From sequence record MW812341.1: a DNA stretch of 64,000 bases; one strand, written 5' to 3'. Shown piece by piece: positions 1 to 64,000 of the stretch; position 1 is the stretch's first letter, and the number at the start of each line of letters is the position of its first letter. A program made the translations under genes and the position numbers. The notes beneath the pieces were generated by a model. The model was not told the DNA's origin. It did no database searches and saw nothing but the letters and a program-made list of their open reading frames with translations.

Positions 1-41
1 AAAAAAAAAAAGAAAAACTCTACTCCCCGAAGGGAGTAGAG
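1..41 (-). terminator. Rho-independent terminator after major capsid gene
   Basis: 10-bp stem CTCTACTCCC/GGGAGTAGAG (18-41), UUCG loop on the minus strand, followed by a long U tract (1-17). Confidence 0.9.
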
Positions 42-79
42 AAATTCCACACGTAGGTCTCGAGAAGTCGAGTTACGTA

Positions 80-2401
80 TTAAGCGCCAGCGCCTGCACC
101 AGCTTGTGAGCCGGAGCCAGACTGAGTACCAGCACCAGAACCGCTAACGTCGCCAGCATTGCCACCAGGGGTGCCAGTCTGACCGTTAGAAGTAGTAGTG
201 ACGTTGTACGCCAGTTTGTTGGCAACCAGATCGGTGATACCTTTAACCCAAATCAGACCAGTGATTGGGCAGTGGCAGATGTGCGCGTTACGCGGCTGTA
301 CTGCCAGCTCTTTAGAGGTAGAACCGTTACGCTGGATGTTGATGTTGGTAACCATGATTGGAGACCAGAAGTGGTTACCCCAGTTCAGAACGCAGTAGCT
401 GCCTTCTTCGGTACCTTCAACTTTCAGAACCCATTGCAGACGACGAGTCCAAGAACCGTCAGCCTCGTTCTTGATGCGCCAGCGGTCATCGTTCGTGGTA
501 ACCACTTCGTATTCGTAGCGGTCGCCCAACAGACGAGTTTCACCCAGTTGCAGCAACAGCATTGCAGCAGTAGGTTCGTCAGTTGCGATGATAACTTTCG
601 GCACAGCTTGTGGGTTTGCAGTCAACAGACGCAGAGCAGGCATGTAACGGCTATCCTGGATAGCACGAGTTACCTGGTCAGCGATACGTTGCAGCAGCGC
701 CTGACGGGCGTTGATCAGCGCGTCTTTGGTTTCCAGAGACTGGACGATTTCGTCAACTTTGAAGTCAACTTCTTCGTACCATGGACGCACCCAGTGACGA
801 CCCAGACCACGGATAGCAGATTTGTCCCACTGAGTTACCAGGGTATCAACCGCTTGCTTAACCGCGTCGGTGTAGCTCAGAGTCTGAGTGATGGCCAGCA
901 TTTCGTTACGGATGTTAACCGCAGAAACCAGGTCATCCAGACGCTCAGCGTCGTCGTATTCAACGCCGACCGGAGTTTTGGTCATGATCGGAGAACCGTA
1001 TTGCAGCTTGTAGTTCTCTTGTTCCCAAACTGGGTCAAGCAACAGGCCCTGAGTACGGCGGTTTTCGTTGGTACGAGTACCGTCGAATTTCCAGCCCAGC
1101 ATTTCGATCTTCAGGTTGTCACGGATGGTTTTACCGGTACCGGTGTCCATAGACACTTCGTTACCAGCTGCGTCAACCAGCTCTTCAACATCCAGGCGTG
1201 CGCCGGAGATTTCGTACTGGCCAGAGCGCGGTCCGTTGGTGAACAGGCTCATGGAGATGTTGATAACGTAACGCAGAGTGTACTTGTTCTGCTCCAGCGC
1301 GGCGATTGCCGGGATGTCGTTACCTTTCCAGTCCAGAGACTTGCCGTTCAGTGCGAACTGAGTACGACGGAATTGCAGCACCAGCTCACGGCCATCACCT
1401 TCTGGAGGACGCTGGAAGCTTGCGAACTGCATGTCGCGGGTGTTCAGTTTGATCAGAGAACCGTCTTTAACGTCATCGGTCGGTTTGCGAACAGATACCA
1501 GGATGGTACCCAGCGCAGCACCCGGCGCGATTTCGTCAGTTTCGTCGTAGCCTTCAGCAACGATACCTGGGTGTGCAGAAAGACGGAACAGGTTGCCCTT
1601 CTCTTTCTTAATGTCCAGGAAGTTGGTTGGGTACGCAGGCACACGGCCCAGACGAACGGTTTCGTTGTCGATGATCAGGTCATCAACGAAGTATTCGGCG
1701 TTTTCACCGGTTTCCATCACGTAAGGCACGATGCGGATTGCGTCATCTTGCAGTACAGTGTGGTCGGTCAGTGCGTTGTGCAGTGGCTTACGATCGTCGA
1801 TGACGGAGTCTTTAGCCAGCAGTGCGTTCAGCACGCCGCGAGTTACGGTGGTGATTTTGGTACGCACGGTGATACCAACGTCGTTGGTTTCAACAGTGAT
1901 GGTTGGGAACAGGCGTTCTGCGAAAGCAGACTGAGTTTCCAGCGCACGTACGTTCAGGGTCCAAGTCAGACCGAGGTTTTTATCCAGGTCTTTGTTGGTG
2001 TAATATTCGGTCGCTACCAGTGGCGTTTTGCCGTAGTCAGCGTTCAGGGAAGCCTGGCCAGGGATGGCAGTTTCCATATAGCTGTTCCAGCGCTTGTCGT
2101 TAGACTCGCGAGCTGGCTTAGCCATAAACTCTTCTTCGTTACCGGCAGCGGCCAGAATCATTGCAGAAGCCGTACGCGCTGCATGAGACAGGGTTTTGCC
2201 AGCGAACACATTACCGAACGCCTGGTCAGCACCAGTTGCAACCTGGTTGAACTGTTGACTTACTTTACTGCCGCGAATAGATTCACCAGCAACGATAGTG
2301 GACCACAGATCTTTAGTGGAGTTCTGCACTGACGCATTAGTAACGAGTTGGTTACCCTGCTCAATCAGCTTCTCCATATTGGAGATACGAGTTTCTTTCA
2401 T
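80..2401 (-). CDS. Major capsid protein (phiKZ gp120 / SPN3US gp75-like)
   Basis: 773 aa, strong codon bias, N-terminal AGE-S processing-type motif, next to the DnaB-like helicase as in phiKZ-like phages, strong terminator. Confidence 0.85.
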   Translation of the reverse strand: MKETRISNMEKLIEQGNQLVTNASVQNSTKDLWSTIVAGESIRGSKVSQQFNQVATGADQAFGNVFAGKTLSHAARTASAMILAAAGNEEEFMAKPARESNDKRWNSYMETAIPGQASLNADYGKTPLVATEYYTNKDLDKNLGLTWTLNVRALETQSAFAERLFPTITVETNDVGITVRTKITTVTRGVLNALLAKDSVIDDRKPLHNALTDHTVLQDDAIRIVPYVMETGENAEYFVDDLIIDNETVRLGRVPAYPTNFLDIKKEKGNLFRLSAHPGIVAEGYDETDEIAPGAALGTILVSVRKPTDDVKDGSLIKLNTRDMQFASFQRPPEGDGRELVLQFRRTQFALNGKSLDWKGNDIPAIAALEQNKYTLRYVINISMSLFTNGPRSGQYEISGARLDVEELVDAAGNEVSMDTGTGKTIRDNLKIEMLGWKFDGTRTNENRRTQGLLLDPVWEQENYKLQYGSPIMTKTPVGVEYDDAERLDDLVSAVNIRNEMLAITQTLSYTDAVKQAVDTLVTQWDKSAIRGLGRHWVRPWYEEVDFKVDEIVQSLETKDALINARQALLQRIADQVTRAIQDSRYMPALRLLTANPQAVPKVIIATDEPTAAMLLLQLGETRLLGDRYEYEVVTTNDDRWRIKNEADGSWTRRLQWVLKVEGTEEGSYCVLNWGNHFWSPIMVTNINIQRNGSTSKELAVQPRNAHICHCPITGLIWVKGITDLVANKLAYNVTTTSNGQTGTPGGNAGDVSGSGAGTQSGSGSQAGAGAGA

Positions 2402-2402
2402 T

Positions 2403-2942
2403 TCAAAGTACCTTGTTAAGTAAATGACATGCGTATAATTGCGTCAGCACTTCATGAGCAGCAAACTGCGTTGATGTACTGAATGAATCGTCGACAACGC
2501 GGGTTTTTGTACGCACATATTTAAAAAGTTCTGCGCAGAACATCTTTTTCGCAGCGTGTTGTTCGTCCAAAGTAAAACCGGGTTTATCCGGCTTCGCTTC
2601 GGCGAGCGACGCCACAATCACATCGTTACGCTGAGTGAACACCCAACGAAGACGACCGGCGAACGCTTCCCCATATAAATCAGCAAGGGATTCGTTCGAA
2701 CCTTTTTGCACCAAGTTTAACACTTGGTCATAATATTGACCTGGAAGCACCGGAGGAGCCATCAACGATTTATAGATAGCGACTGAGGAGCAGTCCGGGA
2801 GGATAGCGGAGCTAAACCGTACGGGAGCGCAGTCATATAACCAGTTAAAGAATTCAGCTTGCAGCGTTTCTAACTTTTTAACGCTGGCCACTTTATCTAT
2901 GTTAGGTTGAACTTCCCACGGTGGGCTAAAACGAATTCGCAT
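2403..2942 (-). CDS. Conserved hypothetical/structural protein upstream of capsid gene (probable start 2942)
   Basis: ORF track gives 2403-2993; GGAG Shine-Dalgarno 9 nt before the ATG at 2942; abuts the capsid gene. Confidence 0.7.
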   Translation of the reverse strand: MRIRFSPPWEVQPNIDKVASVKKLETLQAEFFNWLYDCAPVRFSSAILPDCSSVAIYKSLMAPPVLPGQYYDQVLNLVQKGSNESLADLYGEAFAGRLRWVFTQRNDVIVASLAEAKPDKPGFTLDEQHAAKKMFCAELFKYVRTKTRVVDDSFSTSTQFAAHEVLTQLYACHLLNKVL

Positions 2943-2955
2943 TGAAGGATGCTCC

Positions 2956-4521
2956 ATGAATAGTAAAATGATGTTGATAACAGCCTTGGCCACCCTCTAC
3001 GCAGAAAGCTTTATGACTGACGCAAATAAAGATCACGACGTCATAAGAAAAGTTTTGCTTGAGGTGAAGCTGCCGGAGTATATCGACGACAGCGATGAGC
3101 GATCAGCGTTAGCTGAGATCAAGGACATTATTACATTAATCATTGACGGCGGTATGAAGTACCAACACAGCACCGTCATGAAGCGAATTAAACTCGCTAC
3201 TACGCAAACCGGCTCTCTATACGATACGATACAGAGATTCCTTGAGGACGGTGTCCCAACCAAGGAAGAAGAGTTAGAAGACTTCTTCACCAAGCAGCAG
3301 CAGGATTGCTATTTCCAATTGCGCCAAGCTTTGCAGGGCGTTCAATTGAAGCAAAAGCTAGGGCGCACCCTAGGCGTTCTGAACGGCACAGAGTCTCGTG
3401 TAGACCTGTTGACAGCGATTGGCGAACTCCAAGGATCGCTAACCACGTTCAGCGAACGTCCTCATAATAAGATTCCTTCACAAGTTGGCAAATTAATTAC
3501 AACTAACCGCGCTCCATTTGTGAAGAAATTCAGCGACATTAACAAGAAGGTTGCAGGTAACGGTCTGCGTACCGGCTGGAAGGCCGTGAACCAAATGACC
3601 GGTTGTAACAACGGGATTACCGAAGAACTTTGGTTGATGCCTGCGTTGCCTTTTAACTGTAAATCACTGTTTAGTTTGTTAACGGCTATCTCTATACCAT
3701 TGTTCAATACGCCTGAGAAAGTCATGGCGGATGTGAAGGGTGACCTGATGCCGTTGATTCTCGACCTGTCACTCGAGAACGAATTGGATGTAAACATTGC
3801 CTACGCTTACCAGGCAATCTACGGTCACTTTGAAGGCCGTGCACCAACAATGACTCTGCCAGAATCTGCCACGGAAGAAGAACGTCAAGCACACGTCACT
3901 TACATGGCAAACTACCTGGTCGATAAGATTCGTGCAAACGGTTGGGAATACTCTTTCGAGAAGCACACCAACACCGACTTCAAAGTGCATTACCTGAACG
4001 ACTTGATTAGTGATTACAAACGCGAAGGCTTCCATGTGGTTGGAATGCGTGCTGACTACCTCGGTACAATTAACAAAGCCGGACACGGTAACGGTATCGT
4101 TGGTAGCGATATCAAAGAAATCTACCGTATCGCGCGTAACATCCAGGTAGTCCGTAACCACGGCTTCCTGCTGGCACCACACCAGATTTCCCCAGAAGGG
4201 AAACGATTGAAGGCTGCTGACCCTGTTGGTTTCTGTAAGAACCTACCAGGTCGTGGTCTGTACGACACCTGTACCAGTTTGGATAACGAGGCCGATGGTG
4301 AGTTCTACTTCAACAAGCGTGTTGTAAGTGGCCACAGCTTCCTCGAAGTACAGCGTGGGAAACACCGTACGATTATTGACACCCCTGAAAAATATCACTA
4401 TACCGTTTTACCTTTTGCTGACGTTGGTATCCTACCTTGGGATTGCGACAAAGAAATGACAGTATCTGCTTCGAGCATTAACCACTTTACCGGTGGCATG
4501 GGCGACGACCTGTTTGGCTAA
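2956..4521 (+). CDS. dnaB: DnaB-like (SF4) replicative helicase
   Basis: 521 aa; NGLRTGWKAVNQM, variant Walker A (ALPFNCKS), Walker B-like MRADYL, LAPHQIS, EVQRGKHR motifs; synteny with capsid gene. Confidence 0.8.
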   Translation: MNSKMMLITALATLYAESFMTDANKDHDVIRKVLLEVKLPEYIDDSDERSALAEIKDIITLIIDGGMKYQHSTVMKRIKLATTQTGSLYDTIQRFLEDGVPTKEEELEDFFTKQQQDCYFQLRQALQGVQLKQKLGRTLGVLNGTESRVDLLTAIGELQGSLTTFSERPHNKIPSQVGKLITTNRAPFVKKFSDINKKVAGNGLRTGWKAVNQMTGCNNGITEELWLMPALPFNCKSLFSLLTAISIPLFNTPEKVMADVKGDLMPLILDLSLENELDVNIAYAYQAIYGHFEGRAPTMTLPESATEEERQAHVTYMANYLVDKIRANGWEYSFEKHTNTDFKVHYLNDLISDYKREGFHVVGMRADYLGTINKAGHGNGIVGSDIKEIYRIARNIQVVRNHGFLLAPHQISPEGKRLKAADPVGFCKNLPGRGLYDTCTSLDNEADGEFYFNKRVVSGHSFLEVQRGKHRTIIDTPEKYHYTVLPFADVGILPWDCDKEMTVSASSINHFTGGMGDDLFG

Positions 4522-4530
4522 GAAGCCATC

Positions 4531-4550
4531 TGCCGACCTTCGGGTCGGCA
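4531..4550 (+). other. UUCG stem-loop 3' of helicase (RNA stabiliser or processing hairpin)
   Basis: TGCCGACC-TTCG-GGTCGGCA, no U tract directly after. Confidence 0.6.
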
Positions 4551-4572
4551 CAGGGGAGTTATGCGTATTGAC

Positions 4573-4635
4573 AAAAAAAAATAAGTAGCACCAACTCATC
4601 CCCCTTTCGGAGGATGAGCCAGTATATTTTTTTTT
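4573..4635. terminator. Bidirectional terminator between convergent genes
   Basis: A tract, CTCATCC...GGATGAG stem, T tract. Confidence 0.75.
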
Positions 4636-4948
4636 AAGCGCGGGCTAACGTAACCTGAGAGAGTGTGTCCATGTACTTGGAAAAGCCCAAGTCATCAGCG
4701 TACGCTTCGATGGTTTCGTAACCCTGAATACCACGGCCACTGACCTGTATCCCTTTACCGTACTTACGATGGAACGGGGAGTTCTTCCGTCCGTAGTAAT
4801 AATAAACTTTGCGGTAGCTGACGGTTTCATCACCGACCACACGGTCAGTCCATACGGTATACGGTTCAATCAGATGGTAACGTTTACGGCCAAACATTTT
4901 ATTCTTTAGGTGTGCCAGTACAGTCTTATACTTCTTCTTCAGTTGCAT
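4634..4948 (-). CDS. Hypothetical protein (basic, 104 aa)
   Basis: ORF coupled to the upstream gene, ends at terminator. Confidence 0.7.
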   Translation of the reverse strand: MQLKKKYKTVLAHLKNKMFGRKRYHLIEPYTVWTDRVVGDETVSYRKVYYYYGRKNSPFHRKYGKGIQVSGRGIQGYETIEAYADDLGFSKYMDTLSQVTLARA

Positions 4949-5654
4949 TTTCTTCCTCAGGTGCGAATGGGATGAACTCCTGGATAGCGTTGAACTCTTC
5001 CAGCTTTTCGTTGACGAGCTTCACGGTGTTTTCATCTTCGAAGCCAACGTCGATGAAAGTGCCGAGTTTGTAGTTGTTACGCTCAAGGCTGATGAAGTAG
5101 CGGACTTTCTCCACGCCCCAGTGGGCAGTGACGGTCAGACCAATGCCTTCGTACTTGCCGTAAGCAGAATGGGAACTCATGATTGGGTGCACATGCCAGA
5201 GTTCGCTGGCCACGATAATGGTTTCGTTTTCAGAGATTGGTGCGTTCGGGGTCAGCTTGGTGTCTTTCGGGTCGGCAACCAGACGGGCTTTCACGCGGTC
5301 TTCTTCGTAACCTTCCATGGCGTTTAACAGACGGGTCATTTCAATCAACTCGCCCAGATAGGCGATACGCTGCTGGACATCGTGAACCATACAGACAACG
5401 TACGACATCAAGTGACTGATGGTGCTGTAGCCTGCGCGCATATTGCCTTCAATGAAGACCTTCGGATAACTATCTTCATTGTTCTGGCAGCTAGAGCCCG
5501 CGACACCAACGTCTTTCAACAAACCGAGGAAGTACACAGTGTCGGACGTGATTACACGTTGAATCTTAAAGTTCTCGGTAGCAATGAGGTCGACGTATTC
5601 GCCTTTCAGTTTCGGGAAGGTAACGGACGGATTAAAGTGAGCGAGAGTTAACAT
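4926..5654 (-). CDS. Hypothetical protein (~242 aa)
   Basis: ORF track 4926-5678; AAGGA SD favours ATG at 5654. Confidence 0.75.
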   Translation of the reverse strand: MLTLAHFNPSVTFPKLKGEYVDLIATENFKIQRVITSDTVYFLGLLKDVGVAGSSCQNNEDSYPKVFIEGNMRAGYSTISHLMSYVVCMVHDVQQRIAYLGELIEMTRLLNAMEGYEEDRVKARLVADPKDTKLTPNAPISENETIIVASELWHVHPIMSSHSAYGKYEGIGLTVTAHWGVEKVRYFISLERNNYKLGTFIDVGFEDENTVKLVNEKLEEFNAIQEFIPFAPEEENATEEEV

Positions 5655-5677
5655 GATAATTTTCCTTGTGGGTAACA

Positions 5678-5705
5678 AAAAATAAAGCCACCCGAAAGTG
5701 GCTTA
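5678..5705 (-). terminator. Putative terminator
   Basis: AAGCCAC...GTGGCTT stem with A tract on the left. Confidence 0.55.
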
Positions 5706-5906
5706 ATAGATTTCCTGGAAAGGAATGAGTGAAGCCTGGATTGACTCCACTGGATTGCTTGTACAGGCACTGACATACACCGCATCCTCATCAATCTGCG
5801 GGACGCGATGGACGTACACCTCAGCCGCACGAGAACCGGTCATGGTAGAGCGACGCTCGTGGGTATCGTGTTTGGGGGTGAACAGGTAGTCAAGTTCAGT
5901 CGACAT
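5703..5906 (-). CDS. Small hypothetical protein (67 aa, MSTELDYLF...)
   Basis: Start overlaps the stop of the upstream gene (TAATG) inside ORF 5703-5990. Confidence 0.6.
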   Translation of the reverse strand: MSTELDYLFTPKHDTHERRSTMTGSRAAEVYVHRVPQIDEDAVYVSACTSNPVESIQASLIPFQEIY

Positions 5907-6046
5907 TAGCCGCGTCCTGTGCATTGTGCAGCAGAGTTGCCATTGTCCAGGCATTTGGTGTAATCTTTGTTCAGGGTGATGTAAGAACATGCCAGTGTGA
6001 TGACAACTGCGATAACAATGATTGCGCGTTTGTGGAAGATAGTCAT
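5906..6046 (-). CDS. Small membrane/secreted protein (46 aa)
   Basis: AAGGA SD before ATG 6046; basic N-terminus, hydrophobic AIIVIAVVITLAC, then a Cys pair. Confidence 0.7.
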   Translation of the reverse strand: MTIFHKRAIIVIAVVITLACSYITLNKDYTKCLDNGNSAAQCTGRG

Positions 6047-6103
6047 GATAGTATTCCTTGATAGTCGAAGTTGGTTTGGGGGCCGTATGACCCCCACGAT
6101 TAA

Positions 6104-6655
6104 TTAGTTAGTTTCAGACAGTTCTGGGCGACCGAGTACAGGCAATGCAGTTAAGATGTTTGCCATTTCAATCTGGAAGCTATTACCGTTAGCGGTGAAG
6201 ATTTCGCCACCGTGTGTCAGGCACAGGTCGAATTCTTTCTGCTCTGGATTGTCCAGTTCAGTTTCGCTGACCATGGCCATATTGATGTCGTTGGCACGTT
6301 TAGTCATTTTCATGATTGCGGAAATCTGACCAGCCACATCGTTAATGTTTTCTGGCTCAACCATACCCTCTGTAGTCACACGTACCAGGTGACGGTACAG
6401 CGCTTGCAGAGTGAAGCGGTCTTCGAATGCTAAGTACAGCATCGCTTGACGGTATGCGGTATCCAGTGCAATCTGGATGTTCAGCTCGATGTTGTCCATC
6501 ACATTGTGGATGTGTTTCTGTGCGATAACTTTATCGCCCCAGTTGATGGTAACGCCACGGTCAGTAACAGTGACCACGAACGGTGAGAATTTAGGAGTGA
6601 TGATTTCGACGATGTTGGTACCGAAGTTGATTACGTTGCGTGGGGTAGTTTTCAT
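6104..6655 (-). CDS. Hypothetical protein (183 aa)
   Basis: ORF with AAGGA SD in a repeated leader. Confidence 0.8.
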   Translation of the reverse strand: MKTTPRNVINFGTNIVEIITPKFSPFVVTVTDRGVTINWGDKVIAQKHIHNVMDNIELNIQIALDTAYRQAMLYLAFEDRFTLQALYRHLVRVTTEGMVEPENINDVAGQISAIMKMTKRANDINMAMVSETELDNPEQKEFDLCLTHGGEIFTANGNSFQIEMANILTALPVLGRPELSETN

Positions 6656-6677
6656 GATAATATTCCTTGATGGTCGA

Positions 6678-6863
6678 TTAGTTTAAGGTGAACAGTTGTT
6701 TGCGTAACTCAGCGGCTTTAACAGTATCACCGGCTTTGGTGGCTGTCATCATCTCATCGATGAGCTTCTTACGATTGTCCATGACATTAAGTTGGGCAAT
6801 GATTTTGTTGCTGGTATCACTACCATCTTCCAATGGCTGGTAACTCTGACGTAATGTGCTCAT
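6678..6863 (-). CDS. Small hypothetical protein (61 aa, helical)
   Basis: AAGGAG SD; first gene after an early promoter. Confidence 0.75.
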   Translation of the reverse strand: MSTLRQSYQPLEDGSDTSNKIIAQLNVMDNRKKLIDEMMTATKAGDTVKAAELRKQLFTLN

Positions 6864-6917
6864 GAGATGCTCCTTGATAGTCGGCTAAGTAAAAGATTAA
6901 TACTCTAATCTCACCTA

Positions 6918-6943
6918 GGTAATATATATCTGAAATCTTTTTT
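6918..6943 (-). promoter_or_regulatory. Early (virion-RNAP) promoter motif
   Basis: Minus strand AAAAAAGATTTCAGATATATATTACC; contains the phiKZ early core TATATTAC. Confidence 0.75.
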
Positions 6944-7098
6944 AATCAAACTACGGCGTAATACCCTCTATAACGCTCTCAGACGCTCTCTAAGCGCTTC
7001 GTAGCGTTAAGACGATGAAATACCTGCAAAAGACTATACTGTCCACAGAAGCGTTTTTAATAAGAATACCTGACCCCACGAGGAGGTCAGGCTGTTCC

Positions 7099-7908
7099 TT
7101 AGCCCTGCTGTGTCAGATACGGCACATCAGGTTCGCTCATGCCGTTCAACGCATGAATGACAATACGCTGCTCACTGACTGCGTGAATCGCGTCTTTCGC
7201 AAACAGACCGTAGTCTTCTGCGACCGGCAAAGTACATTCATTATCGAACGGCCCCAGGATCTGAGCCGGGTGTGGTACGTAAGAGTTGAACGTGATCAGG
7301 TTGCCGTACTGCACCACCGGATACACTTCATTGAAGTTGTTGGACAGCTCACGCGTAACAGAACGAGCAACAAAGCGAGCAACAGCTCGCAGGGCTACGG
7401 TGTTCTGTGGGTCGCGGGATTCTCCAATCTTCACGAAGCGATACATGTTCCACTCAGCCTCACCTTCCAGCTCTGCTTCTGCTTCGGAAGCCAGCTGCGG
7501 GGTGATGCGTTCCACATAACGCGGATACGTTGCTGGATCACCGACAACCATTCCTTCTGACAGCTTCTGGTGGAAGTAGTAGATGTAGTCAAATTCGTAC
7601 TGCCCGTTCAACGCCATCCACAGGGGCAGCGTGGTCATGCAGTGAATGAACAGCAAGTTACCCACAGTGCCTTTATCGGCAATGGCCAAACGCACACACT
7701 TCTCTTCGCCGTCGTGACGGTGAATGATAGAGATGGTCTGGTCAAGGTTGGTTGCCATCACGTACATGAGTTCGACGGTGCCGGTCTGCGGCAATGCTTT
7801 AGCCATGCGATCCCACAGACGGGCTGGCTTGCTAAAGTTCGCGGCTTCATGCGCGTCGATTGCCTGAATCAGTTGACCAGGCATACGGAGAGTGAAAACA
7901 GATTTCAT
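7099..7908 (-). CDS. Hypothetical protein (269 aa)
   Basis: ORF with AAGGA SD, followed by CCTGACC/GGTCAGG hairpin. Confidence 0.75.
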   Translation of the reverse strand: MKSVFTLRMPGQLIQAIDAHEAANFSKPARLWDRMAKALPQTGTVELMYVMATNLDQTISIIHRHDGEEKCVRLAIADKGTVGNLLFIHCMTTLPLWMALNGQYEFDYIYYFHQKLSEGMVVGDPATYPRYVERITPQLASEAEAELEGEAEWNMYRFVKIGESRDPQNTVALRAVARFVARSVTRELSNNFNEVYPVVQYGNLITFNSYVPHPAQILGPFDNECTLPVAEDYGLFAKDAIHAVSEQRIVIHALNGMSEPDVPYLTQQG

Positions 7909-7949
7909 TACTTAACGTGTCCTTATGGTTGCTTCGACATACATTAGAG

Positions 7950-9254
7950 CTATGCCGTAAATTTTTGTTCCGCCAACCAGAGAGTTAACTCGGTGGTGGT
8001 ATTGTAACGGCCGGTAGCGATAGAACCGCCGTCCAGGCCAGCCTGATAAACTTCACCCAGCACTGTGCCATAGCGGGCATACATTCCGAACTCATTAGCG
8101 AACATGAACTTCACCGCCATCCCCGGTTTAATCAATCCGTGGATTGAATAGTTCCAAGTCACTTTGGTGAGCGTCCCTTGCGTCTTCGCCAGTTTCGATC
8201 GGAGAGGCTTATCGTTATCCGTAAAGTGGTCTTTGGATACCGGGGCATTCTGAATCTTGCCTGCGTAATCAATCGGGTTTGCCTGTGAGACAAACTTGTC
8301 CGATGTGGTCATGCTGACACCACCCGGCGTAAACGACGTAGAACGGCCGTCAAGCGCACGAATCGAACCTACCCGATAACCAGTACCCACATTCAACGCA
8401 TCCTCGTCACGAGTGGATAACGTGCGGCTATCACCGCCCGTAATCAGATAGAGCACACCCGGTGTGATGTGGATGGTCTTGTCGATGTGTGCTGACATCT
8501 CACGAGGCAGGTTCATGATGACCAGCTTCTCTTTCGCGGTATTGAACTTCTCCATGTCGTACAGCTGGAAAAGGTACCAACGTCGAAGATGCTGATACAC
8601 CCCTAACCCTTTGCTGTAAATCCCGTAGTTCTCCTGGAGCTTATCGAACACTCCAAGGAACGTCGTCGAATCGGGCAGAAGGATATCACGATACCCCTGC
8701 TGTTCTTCCTCTTCGTACTGCAACGACTGTACCTCACCTTTGTCCGCCCCAGAGGACGGCATGGTTTTGGCAAGGATAGTACGTGCCACGGTTAAAGCAT
8801 CGGTGTCGTGGAAGTTCACTGGGACGTTAGCAGTACGCATGAACCACATGGATTCATCCATCAACTCAAACGTTACCATGGCGATGGCTTTATCCCCAGC
8901 TTCACCCATAAAGGCAGTTGGGGCTTCCATGTCCTGCTCACGGTTACTAATAGCGATGCCACGATACGGGAAGATACCGACCAGCTTGTTGCTGGTACGC
9001 ACTATCAACTGTACACGCAAGTCGCCGTCGGCGCGTGAGGTAGCGATACGTTGTTGGGTCAACGGCAAGACAATGGTCATGTGAATCAACCCTGTCATGT
9101 CGTTGGCAAAGTTACCGCTGTTAATCACCGAGTGAACTTTGATGATTGTCAAAGGCTTGCCCTTGACCGTGACAATAGCGTCGTAGTTAAGGGCAGGCAT
9201 TCCTATCGCTTGTGCGATATGCGTATTCACGATTTTCTGAAAACGCGGAATCAT
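7950..9254 (-). CDS. Virion structural protein, possible baseplate hub (T4 gp27/VgrG-like architecture)
   Basis: 434 aa, beta-rich, last gene of a coupled 4-gene structural operon; assignment by synteny/inference. Confidence 0.5.
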   Translation of the reverse strand: MIPRFQKIVNTHIAQAIGMPALNYDAIVTVKGKPLTIIKVHSVINSGNFANDMTGLIHMTIVLPLTQQRIATSRADGDLRVQLIVRTSNKLVGIFPYRGIAISNREQDMEAPTAFMGEAGDKAIAMVTFELMDESMWFMRTANVPVNFHDTDALTVARTILAKTMPSSGADKGEVQSLQYEEEEQQGYRDILLPDSTTFLGVFDKLQENYGIYSKGLGVYQHLRRWYLFQLYDMEKFNTAKEKLVIMNLPREMSAHIDKTIHITPGVLYLITGGDSRTLSTRDEDALNVGTGYRVGSIRALDGRSTSFTPGGVSMTTSDKFVSQANPIDYAGKIQNAPVSKDHFTDNDKPLRSKLAKTQGTLTKVTWNYSIHGLIKPGMAVKFMFANEFGMYARYGTVLGEVYQAGLDGGSIATGRYNTTTELTLWLAEQKFTA

Positions 9255-9793
9255 TTCTTACCTCCCAGACGACGATAAGCCATCTCCAGTCTCCGCATTA
9301 TCGTGTCGTTGAACCGATGCCGGGTTTGTTCTACCCGGACGTTCGGTGTGAACAGCGACTGTAACGCAGTCGACATGGTGATTTCAGGCTTCTTAAAATA
9401 GCCGTAGCGGTTAGCCACTGGGAACAACATGTTCGCCAAGCGGTTGAACTTACGCAGGCCATCCATCGGAGGGTGTCGCAAGAACATCTGCGGTTGCTCC
9501 AGGTGGTGTAGCCAATTGGACAGATGCTCCATTATCCACCCGTAGACTTTGATTGCATCGTTCGGGTCGTTAATGTCAAGTGCCCCACCGGTGGTGAGGT
9601 ATTCGGCAATATCCGCTGGGCGGTACATGACGAATTTCTTGTTGAGCAAAATGGCCTTGGCCTTATCCTTGTCTTCCGGCAAGAAGAGACCTTGTTCTTC
9701 ACGGGCATAACGTGTCAAGGTGACGTATTCGGGAACACGCCAACCAATCCACGCATGAAACAGGAAGAACGCCGCACTGCGTTTCTGTGGCAT
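9251..9793 (-). CDS. Conserved hypothetical protein in structural operon
   Basis: 180 aa, ATGA-coupled to the downstream gene. Confidence 0.75.
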   Translation of the reverse strand: MPQKRSAAFFLFHAWIGWRVPEYVTLTRYAREEQGLFLPEDKDKAKAILLNKKFVMYRPADIAEYLTTGGALDINDPNDAIKVYGWIMEHLSNWLHHLEQPQMFLRHPPMDGLRKFNRLANMLFPVANRYGYFKKPEITMSTALQSLFTPNVRVEQTRHRFNDTIMRRLEMAYRRLGGKK

Positions 9794-9795
9794 GA

Positions 9796-11121
9796 TTACC
9801 TCGCGTACTTCAACAGCACATAGACCAGCGGCACGTAATAGAACTGACTGTCACGCGGCAGCTTATGCACCTCGACGCCTAACTCGGCAGCAATGGCACT
9901 GTCTAACGGCTGTTTGTTCAGATACAAGTGCAGGGCATACTCAATCACCGAAGTATACGAACCGTTGTAGAACTCCGTGGAGAGAATGTACGGGTCGTAC
10001 GTAATCGGATTAAAGAGCGGGATATCTGCACCGAGCAGTGGGTACAGCTTCGGTTCAAAAGCAGTGAACGGTTCCCAGTTACCCAGCTGCTGATTAAGCT
10101 GCATATCGGCCTGGAAGAAACGCGTGACGAATATCTTCGACCACCCGACGTTGTTCGCCACCTGTAGCGTACGGAAGCTGCGCGTCTGGAACGGTTTATT
10201 CGGACGGTTAGCATCTTGCAAGAATAACGGGTCTTGTTTGATGATAAGTGAGAACAGTGTCTCTACGTCCTTCACATTCGTCCTCTGGTGTGGGTAGATA
10301 CGAATATCTTTCCCAACCTGACGTAACCCCAAGGCTCTCACGAAGACAGCCAGGAAGACGTCGTAGGCGTAACCCCAGACATCGTTCGGATACAGCAGCG
10401 TTTGAGCATCGGCATTATAGAAACGTTTGACGTATGTTTCTTCAATGCTGGTAATGCGCTCACCCAACTCCAGGAATCGACGATACTCTTTCTCAGTCAG
10501 TAACGTATCACCACCGGTGAACGCGCGTTCCTTGATGTAGTAGTACGTTCGCACCGTACAGGCTTCCAGCACCTGACGATGGAATGGCGTCACTTCGTAC
10601 AGCATGCCGTACTCAACCGTGTACGTTGAAATTTTGTTGTTCGACGGACGGTTAGATGACGTTATGGTAAACAGACCGAAACGTCCGTCCCCGATAGAAG
10701 CTGTGAAGAAGTCACCTTCGTTCACAGGTACCGAGTTTACCACCGTAGCAGCACCTGTCATGCTGTACGTTTTGTTGGCACCTTCCTGCGTACGGTCGAG
10801 CGCTGTGGTTACTCGCAACTCGAGGTTGCGAATACAGTCAAACTGCTGACTTGGGTTATCGACCTTCGGGTCAAACAAAACCTTCGGGTCGTTCTTCCCT
10901 TTCAGTGACCGATACCAGCGTTCCGTTGGCCAGGATGAACCTTCCACTACCGCCAGCAGCTGTAGCTTCGGCACGCGCTCCATGTCAATGACGGTGGTTC
11001 GTTCCGGGCTAGTGACGATGTTGGTCTTTTCTTTCACCCCGTCTTGGGGTTGATTCAGAGCTGGGGTTTCCGGCTCTACAGGAACAAACTTAGTGTTCCC
11101 CTTCCCCTTCGCTTGTAACAT
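9796..11121 (-). CDS. Virion structural protein (phiKZ gp99-like position)
   Basis: 441 aa; coupled operon; synteny. Confidence 0.6.
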   Translation of the reverse strand: MLQAKGKGNTKFVPVEPETPALNQPQDGVKEKTNIVTSPERTTVIDMERVPKLQLLAVVEGSSWPTERWYRSLKGKNDPKVLFDPKVDNPSQQFDCIRNLELRVTTALDRTQEGANKTYSMTGAATVVNSVPVNEGDFFTASIGDGRFGLFTITSSNRPSNNKISTYTVEYGMLYEVTPFHRQVLEACTVRTYYYIKERAFTGGDTLLTEKEYRRFLELGERITSIEETYVKRFYNADAQTLLYPNDVWGYAYDVFLAVFVRALGLRQVGKDIRIYPHQRTNVKDVETLFSLIIKQDPLFLQDANRPNKPFQTRSFRTLQVANNVGWSKIFVTRFFQADMQLNQQLGNWEPFTAFEPKLYPLLGADIPLFNPITYDPYILSTEFYNGSYTSVIEYALHLYLNKQPLDSAIAAELGVEVHKLPRDSQFYYVPLVYVLLKYAR

Positions 11122-12610
11122 CGCTCACACCTCGTATTGCCAGGATAGACGTGTTGAAGATGGTCAGGTACAACCCTTTCTCCGGATACACGGTCTGTTT
11201 CTCAATTTCATCAACCACACTCGGTGGCAATACCGGCAAGTCCCACCACCAGTCGGGCGTATCCCATTTCGGGAATAACCATTTGATGAGCAGTTCTGCT
11301 GCCTTCGGATATCGCCACAGTGGGAACATGTCCAGGCCACGCCAATCGTAAATCACCCGCTCTGTCAGGAAGTAACTCTTCGTGACATCCATCTCCCGGT
11401 CTTTCAGAGAAAACTCTTCCCCTTCCCAGTGATAGAACTTCGGTTCGATAAGTGCACCATCCTCAAACAACTCCATGCGGAAGACCCCACGTTGTCCCGT
11501 TGGGTCAATCACACGACAGTGTTCGATATACGGCAACAGTACCGGGTTCCAGACATACGGCAAGTCTTCTGTGGTACAGATCACAGGACTCGACATATTC
11601 TCTTCCCCGAAACACACATCAGTACCGAAGATAGGCAGCGTGATTCGCTCAATCGGTGTGTGAGTACGATGGAACTGTTCTTTCGGGCACAGCAAGTACG
11701 GCAGAATAATCAACTGCGTGGCTTCATTACTCCACCACGTTCCGTCGAATTCTTTCTGCTGTTGGCTACGCTCGATTTCTTCCTCGTTCTCCATCCACGG
11801 CGGGTCAATCTGCGGCTGGTACTCATCAGGCAGTGGAGTCTGATTAATGATGTACGGATAGACACAGGCAACCTCTTCCGGGCGTTCGTAATCAAACGTA
11901 ATGGTAAAGGTGGACTCGTAGTGGTTCTCGTCTTTGTCCCAGGTCGGCGGTGTGGTGTCGTAAACGACTTCCATACGCACAGGAGACCAGCGAACGGCCA
12001 TTGTGGCTTGGCCGCCACCGACGTTACCGGTGACGAAGACGGAGGGGTGGAAATAGGCTTTCAGATAATCGACGAACTTATCGAACTTCGGTACGCGCTC
12101 TTCAGAAGCTTTGTACGTTTCGTTCAGCAGACGCAACACCCCCTTCGGGATGTAGTAGAAGGCTTCTGCTTCGGTGACCAGGGTAAAGCGCCCCATGTCA
12201 ATCAAACTGTTCAGACGGTTAATCCAGCGTTGCAGTTCGTCAGGTGACTCTGCGTTACGACGGAAGGTTACCGTGGCTTTGTATTTGCAGCGGACTGCCC
12301 ATGCTTTCACCTGGTCGGTATCGTTCTTGAAGAACGGGATTTCGTTGCCCATACCGACGTTGCGGTTAATGCGGGACATCTCATCACGTTCATCAGCAAC
12401 TTCGATATAGACACGCTCTGTAGCGGTATACTCGACGTTGGTTTCCTCACCTAAGGTGGAGTCAGGCTGATGAGCTGTGTTGAAAGAGTCCACGTAGACA
12501 ATGTCCGGTTTCTCAATACCAGACTCCATCAATACGCGCTCTACAACTCCGTCAATCACCGACTTACGCACGGTCAAGTCCAATGATGGTACTTCGTAAT
12601 ACTGTTGCAT
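11090..12610 (-). CDS. Virion structural protein (phiKZ gp98-like position)
   Basis: ORF track 11090-12661; GAGGG SD favours MQQYYEV at 12610. Confidence 0.6.
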   Translation of the reverse strand: MQQYYEVPSLDLTVRKSVIDGVVERVLMESGIEKPDIVYVDSFNTAHQPDSTLGEETNVEYTATERVYIEVADERDEMSRINRNVGMGNEIPFFKNDTDQVKAWAVRCKYKATVTFRRNAESPDELQRWINRLNSLIDMGRFTLVTEAEAFYYIPKGVLRLLNETYKASEERVPKFDKFVDYLKAYFHPSVFVTGNVGGGQATMAVRWSPVRMEVVYDTTPPTWDKDENHYESTFTITFDYERPEEVACVYPYIINQTPLPDEYQPQIDPPWMENEEEIERSQQQKEFDGTWWSNEATQLIILPYLLCPKEQFHRTHTPIERITLPIFGTDVCFGEENMSSPVICTTEDLPYVWNPVLLPYIEHCRVIDPTGQRGVFRMELFEDGALIEPKFYHWEGEEFSLKDREMDVTKSYFLTERVIYDWRGLDMFPLWRYPKAAELLIKWLFPKWDTPDWWWDLPVLPPSVVDEIEKQTVYPEKGLYLTIFNTSILAIRGVSDVTSEGEGEH

Positions 12611-12658
12611 TGGCTTGTCCCTCGTTGTGTACATATCACTGGGCGATAACGTAAAACA

Positions 12659-12688
12659 CAAAAAAAAAAACAGGGAGCCGAAGCTCCC
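12659..12688 (-). terminator. Terminator ending the DHFR early operon
   Basis: GGGAGC-(UUCG on minus)-GCTCCC plus a >10 nt U tract. Confidence 0.85.
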
Positions 12689-12693
12689 ACGTT

Positions 12694-13023
12694 TTAGATG
12701 ACGTCGTAAACCACACCAGAACGGGTGAGCTTACTTTTGATAACCGTCATGTTGTACGACTCACGCATGGTCGCATTCCCGACGGAGGTGTCTGACCAAC
12801 AGAACATCTTTTTCGAGGCTTCTGGAGTTAACCGGTGGAAACGTGGGGTCGGCTCAGAGAACAGCAGGATACCGCGTACCGGGTGTCCTTTATTCAAATC
12901 CCCAGGCGCAACCATCATTGCAACCGGCGTTGGGAGTTCTGGCTCATAGACGGCGTCCAGATAATGCTGCATTGCTTCCGTGATTCGATACTCAACAAAC
13001 TCAGTGATTAGATAACCGCCCAT
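12694..13023 (-). CDS. Hypothetical protein (109 aa)
   Basis: ORF directly after DHFR. Confidence 0.7.
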   Translation of the reverse strand: MGGYLITEFVEYRITEAMQHYLDAVYEPELPTPVAMMVAPGDLNKGHPVRGILLFSEPTPRFHRLTPEASKKMFCWSDTSVGNATMRESYNMTVIKSKLTRSGVVYDVI

Positions 13024-13024
13024 C

Positions 13025-13552
13025 TTAAACCCCCGTCTTGCCCCAGATTTGATAATGCCAATCCAGGGTGTGCTTTAACCCATCTTTCAAGTTGCGTGTG
13101 TGGTAGTTCATCTGCCACACATTCCGGTCAATCTCTGGGAAGTGGGCATCCGCATCTTCCACCTTCAAGTCGATACGCGACAAGTAAATCTTGTCAGCAT
13201 GTGGCATGAACTGGTGATAGATTTCAGCACCGCCAACGATGAAGACTTCTTCCGGGAACGCTTCATCGTTAACAGCATTGGTGACGAACTTCATGGCTTC
13301 GGGAATGCTCTTAGCTAAGAGCACGCCGTCGGGCACTTCCATTTCGTTCGCATTGCGGGTAATCACCAACGTCTTTCGGTCAGGCAAAGGACGACAGCCG
13401 AGTGACTCCCACGTCTTACGCCCCATGATAATCAGCTTGCCTGTGGTCAAGGCTTTGAAGTTGGCTAAATCTGCCGGGAGTTTCCACGGTAAGGTGTTGC
13501 CTTTACCGATGGCGTTGTTCTGGTCTACCGCCGCAATAATGGAGAGCTTCAT
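13025..13552 (-). CDS. folA: Dihydrofolate reductase
   Basis: IIAAVDQNNAIGKGNTLPW..DL..FK..T.GK.IIMGRKTWES..RPLP.R, FIVGGAEIY, DAHFP. Confidence 0.97.
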   Translation of the reverse strand: MKLSIIAAVDQNNAIGKGNTLPWKLPADLANFKALTTGKLIIMGRKTWESLGCRPLPDRKTLVITRNANEMEVPDGVLLAKSIPEAMKFVTNAVNDEAFPEEVFIVGGAEIYHQFMPHADKIYLSRIDLKVEDADAHFPEIDRNVWQMNYHTRNLKDGLKHTLDWHYQIWGKTGV

Positions 13553-13899
13553 TCTTTATCCTTCTGAATCATCTTGTTCAATTCCCGCAAGTACAACGTC
13601 AGGTCTTTACGCCCGTAAGTGTGCTGCTGGAGGCTACTGGTAATCAGGGTGATAGTTACAGTACGTGCTTCAACATCCACGACCAGATGTTCAGTCTTCA
13701 CGCCTGCAAACATCCCGCTGCCGATAAACGGGGTGCGTAGGCGCAGGGCATACGTTCCGACACGGTCCCGGTCGTTAAGGAACTCCAGGAGCCCCGTAAC
13801 ATCTTCTGGAATGAGGCTGAGTTGCTCGCCACCCATCACCATGTTAACGGAATGAATCCCGCCAGGCATTGAGAATGAGTATTCTTTTTTATCTGTCAT
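13549..13899 (-). CDS. Hypothetical protein (116 aa)
   Basis: Coupled ORF. Confidence 0.7.
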   Translation of the reverse strand: MTDKKEYSFSMPGGIHSVNMVMGGEQLSLIPEDVTGLLEFLNDRDRVGTYALRLRTPFIGSGMFAGVKTEHLVVDVEARTVTITLITSSLQQHTYGRKDLTLYLRELNKMIQKDKE

Positions 13900-13900
13900 C

Positions 13901-14443
13901 TTACGCCTCCTTCAACTGCGGGGATTTCAGGGTAATGTTAAGGTCACTGTGCGGGAGATGTAACTGGACGGCATTTTTCCCATCGAGTAAGTCAGTACAG
14001 TTGCGAGTTTCCAGAACGTAGATGATACCACGCACTACTTTCTCAGAACGCGTAGGGACAATCATGTAAACCTCACGCCCGTCGAATAATGCAGAACTGC
14101 GGTTCTGCTTCGTACGCCAGAAGTATTCCTGTTTAGAGAAGTCGGCACTGTGGACTTTGTTGAAGAGCGTATAGTCTTCTTTGGTCAGCCATTGCCAGGC
14201 TGCCTTGAGTTCCAGGTACTGCTCGTAATTCAGTGCTGGGCACACGAACTCATGACGACCATACGTCAGTACGTGTTCGGTACAGCTACGATACGATTGA
14301 GTAATGATGATGGCTATGGCCACCATAATCGCATCGGGGACATTATGGGTCATTCCTCGTAAAGAGGATTTAAAGACCAGGTCAAAAGACTGAGGCATTG
14401 TCTGTCTGTCGACAGACGCTAGATCGATCAAAGAATAACGCAT
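13901..14443 (-). CDS. Hypothetical protein (180 aa)
   Basis: AAGGAG SD; first gene after an early promoter. Confidence 0.75.
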   Translation of the reverse strand: MRYSLIDLASVDRQTMPQSFDLVFKSSLRGMTHNVPDAIMVAIAIIITQSYRSCTEHVLTYGRHEFVCPALNYEQYLELKAAWQWLTKEDYTLFNKVHSADFSKQEYFWRTKQNRSSALFDGREVYMIVPTRSEKVVRGIIYVLETRNCTDLLDGKNAVQLHLPHSDLNITLKSPQLKEA

Positions 14444-14514
14444 AAAGAAATCTCCTTCGGGTTAACCATAAGTTTAAACAGCTCACGTAAAAAACTAGAG
14501 CGTCTAGTCACTAA

Positions 14515-14540
14515 GGTAATATCTATCTGAGATTATTTTT
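14515..14540 (-). promoter_or_regulatory. Early promoter motif
   Basis: Minus strand AAAAATAATCTCAGATAGATATTACC. Confidence 0.75.
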
Positions 14541-14547
14541 AGTCGAA

Positions 14548-14592
14548 CAAAAAAATAAAAAGAAAAAGACCCGCCCCGAAGGGCGGGTTTTT
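14548..14592 (-). terminator. Terminator after internal head protein genes
   Basis: ACCCGCCC-(UUCG)-GGGCGGGT stem plus U tract. Confidence 0.85.
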
Positions 14593-14605
14593 CAACGACT
14601 AAGAA

Positions 14606-15904
14606 TTACTTCTTGTCGTAGCAAGCGATGCCTGCGGAGATGTAGGTGTTCAGACCAGAAACCGCATTCTTCACAACGCTGGAAGCCAGGCGTTCGCAGG
14701 TAGCGAGCACAGACTGAGTATTGGAGATCAGACGACGACCAGTACGAACCACTTTACCGATGTCTTTATCAACATCGTCAACTTTCAGCGCGTCGATACG
14801 TTTCAGCACACTTTCGATGCCTTTTTCGTATTTCTCACGTTTCTGGTTGGTAGCGTGGTAACCCTGTACCATCTTCTCGATTTCTTTACCGAGATTACCG
14901 TAGAAGGTATTAACTGCGCCCAGAGTAGAAATAGAAGGAACCTTCACTTCATCCGGCACGCCTTTTTCGCTTTCGACAGCAGAAGCGGTAACGCTGATGT
15001 CTTCGCCAGTACCTTCAACAACGATCTTGCCAGTCAGGCCACCCAGGGATTCGCCTTCAGTTGCCATCGCGCGCATGTCACGTTCCATGGCGGTATACTC
15101 CAGCGACGCCGCAGTACCGAAACCTTCTTTACCGGTATTACGCGCTTCACTGATGTTTTTCTCCATGCTGGCGACCATTTCAGCAGCGCCTTCCAGCAGC
15201 TTAGCCTGGTCTTTCTGGAAGCCTTCGGCCATATCCAGCTCTTTCTTCAGCTCAGCCGGGCTATCACCGATGAACTTGCCGCCAACAGACAGGCTCTTAA
15301 TGAAGCCGCCTTTCAGCTCTTCTTTACCAGACTTCAGTTTGCCCAGATTTTTGATCGCTTCAGCATACTGCTTAGAACGTTTCTGGATAGACTTGCCCTG
15401 GTTGCTGAATTTCAGCCAACGGTCTTTCACTTTACGGCCTTGCTCTTTCAGCCATTCCCACATACGGCGGAAGAAGGCTTTGATGTCATCCCACAGGGAT
15501 TCACGAGCAACCTGGCGGCGTTTACGAGAACCGTACGCTTCCTGAGCAACGCTTACGCGGTGTTCGAAGCCCCAGCGCTTACGGATAGATTCCTGCGCAA
15601 CGTCCAGCGCTTCCGCTGCTTCGTCAGGCATATCTTCTTCCGCATCCATAGCGTCGTCGCCAGCTTCATCGCCAGCCGCTTCGTCTGCTTCGTTGACTGC
15701 GTCCAACTGAGCTTCAGTTTCAGTCGCATCTTCGGTCAGAACATCACCTTCGCTGTCGTGCTGGTTGATGCCCTTCTCGCTTTCCGCCAACTCAGCCAGG
15801 ATACCTTCTACCGATTCCGCTGGCAGTTCCAGGCCGTCTGGTACGACAGTACCGGTGCCTTCAATGGATTCGCGAGCGATTTTAAGTTGTGCAAAGTTTG
15901 CCAT
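14606..15904 (-). CDS. Internal head protein (phiKZ gp93-family / SPN3US gp54-like), processed propeptide
   Basis: Acidic N-terminal propeptide with ARE-S, AQE-S, AQE-A, ARE-S sites; amphipathic WDDIKAFFRRMWEWLK; paralog of the adjacent gene. Confidence 0.8.
   Translation of the reverse strand: MANFAQLKIARESIEGTGTVVPDGLELPAESVEGILAELAESEKGINQHDSEGDVLTEDATETEAQLDAVNEADEAAGDEAGDDAMDAEEDMPDEAAEALDVAQESIRKRWGFEHRVSVAQEAYGSRKRRQVARESLWDDIKAFFRRMWEWLKEQGRKVKDRWLKFSNQGKSIQKRSKQYAEAIKNLGKLKSGKEELKGGFIKSLSVGGKFIGDSPAELKKELDMAEGFQKDQAKLLEGAAEMVASMEKNISEARNTGKEGFGTAASLEYTAMERDMRAMATEGESLGGLTGKIVVEGTGEDISVTASAVESEKGVPDEVKVPSISTLGAVNTFYGNLGKEIEKMVQGYHATNQKREKYEKGIESVLKRIDALKVDDVDKDIGKVVRTGRRLISNTQSVLATCERLASSVVKNAVSGLNTYISAGIACYDKK
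15870..15904 (-). repeat. 35-nt exact repeat, copy 1 (5' end of head protein gene)
   Basis: ATGGCAAACTTTGCACAACTTAAAATCGCTCGCGA, identical to 17213-17247. Confidence 0.9.
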
Positions 15905-15978
15905 TTGATATCTTCCTCTAAGTGGGACTCAATGTCCCACTTCAATGATTACGAACCGAACGTCACCGAGACAGACGA

Positions 15979-17247
15979 TTATTTCTTGCTGTACGCACCG
16001 ATACCAGCACCGATGTAGCCGTTCAGGCCAGCGATAACGGTGTTAGCAACGTAGGCCACTGCGCGATGCAGGGTCTGGTAGTTTTTAACCGCCTGATCAG
16101 CAGCAGAACGGGCAGCGCCCAGACGAGAGCTATCAGCGTGGTTGTCAGACTTGTCCAGAGCGGCTTTGGCTTTCTCAGCAGCGCTAACCAGTTTTTCGAC
16201 TTCGCTGTCGAAGCCACGGAAGTCCTGGAGCACTTTCTCGAAACCTTTACCAACCACATCCAGGCCAGACGCAGCAGCTTGCAGCTTGCCGAGTTCCGGA
16301 GTCGGGATGTTCTTCTCTTCAGAAGAGTCACCGGTAGACATGAAGCCGATCGCAACCAGGTGTGCGCCGTGAACTTCTTTGCTACCAGACTGGATGTATG
16401 CGTTGCCTGGCAGCGCCATCAGTTTCTGGCTGTCGCCGTTTTCAAAGCCTGGCAGGTTCTGAAGTTTAGACGCAGTGGTACCGAACAGCTGTACGTTAGC
16501 TTCACCGAAGTTGAACGCTTCAGTTTCGCCTTCAGCAGTTTTAGCAACCATGGCCACGATGTTCTGGGTCAGGCTCTGCATGCTATTGATAGCAGCTTTA
16601 GCTTTACCGGAAGTAACTTCTTTCGCCATAGAGACGGACTGATCCATATCGAACTTGCCTTCGATAGACAATTTAGAAATCCAGCCACCGCTGATTTCTT
16701 CTTTGTTTTTCTTATTCAAGCCTTTCAGGGCAGCCTGGTATTTCTTAGCACGCGCTTGTGCAGATTTACCGGCGTTGATATATTTCAGTTTCACGTCTTT
16801 GATCTTGTTGATCACAGACTTGATGAATTCCAGGAAGCGTTCCCACAGCCCTTTCAGGGTGTCTTTCCAGCCTTCGCCAACCGCTTTGGTCATACCACGG
16901 CCACGACGGTAGGATTCACGCGCCACGCGAGGAACGTCCAGACCCCAGCGGCGACGGATGCTTTCCTGCGCTACTTCGGTGTGGGCGATAGATTCTTCGC
17001 TCAGTTCTTCGCCGTTGGCTTCTGCTTCGTCAGCAGCGTCAACAGCAACTTCGGTACGATCGATGTCGGCAGACAGAGTTTCGCCGTCACTTGCCAGGCT
17101 ATCCAGCTGCGCATCGTCAGATGCCATTTCGGCCAGTTGGGTATCCAGGTTTTCGTGACCCGGCTCAATGTTGCTCAGGCCGTCGATTTCGTCTGCATTG
17201 CTCTCGATAGACTCGCGAGCGATTTTAAGTTGTGCAAAGTTTGCCAT
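15979..17247 (-). CDS. Internal head protein (phiKZ gp93-family / SPN3US gp53-like), processed propeptide
   Basis: Same N-terminus MANFAQLKIARESIE; VAQESIRRRWG, VARESY motifs. Confidence 0.8.
   Translation of the reverse strand: MANFAQLKIARESIESNADEIDGLSNIEPGHENLDTQLAEMASDDAQLDSLASDGETLSADIDRTEVAVDAADEAEANGEELSEESIAHTEVAQESIRRRWGLDVPRVARESYRRGRGMTKAVGEGWKDTLKGLWERFLEFIKSVINKIKDVKLKYINAGKSAQARAKKYQAALKGLNKKNKEEISGGWISKLSIEGKFDMDQSVSMAKEVTSGKAKAAINSMQSLTQNIVAMVAKTAEGETEAFNFGEANVQLFGTTASKLQNLPGFENGDSQKLMALPGNAYIQSGSKEVHGAHLVAIGFMSTGDSSEEKNIPTPELGKLQAAASGLDVVGKGFEKVLQDFRGFDSEVEKLVSAAEKAKAALDKSDNHADSSRLGAARSAADQAVKNYQTLHRAVAYVANTVIAGLNGYIGAGIGAYSKK
17213..17247 (-). repeat. 35-nt exact repeat, copy 2
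   Basis: Identical to 15870-15904. Confidence 0.9.
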
Positions 17248-17304
17248 CTTACTTGTTTCCTATTTGGTTATAACCGAATTACACGCCCCTAGAAAGGGGC
17301 CCCA

Positions 17305-17868
17305 TTAGGGACGTGCGATTTTCAAGAACACTGCCAACGACGTAATCATATCGGACAATCCGTTAGTACGCGTCATCCATCGTGCCAGCAGTTCGTGGTC
17401 TGCATATGATAATAGTCGTTGGTCGGCGTGCATCGATTGCAACTGTTTGCCGAATTCTCGAACTTTACCTGCCTTACCAAACGCCGCCGAAACCATGCGT
17501 GCACCAATGCTACCGGTTTGTTCCACGTACTTCGTGCCTGCAACGTCGTTCATGTAGGACGACATTAGCACCGAGAAGGTACCCACTGTAGTGGTACGAC
17601 GCTTGCCTTCCAGCAAGAAAGCTACCGTCTCGTTATAGAACGTATTAAACGTAAAACCGATTTGCGGATATTCGTCATATAATACTTGTTGCACACTCTC
17701 TGCCGCAGCCAGTCGGAAGTAGGGCAAAACCACTGCTACCGCTGGCAGGACACCATGAATGACTTCGTCATCATGCACGAGTACAGGGTTCTGTGTGAGC
17801 TTGTCCATGTACGCCTTCAACATGCGTTCTGCCTGGTTGAAGTCTGGGGTGGTGATTTCTTGCAACAT
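17305..17868 (-). CDS. Virion head protein (SPN3US gp52-like position)
   Basis: 187 aa, AAE-S motif, inside the head gene block. Confidence 0.6.
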   Translation of the reverse strand: MLQEITTPDFNQAERMLKAYMDKLTQNPVLVHDDEVIHGVLPAVAVVLPYFRLAAAESVQQVLYDEYPQIGFTFNTFYNETVAFLLEGKRRTTTVGTFSVLMSSYMNDVAGTKYVEQTGSIGARMVSAAFGKAGKVREFGKQLQSMHADQRLLSYADHELLARWMTRTNGLSDMITSLAVFLKIARP

Positions 17869-17886
17869 GCTACGCTCCTGTGGCGA

Positions 17887-18822
17887 TTACTTGAGATCGT
17901 ACTTCTTCTCTAAACGCTCACGTTTACGCATGAGGTCGCCTAAGCGTTTCTCATGGCGCTCGATTTGTTTTTCGATGTGCGCATCGCCCTGACCGTTAGC
18001 CTGCTGTTTTTTGTACAGCAAAATACGAAGCTCGGTTGCTTTCGCCGCTTCCACGCATTCATCGTACTTGTCCATCTGATAATCAGCCCAGGACAGTTTA
18101 ACCCGATAAACGATAGAAAGAGGGAATGGTACAGCGGAAAGACCTAGCGGGTCAGTAGTCTTCGTACCGAAGGCTTCCACTAACTCATTGTAGGTTTCTT
18201 CGCTGAAGACCGCTTCCGGGATTTCCGCATAGTCGGCTTTCAGTTTGTTAGCTGGGGTCGCCAGAACACGCAAGGCGATACCGAATGTCACGAGCCGTGC
18301 ATTCAGATACGTCAGGTCGTTCGGGCCAACACCTTTCACCGCGATGTTAGAGCCTGGCTGGTTGCCAATCTCTTCTGCCGTGATGTAGTTCAGCAACGTG
18401 GACGAGTACACAGTGAAGAAGTCGATAAGGTCGAGAATCTGGAGCAACGTTTGTTTGTTAAACGTCAGCGACGCAGTGACGACTGATTTACCGATGTCGC
18501 GGGAAATACACTGTTCCAAGAAAGGACGCAGTGCAACCGTGTTCTCCATCGCAGCAATAATGTACTCGAGGATGCTAGGTTCGCGGAGGCCCGCTACTTC
18601 CAGCTTGGTTTCACGCAGATAACGCACCAGGTTTTCGCTAAGGCTCTGTACCGTTTTGGAATTGAACGGCTTGCCTTGAACAGACCCAACGAGTTCCTGC
18701 AAGTTCTGATACTGAGGAAGCAACACATCACCCAGCGCATCACAGTTTGACGTGAGGCTGTTTTTCAGGTTGGTGGCTTCAAAGCTTGGCAACAGAATTG
18801 CCAGCATGTTTGGAATAGGCAT
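17887..18822 (-). CDS. Virion head protein (gp51-like position), C-terminal coiled coil
   Basis: 311 aa; synteny. Confidence 0.6.
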   Translation of the reverse strand: MPIPNMLAILLPSFEATNLKNSLTSNCDALGDVLLPQYQNLQELVGSVQGKPFNSKTVQSLSENLVRYLRETKLEVAGLREPSILEYIIAAMENTVALRPFLEQCISRDIGKSVVTASLTFNKQTLLQILDLIDFFTVYSSTLLNYITAEEIGNQPGSNIAVKGVGPNDLTYLNARLVTFGIALRVLATPANKLKADYAEIPEAVFSEETYNELVEAFGTKTTDPLGLSAVPFPLSIVYRVKLSWADYQMDKYDECVEAAKATELRILLYKKQQANGQGDAHIEKQIERHEKRLGDLMRKRERLEKKYDLK

Positions 18823-18833
18823 TCGCTAACCCC

Positions 18834-20012
18834 TTAAAGAACCGGTTGTGCACCAGCACGGTACGCTTCGATGACTTTGTTGACATCGGCACTACCGGCC
18901 TTAGATTTGGAGAAGTCGGACTTGTCGAGTTCCTGAGAACCGTTCATGCCGCGAGTGTAGATAGTGACTTTGTTCCAGGTAGTGTCAACCACCACGTAGT
19001 ACACAGTCAGGCTATCCTGGAAGACACGCTGACGAACATTGAAGTCGTCGAAGCTGCCACCCAGCTGCGCTTCCAGACCATCGATAGTTTCCTGAGAAAC
19101 CACGACGATGCCTGAGGCGTTGTTGATAGACGGAGCCAAGGTCAACAGGCCAGACAGCCAGTTACCATTACGCTTTTCCATCATCTTGCTGTAGTAGCCG
19201 GTCTTATCGCGGAAGCGGTTTTTACGGTACTCTTCGATCAGGTCGTTGGAGAACGCCAGGTCTTTCGCGGCTGCAATCTTATCCAGCGCGCTGCCTTTAC
19301 GGTCGCCTTTATATTGCAAGCGCAGGTAGCGGTCCCAGAAGTCTTTCGTCTGGTCGCTAAACGCGATGATAGTTTCCAGCCCTTCGGTCGGTACGGACTT
19401 CACGTCCAGGCGAATGCGCATTGGCACTTCGACCTTATTACCGTTACGTTCGAAAGTGGCGGAGAACTGTTTACCCTGAGACAGACCTTCTTGCTCAACC
19501 AGCTGCTTCACGAAGTTCGTAGGCAGTGTAGAGGAGACGCGGGCTGCTTTGTCCGTAGAAGTGGATTCAGCGGCTACCTGGACGTTCGGGTTACGGCGGT
19601 TACCGCGCATAGACTCACCCACCGCGATGGCAAGGTTATCGTATGACGGCAAACCATAACGGCCACGACTTTCGCCCATGGCGAATTTACCCAAACGGGC
19701 ACCAGAACGAGCGGCTGCATCAGCACTATTACGACGGGTAGAAATCTGGTCGAGGGTACCGAGGATATCAACCTCAGGAACGCCGACTAACAGTGAAATT
19801 GCTGTCAGTTGGTTACCCGCCATCAGAATTTGAAGTTTTTCCAAGATACCCGGCAGATAGTCCAGGCCCAGGAGTGTTTGCTCAACCAGAGTCGTATACT
19901 CGTTGTAGAGTATCTGGTTAAACTCTTCCAGTGAATCGGCACGTTGCCGGAACAGGTCTGGAAACTTTGACAGGAACGAGACGACACTCGTTTCGATAGT
20001 GGTATCTGCCAT
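18834..20012 (-). CDS. Virion head protein (gp50-like position)
   Basis: 392 aa; MGE-S, VGE-S, AAE-S motifs. Confidence 0.6.
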   Translation of the reverse strand: MADTTIETSVVSFLSKFPDLFRQRADSLEEFNQILYNEYTTLVEQTLLGLDYLPGILEKLQILMAGNQLTAISLLVGVPEVDILGTLDQISTRRNSADAAARSGARLGKFAMGESRGRYGLPSYDNLAIAVGESMRGNRRNPNVQVAAESTSTDKAARVSSTLPTNFVKQLVEQEGLSQGKQFSATFERNGNKVEVPMRIRLDVKSVPTEGLETIIAFSDQTKDFWDRYLRLQYKGDRKGSALDKIAAAKDLAFSNDLIEEYRKNRFRDKTGYYSKMMEKRNGNWLSGLLTLAPSINNASGIVVVSQETIDGLEAQLGGSFDDFNVRQRVFQDSLTVYYVVVDTTWNKVTIYTRGMNGSQELDKSDFSKSKAGSADVNKVIEAYRAGAQPVL

Positions 20013-20018
20013 TTTAAA

Positions 20019-20036
20019 TTTTACTCCGGAGTAAAA
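20019..20036. promoter_or_regulatory. Perfect 18-bp palindrome carrying a GGAG SD on both strands
   Basis: TTTTACTCCGGAGTAAAA between divergent starts 20012(-) and 20041(+). Confidence 0.8.
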
Positions 20037-20040
20037 ATTG

Positions 20041-21303
20041 ATGAGTAACGAGACTGAACAGAATAAAGATCCTGGTTACGACGCAAATACGGATATCGAC
20101 TACACTGTTCCCAACCCGAACAACGCGGACGCTGTTCCTTCTGTAGCAGGTTATTTCGATGGTCGAGAGTCGACCACAAAGCCTACACAAGGGAGTGTTG
20201 AAGACGAACTTTCCGTGTGGCAAGACAGGATTCGGTTGACAGTCGGTTTAGGTATCGCTGCGCAGCGTATGACCAATCCCCTCATGGGGTTCAACCATAT
20301 GATGGCCAACAACCCCATTCCAGTTAACCGGGAATATGGGGGTTTGACCTTCTTTACCCGTCCAGACTTTAACCTGGACTTTAACAATATCGCGAACTCG
20401 CGTCGTTTCTCCAACATGGCGATGCAGCCCAGAGCGTCACTGGACTATTCCTTGTTGGCAGCGCTTGACCCCGACTTTGAACTGGGTTTTTCTGACCCAG
20501 GACGAAACAAGGACGGACAGAAAATTAGCCGTTTAGGGACGCCATTTTTACCTGATATCCCGTTTGACAATTTACAGGCATTCATACCATTGCTTTCGAC
20601 ACAACTTGTGAGCCTCTCGGGGATGCCCGATGAGTCGGTAGATAACTGGATGTCGGACGAAGGTATCAAGCGTGAACAGTGGGGTATGGTGGATTCCACC
20701 CACGAGGTGAACAACCAATTCTCACTGTCAACCTCGCTGACCAACCCGTACGGTAATGCGATTATGCGCTTAGCTTCTATCTGGATTGAATACATGTCCG
20801 GTGTGAAGGAGGGGCGTTTCATGCCGAAGATTCGTAACTCGATTCAACGACGCATTGACTATCAGTCTCGCATCTACGGGATGCGTTATGACCCGCTGGG
20901 AAACATCACCCGTTTCTGGACAGCGTGTGTAGCGTGGCCAATGAACAACAACGCCGGTCAAATGGCATCGGTTGACAACTCCAAGCCGCAGATGAACGAT
21001 GACACCAACATCTCGTTACAGTGGCAGTGTATTGGGGCACGTTACGATGACCCATTGTACATGGACATGTTCAACGCGACGGTATCCTACTTCAACCCGG
21101 ATATGGCACCAACCGCTGAGGCAATACGGACTGGCAGGTTCATCCCGCAGGGGTTGGACATGATGCAACAGATTCCGCCACAGATGATGCCACTGTTTAA
21201 CTACTACGGGTATCCGCACATCGACCCAATCCGCCGTAAGCTGTCATGGTGGGTATATAACGTCGACTACCAACGTATCTTGAAAAAGGCAGGACTTATC
21301 TAA
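20041..21303 (+). CDS. Virion structural protein, possible tail-tube-fold baseplate component
   Basis: 420 aa, coupled to the baseplate-wedge-like gene; fold assignment is inference. Confidence 0.5.
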   Translation: MSNETEQNKDPGYDANTDIDYTVPNPNNADAVPSVAGYFDGRESTTKPTQGSVEDELSVWQDRIRLTVGLGIAAQRMTNPLMGFNHMMANNPIPVNREYGGLTFFTRPDFNLDFNNIANSRRFSNMAMQPRASLDYSLLAALDPDFELGFSDPGRNKDGQKISRLGTPFLPDIPFDNLQAFIPLLSTQLVSLSGMPDESVDNWMSDEGIKREQWGMVDSTHEVNNQFSLSTSLTNPYGNAIMRLASIWIEYMSGVKEGRFMPKIRNSIQRRIDYQSRIYGMRYDPLGNITRFWTACVAWPMNNNAGQMASVDNSKPQMNDDTNISLQWQCIGARYDDPLYMDMFNATVSYFNPDMAPTAEAIRTGRFIPQGLDMMQQIPPQMMPLFNYYGYPHIDPIRRKLSWWVYNVDYQRILKKAGLI

Positions 21304-24251
21304 TGGATACTATCGAAACGCTGTCGAAGAACCTGCTGTTGCTGGCGAATAACCCTTCGGCAATGCAGACGCTATTGCTGAACCAGTTATCGAAAGCCCA
21401 GGATTCAGCGAACAACATTACCTTGATGGACCCGACCGACCCGGTAGCGTTCTTGATGGAATGCGGTGTGACGCTGGGACACACGACAATCGAAGGTGTA
21501 AGGGCAACGATTCCTCGTACGTACCCGTCCATGGCGCAAACCATGGATGACCTTTATCGTCACATGTCCGATGTGGATTACATCGACGTCTTTGCGCAGC
21601 CTTCCGGAACCGAGTTGCAGTTGATTATCGACACCGACTCGCTGTTAGCGAAAGCCATGCCATTGCAATACGCCGGTGTACGTAAAGTAGTGATTCCACG
21701 TGATACGCAGTTTAAGGTGGCGGGCTATACGTTTGCCATTCAGTACCCAATTGAGATTCGTGTGTTGCCGTACGGGACAATCGAAAATCCAGCCTTCCAG
21801 GTGCTGTGGCTTACGGACAACCAGTCTCCAATCTCCCCGGTATCAACGAATGCCTTGGAGTGGGAACTGGGTTCTTCACCAACCACCACCTCGACGCTGC
21901 TGCGTATCAAGATTCCGGTGAAGCAGTACGACGTGAAGTCCCACTCGGATTCTACAGCGGGGAACAACACCTTCGTCATGCAACGTGTTTTCACCAACAA
22001 GTTCTTCTATGTTCGTGTATGGCAACATACCCCGAATGGAACGGGCTGGGTGGAGATTCCACATACGCACAGTCGTGACGTTTATGACCCTACGGTGGGG
22101 ACAGCGTTGATTCAGGTCAACGGACAGGGTATCCAATGTACCATCCCGTCGGTTTACTTGAACAACGGTTTGGTATCCGGTGAAATCCGCATGGATGTCT
22201 ACACTACACTGGGGCCGTTGGACATTGACTTGTCCAGCTACACCATCGATGAGTTCGGTTGGGCGTTGCGTGATTTGAATGATGAAGTGGATGCCAGTTA
22301 CTGGAACCCGTTGAAGTCTTTCTCCATCGCACAGATGATTGCAGAATCGGGCTTTAGAACCACCGGTGGTCGTACCGACTTAACCTTCGATGAATTACGT
22401 AGCCGTGTGGTGAATAACGCTGTAGGCGTGCGTCAGACGCCTGTAACGGCCGGTCAGTTGGCTGCGAGTGTGGCAGACTACGGTTTGTCGCTGTATAACG
22501 CTATCGACTACGTAACCGACCGTACGTATCTGTTATCAGCACCGTTGCCTGATTCCCAGTTAAGCAAAGTGAGTTCACCGATGGGTTCTGTGACCGCTGC
22601 GCTGTATTTCAGCTGGGATGAGTTGGCCACCTTACCGACTGTCCGTATCAATGACAGCCGCATGACGGTAATGCCGGGTACGCTGTATCGTTTTGATGGT
22701 GCCGCGTTGGCGGTTGACCCAACGATGACTGAGTTAGTTCGCTCTATGCGTAAAGCTGACTTGGTGACTGCGGGTAACGCCACGCCGTATTTGTTCACAC
22801 CGTTCCATTACGTGCTGGACATTAACAACAATGCGATTGACGTGCGTATCTATCAACTGGATAAACCACAGCTGTCCAGCAAACGTTTCATCGATACCAA
22901 CATCTCTACCGAGCTGTCCGTGGTAACGGCTGACTATCAAGTCCTGATGACCGAAACGGGTTATGTATTACGTACTGTGACCAAATCAGAGCCGCCGTAC
23001 CAGAAGATGAGTGATGACCAGCTGTTTGCCCAAATCTCCTTTACTCCACGTAACGGTGAGCATGTGGCGTACATCAACGGGACGCTGGTTGGTAAGCAAG
23101 GCAGTGAACGTGTGTGGGAATTCCCGTTAGAGACTAACCTCGACGTTGACCGTAACGATGAGTTGGTGCTGACCAATACCCGCATCACATCCAGCAACAC
23201 GGTGAACGTACCAGTAGCCCTGCTGCAAGACTTCAACGTCTTCTACGGTTGTTCTTCCTACTATCCGAAGAACTACGAGCGTGCGGACATGGATACCATC
23301 ATTGTCCCGCCGTCTCGTGACGCCATCGGTATCACGCATGAAATCTTCAAGATTGAACTCGGGAAAGCGCTGTCTGCGTTCTGGCGTAAAGCCCGTGCGG
23401 TGACAGACAGTATCAACTACGAGTATTACGAAGAAGACGTGCTGGCAGTGTGGGAAGAAGATGTACTCGACCGCGATGAGCACGGTGTACCGAAGTACGT
23501 CATTGATGAGACACAAGACCCGCCTGTTATCCTGACGTACTTGCATCGTGTCGGTGACCCGAAGTACAAAGAAGACGGCACGCGTGAGATTGCGTACTAT
23601 AAAGGTGACTTGAAGCGTGACCCATCCACCAAAGAGCCTATCATTGCGAAACCACGTAGCATTCGGTTCCGTAGTGAGATGGCGGTATTTGATGCGCGTT
23701 ACAAGTTCGCCAACAGTGAGGAGGTACAGACTTACCTGCAAACGGTTATCGACTTCTTGATTGTCAAAATCACGTCGACGGTACCGAGCTTGCAGAGCCA
23801 GTTGCTGGAACGTACCGAAGCGTTCTTCGTACCAATCACCACGATGGGTTACATCAATGCACGCACGGAAGATGGGGCAGTCACACCTATTCCGGCTGAG
23901 AACCAGTTCACCGTCAATTACTACCTCACGGCAGCCAACCGTCAGAACACCGACCTGATTGCCACCATTCGTAAACAGACCAGCCAGGTAATCAATGAAT
24001 ATCTGGAAACACACGATACCGTATCCGCTACGGAGTTGGGTAAGGTACTGGGAACGAAACTGGAAGGGGTGATTATCGGGGTTGAACTGGGCAACATGGG
24101 GCCAGACCAGGACATGCGTCTGTTCACGGTTGTTGATGCTGCTGCTCGTGTCACCATCGGTAAGAAGTTGGCCATTGAAGCCAATGGTGCTGTCGGCCTG
24201 AAAGACGACATCGTGATTGCTTACAACAAACACGACACCGACAAAGATTAA
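21303..24251 (+). CDS. Baseplate wedge protein (T4 gp6 / P2 gpJ-like)
   Basis: 982 aa; TTGGRTDLTFDELRSRV...QTPVT resembles the gp6/J GG.D.E..E.R...P..VT motif. Confidence 0.6.
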   Translation: MDTIETLSKNLLLLANNPSAMQTLLLNQLSKAQDSANNITLMDPTDPVAFLMECGVTLGHTTIEGVRATIPRTYPSMAQTMDDLYRHMSDVDYIDVFAQPSGTELQLIIDTDSLLAKAMPLQYAGVRKVVIPRDTQFKVAGYTFAIQYPIEIRVLPYGTIENPAFQVLWLTDNQSPISPVSTNALEWELGSSPTTTSTLLRIKIPVKQYDVKSHSDSTAGNNTFVMQRVFTNKFFYVRVWQHTPNGTGWVEIPHTHSRDVYDPTVGTALIQVNGQGIQCTIPSVYLNNGLVSGEIRMDVYTTLGPLDIDLSSYTIDEFGWALRDLNDEVDASYWNPLKSFSIAQMIAESGFRTTGGRTDLTFDELRSRVVNNAVGVRQTPVTAGQLAASVADYGLSLYNAIDYVTDRTYLLSAPLPDSQLSKVSSPMGSVTAALYFSWDELATLPTVRINDSRMTVMPGTLYRFDGAALAVDPTMTELVRSMRKADLVTAGNATPYLFTPFHYVLDINNNAIDVRIYQLDKPQLSSKRFIDTNISTELSVVTADYQVLMTETGYVLRTVTKSEPPYQKMSDDQLFAQISFTPRNGEHVAYINGTLVGKQGSERVWEFPLETNLDVDRNDELVLTNTRITSSNTVNVPVALLQDFNVFYGCSSYYPKNYERADMDTIIVPPSRDAIGITHEIFKIELGKALSAFWRKARAVTDSINYEYYEEDVLAVWEEDVLDRDEHGVPKYVIDETQDPPVILTYLHRVGDPKYKEDGTREIAYYKGDLKRDPSTKEPIIAKPRSIRFRSEMAVFDARYKFANSEEVQTYLQTVIDFLIVKITSTVPSLQSQLLERTEAFFVPITTMGYINARTEDGAVTPIPAENQFTVNYYLTAANRQNTDLIATIRKQTSQVINEYLETHDTVSATELGKVLGTKLEGVIIGVELGNMGPDQDMRLFTVVDAAARVTIGKKLAIEANGAVGLKDDIVIAYNKHDTDKD

Positions 24252-24300
24252 AAAAAAAGAAAGCTACCCACTCCCGTAAAGGAGTGGGTAGTGCTTTTAT
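24251..24300. terminator. Bidirectional terminator
   Basis: CTACCCACTCC/GGAGTGGGTAG 11-bp stem flanked by A and T tracts, between convergent genes. Confidence 0.85.
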
Positions 24301-26013
24301 TTATTTCGACTTCAAGATGACGTTCTTGCTACTGGTGGTAATAACGCGGTTCATCCCTAACACGCCACGGCAAATCTGACGGACGTAGGACATCTGCTTA
24401 CGCAAGGTAGCGAAGAAGTCTGGGGTATCTTGATACTCCATGGAAATCTCACGACCGAGGTTCAGCGAATCTGAACGTTGTTCCAGTGAAGCCGCAGCCA
24501 AATCACGACCCAGTTTGTTCAGGTCAATGTTTTTGTTACGCTGCATGTCTTTCTGCCAGGTTTCGATTTTAGAAACCAGCAGCTCAACATCTGCTTCCAG
24601 CTTCTTGTAGCCCGACATGTTGGAGACGTTGGTGTTCGTGCTGATGTTGTCTTTATTCAGCATCAGACACACCGCAGACAGAATCACTTCCAACTCACCG
24701 TCGTTCGGTTTCAGCTGGTCGCTAATCAACCCAAACGATGTTCCGTTCAGATACGACTCGTAACCTGCCGCGACAATCACCTTGTCGTTGATGAACCCAA
24801 CAGGGTCACCGTAACCAATCAACGTAGATGCCTGCTGTTCGTTCATCGCAGCCGCTGGCATCGTATCCAGAGCCATGCCTTTCTTAGACACGTCAGGGAT
24901 AGAAGTCGCCAGGGTATCGTTCAGCGTACGGATAGCCGCCGCGAAACTGGTACGTACTGCGTGCAGGTCAGGGTTCTCTTTGCTCAGGTCAACCTGACGC
25001 AAATCATCGAAGCCTTTCGCTACCGAGTTAAAGTACGCAGCCAATTCACCGAAGCGATTGTTTGCAATGGTGAACACGGTATCGACCGGAACACGGATAC
25101 CAGCTTTACGCAACCGCTCTGGTAATGAAGCGTAGACAAGACCACCGCCACGTTGAGTGAAGACAGCATCACCAACATGATAGTCGCGCAGCATACGGTT
25201 GATAGCCATTTCGATAACGTCATTGGCATTACCTTTACCCGCGACGATGTCATCGAAGATACCGGCAAAGACAGATTTACCTGCGCGCAGAGACGCGTAG
25301 TCCACCCAACCCTGACCTTTCACCTTGGCAATCACTTTATCGAGCTTCACAGCCGCTACAGCCGCTTGTTTAGCCCCACCCTGCTGAACCTTACCTTTGC
25401 TGAGTGCATCCGTGTACGCATCTTGTACAGATGCACACTGACAGACTTGTGCTGTGGCTTTAGCTTCAGGACGCACGTTCTCCTGCACCTTTTCAATGCG
25501 GGTATCAATGCTTGCCTTTACTTTATCCACATACTCAACGCGGTCTGCAAAGTCTTTCCCTGATGCATCTGGGCTGTATCCGCTGCCGTTGGCCAGAATC
25601 CAACCTAGCATTTTCAGTACAGCCGTAATCACCAACACAACCAGACCCAACTTACCTGCTTCTTTCCAGGACTCGAGCGCCGCGATGGTCTCTTTCTGGT
25701 GTGTGCGGGTGTAGTTAGAGGTCAACAGACTTTGTACGTTCTTCGGAATCGTACCCGGACGAGCTGACTCCACCGCAACGGCCAGGTCACGGGAAATCCC
25801 GTTCCGACGCAGGTCATCGAGGATGGCGTCAATTTGCGCGAGCATACGGCCACCGTACAGCATATCCGCATCGTTGCGCTGCATGTACAGCGTCAGCTGG
25901 TCGAGGCTTTCAATCTTGGTGGTCATGTGCTCTTTGAGCAGCTCACCCAGCTCGCCTAAACGCCACTGTGGAGCCGGTGCTACCAAGCCCCCCACCATCG
26001 TCATACTCGTCAT
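24301..26013 (-). CDS. Virion head protein (gp47-like position) with predicted transmembrane segment
   Basis: 570 aa; AVE-S and ALE-S motifs, then hydrophobic LGLVVLVITAVLKMLGWILA. Confidence 0.6.
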   Translation of the reverse strand: MTSMTMVGGLVAPAPQWRLGELGELLKEHMTTKIESLDQLTLYMQRNDADMLYGGRMLAQIDAILDDLRRNGISRDLAVAVESARPGTIPKNVQSLLTSNYTRTHQKETIAALESWKEAGKLGLVVLVITAVLKMLGWILANGSGYSPDASGKDFADRVEYVDKVKASIDTRIEKVQENVRPEAKATAQVCQCASVQDAYTDALSKGKVQQGGAKQAAVAAVKLDKVIAKVKGQGWVDYASLRAGKSVFAGIFDDIVAGKGNANDVIEMAINRMLRDYHVGDAVFTQRGGGLVYASLPERLRKAGIRVPVDTVFTIANNRFGELAAYFNSVAKGFDDLRQVDLSKENPDLHAVRTSFAAAIRTLNDTLATSIPDVSKKGMALDTMPAAAMNEQQASTLIGYGDPVGFINDKVIVAAGYESYLNGTSFGLISDQLKPNDGELEVILSAVCLMLNKDNISTNTNVSNMSGYKKLEADVELLVSKIETWQKDMQRNKNIDLNKLGRDLAAASLEQRSDSLNLGREISMEYQDTPDFFATLRKQMSYVRQICRGVLGMNRVITTSSKNVILKSK

Positions 26014-26016
26014 GGC

Positions 26017-26454
26017 TTACCCCTTTTTAGTTTCGCTGAGGTAGAAGCGCACGCAGTCCACAAAGCGGTCACACCAAAGCATGACTGTTGGCCAGATGTC
26101 ACCACCGAGGGTTTCATCAACAATCTGTTTCACCGAGTAGGCTTCCAGAGCGCGACGACCACCGTGGGCCGCATCGTAACGGTTGCAGTACATGACGGTA
26201 ATCATGTCATCAACAGAACCCATGTCGATGCAATACAGTTCGTTCACATCGGACACCAGGTTATTGATAATTGGTTTCAGGCAGCCGTTTACTGCATCAC
26301 CTGAACCGTACGGGCCGTTATCCGGTAACGGAGCGTTATACGCCAGAGCGAAGGCGATAATCGCAGTCAGGGCACGAGTCCCTTCTACGCCTTTCCCTTC
26401 TACTGCGCGTTTGTAATCCAGCACCAGGCTGTTTAAAGAAAGTTTGTGAGTCAT
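26017..26454 (-). CDS. Virion/head-associated protein (gp46-like position)
   Basis: 145 aa in a coupled operon. Confidence 0.6.
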   Translation of the reverse strand: MTHKLSLNSLVLDYKRAVEGKGVEGTRALTAIIAFALAYNAPLPDNGPYGSGDAVNGCLKPIINNLVSDVNELYCIDMGSVDDMITVMYCNRYDAAHGGRRALEAYSVKQIVDETLGGDIWPTVMLWCDRFVDCVRFYLSETKKG

Positions 26455-26475
26455 GGTTATACCCTTTCGTTTATC

Positions 26476-27825
26476 TTAGGCCAACTGCTGAAGCTTCGCA
26501 GAAGCAATGCGCAGGTCGTTGGACATATAACTTTCGAGCTGACGTTGGTAATCCACGGCAGCCTTTTCTTTGCGTCCGTAGGTGGTCAGGTTCTTCATGA
26601 TGAAGGCATAGATGTTATCTTTGTCCTTCACGTTCTTCAGAATCTGGTCAAGCTGGGCGATGCCTTTCAAGCAACGGTCACGGTTTTCCTGTGCCTGCTT
26701 AGTGTTCACGCCTTTCAGCGTGCTCAGCTCTTCGACCAGGTTACGGCGCAGGGCTTCAAAACGTTCCTGCGGTGGATCGTAAATGGTGCTGCCTGGATCG
26801 TTGATGAGCAGACCGAACATGATGCTGATGGTACTGAATACCATACCAATCGGGTTGGACATGGCAATGACCAGACCACTGATTTCAATCAGCTCACCGA
26901 ACAGATGGGTATAGATGTTGGTGTACGCGTTGTTACGCAGAATCCACCAGTTAGACATCTCCATCTTGTACAATGCAGAGGCCAAGTGAGGGGCTGCACC
27001 GAAACGGGCTGCAAAGTCATCTGCTGCACGTTCCCACACACGGTTACCCACACCACGACCACCGGTGATGTTCGGACGCATTAACAGCGTCTGTGTCACC
27101 AGGTGCATGTACATGTTTTCTTTTTTGAAGTCGTTACAGATGGTTTCCGGCTGGTTGATTTTGGTGTTCAGCATACGCTCAACATCTTTCACCACACGCA
27201 GTTTCTCCTGCGGGGAATCCATCTCCATCATACGGTTGGCCGCAGCATCCGCAATCAGGTTGACTACCACACCACGCATCAGGGTACGCAGGTACCAATA
27301 GACGTGGCCGACTTCATGCAGAATGATGGCCGAGATTTCATAGGCGGTCAGTTCTGCACGGCCTTTGAAGATTTCCGGCGTCACGTACAGCGGGCTGGTA
27401 ATCTTGCTAAGGTCGCCTTTCAGCTTCGCATTAGAATCGTCGAACTCACCGTTCAGGGCATTGTCCTTGAGGAACTTGGTGTACAAGTCCAGGTCTTTGT
27501 TGCCCTGATACGTGGTCTTTTGAAGATCGGCAATGATTGGGTTGTTCGCATCAATCTGCGGTGGTTCAACGGCCGCAAACAGTTCATACTCCAGACCCAA
27601 CTCGTGCCCGGTGCAAAGTTTGATACCGACACCCACAGTATCCTGTACCCACTCAGCAACACCGGAAGTGTCGTATGCCGCCACAGAGTAGTCGCCCGCC
27701 GCCTGGAAGGCAGCGACGATTTCTGCTAAGGCAGCAAGTTTCTTCTTATCCTGAAATTTAATTGACTCGGCAGCAATGAGCTTTAACTCTCCCACCGTTT
27801 GTGCATGTTTAGACCAGTAACCCAT
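26476..27825 (-). CDS. Head protein (gp45-like position) with M48-like zinc-metalloprotease motifs
   Basis: ILHEVGH (HExxH), ERAADDFAARFG..LASALYKM, hydrophobic segments, N-terminal AAE-S. Confidence 0.6.
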   Translation of the reverse strand: MGYWSKHAQTVGELKLIAAESIKFQDKKKLAALAEIVAAFQAAGDYSVAAYDTSGVAEWVQDTVGVGIKLCTGHELGLEYELFAAVEPPQIDANNPIIADLQKTTYQGNKDLDLYTKFLKDNALNGEFDDSNAKLKGDLSKITSPLYVTPEIFKGRAELTAYEISAIILHEVGHVYWYLRTLMRGVVVNLIADAAANRMMEMDSPQEKLRVVKDVERMLNTKINQPETICNDFKKENMYMHLVTQTLLMRPNITGGRGVGNRVWERAADDFAARFGAAPHLASALYKMEMSNWWILRNNAYTNIYTHLFGELIEISGLVIAMSNPIGMVFSTISIMFGLLINDPGSTIYDPPQERFEALRRNLVEELSTLKGVNTKQAQENRDRCLKGIAQLDQILKNVKDKDNIYAFIMKNLTTYGRKEKAAVDYQRQLESYMSNDLRIASAKLQQLA

Positions 27826-27893
27826 TTCCGGTGTCCTTTAAGATTTTTACGTCACCACCAATCCTTATAGGCTGGATCGATGAGAGAGAACCG

Positions 27894-29672
27894 ATGGAAA
27901 GCAATCACTATTACGCACCCGAGGACGTCATTGCCAAGGAGTGCAAACACGTTGCCTACGCGACCGATGATGATAAGGAAAACGATTTTGTCCTCGTCAA
28001 AGAGGTCATCCATACTAAGGATGGGCGCTTTATTCCACGGTTAATTGGCCGTGAGAACGTTCGTCGTCCGGTGTACATTACTCGTAAAGAATTTCGTAAT
28101 CACAAGGAAAAGAAAGAGTACGAAAAGAAAGGCAATTGTCAGGAGATTTGGACAACCGACGCTAACATGGGGAACGCAATCCAAATGGGCTTGGGAGCGT
28201 CTTTCCCTGACCCACGTAAGAAGCTGCGTCAGATTTGTACTTCACCGTTCGTCTATTGGGCGGACTTACCGGTTACCACGTACATCAAACAGAAGTACAT
28301 GGCACGCTGGAAAGATAAGGTTACACCGAACCGCATCTGCGTGTATGACGTGGAAACCCGTGAAGAAGATAAGAGCCGTGACCCATGGTTAATGTCCTTT
28401 GTTCTCGACGACGAGATTCATTTCTTCTGCACCAAAGACTACGCCATGCGTTGCGGCAAGAATTGGGAAGAGCGTTTAATCGTGAAAGCGAAAGAGATGC
28501 TCTCGAAAGTTCAGTTCCGTGAAAAGAACAAGTTCACCGACCAGGTAGAAGTCAAAGAGAAGAACGTGATTGAAGGTTATAAAATCTTCACTTACGAATG
28601 TCTTAACTCTGGTCTGTGTGTTCAGCGTATGTTCGAAGAGATTCACGAACGTTTACCTGACCTGATGGCTGCATGGAACCACGAGTTCGATATCTCACGT
28701 ATGATGGAAGCATTAGACCGTGCAGGTATTCGTCCTGAAGATGTGTTCTGTCACCCGTCGGTGCCAGAGAAGTATCGTCGTGTATGGTTCAAGAAAGACC
28801 AGGCTTCGAAGAAGACGGAGTCCAAGTCACTGACCAAAGCACCGTCTCAGCAGTGGCACGTTCTGTATTGCATGGCATCCTTCTATTGTGTGGATGCGAT
28901 GGTACTGTTCCGTTCACTGCGTGTACATGAAGGTCAACGTCCGTCGTATAAACTCAACGCCATACTGGATAGCGAGATAGGCTTAAACAAACTCGACATT
29001 CCAGGACTGCCGTATGAGGAGAAACTCGAGTGGCACTTGAAAGCGCAACGTGACTATGCGCTGGAGTATTGCGTCTATAACATCTTCGATAACCTGATGA
29101 TTGTGTTACTGGATAAGAAGACGAACGACATGTCTTCGGCAATCTCGATTCTTGCCGGTTACTCGATGTACGATATCTTCCCGTCGTTACCGAAACGAAT
29201 ATGCGTGGCCTTTACCTACTACCTGTATGCCCAAGACTTGGTCATTGGTTCTGTCGGTTCGGCGATGCGTAACGACTTCGACGATGAAGTAATCGGTACA
29301 GATGGTTGGATTGTCACCTTGACGGCGTGTATGAATGCGGAGAATGGATTGGATGTTCTGAAAGAGCTGCCAACCTTCTACTCAGCGTTCCGTGGACAAG
29401 CGGCAGATGCCGACTTAACACAGGCATACCCGTCTGCAACGAACATGATGAACCAGTCTCGTGAGACCACCATCATTGAACTGCTGGCTATCACTGGCGT
29501 TCCAGAGCACGTACGTCGTGCTGCGGGCGTTAACCTGACAGCGGGTAAAGTGAATGCGATGGATATCGCGTGCAGTCTGTTCTTGCTGCCAGGCAAAGAC
29601 GAAGTGTTGGATGCATTCAACAAACGTGTTGCCAACGAAGAACCACCTACAGAGTACGTCGCAGGATTTTAA
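27894..29672 (+). CDS. Split family-B DNA polymerase, exonuclease + motif A subunit (phiKZ gp82-like)
   Basis: ExoI YDVET, ExoII AWNHEFD, ExoIII YCVYNIFD, motif A DADLTQAYPS; probable start MESNH 27894 (ORF track 27831). Confidence 0.85.
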   Translation: MESNHYYAPEDVIAKECKHVAYATDDDKENDFVLVKEVIHTKDGRFIPRLIGRENVRRPVYITRKEFRNHKEKKEYEKKGNCQEIWTTDANMGNAIQMGLGASFPDPRKKLRQICTSPFVYWADLPVTTYIKQKYMARWKDKVTPNRICVYDVETREEDKSRDPWLMSFVLDDEIHFFCTKDYAMRCGKNWEERLIVKAKEMLSKVQFREKNKFTDQVEVKEKNVIEGYKIFTYECLNSGLCVQRMFEEIHERLPDLMAAWNHEFDISRMMEALDRAGIRPEDVFCHPSVPEKYRRVWFKKDQASKKTESKSLTKAPSQQWHVLYCMASFYCVDAMVLFRSLRVHEGQRPSYKLNAILDSEIGLNKLDIPGLPYEEKLEWHLKAQRDYALEYCVYNIFDNLMIVLLDKKTNDMSSAISILAGYSMYDIFPSLPKRICVAFTYYLYAQDLVIGSVGSAMRNDFDDEVIGTDGWIVTLTACMNAENGLDVLKELPTFYSAFRGQAADADLTQAYPSATNMMNQSRETTIIELLAITGVPEHVRRAAGVNLTAGKVNAMDIACSLFLLPGKDEVLDAFNKRVANEEPPTEYVAGF

Positions 29673-29720
29673 AAGAGAAAACCTCACTACCCATTTGGGT
29701 AGTGAGGTACTCTTATTTAT
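29673..29720. terminator. Bidirectional terminator
   Basis: ACCTCACTACCC/GGGTAGTGAGGT 12-bp stem between convergent genes. Confidence 0.8.
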
Positions 29721-29721
29721 T

Positions 29722-30231
29722 TTACGCTGCCAGGAAAGCGTGACGAATCAGCTGTTGCAGCTCTGGGTCAGCCACACGACTGGCCAGACGATCGGCGTTA
29801 TTGCGCGATGCAAAGTTAGCCTTATCGGTGGTGCTGGCAAAACGGATAACCATGTGAATAAAGATCATGAAGGTTTCACGTTCGTTGCGATCATTGAAGT
29901 TATCAATGTGCCCAGTTGCCAGTGGGGTATAGAAGATACCCGCTTTGTGTTTAGTGGCAGCAGCCACGAAAACCGCAAAGGCATCGAGGAACGGTTGACC
30001 ACGCAGAGTGAACAGATTACGGAAGGCAGAGTGCAGCTTGCTATACGCAGCCGATTCCAGCTCTGCTTTCGTTTTCTTGTTACGGCCAACAGCCGCACCG
30101 GCTTCATCCAGCATCTCAGTGATGAGTTTTACTTTAGCCTGGTCTTCCTGGCCGTATTCCGGCGCAGTAGCGCGGACAGCGGCAACCGGACGGACTGCCT
30201 GGGTCTGTTCGTCTTTTACGACTTCGCTCAT
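29722..30231 (-). CDS. Conserved hypothetical protein (~169 aa)
   Basis: AAGGA SD before MSEVVKDE at 30231. Confidence 0.75.
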   Translation of the reverse strand: MSEVVKDEQTQAVRPVAAVRATAPEYGQEDQAKVKLITEMLDEAGAAVGRNKKTKAELESAAYSKLHSAFRNLFTLRGQPFLDAFAVFVAAATKHKAGIFYTPLATGHIDNFNDRNERETFMIFIHMVIRFASTTDKANFASRNNADRLASRVADPELQQLIRHAFLAA

Positions 30232-30241
30232 GGGATATTCC

Positions 30242-31549
30242 TTAGGTGATGTGTTGTAGCGGTTTGAATTCCCGCACAATGTTTTCGGAGCCGTGCATCT
30301 TCGCCATCGCCACACCCATGACGTTCGAGAACGCGGTGGAGATATCTGCGGCGATTGCGCGGGGTTCTTTCGCTTTATCTTGCGAAGCACAGGTCGCACA
30401 ACAGTCGATATGCTTCAGCTGACATAAGATGGGGCGGCGTAGTCGGATGATTTTACCCTTCTGGCCGTTAATCCAGTCGGTGGTAATCATCTTCGGTTTA
30501 CCGTCCACCATGGCGTTCATGCCGATGTAACGACCAGCGTTCGCATCCGTCACTAACACAGCATGGGTAATCTTGGTACCGCAATCCCCTTCGACGATTC
30601 GGTGGTTCTGGAAAATCATCTGGATGATACGTACCTGCTCACCACCTTTCGCTGTTTCGGCACCACGAGAGAACGAGCCGTCACGGATGGAGTTGTACTT
30701 CGCCACCAGGTTCTCCATCCCCGCCTTATCCACTTCCACTAACGCGGTTGGGATTAAGGTGTAGTCGGTACCTTCGTGGAATGAAGACTCGATTCCGTAG
30801 AACAACATCAGCTTACGACGGCGCATACGCGCTTTCTTCGAGGCGTAGAACTGAATGGATTGGTCACCCGATAACCACTCGGTATCCAGCTCATCCAACG
30901 CCTTTTCAATCATCGCAATGACTGCTGGGTTGTCCAGTTCGTCTTTGTGCTTGAGCAGCAACGCGTCACGTAGCTTATAAGCGTCTGGATGCACCGTAAA
31001 CGAACGCAACGTCCCGGTTGGGGAGATTGCCTTAGCCATAGGTGCCAGCTCACTGAGGCCGTTTACAAAGCGTGCTACCATGCTTGGACGAATAGCGTCC
31101 TCATCTTCGGGATTGTCTTCTTCATTATCCAGGCAACGTTCGTACATCACCTTGGCGTAAGACATGGGGTCTTTTTCCCGCAGATACGGCAAGCGTGTAC
31201 CGAACGCGTAATAGATGGTAATCCAGTTCAGGACATAACGACCCACCGTGGTGGTGATATCTTCCTCTAGCCCTGGATACTCAGCCTTGGGCAACGGCAA
31301 TACGGTTTCGGGGAAGAACAGTTCTTCGTCTTTCTTGCCGTCACTGATTGCAATCCACTCGCCGGGACTATCGTCATCTGCTGATTCCCAATAGTGCGGC
31401 ATTCCGTCCTTAAACGTCAGGTCATACTGCACCGGCCCTTCACTGTCCTCTGGGAACACACAGACGTTGAAGATACCCATGCGCCAGACCAGGCGCTTCC
31501 AGGCCCCGGACTTACAGGCAGCATACAGGTACTCAATCTTCGTCATGAT
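30242..31549 (-). CDS. Virion RNA polymerase beta'-like C-terminal subunit (phiKZ gp80-like)
   Basis: DGSFSRGAETAKGG, VEGDCGT, CQLKHIDCCATC zinc site; start approximate (ORF track 31567). Confidence 0.8.
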   Translation of the reverse strand: MMTKIEYLYAACKSGAWKRLVWRMGIFNVCVFPEDSEGPVQYDLTFKDGMPHYWESADDDSPGEWIAISDGKKDEELFFPETVLPLPKAEYPGLEEDITTTVGRYVLNWITIYYAFGTRLPYLREKDPMSYAKVMYERCLDNEEDNPEDEDAIRPSMVARFVNGLSELAPMAKAISPTGTLRSFTVHPDAYKLRDALLLKHKDELDNPAVIAMIEKALDELDTEWLSGDQSIQFYASKKARMRRRKLMLFYGIESSFHEGTDYTLIPTALVEVDKAGMENLVAKYNSIRDGSFSRGAETAKGGEQVRIIQMIFQNHRIVEGDCGTKITHAVLVTDANAGRYIGMNAMVDGKPKMITTDWINGQKGKIIRLRRPILCQLKHIDCCATCASQDKAKEPRAIAADISTAFSNVMGVAMAKMHGSENIVREFKPLQHIT

Positions 31550-32387
31550 TCTCTTGCTCCTCACCATAGACCGCTTTCAGACCTTCCATCGCATCTTTCA
31601 GGATAGGCCCTTCTGGCAAGTCTTCGTTGTTAATCAGTGCCAGATTCTCTTCCAGCAGACCGTATGCGGTCTGGTAGTCCTCAGCACCGATAATAGAAAG
31701 CCCCACAGCATACATGACCAGTAAATCAATCTCGGAGATACCGTTCTCTTCGCTGAAATCCAACGACTGTACGACAGCATTCAAATCAACCACATTCGGG
31801 AGGTTCAAGAACACGAAGGCCGATGGGTTTGATGGATACTGACGCAGATAAGGAATGATACGTTCCATGCGTGGGTCGTTGTCGCCTTCCTCCGCATCTT
31901 CTGCTGACTGGGCAGCAAAGATGTTACGCAGCGCGTTCAGCAAGCGTGGTTCAACCACGACAATCAAATCTTCGAAGTGAAGTTCGTTATCGCCGTAAAC
32001 ATGACGCGCCATGTTCTCCAGAATGAACTGTGCGGGCTCACCAGAGCACATAATGCCATACAAGGCATCTTTGTCTTCGAACTCGTCAAAGCTCTCCAGA
32101 AGGCCGTGTAGGACGCGTACGGTCTCCTTGGGTTTCTTAAAGACTTCCTGTGGATTAAAGCCAATCCCCAGACGTTGCCCTAAGGCCACTGCCACTTTGA
32201 CAATGATACCTTCCAGGCGAATACATTCATCATTCGCCTCGGGAAGCGGCTGGTAATAAATGTCCGCGAGTGTCGTGTCGTAGCCGTAATCGATTCCCAG
32301 GCTCACCAAGTCGAGGATTGGTGCTAAGCGTACTTCCTGACGAACCTTTCCTAATACGTCAGCGTAATCGTCATACAAGTTTTCCAT
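31533..32387 (-). CDS. Conserved acidic protein (phiKZ gp79-like position)
   Basis: 284 aa, AGGA SD. Confidence 0.7.
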   Translation of the reverse strand: MENLYDDYADVLGKVRQEVRLAPILDLVSLGIDYGYDTTLADIYYQPLPEANDECIRLEGIIVKVAVALGQRLGIGFNPQEVFKKPKETVRVLHGLLESFDEFEDKDALYGIMCSGEPAQFILENMARHVYGDNELHFEDLIVVVEPRLLNALRNIFAAQSAEDAEEGDNDPRMERIIPYLRQYPSNPSAFVFLNLPNVVDLNAVVQSLDFSEENGISEIDLLVMYAVGLSIIGAEDYQTAYGLLEENLALINNEDLPEGPILKDAMEGLKAVYGEEQENHDED

Positions 32388-32419
32388 TGTTCCGTTCCTA
32401 AGGCGGGTGTCATATCAAC

Positions 32420-32456
32420 ACAAAAAAAAAGAAAGGGGCCGAAGCCCCTTCTTTTA
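32420..32456 (-). terminator. Terminator
   Basis: AAGGGGC-(UUCG)-GCCCCTT plus U tract. Confidence 0.8.
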
Positions 32457-32930
32457 CAGGTTTAACTTTAACTGCTTTTCCAATTCGTCGGAAACGACAT
32501 TCCCTTGCACACGGTTCAGCTCCGCTAAGCGACGCTTTGCCACTTCCAGCAACTTCATAATCTCCCATCGAGGACGATCGAGGAACTCATCAAAGCTGAG
32601 TTGGAATATATCCCCGATACGTTCGCGCACATACGTCGTCATCCACACCTCGTACAACGAACCCATTAAAGGGTTTTCGAAGTCAGACAGACTGATGTTG
32701 TTCTCACCCGTCTCCATCCCCATAACGTCGTCGTAGGTCGAGAGTAACTCGTCGTGCGCCTCCTGATACGTGATGGGTCGGCTACTGCGCTGTTTGAACA
32801 GCGAAGAGGTGTCGAGCTTCAGTGCGTTGATGATAGCGCCGGAAGGAATGTCGTCGGCATCTAGCCAATACTTCCGAACTGTTGTAAAAAGACTTTCTGT
32901 ATCTCGGACACCACACGAGATAGCGCGAAA
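32454..32930 (-). CDS. Probable -1 frameshift extension (tail assembly chaperone GT/E'-like part)
   Basis: Reading frame with no convincing own start; entered at the T TTT TTC site; C-terminal IGDIFQLSFDEFLDRPRWEIMKLLE resembles P2 E' / T4 gp51-type ends. Confidence 0.6.
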   Translation of the reverse strand, partial: FRAISCGVRDTESLFTTVRKYWLDADDIPSGAIINALKLDTSSLFKQRSSRPITYQEAHDELLSTYDDVMGMETGENNISLSDFENPLMGSLYEVWMTTYVRERIGDIFQLSFDEFLDRPRWEIMKLLEVAKRRLAELNRVQGNVVSDELEKQLKLNL

Positions 32931-34867
32931 AAAACCCTGTCCGGTGAAATGGTAACAATACCACGGAACGGACCGTCTTCTTCGCCTTCTTTCGCCTGGC
33001 AAGCCGGGCAAGCGTGACCCATGTAACCGAGCACCGCCATACGAGACAGATCGTTGTAACGTGCCAGCGCATTTTCAAACGCCAGAACGTAAACACGGTC
33101 AGAGGACATGTCTTCCAGAATCTCCACGATTTTCAGTGGGTCTGTTTCCTCAGTCTCGACGATTTCACCCTTCACTTCTTCTTCCACGATAATAGACTTA
33201 ACGTGGTGAGCATGACGGGTCAGACGACGCACTTCCGCAGTCAACTTGATGTAGTTGGTACGTTCGTAGTCGCTGGCGTTGGAAGACAACGCATCGGTGG
33301 CAGCACGGTTAATCTCTTCCAGCCAACGGTCGGTACTATCGAGGTAATCCCCAATAGTAGAACGGCCGAAGTTGATGGTGAGACCCGCGTCTGAGTTTTT
33401 GAACACGCTGGCCGGGTTATGCGGCAGCTCTTTGCGATACGCCATGTAGTCATCTGGACCGATAATCTGGTTCGTTTTACCACGCTGACGCTGGTTCATT
33501 GCACGGTGCAGGTCGGTGAACAAGCCATCGGCCATACGGATACAACGTGCCAGGTTCAGCTTAACGTCACGCTCATGACCACAGTCATCGCTCGCACACA
33601 CCAGCTTCCACGGAATCCCGGTTGGGAACTTAGCCATAATCGGGCCAAGAATCAGCAACCAGTAATCGTCGAGGTCAACGATGTCGATCAGTGCGGTCTT
33701 GATGTCGTTACCCTGACAGTCGTAAGTAGTTTCAATCGCAAAGTTCAGCGAGTGTTCTACCATGTGACGCAGGTACACACCAGACATAGACGACAGCAGC
33801 AGGCCATAGGTCTGCATACCGAGTGTCGCAGTTTCGGTAGCCAAGCGGATATCGAAGTCACACATCTCACGTTCGAGTGGTGCACGGAAGCCTACGTAGA
33901 TACCAGTAGATGGCAGCCACAGAGAAATCGGTGAACCTGATTGACGACGACGACGCAGAGCAGCACGGGCACCTTTCGCATCAGCACCACGGTCTTGCGC
34001 TGGACCAGCCATCTTACCACCCGGCAGAGTCATCCCCTGCGTCCAGGACGTATCGCTACGTTCCAGGGCAATATCAAAGACAGCACGACCATTCGCGTTT
34101 ACTGGTGGCGTAAGCTCCAGAACCGTGGAGAGAATCTGATACTTGTTCGCTTCGGCTTCGGAGGCGAACATCGGTTGGCCTTTGGCGTTGCGACGAATGG
34201 CAGAGAAGAAACGTGCGGCATCTTCTTCTGCGGCAAGCGGACGGAAGGTACCGACCAGTTCATCGGTCTGTGTGTAAATGCGATGCGGATCTTCTTTACC
34301 CATCTCGCCAATTTCTTCGCGATTAGGTTGAGACCCGAAATCAACTTTGTGAGGGATTGATTCAGCGACGACGGGTTGCGCAGCATCGTTAGACTCCGGC
34401 AGCGGTGCAGTTGTGACTTTAGGCGCAGGAATAGGAGCGTCTACCGCAGGCTGAGCGACCAGACGCTGTTCAACCGGTTCAACATGCTTGTGCAGCGAAT
34501 GAATCGTTTCCGGTATTTCTTGCTTTGCAGGAGATGGTGCGGGAGCAATAGGGGCTGCTGCAACATTCTCGGCCTTCACATCCGGGATGTTCTGCGCCTG
34601 CGTAAAGACTTCAGGCGCTGGTTGTGGTTCTTCTTGCGCCGGTGCGAAGACAGGTGGGCGGTTTTTAGCAGCCCAATCGTCGTAAACACCACTTGCTTCG
34701 GCAAAAGAAAAAGTGGGATTGAGGTGGAGCATTTGCATGATGGCACTCTCTTTTGACAGAGAGGTCATCATTTCATCATGCAGCGGTTGGAAGGCGGGCT
34801 TCGTGTCCACGGCCTCCGGAGCATCGCGTCGCACCATTCCTGGGCGAGCATCAAACTGTTCAGACAT
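32861..34867 (-). CDS. Putative tail/baseplate assembly chaperone (T4 gp26 / gpG-like) with long disordered N-terminus
   Basis: 668 aa; ~160-aa P/A/E-rich N-terminus; CxxxxC and CPAC Cys pairs. Confidence 0.55.
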   Translation of the reverse strand: MSEQFDARPGMVRRDAPEAVDTKPAFQPLHDEMMTSLSKESAIMQMLHLNPTFSFAEASGVYDDWAAKNRPPVFAPAQEEPQPAPEVFTQAQNIPDVKAENVAAAPIAPAPSPAKQEIPETIHSLHKHVEPVEQRLVAQPAVDAPIPAPKVTTAPLPESNDAAQPVVAESIPHKVDFGSQPNREEIGEMGKEDPHRIYTQTDELVGTFRPLAAEEDAARFFSAIRRNAKGQPMFASEAEANKYQILSTVLELTPPVNANGRAVFDIALERSDTSWTQGMTLPGGKMAGPAQDRGADAKGARAALRRRRQSGSPISLWLPSTGIYVGFRAPLEREMCDFDIRLATETATLGMQTYGLLLSSMSGVYLRHMVEHSLNFAIETTYDCQGNDIKTALIDIVDLDDYWLLILGPIMAKFPTGIPWKLVCASDDCGHERDVKLNLARCIRMADGLFTDLHRAMNQRQRGKTNQIIGPDDYMAYRKELPHNPASVFKNSDAGLTINFGRSTIGDYLDSTDRWLEEINRAATDALSSNASDYERTNYIKLTAEVRRLTRHAHHVKSIIVEEEVKGEIVETEETDPLKIVEILEDMSSDRVYVLAFENALARYNDLSRMAVLGYMGHACPACQAKEGEEDGPFRGIVTISPDRVFFALSRVVSEIQKVFLQQFGSIG
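32900..32933 (-). promoter_or_regulatory. Candidate -1 programmed frameshift signal
   Basis: In-frame T TTT TTC (32933-32927), 4-nt spacer, stem TATCTCG/CGAGATA (32922-32900). Confidence 0.65.
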
Positions 34868-35471
34868 TTGCAGCTTCCTCTTTAGTCTCAGCTACGGCTT
34901 CTTCTGCTACGCTTTCGGCAACAGGGGCAGGAGCAGTGTTTTCATCCACTGCTTCCATGAACTGGATAACCTGTGGAATAGACAGGCCCATACGCATTGC
35001 ACGGTGCATGGCACTGGTACGAGATGCGTACTGGGAGAACAATTCAATCGCCGCTGCGGTTGATTCCTGGCCGAGGAAGATGACGTCAGTTGACGCACCT
35101 GTCAGTTGCAGGTCAGCCAGAGTGTACGCGTCTTTAACGGCATCCCACTTGTTCGCTTTCAGGTTATCCATCCACTCACATGCCAACTTGTCGGCTGGTG
35201 TACGGATAACGGCGAGTTTTTGTTTAAACTCGGCCATCAAACCGACGAAACCATTCTTCGTGCGGTTGAAGTGCCCGGTCAGGTAATCACGCAGCTCAGG
35301 AGACTCAATCAGTTCCAGAGCTTTGGCTTCGGTATCCAGTCGGTCGGACAGGATTAACGATTCACCGCGAAAGATTTCTTCCACGTTGTTGATATCGCGC
35401 ATGTTGCGGGTGATAGCATCACGAGCAGCTTGCTTAGGATTGTAACCAGCGGGTTTCTTACGACGTGACAT
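34860..35471 (-). CDS. Hypothetical protein (203 aa)
   Basis: AAGGA SD; coupled to the downstream gene. Confidence 0.75.
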   Translation of the reverse strand: MSRRKKPAGYNPKQAARDAITRNMRDINNVEEIFRGESLILSDRLDTEAKALELIESPELRDYLTGHFNRTKNGFVGLMAEFKQKLAVIRTPADKLACEWMDNLKANKWDAVKDAYTLADLQLTGASTDVIFLGQESTAAAIELFSQYASRTSAMHRAMRMGLSIPQVIQFMEAVDENTAPAPVAESVAEEAVAETKEEAANV

Positions 35472-35526
35472 GGGATTTTCCTTTATAAATACAGGGTGGA
35501 TTCACACATTATATCCAACTACTGTT

Positions 35527-35910
35527 TTAAGATACGTTATGTGGAACGGTCACCCAATCATGCCATTTCTCGGAGAAGAGGGCATAGGCCATTTTCGGGT
35601 TTTGGTCTACGCTCCCGGCGGGGTTATCCGTCCAGAGAGCGTAGGTGTAGAGTTCGTACGCGGCAGTACCGCGTATGTTCGAAGTGCGGGTTACATGGTA
35701 GCGTAACCCGCGTTGTTCGATAAACATCCCGGTGTAGTGCTCAGTCACCATGTAATAGTGAAAGGCCCGATTGATTTTCGGGTCCTGACACAATGCCTTA
35801 GCGACGTCTTCTACCCCTGGATACGCCCTTAGAACGTTTTCGAGAAACTTTTGTAAACTCAAGCCGACGTAAGGGGCTTCGGGTTCTGCTGGAAGTGGAG
35901 GCGTTATCAT
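35527..35910 (-). CDS. Hypothetical protein (127 aa)
   Basis: AAGGA SD inside the helicase 3' end. Confidence 0.65.
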   Translation of the reverse strand: MITPPLPAEPEAPYVGLSLQKFLENVLRAYPGVEDVAKALCQDPKINRAFHYYMVTEHYTGMFIEQRGLRYHVTRTSNIRGTAAYELYTYALWTDNPAGSVDQNPKMAYALFSEKWHDWVTVPHNVS

Positions 35911-37498
35911 AACTTTTCCTTACAACATACGGTGAGGTTGCTACCATGAACGACAGCACTTTCCCTTTCAGAGAGTTCATGCGGGAATTCAGGTAAGAGC
36001 CATGTTTCGGGATGTTCATGCAATGACCGAACCACACTTTCGGGTTCATGTCCCAGATAACAGGACGTGGACGACCAGCAATCTGCTCATTGAGCTGTTG
36101 GTCATCAATTGGCGTGGTCACGTACATGTGGACAGTGCCCGGTTTGTCGATTGCTGTCCCAGCTTTGTTCGGAGTAGATACCCCAATCTCAGCCATGATG
36201 AAATCGTCATACGAATCGCCACCGTTATACTTCGCCACCATCAAATCGCAGAACACCGGATGGGTTGACAGTTTCTCACGAACGTAGTTGGTGTAGAATT
36301 CACACATGTCCACTGTAGCGAACAAGATAATGATCTTCTGCCCCGGCTCGTAGTTCGCCAGATATGTCTTCTCCATCAGGTTATACCACATTTCGCAATA
36401 CGAAAGGTGATAGCCTTCCCGCATCAATTTCCCTTCGAAGACTTTATGGTTGTAAGGCGTCATCTTCGTCGCCCACCACGCTAACTTCTTGTCTTCGATG
36501 GTGTAGTACAAGCCACGCACATCCACGACAGGGATATAAGGAATACTCAATCGGTTAATGATTGGGAAGCGTTCTTTATATCGCTCGCGGATAAATACCT
36601 TCGCTGCACCCGGTTCGAGTGTGGCCGACATCTCCACAGTCTTCGGTGGGTTCAACATAACTCCACTGAGGTAAACCAAGAGGAAGTGCTCATGCACCTC
36701 GTCATACCCCACAAGACCGACACCCAAGGTGTCGTAGAAGTCATCAAGGTTAATGGCGTTAGTCGCCGAGGTATTCATGTACTCTTTGAGGAACAATTGC
36801 AGCGTGACGGTTGGGATAATAATGATACGGATATCTTTCGCGTCTAACTCGCCATTCTGACCCATCTCGTAGGCGTCGTATATCGACTGTACCCCTTGAC
36901 AGATAAGAACGTGTTCTTTTTCGACCAGTAGGCCGGTTGGATCATCACAACAGTCGAAGATCCACTTGTCTTTGTACGTAGGACGCATTATAAGCGCCGT
37001 TCGCACCCCCATCTTTACCATGACCTTCTGGAGAGACTTCGTCTTACCACGGCCGGTTTGGATGGCAAATATCACCTGTGCCCATAATGGGTCAAGTGCA
37101 GCTTCCACTACGTCGTTCTGGTAATAGAAGCGGGAATCGGGATCGGTGACCACTAAGTCGAACCCGTGGTTGGGAAACGCACAACCATAGGGTTGCTTGC
37201 GGTTCTTGGTAACGTCATGTTCAATAAGCTTGACGTCTAAGCGGTTGGAAACAACGGTATTCTTGATAACAGACAGAATCTGTTCCAGGAACGTCTTGTG
37301 GAAGATGAATGTTCTCGTACCAGGCAAGTACGCGTAATATCCATCACCCTGTTCCACGGTTATTCTACCGTGGTCTTTCCCCATTTTGGGGGCGTGAAGG
37401 TTTTGCTCAGCCCAAGTCTTGAGAGCTATCTCAATTTGTCGGACTGGCACCTCCACCCGCACCCCCATTGAGGTATGCGTGATGTGTATCTCGTACAT
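35798..37498 (-). CDS. SF2 DExH helicase (phiKZ gp75 / UvsW-like)
   Basis: Walker A IQTGRGKT, YDEVHE, motif III MSATL, QIAGRPR. Confidence 0.9.
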   Translation of the reverse strand: MYEIHITHTSMGVRVEVPVRQIEIALKTWAEQNLHAPKMGKDHGRITVEQGDGYYAYLPGTRTFIFHKTFLEQILSVIKNTVVSNRLDVKLIEHDVTKNRKQPYGCAFPNHGFDLVVTDPDSRFYYQNDVVEAALDPLWAQVIFAIQTGRGKTKSLQKVMVKMGVRTALIMRPTYKDKWIFDCCDDPTGLLVEKEHVLICQGVQSIYDAYEMGQNGELDAKDIRIIIIPTVTLQLFLKEYMNTSATNAINLDDFYDTLGVGLVGYDEVHEHFLLVYLSGVMLNPPKTVEMSATLEPGAAKVFIRERYKERFPIINRLSIPYIPVVDVRGLYYTIEDKKLAWWATKMTPYNHKVFEGKLMREGYHLSYCEMWYNLMEKTYLANYEPGQKIIILFATVDMCEFYTNYVREKLSTHPVFCDLMVAKYNGGDSYDDFIMAEIGVSTPNKAGTAIDKPGTVHMYVTTPIDDQQLNEQIAGRPRPVIWDMNPKVWFGHCMNIPKHGSYLNSRMNSLKGKVLSFMVATSPYVVRKSYDNASTSSRTRSPLRRLEFTKVSRKRSKGVSRGRRRR

Positions 37499-37509
37499 GT
37501 TGCCCCTCT

Positions 37510-37540
37510 ACAAAAAAAGAGGGGCACATGGCCCCTCTGT
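37510..37540 (-). terminator. Terminator after nvRNAP genes
   Basis: AGAGGGG...CCCCTCT stem plus U tract. Confidence 0.75.
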
Positions 37541-37541
37541 A

Positions 37542-39644
37542 TTAATGCAACCGAGTTTTGAACGACCCGTCGTATAACGAGGCCGGGATTTTACGATCGG
37601 TAAAGAAACCTGGCTGGTTGATATTATCCTGCTGTCCTTGGAAGAAGAACATTGGTGCCGCAGAACGAATCGCAATCAGCGTGTTGTGGTCTAAGAACCG
37701 TTTACCCAATCCATTGACTGCTTCTTCGGAATCGAAGCCTGCTGCCGGGAACGGGTTGGTTGGAGATTCAACACGAGAGATAGCCAACATAATCGCAATG
37801 TGTGTCATCGGGATGCCACTCAGTTTACGCTTAATGTAGCGGAAGGTATCGAACAGCGCGTAGGTACATTGCGCTTCGGTAGACCCACCCATCTCCACCA
37901 GGGTCAGTGTTTTCACACGACCATCTTTACCCATCTTCACAGTTGCATCGGTCGTGAAGTCCACCGGGTCTTCATTCTTATCCGCAGCAATCGAACGCAG
38001 CTTAGTCTCAAGACCAGCAACGAACTCTGCCATGGATTCAGAACGGTTGGTGTACACCAGGAACGGTTGTTTGGTTTTCCATCCGGCCAGTGGGATACGA
38101 ATCTCACCTTTCTTGATGTATTGTACCTTGTCACGTACCTTCAAGAAGAAAGCTAAGAACTGTTTCGAGAAGTTTCCACATACGCCCATACGGACATCTA
38201 AGGATTCACCCCCGATCGGTTCCCCTTCTTTATTCAAGCGGGTAAATGTCACATCCGTTACATCCGGCAGACTGGTTTCGTCGATGTCATCCAGGTTGTC
38301 ATAATACGCGACCTGACTGATTTCGGAATGCATCTTGTCGTTAACGACCATGACGTATTCATCCCAGTTACCGAACTCTGGTTTGCTCTTCAGATGCAGA
38401 CCTTTCTCTGACCCTTTCGCATACTCGTCAAAGTACGCACCAATACGCCCAGCGATAACCAGTTTGAACAGGTAACGCAAGAAGTCAAGGTGCTTGGTTG
38501 ACAGGATACCCTGCGTACCCTTTTCCGAGATGGAAGTTGATGCCAGATGTCCCGGAGAGGTTTTCTCCGAGAGGTTGTACACCAAGTCACCCATACAGAC
38601 AGCACAGACCCCTTGCTTGCGCATATGGAGACAGGACATGGCTGTACGGAAGTGCAACGGTTTATCCACCACATCTTCGAACTGACCTTTCTCGAAGACG
38701 CGCCACTCACCGGATTCACCTACAAAGCGATAACGCATCCCGACCATGGCCGAGAACTTCGCTTTTTCTCCTTCGTTATCACGGAAGGTATGGCTATGCC
38801 AATGCGTGGTACCGCAATCGTCCAGCGTGAAGTGGGTCAGCACATTGGCTGCTAATTGCAGCTTGCGCGAACCGTATTCTGCTTCGGCGATCTTATCGGT
38901 GTTGTACAGGTGCGCACGGGAAGTTGCACCGGATTCTTTCAGACGGCTGATAACCGTATTCAGACCCGTGAAGAAACCTTCCCATACTTGGTTGGTATAG
39001 ACACGCGAATCAATCTCGGAGGTTTTACCACGCACGAATGCCTGGAGTACCTGATCGAGTTTCAACGTCTTATCTACCACCGACATTGCCAACGGGTTGC
39101 CGAACAGTTCCGGCGACTTGATGATTTTGTCGATGATGATATACGCTTCGTTAACGTAGTCCTTCCCTTCGGAATCATACCCTGACGGATACATCTTCAT
39201 CCACTCATGGATGATTTGATATTCCGGGTGGTCGTAAATCTGCAACAGCGTATCGATGTCGATAGTGGTACAGAAAGACAACAGATTCTTTACGGTCAGA
39301 TTGAACGCATCCGCGTAGACATGCTGACTCAGAATGTAGCGTGTGTCAGCTAAGTCTATCCCGGCTTTACGAGCCAGAAGTCCAGCTTGAGACATCAGGT
39401 CGAGATGGCGATCATCCGTCGACCATTCACCACCACGCTGATAACACAACGTGGACGGCGTAGGCACATTCGGATAGAAGCGCGACAGACCCCAATACGG
39501 CCAGCTCAGTTTGATGTGGCGACCAGACATCGGTTTGGTTACACCATCATCAAACGTTACGTCGTAGCGACCGCGTACTTTCCAGATTTTATTCGAATCC
39601 AGATTACGCAGGTCGCGTACGTGGACTGCACGAGCTTCCATCAA
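37542..39644 (-). CDS. Non-virion RNAP beta' C-terminal subunit (phiKZ gp74-like)
   Basis: DDCGT, CLHMRKQGVCAVCMG zinc site, STSISEKGTQGILSTKH (trigger-loop-like). Confidence 0.85.
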   Translation of the reverse strand: MMEARAVHVRDLRNLDSNKIWKVRGRYDVTFDDGVTKPMSGRHIKLSWPYWGLSRFYPNVPTPSTLCYQRGGEWSTDDRHLDLMSQAGLLARKAGIDLADTRYILSQHVYADAFNLTVKNLLSFCTTIDIDTLLQIYDHPEYQIIHEWMKMYPSGYDSEGKDYVNEAYIIIDKIIKSPELFGNPLAMSVVDKTLKLDQVLQAFVRGKTSEIDSRVYTNQVWEGFFTGLNTVISRLKESGATSRAHLYNTDKIAEAEYGSRKLQLAANVLTHFTLDDCGTTHWHSHTFRDNEGEKAKFSAMVGMRYRFVGESGEWRVFEKGQFEDVVDKPLHFRTAMSCLHMRKQGVCAVCMGDLVYNLSEKTSPGHLASTSISEKGTQGILSTKHLDFLRYLFKLVIAGRIGAYFDEYAKGSEKGLHLKSKPEFGNWDEYVMVVNDKMHSEISQVAYYDNLDDIDETSLPDVTDVTFTRLNKEGEPIGGESLDVRMGVCGNFSKQFLAFFLKVRDKVQYIKKGEIRIPLAGWKTKQPFLVYTNRSESMAEFVAGLETKLRSIAADKNEDPVDFTTDATVKMGKDGRVKTLTLVEMGGSTEAQCTYALFDTFRYIKRKLSGIPMTHIAIMLAISRVESPTNPFPAAGFDSEEAVNGLGKRFLDHNTLIAIRSAAPMFFFQGQQDNINQPGFFTDRKIPASLYDGSFKTRLH

Positions 39645-41854
39645 TTATCCTCCCTCTCTGGACGAACTAATACGAACCCTTCACAACGGTGAATGTTATC
39701 GATCATGCGATCGACTTGCGAATCACCCAGCGGATATTTATTGCGGTCTACCAGATAACCTGGGTTACTTGGTGTCGGCGATAAGTACATCCCTTCGACC
39801 ATGACGCGGTGTACGTCTGGTGAGTTCGAACGGTTGTGCACTTCATCAAACATCCCCTGACCGTAGCCATCGCACAGACGGTGCTCAGATTCACCACCCC
39901 ACTTCTTCGCAGAGTAGTTAATCGGGTACGAACCACGTCCCTGGTTGGATGCATCAATCATCCCCAGGTAGTTGGTGAACATCGATGAGATAGAGGAGAA
40001 CTCACGACCGGTCTTATCGAGGCGCAGTGTTTCCACATAACCCACGTAGAAGTCGTTCTTCGTCCATTCCTTCACACCGTCATAGTTCGTCAACAACAGT
40101 TTCGATTTCTTCGGTGCGTACTCACCCAGGTCTTTGGCCATCTGGAGTGAGCTTTTCGGGTTCTCATGCGGAATCCAAATACGGATACTGAAATCGTAAA
40201 TCTCTTTGAAGAGTTCACGCTTCCGCTCCGTGGTTTCGTGATCTTGCATAATCACGTTAGCCCAATCTGGATTATATCGCGAGAGGTAATCTAACAGAAT
40301 GTTGAAGGCTTCATCAATCTCACCATTATCGATGATTGGTTTCAATCGCATCTTCAGCTGCTCGGATGCCGCAGACCAATAGATGTGGAATAGACCAGAG
40401 TAAGTTGAGCGACGTGGTACGGCGTTCATGGAACGCAATACGTGGACACGTTGGCCGAACTCATCGAGTGGCATATCTTCAACTGGCAGAACTGCGCCCA
40501 CAATCCCTTTGGTACCCGAACGGTCAGTAATCTTCGAAGAGACTGTAACCGGGATCGGGTAACGCACCACGATGCGAATGGTGTAGGTTTTGATAACGTC
40601 ACGCAGCATACGTTCAACTGGAGAGTTCAGTCTGTTCAGGACTTTGCTTTCCAAGTCAGCACGTTTGTATTCGCCGCGACGTGCGGCAGCTTCAACCACT
40701 TCACGAATTTCATTACGGAATTCGCTATACACTTCATGAGTTTCCGAAGCGAAGGCTTTCTCCAGGAACTCACAGGCTTTCGGTGACCACACTACATCGT
40801 CTTTGACGGTGAAGTAGAAGCGAACGATATCACGGTAATACTGCTTCAATCCCAAAGCGTACTGGTCAAGAATTTGTTTGTTCTCTTCCGTTGCACGAAT
40901 GTTATTGACGCCATTGTGAATACCAGTTTCATCACGCCATACCTGAACATCAATAACACGCGAACCATTTGTTGGCAGCGGGTTCTGATGGTGCGCAGGA
41001 TCGGCATCGACATATTCGCAATGGTCGTACCACGGCGAGGCATGTTGACACTCACCGGCACTGGCGTTAATCGCTGCATACAGCGGATCGAATTGACGCG
41101 CAGCAATCACTAGTCCATCTGAACGTACTGCTTGTCCCACGTCTGGGAAATACTGCGGACGTCGCCCGTCAGGTGTATCTTCGCCGTAGCTATCTAACAG
41201 GAACTCATCTTCCCGCAACACCAGTTCGATTTCCTTTAACCCATACGCATGCATTTGATCTGCGGCGTAATCGGAGATGGTGTAGGAATCTTCAATGATG
41301 TCCGGGTGTGAAATGGTCACCGTCGGGAGGTTAACCCCGTCCACGAACTCGCCGTCCTTCTGACAGTTCATGGTGGTCAGCATTTCATCTTTGTCAAGCA
41401 TTAACGTTTCACCACGCAGGACTGCACGCAGTTTGTCAGTGGTACGTTTCTCTGACGTGAAGACGTTATCGTGATGGGTGTAATGATTAATCTCAATTAC
41501 ATCAATCACCGGTTTGTGGTGCATCGCCGCGCTGGATTCGCTACGGCGGAAGAAGATTGAATGTTCTAAAGGAGCAGGATGCCCAACTCGTGAGTGACGC
41601 GTAAATACGGCTCGCTTGTGCGACCCATTATCGTTATATACACAAACCGTGCCTGAATCTTCGACTATATCGTTAAACACAATGTCGTGGTAGTTTACAT
41701 CAGCGCCAGTAAAATGCAGCGTATGTTGCGGATGGTCAATCGGCGCTGCCGATTTCATATGTCCACCCACCATTGATGCGCGTGCACCTGACTGCTCAGG
41801 TGATGTAGTCTCCCGGTCTGCGTGTGAACCGACAAGTTGTACCGGTGTGCTCAT
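39641..41854 (-). CDS. Non-virion RNAP beta C-terminal subunit (phiKZ gp71-73-like), uninterrupted
   Basis: SSKITDRSGTKGIV..EDMP.DEFG, KWGGESEHR, corresponding to beta regions H/I. Confidence 0.88.
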   Translation of the reverse strand: MSTPVQLVGSHADRETTSPEQSGARASMVGGHMKSAAPIDHPQHTLHFTGADVNYHDIVFNDIVEDSGTVCVYNDNGSHKRAVFTRHSRVGHPAPLEHSIFFRRSESSAAMHHKPVIDVIEINHYTHHDNVFTSEKRTTDKLRAVLRGETLMLDKDEMLTTMNCQKDGEFVDGVNLPTVTISHPDIIEDSYTISDYAADQMHAYGLKEIELVLREDEFLLDSYGEDTPDGRRPQYFPDVGQAVRSDGLVIAARQFDPLYAAINASAGECQHASPWYDHCEYVDADPAHHQNPLPTNGSRVIDVQVWRDETGIHNGVNNIRATEENKQILDQYALGLKQYYRDIVRFYFTVKDDVVWSPKACEFLEKAFASETHEVYSEFRNEIREVVEAAARRGEYKRADLESKVLNRLNSPVERMLRDVIKTYTIRIVVRYPIPVTVSSKITDRSGTKGIVGAVLPVEDMPLDEFGQRVHVLRSMNAVPRRSTYSGLFHIYWSAASEQLKMRLKPIIDNGEIDEAFNILLDYLSRYNPDWANVIMQDHETTERKRELFKEIYDFSIRIWIPHENPKSSLQMAKDLGEYAPKKSKLLLTNYDGVKEWTKNDFYVGYVETLRLDKTGREFSSISSMFTNYLGMIDASNQGRGSYPINYSAKKWGGESEHRLCDGYGQGMFDEVHNRSNSPDVHRVMVEGMYLSPTPSNPGYLVDRNKYPLGDSQVDRMIDNIHRCEGFVLVRPEREDN

Positions 41855-41887
41855 TTTATTAAATACTCCTTCTTGGTTACTCCACCA

Positions 41888-41913
41888 AGATAATATATAT
41901 TCGACAATCTTTT
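41888..41913 (-). promoter_or_regulatory. Early promoter motif
   Basis: Minus strand AAAAGATTGTCGAATATATATTATCT upstream of the nvRNAP beta gene. Confidence 0.7.
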
Positions 41914-41925
41914 CAAGGAGACCCC

Positions 41926-42249
41926 ATGCTCGAAAAGTTCATTACCTTGGATGAAGTAGTACCCTCGCTGGACAGTGTGAAACGACGCGTTCTACGAGAC
42001 CACACAGAGTATCTGCGTAATCACAAAGACACTCAGACTATCCCCCTTGATCCGAGATTTGCTTGGCCTGAGATACATAACTTTTACGCCTACTGTAAAT
42101 TAGTAGGGTGGGAACCTAATCAGGTGTATCCGATCATGCTCATCAACCGTATCGATGAACCTATGATGTTCAACACTGATGATTTCCAGACTCTGCGTGT
42201 GCCAACATCTATGGCCGTTGCCGAAGTTCTGGAAACGATAATCAGTTAA
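41926..42249 (+). CDS. Small protein, possible LysM/P2 gpX/T4 gp53-like baseplate component
   Basis: 107 aa; YPIMLINRIDEP...TLRVP pattern. Confidence 0.45.
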   Translation: MLEKFITLDEVVPSLDSVKRRVLRDHTEYLRNHKDTQTIPLDPRFAWPEIHNFYAYCKLVGWEPNQVYPIMLINRIDEPMMFNTDDFQTLRVPTSMAVAEVLETIIS

Positions 42250-42290
42250 AAAAAGAAGGGACACTCGTCCCTTCTTCTTATTTATTTTTT
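42247..42290. terminator. Bidirectional terminator
   Basis: AAGAAGGGAC/GTCCCTTCTT stem with A and T tracts. Confidence 0.8.
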
Positions 42291-42292
42291 TC

Positions 42293-43660
42293 CTACCAAG
42301 CGAAGCCGCCACCAGAACCACGAGGATTCTTGTTACCACCCATTGGGCCTAATGACGAGCCACTATCTAATAGCGATCCGCCACCCAGGTTACCAATGCC
42401 ACCTAAACGTTGTTGACTGTTCCCGCCCAACAGTGAGTTATCACCATAGTTGGAAGAATTCAGTGAGCCCAGTGAAGGTGCCGCTTTACGACCACCGTGT
42501 ACGCTCACCAGAGAAATCTCGGTGACGCTCGGGCCATCGTCTTTCTTAATCAACTGTCCGGATTCTTTCAATGCGCGCTGTTGTACCAGCGGCAATGAGT
42601 TGATATCCAGCTTACCGGAGCGATCGGTATTCCCCAATTGTTTCTTGAAGAATGAACCCAGCGAACCTTCTTCTTCCGTGGCCTGTGCTGCTTCGGACGC
42701 CATACGACGTTCGGTTTGCAGACTGGTCTGGGAACTGGAGACACGATACTGTTGCTGCGTGGTATCCTTCTCTGGGTTAGTAGAAGCAGAACCGGTGTTG
42801 AACGGCAGGGTCTGAATTACGTTGTCGTATTGCGACAGGGAATCCAGCTGACCAATCCATTCATCACTCAGGGTTTTCAGTGCACTGACATCACGCAGAC
42901 CTTTAACAATCTGGTTGTAGTTAATGACGTATTGTGCCCAACCACGAGACAGGCAACCGAAGTACGGACGGTTGTCATTAGAACCACACAGGTCTGGATA
43001 CCAGCCCATGATGGTCATCAGTAAACGGTGAATGATAACCTTGTCCTGCTTACGATGCATTTTCACACCGAAATAAGTCGCCGTATCATCCAGTGTTTCT
43101 TCTTCAAAGATGTGTTTGAAGTTAGCCACACGCACATATTTCGTGCCGTCAATAGACATGTCCGATGCGATATACAGATTGGTTTGTTTCTTCTGCTCCA
43201 CCGTTTCGTTCAGGTGATTACTCAGAGCAACCCAACTGGATTTCAACTTCTCATCCAGCTTAGGCTCTTTAATGCCTTCGCAGATGATTTCGGTCATGAA
43301 CTTCTTGTACGCCGCTGCGCGTACCGATTTACCCGTTGAGTTGATGTCCATGATAACATCAATCAAGTCCATGGTACGTAGCCACACGTTTACACGAATA
43401 GCTTTCTTCAGGAAGCGGATAGTTCCCGATTCCCCAGACAGTACGGATTCACACAGCGGATGGAATGCATGACACTCGCGACCTTGTGGATCTTCCATGC
43501 CATTCTTAATCATGGCACTGGTAGGAAGCACCAAACGGCGCTTCTCTTTGTTGTACGTGAAATAAGCCGGAGTCCCGTCGTCCGCATGTACCAGCAAGTC
43601 GCCGTCACGGTTGTAACCCAGGGATTCCAGTTCGGATTGGTAGAAAGCGATAATGTGCAT
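42293..43660 (-). CDS. Conserved core protein (phiKZ gp70-like position), G/S-rich tail
   Basis: 455 aa; synteny. Confidence 0.6.
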   Translation of the reverse strand: MHIIAFYQSELESLGYNRDGDLLVHADDGTPAYFTYNKEKRRLVLPTSAMIKNGMEDPQGRECHAFHPLCESVLSGESGTIRFLKKAIRVNVWLRTMDLIDVIMDINSTGKSVRAAAYKKFMTEIICEGIKEPKLDEKLKSSWVALSNHLNETVEQKKQTNLYIASDMSIDGTKYVRVANFKHIFEEETLDDTATYFGVKMHRKQDKVIIHRLLMTIMGWYPDLCGSNDNRPYFGCLSRGWAQYVINYNQIVKGLRDVSALKTLSDEWIGQLDSLSQYDNVIQTLPFNTGSASTNPEKDTTQQQYRVSSSQTSLQTERRMASEAAQATEEEGSLGSFFKKQLGNTDRSGKLDINSLPLVQQRALKESGQLIKKDDGPSVTEISLVSVHGGRKAAPSLGSLNSSNYGDNSLLGGNSQQRLGGIGNLGGGSLLDSGSSLGPMGGNKNPRGSGGGFAW

Positions 43661-43669
43661 TGATAGTCC

Positions 43670-45379
43670 TTAGTCCAAGAGGCTGTTACGCTTAATGGTG
43701 CCACTCAGAATGATTTTGGATTCCGCCCCATCCAGTAACGAGTTACCAGTTGATTGATTCGGTGCGGAAGGGATGTTGGAGAACAGACGGTCTTTACCTT
43801 TGCCGCGTTCATGCGAGCCAAAGCCGTCTTCGATGCTATCCATCAGTTTACTGGTACTCTGCGCCAAACGACCGGCGTATTCCAGACTGGTGGTGTTACC
43901 GTTATGCAGACGAGCTGACATGAAACTGGCGTAGGTGTAGCGTTCCTTCTGGAGTTCACCATCCATTAAGATTTCCACACGGGTGACGGTACCCAACAAT
44001 GCTACGACGTGTACGGCGCAACGAATGTGGTTATGCTTTGTAACTTTTACGAACATGGCATGGAGATCAGAGAGCAGACGCTGTGCCAGCATACGAGGTA
44101 ACTGAGCATTCGCGATCGCTTCCAGTGAATCTTCATAAACGTTCAACGTTGGCTGAGTAGTGAAGTCGGTCGAACGGTTATCGAACATGAAGCTCACACG
44201 ACCTACCAGGTTACGGGACAGAATCGCACCCAACTGCATTGCCATGTCATAGCTCACCAGTGAGCCCATGGTTGAGTAGTCGTTACGACCAATCCACTGG
44301 TCGGTAGAATCAATCTGACCTACACCAGAACGCGATGCCAAGAACAGGGAGTTCTGAATCTGTACGTCGACCAGCTGTGGGTTCATTAACGCTGCACGCA
44401 AATCACGCAGACGGAAACTGGCCCGGTTAGAGATGCTCCAACCTTCTTTGCTGTTGCCGGTATTGTTGTTCAGTGCCTGACGGAATGATTTCACCAGCTC
44501 GTAGTTCGTGAACTGGCGTACCACACCCATGCTCTGCAATTCCTGCTCTACCGCCGTACCGCCAGTACCTTCAAAGAAGCTGTCCACCATGCTCAGCTCA
44601 TTGTCGCGACCCATGGTACGCAGATAAGAGTTGGAGATGGCTGTAACAAAGTTCGTAGGCTGCGTCAGGTTACCCGCCAGCAGTGTCGGTGTAGTGGTGG
44701 CAACCGGTGCAAACAACGTTTGGTCGGTAGGGACGATAGCTTCGCCAGAACCAAGGTTCATCTTCTTCACCATGTCCGCAGACTTGGTAATGTTGATGGC
44801 GTTGATGCTTGCTTCATGATACTCGTTGTGTGCCAGAGAACGGGACAGAACGTAGTTATCAATCATGCGGAAACTGTTCTCATCCACTTCACGCTCACCA
44901 AAGGCATTGCGACGATAGGTTGTCTGCATGCCGTAGATGTCGTTAATGTAGAGAACCATGTCATCTGGCAACAGGCCACTGATGATTGACGTTTCTGCTT
45001 GTGAAGTATAGCCGGTAACAACGTATTGGACTTCCTGCGATCGGGTTTCGTTAATTGGGTTGGCAACCAACACCATGACGAAGTTATAGATGCCAGTATC
45101 GCGCGCTTCGTACGCAAACTGGGTAATGTTTGTATCATTATCAGATACGTTCACCAGAGGACGTTCAAATCCTTGTGGTGTTGCATCAAAGCCGACAATG
45201 TCGGCCAATGCGTTCTGATATTCCGCAGTACCCGCTGCGGCGTGGCCACCTTGGGCGACCACATCACTCAATGCATCCATTGCGCCCGTTGTACCGCTAA
45301 TTGCAATGCGGCGTCGTACCTGCTCTGGAACTTCGTACACCGGGAAGATTTGCAGGGACTTCAAAAGCATGCCATTCAT
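43670..45379 (-). CDS. Putative nuclear protein import factor (PicA/Imp1, phiKZ gp69-like position)
   Basis: 569 aa; sits between the gp68-like gene and the nvRNAP beta gene; synteny only. Confidence 0.5.
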   Translation of the reverse strand: MNGMLLKSLQIFPVYEVPEQVRRRIAISGTTGAMDALSDVVAQGGHAAAGTAEYQNALADIVGFDATPQGFERPLVNVSDNDTNITQFAYEARDTGIYNFVMVLVANPINETRSQEVQYVVTGYTSQAETSIISGLLPDDMVLYINDIYGMQTTYRRNAFGEREVDENSFRMIDNYVLSRSLAHNEYHEASINAINITKSADMVKKMNLGSGEAIVPTDQTLFAPVATTTPTLLAGNLTQPTNFVTAISNSYLRTMGRDNELSMVDSFFEGTGGTAVEQELQSMGVVRQFTNYELVKSFRQALNNNTGNSKEGWSISNRASFRLRDLRAALMNPQLVDVQIQNSLFLASRSGVGQIDSTDQWIGRNDYSTMGSLVSYDMAMQLGAILSRNLVGRVSFMFDNRSTDFTTQPTLNVYEDSLEAIANAQLPRMLAQRLLSDLHAMFVKVTKHNHIRCAVHVVALLGTVTRVEILMDGELQKERYTYASFMSARLHNGNTTSLEYAGRLAQSTSKLMDSIEDGFGSHERGKGKDRLFSNIPSAPNQSTGNSLLDGAESKIILSGTIKRNSLLD

Positions 45380-45390
45380 TTAGATTCTCC

Positions 45391-47016
45391 TTATTGGTTA
45401 AACCATGATACTTCTTTGAGTTTTCCACGGGCCTGAATGCCAAGGATCTCAGTGAGCTGTGTCAGGATATTGCTACCCGGACGATAGTGCGGAACATCTG
45501 GTTTGCAATGCAGCAACTCTGCTGCTTCATCACTAGCCTTCAGATGGAAGCTGTAAGGACTGATGTGATTACGTACCAGAATATCCAATGATGTACGTAC
45601 AACAGACTGTTGTTCTTGATTCCGTTGTGGACGGTATGCCTGAGGATAATATCTATCTGTAGATATTTTCAGTTCACTGTCTGCCGGATCGAACGGATAG
45701 CCACTAACATTGCCCGGAAGCATCTCACAACTTAACAGCTGTGCGATTTCGTACATCCCGTAGTTCAGGTAGATAGCTTGCGATATCGCCATCGCGTAGA
45801 TGAACTTATCTGGGTCAATGTCTTTGTACGAACGATAGTCAGTACGGCGATGACATACGGCTGCCACTAACCACTCGTGCAGTTCGTACGTTACGCCGGT
45901 ATGGTTCGCTTGCATGGAATCAATAAGGACTTTCACCTGTGCCGGTGGAATATCCAACTCGGTCGATTTGATGTGTCGACGATAATCAACAAACATCACA
46001 CCCGCACGAATCGGTTCTTTCATCGGCGCAATACTGCGAGCCGTCACCAGGTCGATAGCACTGACCTTTCCTTTCTCACCATTGAACACCACCGCAGTTG
46101 GGTGTTGTTTCATGATGATGCTCTGACCAGAGATACGGTTGGCGAATCCGCTTTCCACTTCCGCACGAATCCCGAAGTAGATGCTGGAGACGATTGAATT
46201 GTCTTCCATACGCCCATCCGGATAATCCGCATAGCCAGGACGCAGGGCCAACAGACGCACCACAGTCAATGCTAACAGATACTCATCCATCATGTCAGAA
46301 CCGTAACCTGCAACAGATGCCAGCACGCTCAAGCTGGTACCGTTACTACGGTTGCTCAGTTCCTTCTGGAATTTCTCTACCAGGCTGGTCAGGAAACGAG
46401 ACAGTTTATCAATCGCCGGAGACGACATCAATTCTGTTTCGCACAGCATTTCAAAGGCCAGGTTAATGTTGTACACCACCTGACGTTTGGTTTCCTGGGA
46501 CAACCCTTTACCGCCGGTATACGCGCCCAGCACACTGAAGACTGGAATGAACGGTTTCACACGGAGGGTCATGATCAACAGCTGATAATAGTCCGGCACG
46601 ATATACGTCATTGCTTCAGTATAGTTCGGCGACATGTCATTAAAGGATGCATGTAGCTTGTCCGGAATAAAGACATTGTTAATCGGATACAGCTTCTTGT
46701 ACGCCGCGTCGGTGTGGTACTTGGCAATCACCGCTACGATTTTTGGGACATACTCACGCATCACATCCATCGACTCACTGGCGATTTCACTCAGCGTAGA
46801 ATAGGCTTCGAAGAGTTCATCCTTCTCGGCTTCTTTCAGGGTAGTCCAATAACGATTCAGTTCACTAAACAGGAGTTGGTCGCGAGTGACAACTTTCCCA
46901 TCATGGTCACGCAAGTCTGGGCCAGGAGACTTACGGATTCCAGGCACGTTCATGAATGCTAACGTTTCGCCTTTATGGAAGATGGTGACATTGTCTTTAT
47001 ATTTCTCAATTCTCAT
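45391..47016 (-). CDS. Non-virion RNAP fifth (sigma-like) subunit (phiKZ gp68-like)
   Basis: 541 aa, helical; position and preceding early promoter. Confidence 0.6.
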   Translation of the reverse strand: MRIEKYKDNVTIFHKGETLAFMNVPGIRKSPGPDLRDHDGKVVTRDQLLFSELNRYWTTLKEAEKDELFEAYSTLSEIASESMDVMREYVPKIVAVIAKYHTDAAYKKLYPINNVFIPDKLHASFNDMSPNYTEAMTYIVPDYYQLLIMTLRVKPFIPVFSVLGAYTGGKGLSQETKRQVVYNINLAFEMLCETELMSSPAIDKLSRFLTSLVEKFQKELSNRSNGTSLSVLASVAGYGSDMMDEYLLALTVVRLLALRPGYADYPDGRMEDNSIVSSIYFGIRAEVESGFANRISGQSIIMKQHPTAVVFNGEKGKVSAIDLVTARSIAPMKEPIRAGVMFVDYRRHIKSTELDIPPAQVKVLIDSMQANHTGVTYELHEWLVAAVCHRRTDYRSYKDIDPDKFIYAMAISQAIYLNYGMYEIAQLLSCEMLPGNVSGYPFDPADSELKISTDRYYPQAYRPQRNQEQQSVVRTSLDILVRNHISPYSFHLKASDEAAELLHCKPDVPHYRPGSNILTQLTEILGIQARGKLKEVSWFNQ

Positions 47017-47050
47017 TATAGTCAGTGCTCCGACAGAGTTATATTCACGG

Positions 47051-47074
47051 AGATAACATCTATCTCAAATTTCG
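47051..47074 (-). promoter_or_regulatory. Early promoter motif
   Basis: Minus strand CGAAATTTGAGATAGATGTTATCT. Confidence 0.65.
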
Positions 47075-47137
47075 TACGATGCGCCTGGGATCAGTAGGCG
47101 TTGTACCCGCTGGCCTCGCCAGCGGGTTTCATTTATT

Positions 47138-47794
47138 TTAAAGGAATTCGTCGAAGTTCGCGTCGGATGCTGGGGCAGAATTGCTACCACCGCCACCGTT
47201 ACCGCCGTTGCTGCCGCCACCGTTATTGTAGCCGCCACGTCCTGGATTACCACCGCCGGTTGGGTTCCACACTTTCGCTTTGTAAGAAGCATCCAGCCAA
47301 TCCTGGAATTTGTGGAAACGTTCGGTGAAGGCACGAGCCATACGTTCGGCAGCTTCCAGATCACTCAACGGTGCGCCATTGCGAGTAATGACGTAGCCCT
47401 TTGGAATAGGGAAGAAGAATTTCTTGCTACGGCGTTGGCCGTTGATTTCGCCAGAGATAGCAACAAACGGAACCAGATCGTCACCACGACCAACAGACAG
47501 GGTAACCTGACCACGGTTGCCAGAGGTGTTGCCGATGCTGATGATGTCTTTTTCGCTCTTACGCAGAACATCGCGTAATGCATCCAGGAATACCTGGCAG
47601 ACTTCTGGGTTGGCGTTGTAATACAGACCTTCGCCTTTGGCGAACGAATAGCTGAATTTCAGACCTTCACAATCGGTGCTGTCCTTGAAGAAGTTAGGCT
47701 CGATACCAATTTTACGGGTCTTTCCCTGGTTATCGGGCTCCGACTGCGGGTAGCACCATTTGTTGTTAAAGAGTTCTGTGTTAATCATGCCCAT
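47138..47794 (-). CDS. Putative ssDNA/RNA-binding protein (ChmC / phiKZ gp67-like)
   Basis: 218 aa, beta-rich core, G/N-rich disordered tail ending DANFDEFL; synteny. Confidence 0.55.
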   Translation of the reverse strand: MGMINTELFNNKWCYPQSEPDNQGKTRKIGIEPNFFKDSTDCEGLKFSYSFAKGEGLYYNANPEVCQVFLDALRDVLRKSEKDIISIGNTSGNRGQVTLSVGRGDDLVPFVAISGEINGQRRSKKFFFPIPKGYVITRNGAPLSDLEAAERMARAFTERFHKFQDWLDASYKAKVWNPTGGGNPGRGGYNNGGGSNGGNGGGGSNSAPASDANFDEFL

Positions 47795-47857
47795 TGGGAA
47801 ATCCTTTGATCTTAGTTAAGGGGGTATCTACACATGATACCCCGGTGATGTAAAAAA

Positions 47858-48679
47858 TTAGCTATTCAATTCGCGCAGGTAAGCGATGATGTGTGGTTCG
47901 TTCGCTAACCGTAAACAGTTGTTGACACGATCCATTGTGGTACTGGCATTCCAGCTGTATTTCTCAGCGGTTTTCAATACCACGTTACGCACCTTTCTGT
48001 CCTGCGGGTGAAGCATCACATTGTCACCAAAGAGCGTTAAGAAGCCTTTGTTGAATGGGACGTTGGGTTTGTTGTACATCTTGGTATTCCATTGCAGCTG
48101 GGTTTTCACCTCGCCGGTATGGGATTCCAAGAGCGCCAGGGTTGGAAAATCTTTCACTGCCAGCAAGTCGCACGGGTAGTGGGTTAACAACAGGGTGTTC
48201 TTATCACCTTCGGGATAGACATCAAATACCTGGAAGTCATCGCGACGTGGCTGTTCCAGCAAGAACATTTTGTACACATCCTGTTCCAGAGAATTATAGA
48301 AAACCTGGTTGGGTGTGTTCGCATTACGGAAGGTACCTTTAGGGAACTCGCGGTTCACCTTTTTGTACTCACAGAGGTAAAAGGCACATACCATCGAAGG
48401 AGCCACCGCTCTTGCGGTGGCGAATATATTTTCTATATCTTCTTCGATGCATGTCTTAATTACGTCTGGCGTGAGCCGTTCTCGGTTTTCTTCGAATGCG
48501 TAAAATGCATTGCGGAAAAGCGTACGTAGATTCAGGAACAAAGCCTGATAATCATTGATGGCCAAATCACCATCTCTATCGGCAAACTCGCCTGTGTGCA
48601 ATAAACCTTCCATCGCCAGAGAACCGGCGATTGATATCGGATAGCCCCCAAATTTGCGATCAACGCTTATGGGACTCAT
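47858..48679 (-). CDS. Putative 5'-nuclease (FEN/PIN-like fold) protein
   Basis: LFLNLRTLFRN, LLTHYPCDLL, TLFGDN patterns; coupled to SbcD. Confidence 0.4.
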   Translation of the reverse strand: MSPISVDRKFGGYPISIAGSLAMEGLLHTGEFADRDGDLAINDYQALFLNLRTLFRNAFYAFEENRERLTPDVIKTCIEEDIENIFATARAVAPSMVCAFYLCEYKKVNREFPKGTFRNANTPNQVFYNSLEQDVYKMFLLEQPRRDDFQVFDVYPEGDKNTLLLTHYPCDLLAVKDFPTLALLESHTGEVKTQLQWNTKMYNKPNVPFNKGFLTLFGDNVMLHPQDRKVRNVVLKTAEKYSWNASTTMDRVNNCLRLANEPHIIAYLRELNS

Positions 48680-49863
48680 TGGATACTCCTAACGATATCT
48701 GAAACGATGGGGGGATCGTATTTCATCCCGTTCATCCCTTCTAACAAGATACGCTCGACGTTTTCGGGCGTAATCTTTTCATCTACCGATGCTTCGGTAG
48801 AGAACACTGCGATGAGGCGTTCTTCCTCATCCTTCGTGTTAACACGTTTTCCTTCTATGTGGAATCCGTATTCACGTTTCCATTTGCTAACATGGTCAGC
48901 AATAGGTGAGCCGTTATGATACTCCACTTTAAAGCGGCCTATGGCACGCGATGGGTGTGAGTCAATATAGGCTAAGGCATCCAGACACTCCGCCAGTTGT
49001 GCGGTGTAGTCTTCATTTGCTGCCACTGCACGCATCGGGCACGCAGCTTGGTTAACGAGGAAATAGTTCCTCGCCACGGTTGGTGTGAAGTCGACGAGCG
49101 TCATGCCCTTGTCTTCGTTTTCCCCGTGTGCCAATCTATCCACGCTTCCCATAACGCGGATAAGGCCAAAGACTTTCTCACGGTGGTCATGGCCGATATA
49201 AATACCGAGGCGACAACGTGAAATCCAAAAGTCTTCATCGAACCAATGAGGTGATTCGATTGGTACCTGAAACTTGAAACAGCCATGCATGAAGAAGAAA
49301 TCAACCTTCTCCAATCCACGAGTGGCCATCAGTTCGGCCATCTCTGCTTCGGTGTTCTCTGCTACACGATCCTTGTACTCGTCCTGTACCCAACCAACCG
49401 TTGCCTGTATCGCTTCATCGTAGAACACCCCAATCCCTGCCAGATACAGACAGTCAACCCCAACCGTAATGTTCAGGGCTTCGACAACCTTACTCTGGCC
49501 GTGGTCATGAGACGGTGTACCTTCAATAATGCGTAGCGCGGTTTTCGTGGAACGACACCATTCGAGTAACCAAGTCAGGAAGCCAACAGCTTCCTGCGAT
49601 TCGTCTTGGCGGAGATAACGGGAGTCATCAAATAAGTCCCCCGCTATATAAATTGCATCTAACGTTGTACCACCCGAAAGTATCTTTTCCTTCAATACTT
49701 CGATGATGTGCCAGGTCGGCACACGACGGTGTAGAAGGTGAACATCGGACAACACTAGAATACGACGCACATCAAGAGGCTTTGCGGGAATGTGATAAAT
49801 CTTCTCGATGTGTTTCGCTATTTCCGACCGATTAAAGGTCTTCGCAATCGTCAATTCCGCCAT
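48676..49863 (-). CDS. sbcD: Mre11/SbcD-like metallophosphoesterase nuclease
   Basis: LSDVHL, IAGDLFD, EGTPSHD, FMHG, IGHDH; start MAELT 49863. Confidence 0.85.
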   Translation of the reverse strand: MAELTIAKTFNRSEIAKHIEKIYHIPAKPLDVRRILVLSDVHLLHRRVPTWHIIEVLKEKILSGGTTLDAIYIAGDLFDDSRYLRQDESQEAVGFLTWLLEWCRSTKTALRIIEGTPSHDHGQSKVVEALNITVGVDCLYLAGIGVFYDEAIQATVGWVQDEYKDRVAENTEAEMAELMATRGLEKVDFFFMHGCFKFQVPIESPHWFDEDFWISRCRLGIYIGHDHREKVFGLIRVMGSVDRLAHGENEDKGMTLVDFTPTVARNYFLVNQAACPMRAVAANEDYTAQLAECLDALAYIDSHPSRAIGRFKVEYHNGSPIADHVSKWKREYGFHIEGKRVNTKDEEERLIAVFSTEASVDEKITPENVERILLEGMNGMKYDPPIVSDIVRSIQ

Positions 49864-50503
49864 CACTAACCTCTTCCACTTTATTCGCTGTGGCAGGAGC
49901 AACACCGGATTCAGCTGCGGCCGCAGTCTTTCCTTGCAGGTCTTCCATACCGGCTGGGTAAGCAATACGTCCGGTCAGGCCGTAACGTTCGAAAATCCAG
50001 TTCAGTAACGTGATGACACGGAAGCCGCGCTGGCGGTTGGTTTCGTACATGACTTTGTCAATACCATCTAAGGTACCCACGATCAGGTCATGCTTGGCCT
50101 TTTCGCCAGCGGTAGGCATTTGGATGGAATACTGCTCGATATCCATCGACTCATCAGTCAGCGACGGTTGGCCTTCTACATGCAGTAACGTTTCGCCGGT
50201 GTAGTTCAACGCCGGGATCGTAAACAGCACTTTGGTTACATCATCAGAAACAATCTGACAAGGTACGAATGCCGAACCCACGAAGTTTGTCCAGTTGTTC
50301 TGGTCAAATGTTCCATCAATCAACCCACTCAGGATTGGCAGACCCTGACGACGGAAAGTTGATTCCTGGAAACGAGCATAGGGATCGAGGTGGTCTTTAA
50401 TGTCCTGCTCTACACCCAATGCACGGTCAAGTGCGTAGATGTGTTGCGGGTCCATCAGATCACGCTGATACATCTCCCCATTTTCCATCTTTTCTTCGGA
50501 CAT
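49832..50503 (-). CDS. Conserved hypothetical protein (223 aa)
   Basis: Coupled ORF. Confidence 0.7.
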   Translation of the reverse strand: MSEEKMENGEMYQRDLMDPQHIYALDRALGVEQDIKDHLDPYARFQESTFRRQGLPILSGLIDGTFDQNNWTNFVGSAFVPCQIVSDDVTKVLFTIPALNYTGETLLHVEGQPSLTDESMDIEQYSIQMPTAGEKAKHDLIVGTLDGIDKVMYETNRQRGFRVITLLNWIFERYGLTGRIAYPAGMEDLQGKTAAAAESGVAPATANKVEEVSDGGIDDCEDL

Positions 50504-50880
50504 TAGATTGCTCCCGTTTTATCCACTTCTAGCGCTCTGGTTGAATCGTACCATTCGCCATTAACCATGACACGTAAGCTGATATCGATACTGTATTTGA
50601 TTTGGTTGCTGTCGATGAACCGATAGGTCACATCACAACTCACACCTTCCGGGAACACATTCCCGTATAAACGTTTCAAATCTGTTTCGACCTGCTGCGC
50701 TAAGTAATCTGGCTGCTGTGCATATTGCGCACATGCCCAAGCGTACGATTTAATGTTGTTCCGATAAATCACCGACTGGCTATAACCTGCCTCTGTATAG
50801 TGATTCATCAGTTCCGTAACTTTTTCCTTGGTGGTCTTAGCCCAACCTCGGGTTGAAAGGGTGCCTACTGCGATAACCAT
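50503..50880 (-). CDS. T4 gp25-like baseplate wedge / sheath initiator
   Basis: 125 aa; helix LAQQVETDLKRLY followed by beta strands CDVTYRF, YSIDISLRV. Confidence 0.5.
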   Translation of the reverse strand: MVIAVGTLSTRGWAKTTKEKVTELMNHYTEAGYSQSVIYRNNIKSYAWACAQYAQQPDYLAQQVETDLKRLYGNVFPEGVSCDVTYRFIDSNQIKYSIDISLRVMVNGEWYDSTRALEVDKTGAI

Positions 50881-50999
50881 GATACGCTCCTGTGAAGTAA
50901 ACCCAACATAAGATCTGTCAGCTTACAGAGCGCGGTGATACATGGACGCTCGGCTACTCAAATCAATTACCCATTACGTATAATTTCCGCGAACAGTTT

Positions 51000-51045
51000 A
51001 AAGAAAAAAATAGAAAGAGAGGGGATGCCTAATCCCCTCCCTCAC
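51000..51045 (-). terminator. Terminator
   Basis: GAGGGGAT/ATCCCCTC stem plus U tract. Confidence 0.75.
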
Positions 51046-51054
51046 TACATTACA

Positions 51055-51642
51055 TTAACACGATGCGTTCATCTCGGAACACGGGTCAGCGTCTTCCCAA
51101 TCAAAATCACGCATACGTGCTCGGTTAATACCCAGGTCAACACGTTCGATAGTCGTGAGACGATGTTGGCGATCTTCATTGGACACCCAGTGCCAAATCT
51201 TATCTTCATCGTACTCAGTTGAGAAGTCAGACGTCATTTCACGATAGTTGTCGTCGGTGTGCATGTACGCATTACCACGGAACTTATCGTCTTGAGAGAA
51301 GCCTGTTTCATAACCGGTTGCCAAATTCGCATTATACAGCTTGCGATACTCAGGCATTGCCACCAGGAATGGTTGAAGCAGAGAGTTGGCATGTTGGAAT
51401 TCACCAATGTCCGTCAACTGTCTGATTACTTCGGTACCATCCGTATTCTGGAGTTTACGCATTGCCGCGCTAGTTTTACGGAACACATCCAGGGACATCA
51501 GTTCCTTTTTGTGCTCCATAACGCGGTCAAGCATATCCGGTGCTACTCGCGATATATCGAACGATTGCTGGAAGAAGTCGAACGTCCCGCCACCTTGCTG
51601 TTGCTTTGTAAACGCAGTGGTCAGATTATTCCACATTCCCAT
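51055..51642 (-). CDS. Conserved core protein downstream of nvRNAP beta' N-terminal gene
   Basis: 195 aa, AGGAG SD. Confidence 0.7.
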   Translation of the reverse strand: MGMWNNLTTAFTKQQQGGGTFDFFQQSFDISRVAPDMLDRVMEHKKELMSLDVFRKTSAAMRKLQNTDGTEVIRQLTDIGEFQHANSLLQPFLVAMPEYRKLYNANLATGYETGFSQDDKFRGNAYMHTDDNYREMTSDFSTEYDEDKIWHWVSNEDRQHRLTTIERVDLGINRARMRDFDWEDADPCSEMNASC

Positions 51643-51657
51643 ACATCACTCCTACAG

Positions 51658-53265
51658 TTAAAGATCTTCGAGTGCCATACCCATTTCTTCATCCTCATCT
51701 GCCTCGATAAGGAATCGGTTTTGCATACTAATCAATTCGCTGTGCAAGACCATACCACGCTCTACTTCGTTCACATTGGTAGAGGACATGAAACCATTGT
51801 CTGGACGGTACGCCATTGCGAGATCGATTTCGCGTTGGTCTGTCGGACGGTATACCATGAGCTGGTCGCCATCGAAGTCGGCGTTCGCCATCTTGATAAC
51901 GCGGTCCGAGATACGAATAGAACACTGGTTTACATCGGTGACGATTTCATCTATCCACAATGCCTGAATGGACAGCTGTACCAAGGTAGGGTTACGAAGT
52001 GGTAACACCAGTATCCCCAATCCGCCCGGAGATTCCTTAATAAGCTCTTTGAAGATTTCATCGACCAATGGGTCATATTGCATCGCTGCTTTCGCTACGA
52101 TACGTTCACACTGTCGCGAAGTATATCCGCGATCCATCAGCTTACTTTCGATATCAACCGATAGCAACCCTACAGACCAACGCCACGGCGCTTTCAGCTT
52201 CCACGCATCATGCGGAGAAGCAATCGGCGAAATGGTTGCACGGCCAGAGTTACAGACGTGTGTGGAACTTACCTTGGCGCGATAACCACCAGGTTTCTGT
52301 TCTAAGTTCTCACGACGGAAGTCAATATAGAAGTACGCCAGTTGACGGTTCGCTTTCAACGCACGACTAATCATAAACCGTGGGTCTACGGCACGCTTAC
52401 GAGTGTAAAGCTGCGCGATGTTCTTCACCGCATCAATTGCGGATGTGTACACCGGGTCAATCATCACACCACGACGTCCTTCTTCCGACACAATCAGCTT
52501 CGATGAAATGACCGGCAGATGTCTCGGGAACATGGCAGATGCTTGGCTTTCGAATAACCGTTTCCATTGGTCACGAAGCACTTCACTCTCGGTACTGTTG
52601 TTACGTTGAGGCGGATAGATTTCTCGCCACGATTCTGGTTTGGTTAAGATCTCGAAGATCGTCTTGTGGTGGTCTACGAAATAATGAATACCACGGCGGA
52701 TGCCATGCTCTTCCATTATACGTTTCACAACCTGTGCACGTTTCGAGTCCGGCTCATCGCTCCGATAGTACGGATCGAGGAACCACATCATCAAATCAGA
52801 ACCATTACCAACGCCTACTTTATTGCGGTCAAATTTGCGAATCTTCTTGGTATTGAAGAACGCATTGAACATTGCCCAGAAACGCGGGTTTACAAAATGC
52901 CCAATCTCGTCGGGAGCACGCATCCATACATCGGACTCAATTCTGTTTTCCGTTACGCGGAAGCCACAACATGGACATACCTTACCCAGGTTATAACGAT
53001 GCGCTGTCGGATTCTCGCACAGGATGTCGCAAATAGGAGTCGAATTAAGTTGCTCACCAACGATACGATTCTGCACCAACAGGTCAATTTGTTCAGCTAC
53101 CCGGATTGGGTCGCCGCCGATCGCAATGTCGTTGATAATAGTAGGCGGTTTAATTCTTTTAGCGTCCGCTTCAATCATCAAGTCAAGGAGATACTTGTCC
53201 TGACTTTCCAGTCGCCCGGAAATACCATAAAATCTTGGTGCTTTCTGCATTTCAACCTCAAGCAA
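51658..53265 (-). CDS. Non-virion RNAP beta' N-terminal catalytic subunit (phiKZ gp55-56.1-like), uninterrupted
   Basis: NADFDGD catalytic motif, N-terminal Cys zinc finger (CDILC..CPCCG), RATISP, LRNPTL; start approximate. Confidence 0.92.
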   Translation of the reverse strand: MLEVEMQKAPRFYGISGRLESQDKYLLDLMIEADAKRIKPPTIINDIAIGGDPIRVAEQIDLLVQNRIVGEQLNSTPICDILCENPTAHRYNLGKVCPCCGFRVTENRIESDVWMRAPDEIGHFVNPRFWAMFNAFFNTKKIRKFDRNKVGVGNGSDLMMWFLDPYYRSDEPDSKRAQVVKRIMEEHGIRRGIHYFVDHHKTIFEILTKPESWREIYPPQRNNSTESEVLRDQWKRLFESQASAMFPRHLPVISSKLIVSEEGRRGVMIDPVYTSAIDAVKNIAQLYTRKRAVDPRFMISRALKANRQLAYFYIDFRRENLEQKPGGYRAKVSSTHVCNSGRATISPIASPHDAWKLKAPWRWSVGLLSVDIESKLMDRGYTSRQCERIVAKAAMQYDPLVDEIFKELIKESPGGLGILVLPLRNPTLVQLSIQALWIDEIVTDVNQCSIRISDRVIKMANADFDGDQLMVYRPTDQREIDLAMAYRPDNGFMSSTNVNEVERGMVLHSELISMQNRFLIEADEDEEMGMALEDL

Positions 53266-53310
53266 AAAAAGAGGGGAGGGTGAGAGCTATTGCTCCCACC
53301 CCATCCTTGA
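53265..53310 (-). terminator. Terminator after chimallin gene
   Basis: GGGTGAGAGC/GCTCCCACCC stem plus U tract. Confidence 0.65.
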
Positions 53311-53318
53311 CTACGCGA

Positions 53319-55124
53319 TTACAGGTTGTAATCGCCCAGCGTCACGCCCAGACCGAAGTCGGACAGACCACCAGTTGCGCCATTGCCTGACAGAATCAGA
53401 GACTGACCACCGTTGTTGTAGAACAGGGAAGTTTCCATTTCGTTGTAAGCGTTGACGCCGTTAAGCTGCCAGCCTGCTTTCTCACGTACTTTATCCAGTA
53501 CGCAACGAGCGAAGGTTGGGTTGATTGCCATGTCCAGCGTTTCGCCAGTCAGACGCAGCTGACGGTTGCCGTACATGCCAGAGTACAGCTTAGCCAGGTA
53601 GATACGCTGTGCTTTGGATTCCAGCTCACGGTTCTGGTAAGACTGAGCGTGAACGAAACGCATGACGTCAGCTTGCTTGTCACCCAGGAATGAGGTCACT
53701 GCAATCAGGTCACCGTCCTGTACAGAACGCTTAGTACCAGCACCGCTGTAGATACCAGCGATACCCGGAACGGCTGCTGCCACGATGTGCTGTGGTTTCA
53801 GCTCAGTTACACCCAGGGCATTGGCCAGGTATTTACGGAACGGCTCAGAAGAACCTTTAGAGAACATCGCATCACAGATGTTCATCAGCTGGCCCAGAGA
53901 GTTCAGGTTACCCACGCCGATTTCAGCCATCAGGTTAGACAGACCACCTACGCCGTTACCAGCACGATGGTTGATTACCAGTGCGGCAGAAGACGGTGCG
54001 AACACTTTCAGTGCCTGGTCGATGTGCTCACGATTCTTATCCAGTTTGGACAGGTCAGGAACACCTTCGGTACCCCAGCTCAGGTAAGACGCCAGAGCGG
54101 AGAACTTGCGATCGGTTGTGTTCAGCGTATTGATGAACATGTCACGCCAGCCGCCGTTCTGTGCGATTTCCGCGAAGCCTGCCAGAGTTACCAGCTGACG
54201 TTCGTACGGAGCACGGGAGCCACGAGCCTGAGAGTCGATGAGGGAAACTACAACTTCACCCTGCACCTGTTTCAGGTCTTGTACGCCGTTCTGGCCGATT
54301 GGTTTCAGACCAGTGAAGCGCAAGTTGATGTAACCAGCTGCACGTACCGGTGGGAACTCGGTAGCCGCAGAGCTGTCCAGCAGAGTCGGGTCATCCTGAT
54401 TCTGGTTAGACGGAGTGTGCTCTACGTACACTGCGAAGTCGGCACGGTTCGGGTGACCGTTGTCGTCCATTGCAATGCCAGTCTCTGGAGCAGCAACGTT
54501 GACCAGGAAGCGGTCAGATTTGCTCAGAGTCATGTTACCCAGCCAGCCCGGTACACGGCCGAAGATACCCAGCAGCATTTGGCCCATCAGGGACTGTGCC
54601 CATTCAGCGCTCATGCGGTGGTCGGAGATATCCGGCACGGTGTTGGTCAGCATGTAGTGAACGTTCTCAACGCCGGTGTTGGCGATGGCCGCTTCTACTT
54701 TATCCAGAACTGGACGGTTGATCAGGTCTACCAGAGTGTAGTAGGTTTCCTGATGGTTAGGCAGTTCCTGGAAACGCATGGATTGGCCTTTCTCGAAGAA
54801 CAGCAGACCGTACAGCCATGAGCCGTTATAGTCGCCTGCAACGAATGCGGCAGAACCCATTTCCGGCGCGATACCATCGACAACGCCGTATTTAAAGAGG
54901 GACAGTTTGTCATTCTTCTCTGCGGCCTCGTTAAGTGCTTTAACGAAATCGCCAGCCATGCTGCTGGAAGAAGACCAGTCGAATGCACGGTCGAACACAC
55001 CGCTGTAGTCAGTGGTAGTTGCGGTCGGCTTAGTTTTGGCGGTGCCCAGGTCACCGAGACCAGAGGTAGCGGTGTTAGAAGCTGCTGATGCTGCGCCAGT
55101 GTTTTCTTCTACGATTTTAACCAT
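53319..55124 (-). CDS. chmA: Chimallin, phage nuclear shell protein (phiKZ gp54-like)
   Basis: ~601 aa from MVKIVEEN (AAGGA SD); immediately upstream of the nvRNAP beta' gene; strong codon bias; early promoter. Confidence 0.8.
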   Translation of the reverse strand: MVKIVEENTGAASAASNTATSGLGDLGTAKTKPTATTTDYSGVFDRAFDWSSSSSMAGDFVKALNEAAEKNDKLSLFKYGVVDGIAPEMGSAAFVAGDYNGSWLYGLLFFEKGQSMRFQELPNHQETYYTLVDLINRPVLDKVEAAIANTGVENVHYMLTNTVPDISDHRMSAEWAQSLMGQMLLGIFGRVPGWLGNMTLSKSDRFLVNVAAPETGIAMDDNGHPNRADFAVYVEHTPSNQNQDDPTLLDSSAATEFPPVRAAGYINLRFTGLKPIGQNGVQDLKQVQGEVVVSLIDSQARGSRAPYERQLVTLAGFAEIAQNGGWRDMFINTLNTTDRKFSALASYLSWGTEGVPDLSKLDKNREHIDQALKVFAPSSAALVINHRAGNGVGGLSNLMAEIGVGNLNSLGQLMNICDAMFSKGSSEPFRKYLANALGVTELKPQHIVAAAVPGIAGIYSGAGTKRSVQDGDLIAVTSFLGDKQADVMRFVHAQSYQNRELESKAQRIYLAKLYSGMYGNRQLRLTGETLDMAINPTFARCVLDKVREKAGWQLNGVNAYNEMETSLFYNNGGQSLILSGNGATGGLSDFGLGVTLGDYNL

Positions 55125-55170
55125 GGTATTTATATTCCTTGATAAGTAATTTACAGTATAGAGTTCACAG

Positions 55171-55192
55171 CGATAATATCTGGCTGAGATAT
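55171..55192 (-). promoter_or_regulatory. Early promoter motif
   Basis: Minus strand ATATCTCAGCCAGATATTATCG. Confidence 0.6.
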
Positions 55193-55325
55193 AATGGAAT
55201 GCAAGTAAGCCGTCGCCTATTGAATACCACGGACAGTAAGATATGCCGGAACTGTCACATTGATAATATACATCTGTAATTTTTTTGAAAGTGACCGTTC
55301 CTATGTGGTAACACAGGAGACCGTC

Positions 55326-56396
55326 ATGTTCAGTCAAGCCGAATTAAAGCAAGTGGAGATTAAAGGTCATACAGCAGACCCTTCCGCTATACAATTAGGT
55401 AGTCTTGTAAAAAATAACCACCAACGTATTCGCAACCACTTCGACTCGGTACAGACCCGCGTAGCATCCGGTCATCTCGTCCTTCAGGTACTGTCCCAGG
55501 TGGGCTATGCTGGCGAACCCGACTACGAGGATATCGAGTGGGCTTGCCGACGTCGCTTGGTGGGAATTGGAAACGCTATGCGTCTCACTTCCGTCGGGGA
55601 GTTTGGCCAGGTGTTTAACGGAGCGTTTATCGAAGGCCAGGATGAGATTATCTCTCTTGTGGCCAGACCGATTGACCCCGAGTTGTCCTTCCGCGAATAC
55701 ACACCGGTTCGCTACTTATATCACGAGTACACCAATTTGAATTGGCAGCTCGGTAATGGTAAGCCGCGTGGGGTGAGTATCATCGAGATTAATCTCGTCG
55801 AACTGTTGTGGCAATACGCCAAAGCAGAGATTTACTACCGCAACATTAAGGAGCCCATTACTACGCCGGTATATGCCTGGCGACACGTTATCAGCAGGAT
55901 GTTACCGTCGTATATGGACATCGCGTTCCTCAACATCCACCGCGCAATCGCAGCGGGAAGAGACGTGGAACCCGAACAACCGGTCAGGACAGTTCCGGTA
56001 CCGCCACTCCGCGACTTAGCAATACGTAATGCGACAAACATCCGCAAGGTATTACTGGCCGCTAACCCGTTACCGGGTGTAGTGCTGGCACACGTTCCTC
56101 AGTTCTTTAATCGCCCTGGTGAGACCCGTACCGCAATTGACCGTATCTTATTCCGTGACTCCGGCAGTACAACGCAAGGGTCATGGCATTTGAGTCTGGT
56201 TAACTGGAGCTGGATGCATTACTGCCTCAGCTATGATGCGGGCGTCATGAGTAAGTTCAAGAAAGAGCTGTCGTACGACCTGGATCGATTTATGGACCTC
56301 AAAGTTCTGAACAAGTTACCGAAGGCGATATACAATCACTATCGGCATACATTGTTCAGGCCACTCGGAGACCAGATTGCAGAATCGGGAAAATAG
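55326..56396 (+). CDS. Conserved core protein (phiKZ gp52-like position)
   Basis: AGGAG SD before MFSQAEL 55326; divergent from chmA. Confidence 0.7.
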   Translation: MFSQAELKQVEIKGHTADPSAIQLGSLVKNNHQRIRNHFDSVQTRVASGHLVLQVLSQVGYAGEPDYEDIEWACRRRLVGIGNAMRLTSVGEFGQVFNGAFIEGQDEIISLVARPIDPELSFREYTPVRYLYHEYTNLNWQLGNGKPRGVSIIEINLVELLWQYAKAEIYYRNIKEPITTPVYAWRHVISRMLPSYMDIAFLNIHRAIAAGRDVEPEQPVRTVPVPPLRDLAIRNATNIRKVLLAANPLPGVVLAHVPQFFNRPGETRTAIDRILFRDSGSTTQGSWHLSLVNWSWMHYCLSYDAGVMSKFKKELSYDLDRFMDLKVLNKLPKAIYNHYRHTLFRPLGDQIAESGK

Positions 56397-56436
56397 TCCC
56401 CTCGTCCGCACACTGTTTCCAGTGTACATATAATAG

Positions 56437-56482
56437 GGAAAATAACTGCATCCTTCGGGATGCAGTTTCCCTTTATTTTTTT
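56437..56482. terminator. Terminator between convergent genes
   Basis: AACTGCATCC-TTCG-GGATGCAGTT plus T tract. Confidence 0.8.
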
Positions 56483-56964
56483 GTCTGGTAGTACGCGATG
56501 TTCAACGTAGTGCAGACATGGCCGATATTCTCGTCCGTAAAGCGAGTGTTCTGGTATTTCCCCTCTGGGGTGATGACCAGGAAGTCCACTTCCACTAAAC
56601 GGTTAGGTGCATTCAGGGCTGGACCACGACAATCTTCTGTCAGTACGACCCGGTGTTTAATGTCCGGTAGAGTACGCAAGTATTCCGCTAACGCTTCTTC
56701 CCGCGTGGGGAAACCTTTCTCGTAATCAACATCCTCAAGATCGGTATAATCCAACACCGCCAGATAACGGTAGTTCGCTTCTTCCATTAAACGTTTGGCC
56801 AAGCCAGAGTTCGGACTCAGCTCAACAACAACCGTAGTGCCCTTCCCACCGGGTTGGTATACACGATTAGCCTGTGGCATACGGAAACCACGGATGCTAC
56901 GTTCATCCGCATCCACACGTTTGGTGTACGCAAGCATCGTCTTTATATCTTTATCCCTGGCCAT
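56473..56964 (-). CDS. Hypothetical protein (163 aa)
   Basis: GGAG SD. Confidence 0.75.
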   Translation of the reverse strand: MARDKDIKTMLAYTKRVDADERSIRGFRMPQANRVYQPGGKGTTVVVELSPNSGLAKRLMEEANYRYLAVLDYTDLEDVDYEKGFPTREEALAEYLRTLPDIKHRVVLTEDCRGPALNAPNRLVEVDFLVITPEGKYQNTRFTDENIGHVCTTLNIAYYQTKK

Positions 56965-56968
56965 CTAC

Positions 56969-57160
56969 TTACGCTCCATTAGCGTAGGGTTTACCAATCA
57001 CCTGGACGCCCTTTTTCTTTTTAGGGTCGTCGGCTGTAACATGAACTGTTTCACCGCTGCTGTGGAGAACTATATTCTCACAACCCCGTTCTTTCAGATC
57101 GTCAATGATACCACGAGCCATTTCACTCGCTTTCTTTGGATCACGATACGCCATCATCAC
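56969..57160 (-). CDS. Small hypothetical protein (63 aa)
   Basis: GGGAG SD. Confidence 0.65.
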   Translation of the reverse strand: MMMAYRDPKKASEMARGIIDDLKERGCENIVLHSSGETVHVTADDPKKKKGVQVIGKPYANGA

Positions 57161-57290
57161 TCCCTAACTTTTCCAAAGCAGCACGATAACCGGTATCATG
57201 CTCAGCACGTTTAATGATAGCCGATATCTGCTCAGTAATAGCTACACGCACCGCTTCTGGATCGGGTATGTTTCTTACCACATCGAGTAG
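57141..57290 (-). CDS. Possible small protein after the polymerase gene (start uncertain)
   Basis: Fills the gap; protein-like helical sequence in ORF 57141-57371. Confidence 0.4.
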   Translation of the reverse strand, partial: LLDVVRNIPDPEAVRVAITEQISAIIKRAEHDTGYRAALEKLGSDDGVS

Positions 57291-57300
57291 GTCATGCGTA

Positions 57301-59610
57301 TCAGTCTTCTGCTTCTTCACCATCTTCATCCTCGTCTTCATCTTCCGCGTCACGTTCTGCTTTCGGTACATAACGCACCGCTTTCAGATCTGGCAATTCA
57401 GCCAGGGCTTCTAACGATTCACCGTAGTAGTCAGACAGCAGACGTGTACGGGTCTTATCGATCATGAAGACACCCAGACATTCCAGGATGTGATAGTAAG
57501 GCTCTACTGTTGCGAATGCGGTTTTACGCACGTTTGCAGCAGCAATCAGCTCAGGCGGAATACCGTGGTTCTCTACCAGGTGTTCTGGCAGAATCAATGT
57601 GCTGTACGTACGGCCTTTGGTTTCTTCAAACCAGGCTTGTGCCCCGTTACGGATAATCGGGTCTTCGATAGACTCAATCCATTCCTTCAATGCGGTTTTG
57701 GTTTCCAGGTTAACTGGAAGCTTAACGGCATCGTACGGCGGTTCTTCGATGTAGCCATACTTTGGCCCAAAGATCGTGTTGTACATGCGGTGATAGTGAT
57801 AGCTCTTCTCATCGCCCTGATAAGCTTCACGCGGTTTGATGTTCGTGGTTTTCAAGTAACCTGGGTTACCGCTACGCAACGAGTCAACAACGTTGTGCTC
57901 AATAGATGCGATTTTCTCCATCAGTGGAACGATTTCAATGCGCTCACCTTTTGCTACGGTGATACACAGCTGACGGATAGTCTTCTTAAACTCCTTCATG
58001 ATAATCGGAGGAATGTTAGAGGTACGTAAGCTTACGCCTTTAACTTCCAGCTCCGGGTCTTTCTTCAGCTGGCCTTCCTGTCCGGTAATAATGGAGAAGT
58101 AGTGTTTTGCTTTGGTGGTCAATGCGAAGGAGTCAAACTTAAACTCGTTCTTCATGGCGTACAAGAAGATACGCTCTTTAGCCACGCCGATATTAGCTGA
58201 CATGCTGGCCATCAGGTGACGCAGATGCTGGGTAGCAATGTAAATCATTGCATCCGATACACGCGTTGCGGTTTCACCGTAATGTTGACCACAATACCAC
58301 TGTGCCCACCACTGTGCGGTCATCATCGTGGAGTCAGTATCAGATACCACACCCACACGACGTACCACATCAGGCATCCTGGCAATGTTAACTGGCAGGT
58401 TACGTGTGGTCAGGATATTCTTAATCAGGCAAGTATAGCTACCGATGGTGCGTTGCAGGAATACCGCTGAGCGGATCAGCTCTTTATAATCACCCTGCTC
58501 ACTCCACGGTAAAGCTTGTTCAGTTTCTTTATCCTTACGTTTAACGTCACCAAACGATTTACCCAACGGTACGATATCTGTACGGAACTGACCGATGATG
58601 ATTTTCATGTCACCGTCGATAGTTTTCTCAGCAGCTTTCCACTGCTCGTCCGTCCAGTTAGTGCAGTCCTCAACCATCTCTTTAGAAATGAGAGCGGTGA
58701 TGAATCCACGCATGAATTCGTCGTTGAATTTCGCCAGGTGGAAGAAGTCACCCATGTACACAAATGCCGCACGTTCCAGATCGGATACACGCTCAACGAA
58801 GTGACGTACACGCTCCAGACCTTCAACACTACGCCAATACAGATCAGACGAGTAAGTGATAACATCCATGGTCTCATCGACCGTAGGTACATGCAGGCTG
58901 TATTTCTCCATGCACTCTTTGAAGGCGATGAAGTCGGTCAGGGTACCGATGCTCAGGAAGTGGTCGATAACGCGTGACGGTGTGTCGTAGTGACGTGCGC
59001 CACCCAACAGACGTTCGTTGCCCGCATTACCAAACGAAGTTGCTGTACGGCAAGTAGAAGTCAATACCGAGTGCGAGGACTGGTTGAAGATTACCGTGTA
59101 CGGTGAGGAGAACGCACCTGACATACCGTTGTTCAAAGTTTTAACGGCGTTCTGTTCGTTCTTCTTGTTAATCTTCAGGACTTCATTACCGGCCGCAGCC
59201 GCTTCATACATCTCGTTCTTTACCACAGCACGCTTACGAACGTTCTCTGCGGTGAATTCCGCAAGCTTAGAACGCTTGACATGTTCTGGTAAATAGAAAG
59301 TCAGTGACGGGGCAGAGATAATCTGCTTTGCAATCACTGTCTTAAATAGCTTATCAATCGTGGTATGCTTTTCTTCACGATCGCCTGTGGTCTGGTTACG
59401 CACCCACATCTTACACGATGGGTAGCTATGCGCTAACTCGCCACCTTCTGCAAACATCTCCTCAATCTGACCACGAATATACTCATGGCTGTACTTGTGA
59501 TCTGTTTGGTGCCAGATGTACAGCGTCAATTGTTCCATGTATCCTTCGATTACATCGATCTCACGCTTGTACTCGTCGACCGGTAATCGGAATGGTTCTT
59601 TGTATTCCAC
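57301..59610 (-). CDS. Split family-B DNA polymerase, motif B/C subunit (phiKZ gp50-like)
   Basis: Motif B QNAVKTLNNGMSG, motif C VSDTDST, KAKHY, KGV; GTG start at 59610 with GGAG SD. Confidence 0.88.
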   Translation of the reverse strand: MEYKEPFRLPVDEYKREIDVIEGYMEQLTLYIWHQTDHKYSHEYIRGQIEEMFAEGGELAHSYPSCKMWVRNQTTGDREEKHTTIDKLFKTVIAKQIISAPSLTFYLPEHVKRSKLAEFTAENVRKRAVVKNEMYEAAAAGNEVLKINKKNEQNAVKTLNNGMSGAFSSPYTVIFNQSSHSVLTSTCRTATSFGNAGNERLLGGARHYDTPSRVIDHFLSIGTLTDFIAFKECMEKYSLHVPTVDETMDVITYSSDLYWRSVEGLERVRHFVERVSDLERAAFVYMGDFFHLAKFNDEFMRGFITALISKEMVEDCTNWTDEQWKAAEKTIDGDMKIIIGQFRTDIVPLGKSFGDVKRKDKETEQALPWSEQGDYKELIRSAVFLQRTIGSYTCLIKNILTTRNLPVNIARMPDVVRRVGVVSDTDSTMMTAQWWAQWYCGQHYGETATRVSDAMIYIATQHLRHLMASMSANIGVAKERIFLYAMKNEFKFDSFALTTKAKHYFSIITGQEGQLKKDPELEVKGVSLRTSNIPPIIMKEFKKTIRQLCITVAKGERIEIVPLMEKIASIEHNVVDSLRSGNPGYLKTTNIKPREAYQGDEKSYHYHRMYNTIFGPKYGYIEEPPYDAVKLPVNLETKTALKEWIESIEDPIIRNGAQAWFEETKGRTYSTLILPEHLVENHGIPPELIAAANVRKTAFATVEPYYHILECLGVFMIDKTRTRLLSDYYGESLEALAELPDLKAVRYVPKAERDAEDEDEDEDGEEAED

Positions 59611-59663
59611 GCTGTACTCCTGTGGCGTTAGATTCTCTCTGCTATAAGACTTAGTGCTCCCGT

Positions 59664-59705
59664 GAAAAAAGAAAAAAAAAGAATCCCCTCCGAAGAGGGG
59701 CATTC
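59664..59705 (-). terminator. Terminator
   Basis: CCCCTC-(UUCG)-GAGGGG plus long U tract. Confidence 0.8.
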
Positions 59706-60113
59706 TTATCCTGCCGTGTTATCCACGATTTCATACTTGACATCGTTTAACCCACGGATAGCCAGGGCTTTGGTAATCTCGTCAATCTCGTCACGGTTAT
59801 CCACCGTAACGGTAAAGCGAACGGTAAGATTCTTAATGACGCTAACGTCACGAATCCACGCGTCTGCTGCTACACGGATTTTACCGTTAGCCCCTTTGAA
59901 CATCAGGTACAGGTATTTCGCTGTATTGTCTTCCGGCTGGGCTACCAGACTGGAATAGATGTTCTTCTGGGTTGCATTGACGTCTTCAAAGCTTTTGGCC
60001 ATTTCGTAACCGCAGGTACCCAAGACAACAACGCGTTGCTCGGGCATCTTAATCGGGGTATCATACGTGATATTCACCACCGAACCGGCTTCTAACTGCT
60101 TAATGTCGTACAT
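59706..60113 (-). CDS. Conserved small protein (SH3-like beta barrel possible)
   Basis: 135 aa, coupled. Confidence 0.65.
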   Translation of the reverse strand: MYDIKQLEAGSVVNITYDTPIKMPEQRVVVLGTCGYEMAKSFEDVNATQKNIYSSLVAQPEDNTAKYLYLMFKGANGKIRVAADAWIRDVSVIKNLTVRFTVTVDNRDEIDEITKALAIRGLNDVKYEIVDNTAG

Positions 60114-60709
60114 TACTCCTCCGCGACGTGAATGTGTAGTCTCATATCCATGATGTTGAATTTACACTGTGGGAAATCGAGCGTGATGACCAACCGCTCA
60201 ATGTTTCCCTTGTGCATGAGACGGTACGCCGCAACAACGTGAGCGAACTCTTCCACAATCTGCTTCGCAAAGAACTGCGAGACAGCTTCAATGGAATATT
60301 CCAGAATGGTATTTGCCACGCTGAAATTATCGCTACTCACAGAACGGTGTAGTTGAATCAATGGAGTCAATTCTTCCATCACCGAATCATTGGCCGTACA
60401 TTCCATACCGGCGTCGAATTTCCAACGACGATATTCATCACTTAGCGAATCCAGGAACGTTTTCAGACGACTTAGCTGAACGCGAGGCAATGCGGTTTGG
60501 TGGTTATCGAGATACACCATCGCCGCTGTACGTAACGCGCTATAAATTACATCACTCTCCAGCTCCCCTACCGGTAAATCGACGCGCATCTTTGGGAACT
60601 TCGCCACGGTCTTTTCAACCGCCTCCAAAAACACTTCGCCATCCGTGAGGTAGCCGACCACGCCGAGTTTAATACCCCAGCTGTGGATGGCCAACACGTT
60701 ATAAATCAT
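60113..60709 (-). CDS. Hypothetical protein (198 aa)
   Basis: AAGGAG SD, coupled array. Confidence 0.75.
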   Translation of the reverse strand: MIYNVLAIHSWGIKLGVVGYLTDGEVFLEAVEKTVAKFPKMRVDLPVGELESDVIYSALRTAAMVYLDNHQTALPRVQLSRLKTFLDSLSDEYRRWKFDAGMECTANDSVMEELTPLIQLHRSVSSDNFSVANTILEYSIEAVSQFFAKQIVEEFAHVVAAYRLMHKGNIERLVITLDFPQCKFNIMDMRLHIHVAEE

Positions 60710-60718
60710 CTGTGCTCC

Positions 60719-61156
60719 TTAGCACTCCATGCAAATCAGTGCGTTACCAATCTCATTCATAAAGAGAGTAACCTTGGTTTGCTCGGCAATCTCCATACGA
60801 TTGAAACCGGAGTGTACACAAGCGGCTTGCACGATTTGCTGTAACTCGAAGAAGCGTACCTCTTCATGCAATGCTATCGAGTCGAAACTGATGCGCAGAG
60901 CGAGGATGTCTTCTTCTGACCAGAGCTGCTTCATTCGGGACAGAATGCGATACTGGTCGGGTGGCGTGAAGGTGACAAACCCCACGCCTAAACCATGGTT
61001 CACAATCTGCTCCAATGCTTCTCTTGCGTATTCCGCGACGAACATATAACACAAGTGTGGTGTTCGCTTTGGATTGTAGTACGCCGATTCGATATTTACC
61101 CGCCCGAGTATACCGTCGATGTCGCAGATGTCACGTAGCTCAAAATAAACTTTCAT
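60719..61156 (-). CDS. Hypothetical protein (145 aa)
   Basis: Coupled array. Confidence 0.75.
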   Translation of the reverse strand: MKVYFELRDICDIDGILGRVNIESAYYNPKRTPHLCYMFVAEYAREALEQIVNHGLGVGFVTFTPPDQYRILSRMKQLWSEEDILALRISFDSIALHEEVRFFELQQIVQAACVHSGFNRMEIAEQTKVTLFMNEIGNALICMEC

Positions 61157-61658
61157 GCTCGCATACCAACACTAGCCCTTTGAAATCGTCACCGTGGTGG
61201 TTCAGGTAACGCCCCGGATACAACTGTCGCACCAACCCAGCCAGGTCAGTCTGATGTTGACCCTGTTCGTTGAACATGTTTACCGCTGTGGTACGGGCGA
61301 TGTTTTGCTGCTCCATCGACCCGTATGTATTGGGAACAACTGTTTCATTCCACACAGTAGCACCCCATTCATCGCCGCCACCTTCCATTGGCCGCCAACC
61401 CCCGACAGGGTCATTAAGTTCTTCAAAGAAGTTGTCTTCGAAAAGCGCGGAGTTGTTCGCCATGATAGCCACCACGTACGCATACGCGTATTTCTGGTAG
61501 ATATCAATAATGGCTTTATCTGACCCATGAACTTCGTGAGCCAGTATTTCAAGCCCACTCTTCTCGAAGATTTCTGCGATGTTCTCACGCACCATCTCGT
61601 AGAACTTTGCCTTGCCGTAATTGTCTACACGCTCAGTTGCATCGTAGTAGACAATCAT
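61140..61658 (-). CDS. Hypothetical protein (172 aa)
   Basis: Coupled array. Confidence 0.75.
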   Translation of the reverse strand: MIVYYDATERVDNYGKAKFYEMVRENIAEIFEKSGLEILAHEVHGSDKAIIDIYQKYAYAYVVAIMANNSALFEDNFFEELNDPVGGWRPMEGGGDEWGATVWNETVVPNTYGSMEQQNIARTTAVNMFNEQGQHQTDLAGLVRQLYPGRYLNHHGDDFKGLVLVCEHESLF

Positions 61659-62161
61659 AAACGACCGCCCAGTGAGCCAATCAGCATTTCGATGACCGTC
61701 AACAGTTTCGGTGACAGATTGTCGAATGCTTCCGACGTTTCGAGATCAGGATACTTGACCTGATTATAGTCCAGTAAGAACTCCACACCCCCAGGACGAT
61801 TAATGCTGTAGCGTGCACCCACCCATTTACCGTAACGAGTAAACCAATGTGGGGACGTAGATACCGCAGTCATGTATGCTTTACCCACGTCCTGAATCGC
61901 CGCACCGTAGACCAATGTTTGTCTACCTTCTAATACCACACCACGCGTCGACAACTCGGTTGAGATGTAGTTGAACGTGTTCGGCAACATAAACGGCAAC
62001 TCATCGCCAATCGACCCGGCCTGGACAAACGCGAAGGCTTTGTTAATGACGCCGTTCAAGTCATCGTTAATCTCCCGCAGAACGGCATGAGGGTCAAACT
62101 CTGACAGGGGGCCACAGATATCCTGATAGTCAGGAATCAGAAAGTATGATTTACTTAACAT
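61655..62161 (-). CDS. Hypothetical protein (~168 aa)
   Basis: ORF 61655-62182; AGGAG SD favours a start near 62161. Confidence 0.7.
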   Translation of the reverse strand: MLSKSYFLIPDYQDICGPLSEFDPHAVLREINDDLNGVINKAFAFVQAGSIGDELPFMLPNTFNYISTELSTRGVVLEGRQTLVYGAAIQDVGKAYMTAVSTSPHWFTRYGKWVGARYSINRPGGVEFLLDYNQVKYPDLETSEAFDNLSPKLLTVIEMLIGSLGGRL

Positions 62162-62540
62162 AAAACTTAACTCCTGAAGCAATCATTTTCCACAGTCCAA
62201 AGTCAACATGCCACATCATGAATTGACTGGTAGGTGTGAAAGTGAGTTCACGTTCAACATGTCGCCACATATCCGAAGACTGGACGATGTAAGTTTGTAT
62301 TACTTGATTGATGAAATAATCATCGGAAATTGGATCTTCCGCGATGGTCGCTTTAAACCACTCTCTTACATGGTAAGTTTCGGCGTGACACTGTCGACGA
62401 CAAACCTCCATGCGAACTAAATGCTCGACGTATCGGTCAATCGTTTCATGGTGTTGGAAGTAATCTAACCCGCCGAACTGATCCAGTGGTTTAAGCATTT
62501 CCCGATAGGTATCGGGTAGCTCAAAATAGATCGTCTGCAC
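62151..62540 (-). CDS. Hypothetical protein (129 aa)
   Basis: GTG start, coupled array. Confidence 0.7.
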   Translation of the reverse strand: MQTIYFELPDTYREMLKPLDQFGGLDYFQHHETIDRYVEHLVRMEVCRRQCHAETYHVREWFKATIAEDPISDDYFINQVIQTYIVQSSDMWRHVERELTFTPTSQFMMWHVDFGLWKMIASGVKFYVK

Positions 62541-62967
62541 TTTCCATCACCTTCTTCGTGGTGACACGAACAAACTCATCATCAAGTTCGTAAGTGAGTG
62601 TGTATCCCTTATACGCTATATTAAACTCTTCGCACATGGCTCTGCGTACTATCTCTGCCCATTCAAAAGCTACATGCCTGGGCACAGCTGGGAATTGTAC
62701 TCTGACTATCGTTACTACATCGTCGTAGTTAATGCCAGCGTACGGATTGAAGTGGTGGATGAGATACTGAAACAAATCCCACGTCACGTACTTCAATGTT
62801 GTTTGGCAGTCGTATCCCGAAAGATAGACGTCGTTAGCGTGAGCGTTTTCAATTATCCGTAAGTATGCTTTGTACGTCACGAAGCGTATCATCGTCACAG
62901 ACGACTGGGGCTTTATAACGCCCGTCCGGGAAGCATTGCCTATAATGAATGTGTCTGATGTCTTCAC
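62521..62967 (-). CDS. Hypothetical protein (start uncertain)
   Basis: ORF overlapping neighbours. Confidence 0.6.
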   Translation of the reverse strand: MKTSDTFIIGNASRTGVIKPQSSVTMIRFVTYKAYLRIIENAHANDVYLSGYDCQTTLKYVTWDLFQYLIHHFNPYAGINYDDVVTIVRVQFPAVPRHVAFEWAEIVRRAMCEEFNIAYKGYTLTYELDDEFVRVTTKKVMESADDLF

Positions 62968-63508
62968 CTATTACCAGCTCCAGTGATACGATGCGGGAGT
63001 TATGTGAGATATGCGGAACCATCTCGACTACAGCAAATCGATTCAGACGTTTGTTCATCTGTCGGAAACTGGTTTTCAGTAATCGTTCGATACCTAAAAC
63101 AAAGTCATGGAAGATTTGTTCGAACGCCGCCGTGATTAATCCTGACGTCGGTTCGTAAACCACATGCTCCACTACTTTACTGCCGAGATAGTCTTTACCC
63201 AGTATTGTGTCGGTAACGACTTTCGACATACTCCGGATGGTTTCGGGTTCACCTAAGATGCCGTTCTTTTGCAGAAGGCTATGCATCATCGGTCGGTCAA
63301 TGTACGGTTCGAGGTGGTCGGTCAGTTGTGCATTAGGCATCTCTTCAATAGAGTAGAAGATTTCCTCCAATGCGGTATGGAGTAGCTGAACGGTCACTTC
63401 TTGCTTTCTTGGTTCATCTATGCGCAGTCCGGCAGCGTAAGGCGTCTTGGCGACACGTCCCCAAAAGTCCTCGTGCACATCACTTGGCTTAATGTGTATT
63501 CTGACCAC
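62849..63508 (-). CDS. Hypothetical protein (219 aa)
   Basis: Coupled array. Confidence 0.7.
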   Translation of the reverse strand: MVRIHIKPSDVHEDFWGRVAKTPYAAGLRIDEPRKQEVTVQLLHTALEEIFYSIEEMPNAQLTDHLEPYIDRPMMHSLLQKNGILGEPETIRSMSKVVTDTILGKDYLGSKVVEHVVYEPTSGLITAAFEQIFHDFVLGIERLLKTSFRQMNKRLNRFAVVEMVPHISHNSRIVSLELVIGEDIRHIHYRQCFPDGRYKAPVVCDDDTLRDVQSILTDN

Positions 63509-63741
63509 GTTTCTACAACCCCATTATGATAAGTAAATGGATGGCGATGGTTTGGCCCCAAACGAGAGAGCATGAACCACGCGTCCGTTCCGTCATAGCG
63601 CTTGGCTATGTCCAGTATAGTTTTTGATAAGTTGAATTGTCCTGGGAATATGAGTTCCTGTATACCGTTAATGATTAACCAATACGGACCTATATACCCA
63701 AGCTTTGTTTTTAAATTCAACTCAAACAAGACCCGCATCAT
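63418..63741 (-). CDS. Hypothetical protein, first of the early array
   Basis: AAGGAG SD before MMRVLFEL. Confidence 0.65.
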   Translation of the reverse strand: MMRVLFELNLKTKLGYIGPYWLIINGIQELIFPGQFNLSKTILDIAKRYDGTDAWFMLSRLGPNHRHPFTYHNGVVETWSEYTLSQVMCTRTFGDVSPRRLTLPDCA

Positions 63742-63770
63742 GGGAAGATACTCCTTATGGAATGTCACCT

Positions 63771-63795
63771 AGATAATATCTATGTCAAATATCTT
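63771..63795 (-). promoter_or_regulatory. Early promoter motif
   Basis: Minus strand AAGATATTTGACATAGATATTATCT. Confidence 0.7.
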
Positions 63796-63904
63796 CGATT
63801 GCGGTACGCACATAATGGCGTTGTAACGTATTTTTTTAAGTTACCTGTAGGGTTGGTTAACCCGTTGGTATGAACGCCGTTAAAATGCTTCACAGGAGCT
63901 TTAA

Positions 63905-64000
63905 ATGAATGTCATTGATTATTGCCTGCGTCGTATCCGGCGCGATATCCCTGCTCCAGTTCTCCGGATCGCTTTTATTCCTGAAAACTTACGCTCCTTG
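63905..64000 (+). CDS. Partial CDS running off the window (MNVIDYCLRRIRRDIPAPVLRIAF...)
   Basis: AGGAG SD, ATG at 63905, open to the window end. Confidence 0.7.
   Translation, partial: MNVIDYCLRRIRRDIPAPVLRIAFIPENLRSL

What the first reader, a model, noticed from the sequence alone, without database searches (positions are those of the whole stretch)
32454..34867. Probable -1 programmed ribosomal frameshift producing a G/GT-type tail chaperone pair
Seen in sequence: the 668-aa ORF reads ...GAC AGG GTT TTT TTC GCG, containing the in-frame slippery heptamer T TTT TTC (32933-32927). Four nt later comes a perfect 7-bp stem TATCTCG-9 nt-CGAGATA. The -1 frame is the downstream ORF (FRAISCGVRDTE...), which has no Met for about 70 codons after the site and whose annotated N-terminus looks like off-frame junk. 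A shift gives a ~804-aa fusion (646+158 aa) versus the 668-aa product. Established: lambda G/GT and P2 E/E+E' chaperones use -1 frameshifts, P2 on a U run. The extension's IGDIFQLSFDEFLDRPRWEIMKLLE resembles E'/gp51-type ends. Inference: this is an unrecognised frameshifting tail chaperone of nucleus-forming jumbo phages, located away from any tape-measure gene in this window.
Basis: partly seen in the sequence, partly recalled or inferred. Interest (0 to 1): 0.85.

Follow-up and report, generated by a model that had tools for sequence, protein, structure and literature searches.

The report
Conserved frameshift in jumbo-phage core gene
A core gene of phiKZ-like jumbo phages (phiKZ gp77, core gene cg18) appears to make a short and a roughly 157-residue-longer protein through a -1 shift on a run of U's, and all 21 split-gene genomes examined keep this arrangement, but it is not a lambda G/GT-type tail chaperone.

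Summary
The window is Erwinia phage pEa_SNUABM_9 (Machinavirus). The sequence observation holds. The 668-aa ORF (32861..34867, minus strand) carries an in-phase U-rich slippery heptamer 21 codons before its stop. The -1 frame then stays open for 157 codons, and its first ATG/GTG/TTG is at codon 69. This is not an assembly error: 21 of 21 split-gene genomes keep a T run (5-8, mostly 7) on a conserved Phe-Phe and a 151-173-codon -1 ORF. They include SPN3US, phiKZ, PhiPA3, Ea35-70, RSL2, PCH45 and a Bacillus phage. The start-less stretch is under purifying selection only in the -1 frame. Of 150 homologue clusters, 136 have the Phe-Phe in their last 60 residues, ending 8-51 residues after it. The 7-bp hairpin exists but is weak, no better than shuffles, and is not conserved outside the SPN3US-like clade.

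The tail-chaperone reading is not supported. The gene is the homologue of phiKZ gp77 (core gene cg18, "hypothetical"). It sits among helicase, RNA-polymerase and DNA-polymerase genes, is about five times the size of G, and matches no tail-chaperone family. The only functional lead is a weak fold match to T4-like baseplate hub assembly proteins, which sequence profiles did not confirm. Best reading: programmed -1 recoding, ribosomal rather than transcriptional, producing two isoforms. I found no published report of it.

The parts
32454..34867 (-). Whole two-frame gene: the homologue of phiKZ gp77 (core gene cg18) plus its -1 frame extension, read as one recoded gene with one frame change.
   Evidence: The slippery run lies inside the overlap, where the finding places it.
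32861..34867 (-). Zero-frame ORF of 668 aa, the short isoform (GenBank QVW55630.1, 'hypothetical protein'). Residues about 75-175 are predicted disordered. The folded core has two conserved Cys pairs. The C-terminal helix 642-664 is encoded by the overlap.
   Evidence: PHROG families phrog_8054 and phrog_4585. AF2 model with pLDDT 83.7 and pTM 0.76. 912 homologue clusters.
32454..33074 (-). The -1 frame open stretch. The part after the slippery run (157 codons) is the conserved extension. GenBank annotates only its last 89 codons (32454..32723).
   Evidence: phrog_7580 and phrog_12109 match from extension residue 38 or 79 onward. tblastn matches from residue 1 in 68 phage records.
32861..33074 (-). 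Overlap of the two frames. Its 3' part, 22 codons from the run to the zero-frame stop, is dual-coding.
   Evidence: In the overlap both frames give pN/pS of about 0.5, and pS is halved (0.28-0.33, against 0.6-0.9 downstream). The zero-frame stop is at the same place in all nine SPN3US-like genomes.
32724..32860 (-). Start-less coding stretch: 45 full -1 frame codons between the zero-frame stop and the first ATG, left unannotated in GenBank.
   Evidence: There is no ATG/GTG/TTG and no Shine-Dalgarno-like motif. pN/pS is 0.35 in the -1 frame, against 1.37 and 1.99 in the other two frames.
32427..32455 (-). Intrinsic terminator-like hairpin followed by a T9 tail. It starts at the extension's stop codon and closes the transcription unit.
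   Evidence: No terminator-like site lies between the two ORFs.
34860..35471 (-). Upstream neighbour of 203 aa, the homologue of phiKZ gp78 (phrog_8045). Its 3' end overlaps the start of the 668-aa ORF by 8 nt.

Best explanation
The region is one recoded gene, the pEa_SNUABM_9 copy of jumbo-phage core gene cg18 (phiKZ gp77).

Shown or strongly inferred from comparison:
- Most ribosomes read the zero frame to its stop and make the 668-aa protein. Its last 21 residues form a confidently predicted helix.
- The 157-codon extension is coding sequence from the run onward. In this and many other genomes it can only be reached from the upstream frame.

Inferred mechanism: a fraction of ribosomes slip back one base on the U-rich heptamer that encodes the conserved Phe-Phe, with tRNA-Phe re-pairing in the P and A sites. 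They miss the zero-frame stop and add a conserved, mostly helical 157-residue extension. This gives an isoform of about 804 aa in which the terminal helix is replaced. The shift seems to rely on the heptamer alone, because no conserved stimulatory RNA structure was found. That predicts a low, fixed ratio of long to short form.

Inferred with low confidence: the protein is a non-virion assembly factor, possibly for the T4-like baseplate hub or tail, and the extension tethers a minority of copies to a partner.
For: 1. All 21 split-gene genomes examined have the downstream ORF in the -1 frame, overlapping the 3' end of the cg18 homologue. Each has a T run (T5 in 1, T6 in 3, T7 in 15, T8 in 2) on the conserved Phe-Phe inside the overlap. 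Each has a -1 ORF of 151-173 codons after it. They span Machinavirus, Seoulvirus, Erskinevirus, Derbicusvirus, Phikzvirus, Miltoncavirus, Agricanvirus, Moabitevirus, Chiangmaivirus, Eowynvirus, Vibrio pVa-21, Serratia PCH45, Bacillus AgentSmith and three IMG/VR contigs.
2. In several genomes a -1 frame stop lies only 8-17 nt upstream of the run, so entry into the -1 frame is confined to the run region.
3. tblastn with the extension matches from its first residue in 68 phage records.
4. The first canonical start in the -1 frame falls at non-homologous positions: codon 69 in the window, 86 in phiKZ, 88 in AgentSmith, 69 in Ea35-70. Most have no Shine-Dalgarno-like motif. Conserved residues lie upstream of these starts.
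5. The start-less stretch shows purifying selection only in the -1 frame. The overlap shows selection in both frames and halved synonymous divergence.
6. Of the 150 best homologue clusters, 136 have the Phe-Phe in their last 60 residues, ending 8-51 residues (median 16) after it. The only fused one seen, P0010, is an error-laden fragment. The split is therefore the rule, not an error.
7. The codon choice runs against the window's bias, and the site is unique among in-phase heptamers in the window.
8. The two ORFs share one transcription unit, with a terminator only after the extension.
Against: - There is no direct protein or ribosome evidence.
- No stimulatory structure was found.
- Three genomes have only T6 preceded by G, and pVa-21 has only T5. 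These are poor tandem-slip sites.
- pVa-21 has an ATG with a GAGG motif at extension codon 37. Machina, SPN3US, PhiPA3 and RSL2 have ATGs at codons 25-38. Independent initiation of a shorter extension protein could therefore occur in some lineages.
- A homopolymer run fits RNA-polymerase slippage equally well.
- The functional assignment rests on one Foldseek match to a predicted structure (E 1.8e-4, TM 0.50 on the target). Profile-profile comparison did not confirm it (probability 21% over 12 columns).
Confidence: 0.6

Rival explanations
1. Programmed transcriptional slippage. The phage (or host) RNA polymerase stutters on the template homopolymer and makes a fraction of mRNAs with a different run length. 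Ordinary translation of those mRNAs then yields the same long isoform.
For: The conserved element is a pure homopolymer run of variable length (5-8), not a strictly conserved heptamer. No conserved downstream RNA structure was found, and slippage by a polymerase needs none. These phages transcribe middle and late genes with their own divergent multisubunit RNA polymerase, whose slippage behaviour is, to my knowledge, uncharacterised.
Against: From my general knowledge, runs of 5-7 are short for efficient polymerase slippage in characterised bacterial systems. The run is in phase as a tandem-slip heptamer in 17 of 21 genomes, and the codon before the Phe-Phe ends in T in those 17. Polymerase slippage does not require either feature.
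Confidence: 0.2
2. Two separate genes. The downstream ORF is translated on its own, from a non-canonical or lineage-specific start, and no fusion protein is made. The overlap and the run are incidental consequences of a conserved Phe-Phe.
For: Every deposited record except SEGD1 annotates two genes. Some genomes have an ATG at extension codon 25-38, and pVa-21 has a GAGG before it. The PHROG families of the downstream protein begin around extension residue 38.
Against: The start positions are not homologous. In the window, phiKZ, AgentSmith and Ea35-70, 68-87 conserved codons precede any ATG/GTG/TTG. Ea35-70's annotators had to use CTG as the start. Purifying selection in the -1 frame begins right after the zero-frame stop, and the overlap is dual-coding. 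The -1 relation is kept in 21 of 21 genomes, where unlinked genes would drift among frames. The U-rich codon choice runs against the bias.
Confidence: 0.1
3. Artefact or decay: a homopolymer sequencing or assembly error, or a recent frameshift mutation, in a gene that is really one continuous ORF of about 800 aa.
For: The site is a homopolymer. One record, SEGD1 (same species as SPN3US), carries a single continuous 795-aa ORF.
Against: 21 genomes deposited under separate accessions by several groups share the split. Homologue clusters end shortly after the Phe-Phe. The zero-frame tail and its stop are conserved and fold as a confident helix. In SEGD1 the run itself is unchanged, and the continuity comes from a small cluster of mismatches in otherwise identical sequence, which looks like local sequence noise. 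The only fused metagenomic protein, P0010, changes frame more than once.
Confidence: 0.03
4. One reading: a true member of the G/GT (or P2 E/E+E') tail assembly chaperone class that escorts the tape-measure protein.
For: It shares the logic of a -1 shift near the 3' end of the upstream ORF that gives a short product and a C-terminally extended one. There is a weak fold link to T4-like hub assembly proteins. Neither gp81 nor gp80 is named in the main text of the Goslar virion paper.
Against: No tail-chaperone family matches either piece or their relatives. The size is about five times that of such chaperones. The genomic context is replication and transcription genes. The PCH45 Tn-seq preprint names other genes, gp107 and gp110, as that phage's predicted tail assembly chaperones.
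Confidence: 0.05

Closest known systems
Lambda G/GT and P2 E/E+E' tail assembly chaperones (programmed -1 frameshift)
   Same: Two overlapping ORFs, a -1 shift on a slippery run near the 3' end of the first, and two products that share an N-terminal body, the longer presumably in the minority. By my recollection, P2 also shifts on a U run.
   Different: The protein family is different: no tail-chaperone profile matches. The protein has 668 or about 804 aa rather than roughly 140 or 280. The gene is not between tail tube and tape-measure genes. No binding partner is known.
T7 gene 10A/10B (minor capsid protein made by a -1 frameshift near the end of the gene; from my own knowledge)
   Same: A late -1 shift just before the normal stop replaces the C-terminus with a longer one in a minority of molecules. 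The signal is simple.
   Different: T7 10B is a virion protein with a short extension. Here the extension is a conserved domain of about 160 aa, and the protein is not named among the Goslar virion proteins in that paper's main text.
T4 gp26/gp51 baseplate hub assembly proteins (Pfam PF12322). T4 gene 26 also gives two products, 26 and 26'.
   Same: The model of the 668-aa protein matches a BFVD model annotated 'Baseplate hub assembly protein, bacteriophage T4-like' (E 1.8e-4, TM 0.50 on the target) and a 'Baseplate protein' of an uncultured myovirus (E 6e-22). Two deposited records call homologues 'putative baseplate hub assembly protein'. Both families have Cys pairs far apart in sequence. 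The T4 record lists two products of gene 26. The chimallivirus hub is described as closely resembling T4's.
   Different: There is no PF12322 hit. Profile-profile probability is 21% over 12 columns around one CxxC. The protein is about three times larger. T4's second product comes from internal initiation, not from a frameshift.
E. coli dnaX tau/gamma (-1 frameshift)
   Same: Programmed -1 recoding on a homopolymer-like heptamer sets a ratio of two isoforms of one protein.
   Different: From my own knowledge, dnaX makes a shorter product and uses strong flanking stimulators. Here the shifted product is longer and no stimulator was found.

Membership tests
Jumbo-phage core gene cg18 (phiKZ gp77 / PhiPA3 gp074 / Goslar gp081 / RAY gp267) | Sequence homology to phiKZ gp77 over the folded core | tested here: met
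   tblastn finds 188 phage records. The PhiPA3 match falls on gene 074, whose record note calls it similar to phiKZ gp077. phiKZ gp77 aligns with the window protein at 21% identity in A2. All 15 members hit phrog_4585. The core-gene table lists gp077 as cg18.
Jumbo-phage core gene cg18 (phiKZ gp77 / PhiPA3 gp074 / Goslar gp081 / RAY gp267) | Conserved synteny with the gp78, gp79 and gp80 (virion RNA polymerase) homologues | tested here: met
   The gp78 homologue is upstream, and the gp79 and gp80 homologues are next downstream.
Canonical bacterial -1 programmed ribosomal frameshift signal | In-phase X XXY YYZ slippery heptamer | tested here: met
   Met in the window and in 17 of 21 genomes. 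Three genomes have T6 preceded by G, and one has T5.
Canonical bacterial -1 programmed ribosomal frameshift signal | Downstream stimulatory hairpin or pseudoknot at 5-9 nt, conserved and stable | tested here: not met
   The 7-bp stem begins 4 nt after the heptamer and is absent from the window's minimum-energy fold. z-scores run from -1.0 to +1.1 in 13 genomes, with no shared structure outside the SPN3US-like clade. There is no Rfam match.
Canonical bacterial -1 programmed ribosomal frameshift signal | -1 ORF conserved as coding sequence and lacking its own conserved start | tested here: met
Canonical bacterial -1 programmed ribosomal frameshift signal | Trans-frame protein product detected | not testable with these tools
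   No proteomic or ribosome-profiling data could be reached. No paper in the searched library reports it.
G/GT-type tail assembly chaperone (lambda G/GT, P2 E/E+E') | Two overlapping ORFs joined by a -1 frameshift | tested here: met
G/GT-type tail assembly chaperone (lambda G/GT, P2 E/E+E') | Membership of a tail-assembly-chaperone sequence family | tested here: not met
   Pfam and PHROGs give no such family for either piece or for 15 relatives of each. There is no PDB sequence match.
G/GT-type tail assembly chaperone (lambda G/GT, P2 E/E+E') | Position between the tail tube (or sheath/tube) genes and the tape-measure gene | tested here: not met
   The neighbours are a helicase, RNA-polymerase subunits, the gp78 and gp79 homologues and a DNA polymerase.
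G/GT-type tail assembly chaperone (lambda G/GT, P2 E/E+E') | Small size (about 100-150 aa short form) | tested here: not met
   The short form has 668 aa here and 476-721 aa in relatives.
G/GT-type tail assembly chaperone (lambda G/GT, P2 E/E+E') | Binds the tape-measure protein and recruits the tail tube protein | not testable with these tools
   No interaction data are available.
T4 gp26/gp51 baseplate hub assembly proteins (PF12322) | Match to Pfam PF12322 | tested here: not met
   T4 gp26 and gp51 match at 9e-64 and 4e-52. The window protein and 14 relatives do not match at E up to 0.1.
T4 gp26/gp51 baseplate hub assembly proteins (PF12322) | Profile-profile similarity to the family | tested here: not met
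   hhalign of the 141-sequence profile against an 11-sequence gp26/gp51 alignment gives probability 21% over 12 columns. Against the single T4 sequences it gives 8% and 17%.
T4 gp26/gp51 baseplate hub assembly proteins (PF12322) | Shared fold | tested here: inconclusive
   Foldseek against BFVD returns a model named as this family at E 1.8e-4 with TM 0.50 on the target and 0.26 on the query. No solved structure of the family came back from the PDB.

The most novel reading that the evidence does not exclude
The phiKZ-like jumbo phages, and perhaps related jumbo phages without a nucleus (cg18 is not marked as chimallin-specific), share a recoded core gene. Its short and long isoforms would act together as a giant, very distant relative of the T4 gp26/gp51 hub assembly factors. 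This would be a functional counterpart of G/GT in a different protein family, in which the frameshift-added domain docks a fixed minority of chaperone copies onto the growing hub or tail.
Probability: 0.2. Interest if true: 0.8.

Novelty: new member of a known kind. Interest (0 to 1): 0.62.

Why it matters
phiKZ, PhiPA3, Goslar, SPN3US and PCH45 are the model systems for the phage nucleus, and their core genes are being assigned functions one at a time. cg18 is still listed as "hypothetical". Its downstream partner is annotated inconsistently, at 74-131 aa with non-homologous starts and once with a CTG start. It therefore does not appear beside cg18 in the core-gene table.

Reading the pair as one recoded gene has four consequences:
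- It corrects the annotation in the chimallivirus records that carry the pair (188 records hold a cg18 homologue).
- It adds a conserved domain of about 160 aa to the core proteome.
- It predicts a protein species of about 90 kDa that proteomic searches against deposited annotations could not have recognised as one protein.
- It gives an example of -1 recoding kept across very deep divergence (about 20% protein identity) with no detectable stimulatory RNA structure.

Tried and rejected
Steps that failed or led nowhere:
- The search for related loci with the 15-sequence alignment found no stretch conserved enough to search with. With phiKZ gp77 alone it gave only 4 loci.
An alignment of the representative-search hits was accepted.
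- The extension folded alone gave pLDDT 51. I did not use it for a fold search.
- The Tn-seq preprint holds no supplementary tables as text, so the essentiality of the PCH45 homologues could not be read.

Hypotheses tested and rejected:
- PicA/Imp1 (phiKZ gp69) identity is rejected. The homologue is gp77.
- PDB sequence searches, with single sequences and with profiles, gave nothing. Foldseek against the PDB also gave nothing.
- The hairpin as a stimulator is not supported.
- The extension against T4 gp26/gp51 gave nothing.
- The SEGD1 single ORF and the metagenomic protein P0010 are rejected as evidence for a naturally fused gene.

One search shows the SPN3US/SEGD1 alignment. I made these while treating the run as the recoding signal named in the finding. 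This report does not restate the run's position or any change that would make the frames continuous.
Full report
**What the window is.** The 2.7-kb region is 100% identical to Erwinia phage pEa_SNUABM_9 (MW812341.1, Machinavirus), with window coordinates equal to record coordinates. Close relatives are ChrisDB, pEa_SNUABM_4/8 and Caitlin. More distant ones are Machina, Parshik, Huxley and a Salmonella phage.

**The observation.**
- On the minus strand, an ATG-initiated ORF of 668 aa runs from 34867 to 32861.
- The -1 frame is open from 33074 to a stop at 32454.
- After the heptamer the -1 frame has 157 codons. The first ATG/GTG/TTG is at codon 69, and GenBank starts its 89-aa CDS there.
- Long open frames of the window hold 30 in-phase X XXY YYZ heptamers. 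Only this one is followed by a long -1 ORF: 157 codons, against 40 for the next best.
- Phe is TTC in 69% of cases in the window's long ORFs, and only 5 of 59 Phe-Phe pairs are TTT-TTC. The U-rich spelling therefore runs against the bias.

**Comparative evidence for recoding.** I examined the junction in 21 genomes that carry it as two ORFs.
- The set is pEa9, ChrisDB, pEa4, Caitlin, Machina, SPN3US, phiEaH2, CR5, EarlPhillipIV, phiKZ, PhiPA3, Ea35-70, Vibrio pVa-21, Serratia Haymo, Ralstonia RSL2, Bacillus AgentSmith, Klebsiella Eowyn, three IMG/VR contigs and Serratia PCH45.
- In all 21 the downstream ORF is in the -1 frame and overlaps the 3' end of the upstream gene.
- In all 21 a T run lies on a conserved Phe-Phe inside the overlap: T5 in one, T6 in three, T7 in fifteen and T8 in two.
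- In all 21 the -1 ORF continues for 151-173 codons after the run.
- Upstream-protein identity to the window falls to about 20% across this set, so the arrangement is old.
- In several genomes a -1 frame stop lies 8-17 nt upstream of the run. This confines any entry into the -1 frame to the run region.
- tblastn with the extension matches from its very first residue in 68 phage records, 62 of them over at least 80% of its length.

**The extension has no conserved start.**
- The first canonical start in the -1 frame is at codon 69 in the window and ChrisDB, 61 in pEa4 and Caitlin, 36 in Machina and 38 in SPN3US.
- In more distant genomes it is at codon 86 in phiKZ, 88 in AgentSmith, 69 in Ea35-70 and 53 in Haymo and PCH45.
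- Shine-Dalgarno-like motifs are almost always absent.
- Residues conserved across the family lie upstream of these starts.
- Annotators chose starts that give 74-131 aa. In Ea35-70 they chose a CTG.

**Selection.** The figures below are summed over 36 pairs of nine SPN3US-like genomes.

| Stretch | pN/pS, -1 frame | pN/pS, zero frame | pN/pS, third frame |
|---|---|---|---|
| Start-less stretch after the zero-frame stop | 0.35 | 1.37 | 1.99 |
| 22-codon overlap | 0.55 | 0.48 | 1.67 |

In the overlap, synonymous divergence is halved (0.28-0.33, against 0.6-0.9 downstream), as expected for dual coding. The zero-frame stop is at the same position in all nine.

**It is not an error.**
- A full HMMER scan of 1.84 billion representative proteins found 912 homologous clusters.
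- Of the best 150, 136 have the Phe-Phe in their last 60 residues and end 8-51 residues (median 16) after it. Most of the others have Leu-Phe or a similar pair at that place.
- None carries the extension in frame except P0010, a fragment that changes frame more than once.
- One record, SEGD1 (same species as SPN3US), has one continuous 795-aa ORF. Its run is unchanged. The continuity comes from a small cluster of mismatches in otherwise identical sequence. I read this as local sequence noise and do not describe it further.

**Both isoforms look real.** With a 141-sequence alignment, AlphaFold2 gives a confident model of the 668-aa protein (pLDDT 83.7, pTM 0.76). Residues about 75-175 are disordered. 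The zero-frame tail forms a helix (642-664) with pLDDT 89-96. The shift would replace that helix with the extension. The extension is predicted helical, but at low confidence without an alignment (pLDDT 51).

**Stimulators.** Thirteen junction RNAs give z-scores from -1.0 to +1.1 against shuffles, and they share no structure. Within the SPN3US-like clade the stem's conservation is confounded by dual coding, and in SPN3US the stem shrinks to 5 bp. Rfam has no match. The signal therefore appears to be the run alone.

**Ribosome or polymerase.** A pure homopolymer of variable length fits transcriptional slippage equally well in principle. In favour of the ribosome, the run is an in-phase tandem-slip heptamer in 17 of 21 genomes, and the codon before the Phe-Phe ends in T in those 17. 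By my general knowledge, runs of 5-7 are also short for polymerase slippage. The data cannot separate the two. I put the odds at about 3:1 for the ribosome.

**What the gene is.**
- tblastn places the homologue at phiKZ gp77 and PhiPA3 gp074, not at PicA/gp69.
- The core-genome table of Prichard et al. 2023 lists phiKZ gp077 as cg18 (Goslar gp081, RAY gp267). It is called "hypothetical protein" and is not marked as unique to chimallin-encoding phages.
- The neighbours are two RNA-polymerase beta-type subunits, a helicase, a small ORF and the gp78 homologue upstream. Downstream lie the gp79 homologue, a virion RNA-polymerase subunit and a DNA polymerase.
- An intrinsic terminator-like site starts at the extension's stop codon, and none lies between the two ORFs.

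**Test of the tail-chaperone reading.**
- Pfam and PHROGs give no tail-assembly-chaperone family for either piece or for 15 relatives of each.
- PDB sequence and profile searches give nothing. Foldseek against the PDB also gives nothing.
- Size and context also fail the G/GT definition.
- The PCH45 Tn-seq preprint names other genes as that phage's predicted tail assembly chaperones.

**The one functional lead.**
- Foldseek against BFVD returns the family's own members. It also returns a "Baseplate protein" of an uncultured myovirus (E 6e-22). Finally it returns a model named "Baseplate hub assembly protein, bacteriophage T4-like" (E 1.8e-4, TM 0.50 on the target).
- Two deposited records call homologues "putative baseplate hub assembly protein".
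- I fetched T4 through an accession shown in a paper. Both gp26 and gp51 belong to PF12322, and the T4 record lists two products of gene 26.
- A profile of 11 gp26/gp51 sequences from six phages did not align convincingly with the 141-sequence profile: probability 21% over 12 columns around one CxxC.
- The Goslar structure paper describes a hub that closely resembles T4's. Its main text names neither gp81 nor gp80.
- The hub-assembly idea is therefore a lead, not a finding.

**Literature.** Searches for frameshifting in SPN3US, phiKZ, Chimalliviridae and nucleus-forming jumbo phages, and for PHIKZ077, found no report of this recoding. The recent review does not mention gp76-78 or frameshifting. 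The library does not cover most subscription journals.

**Verdict.** The mechanism is most likely a programmed -1 ribosomal frameshift (0.6), otherwise transcriptional slippage (0.2). The G/GT identity is not supported. It is a new instance of a known kind of recoding, sitting in a core gene of a heavily studied phage family. Its function is unknown, and there is a weak pointer to baseplate-hub assembly.

**Limits and transparency.**
- The joined product was never built, folded or searched. The pieces were handled apart.
- Early notes and script outputs list run positions (see Tried and rejected).

Noticed in passing
window 32454-32860 (minus strand): GenBank annotates only the last 89 codons of the downstream ORF (32454..32723). 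That leaves 137 nt of conserved, selected coding sequence unannotated. Relatives annotate 74-131 aa with non-homologous starts.
   Followed up: yes
L013:3120-3515 (Erwinia phage Ea35-70): The deposited downstream CDS starts at a CTG codon. It seems to have been chosen to cover conserved sequence that has no canonical start.
   Followed up: partly
L007:1096-3483 (phage SEGD1): This is the only record with one continuous 795-aa ORF across the junction. The run is unchanged, and a small cluster of mismatches to SPN3US in otherwise identical sequence accounts for the continuity. It looks like local sequence noise, but it could be a natural constitutively fused variant.
   Followed up: partly
L014 (Vibrio phage pVa-21), junction region: This genome has the weakest run in the set (T5, Leu-Phe instead of Phe-Phe). 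It also has an ATG preceded by GAGG at extension codon 37. The lineage may have moved to independent initiation of the extension protein.
   Followed up: no
window 32427-32455 (minus strand): A strong intrinsic-terminator-like hairpin with a T9 tail starts at the extension's stop codon. The next gene, the gp79 homologue, starts 66 nt after that stop, at 32387.
   Followed up: partly
window 34860-34867 (minus strand): The gp78 homologue (203 aa) overlaps the start of the 668-aa ORF by 8 nt, which suggests translational coupling of the two genes.
   Followed up: no
window 32861-34867, residues about 1-175 of the protein: The N-terminal region consists of a short helical segment (residues 31-68) followed by about 100 Pro/Ala-rich residues of low confidence. 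It is present only in the SPN3US-like clade. phiKZ-type homologues (476-581 aa) lack it.
   Followed up: no
protein P0010 (metagenomic representative, 312 aa): This fragment is 83% identical to the window protein and runs into the extension frame well upstream of the run. It changes frame again near its end. It is an error-laden contig, not a natural fusion.
   Followed up: yes
L023:10803-11429 (phage T4 genes 26 and 26'): T4 gp26 and gp51 are paralogues in the same Pfam family (PF12322). Newer phage records name gp26 a 'baseplate hub assembly chaperone' rather than a hub subunit.
   Followed up: partly
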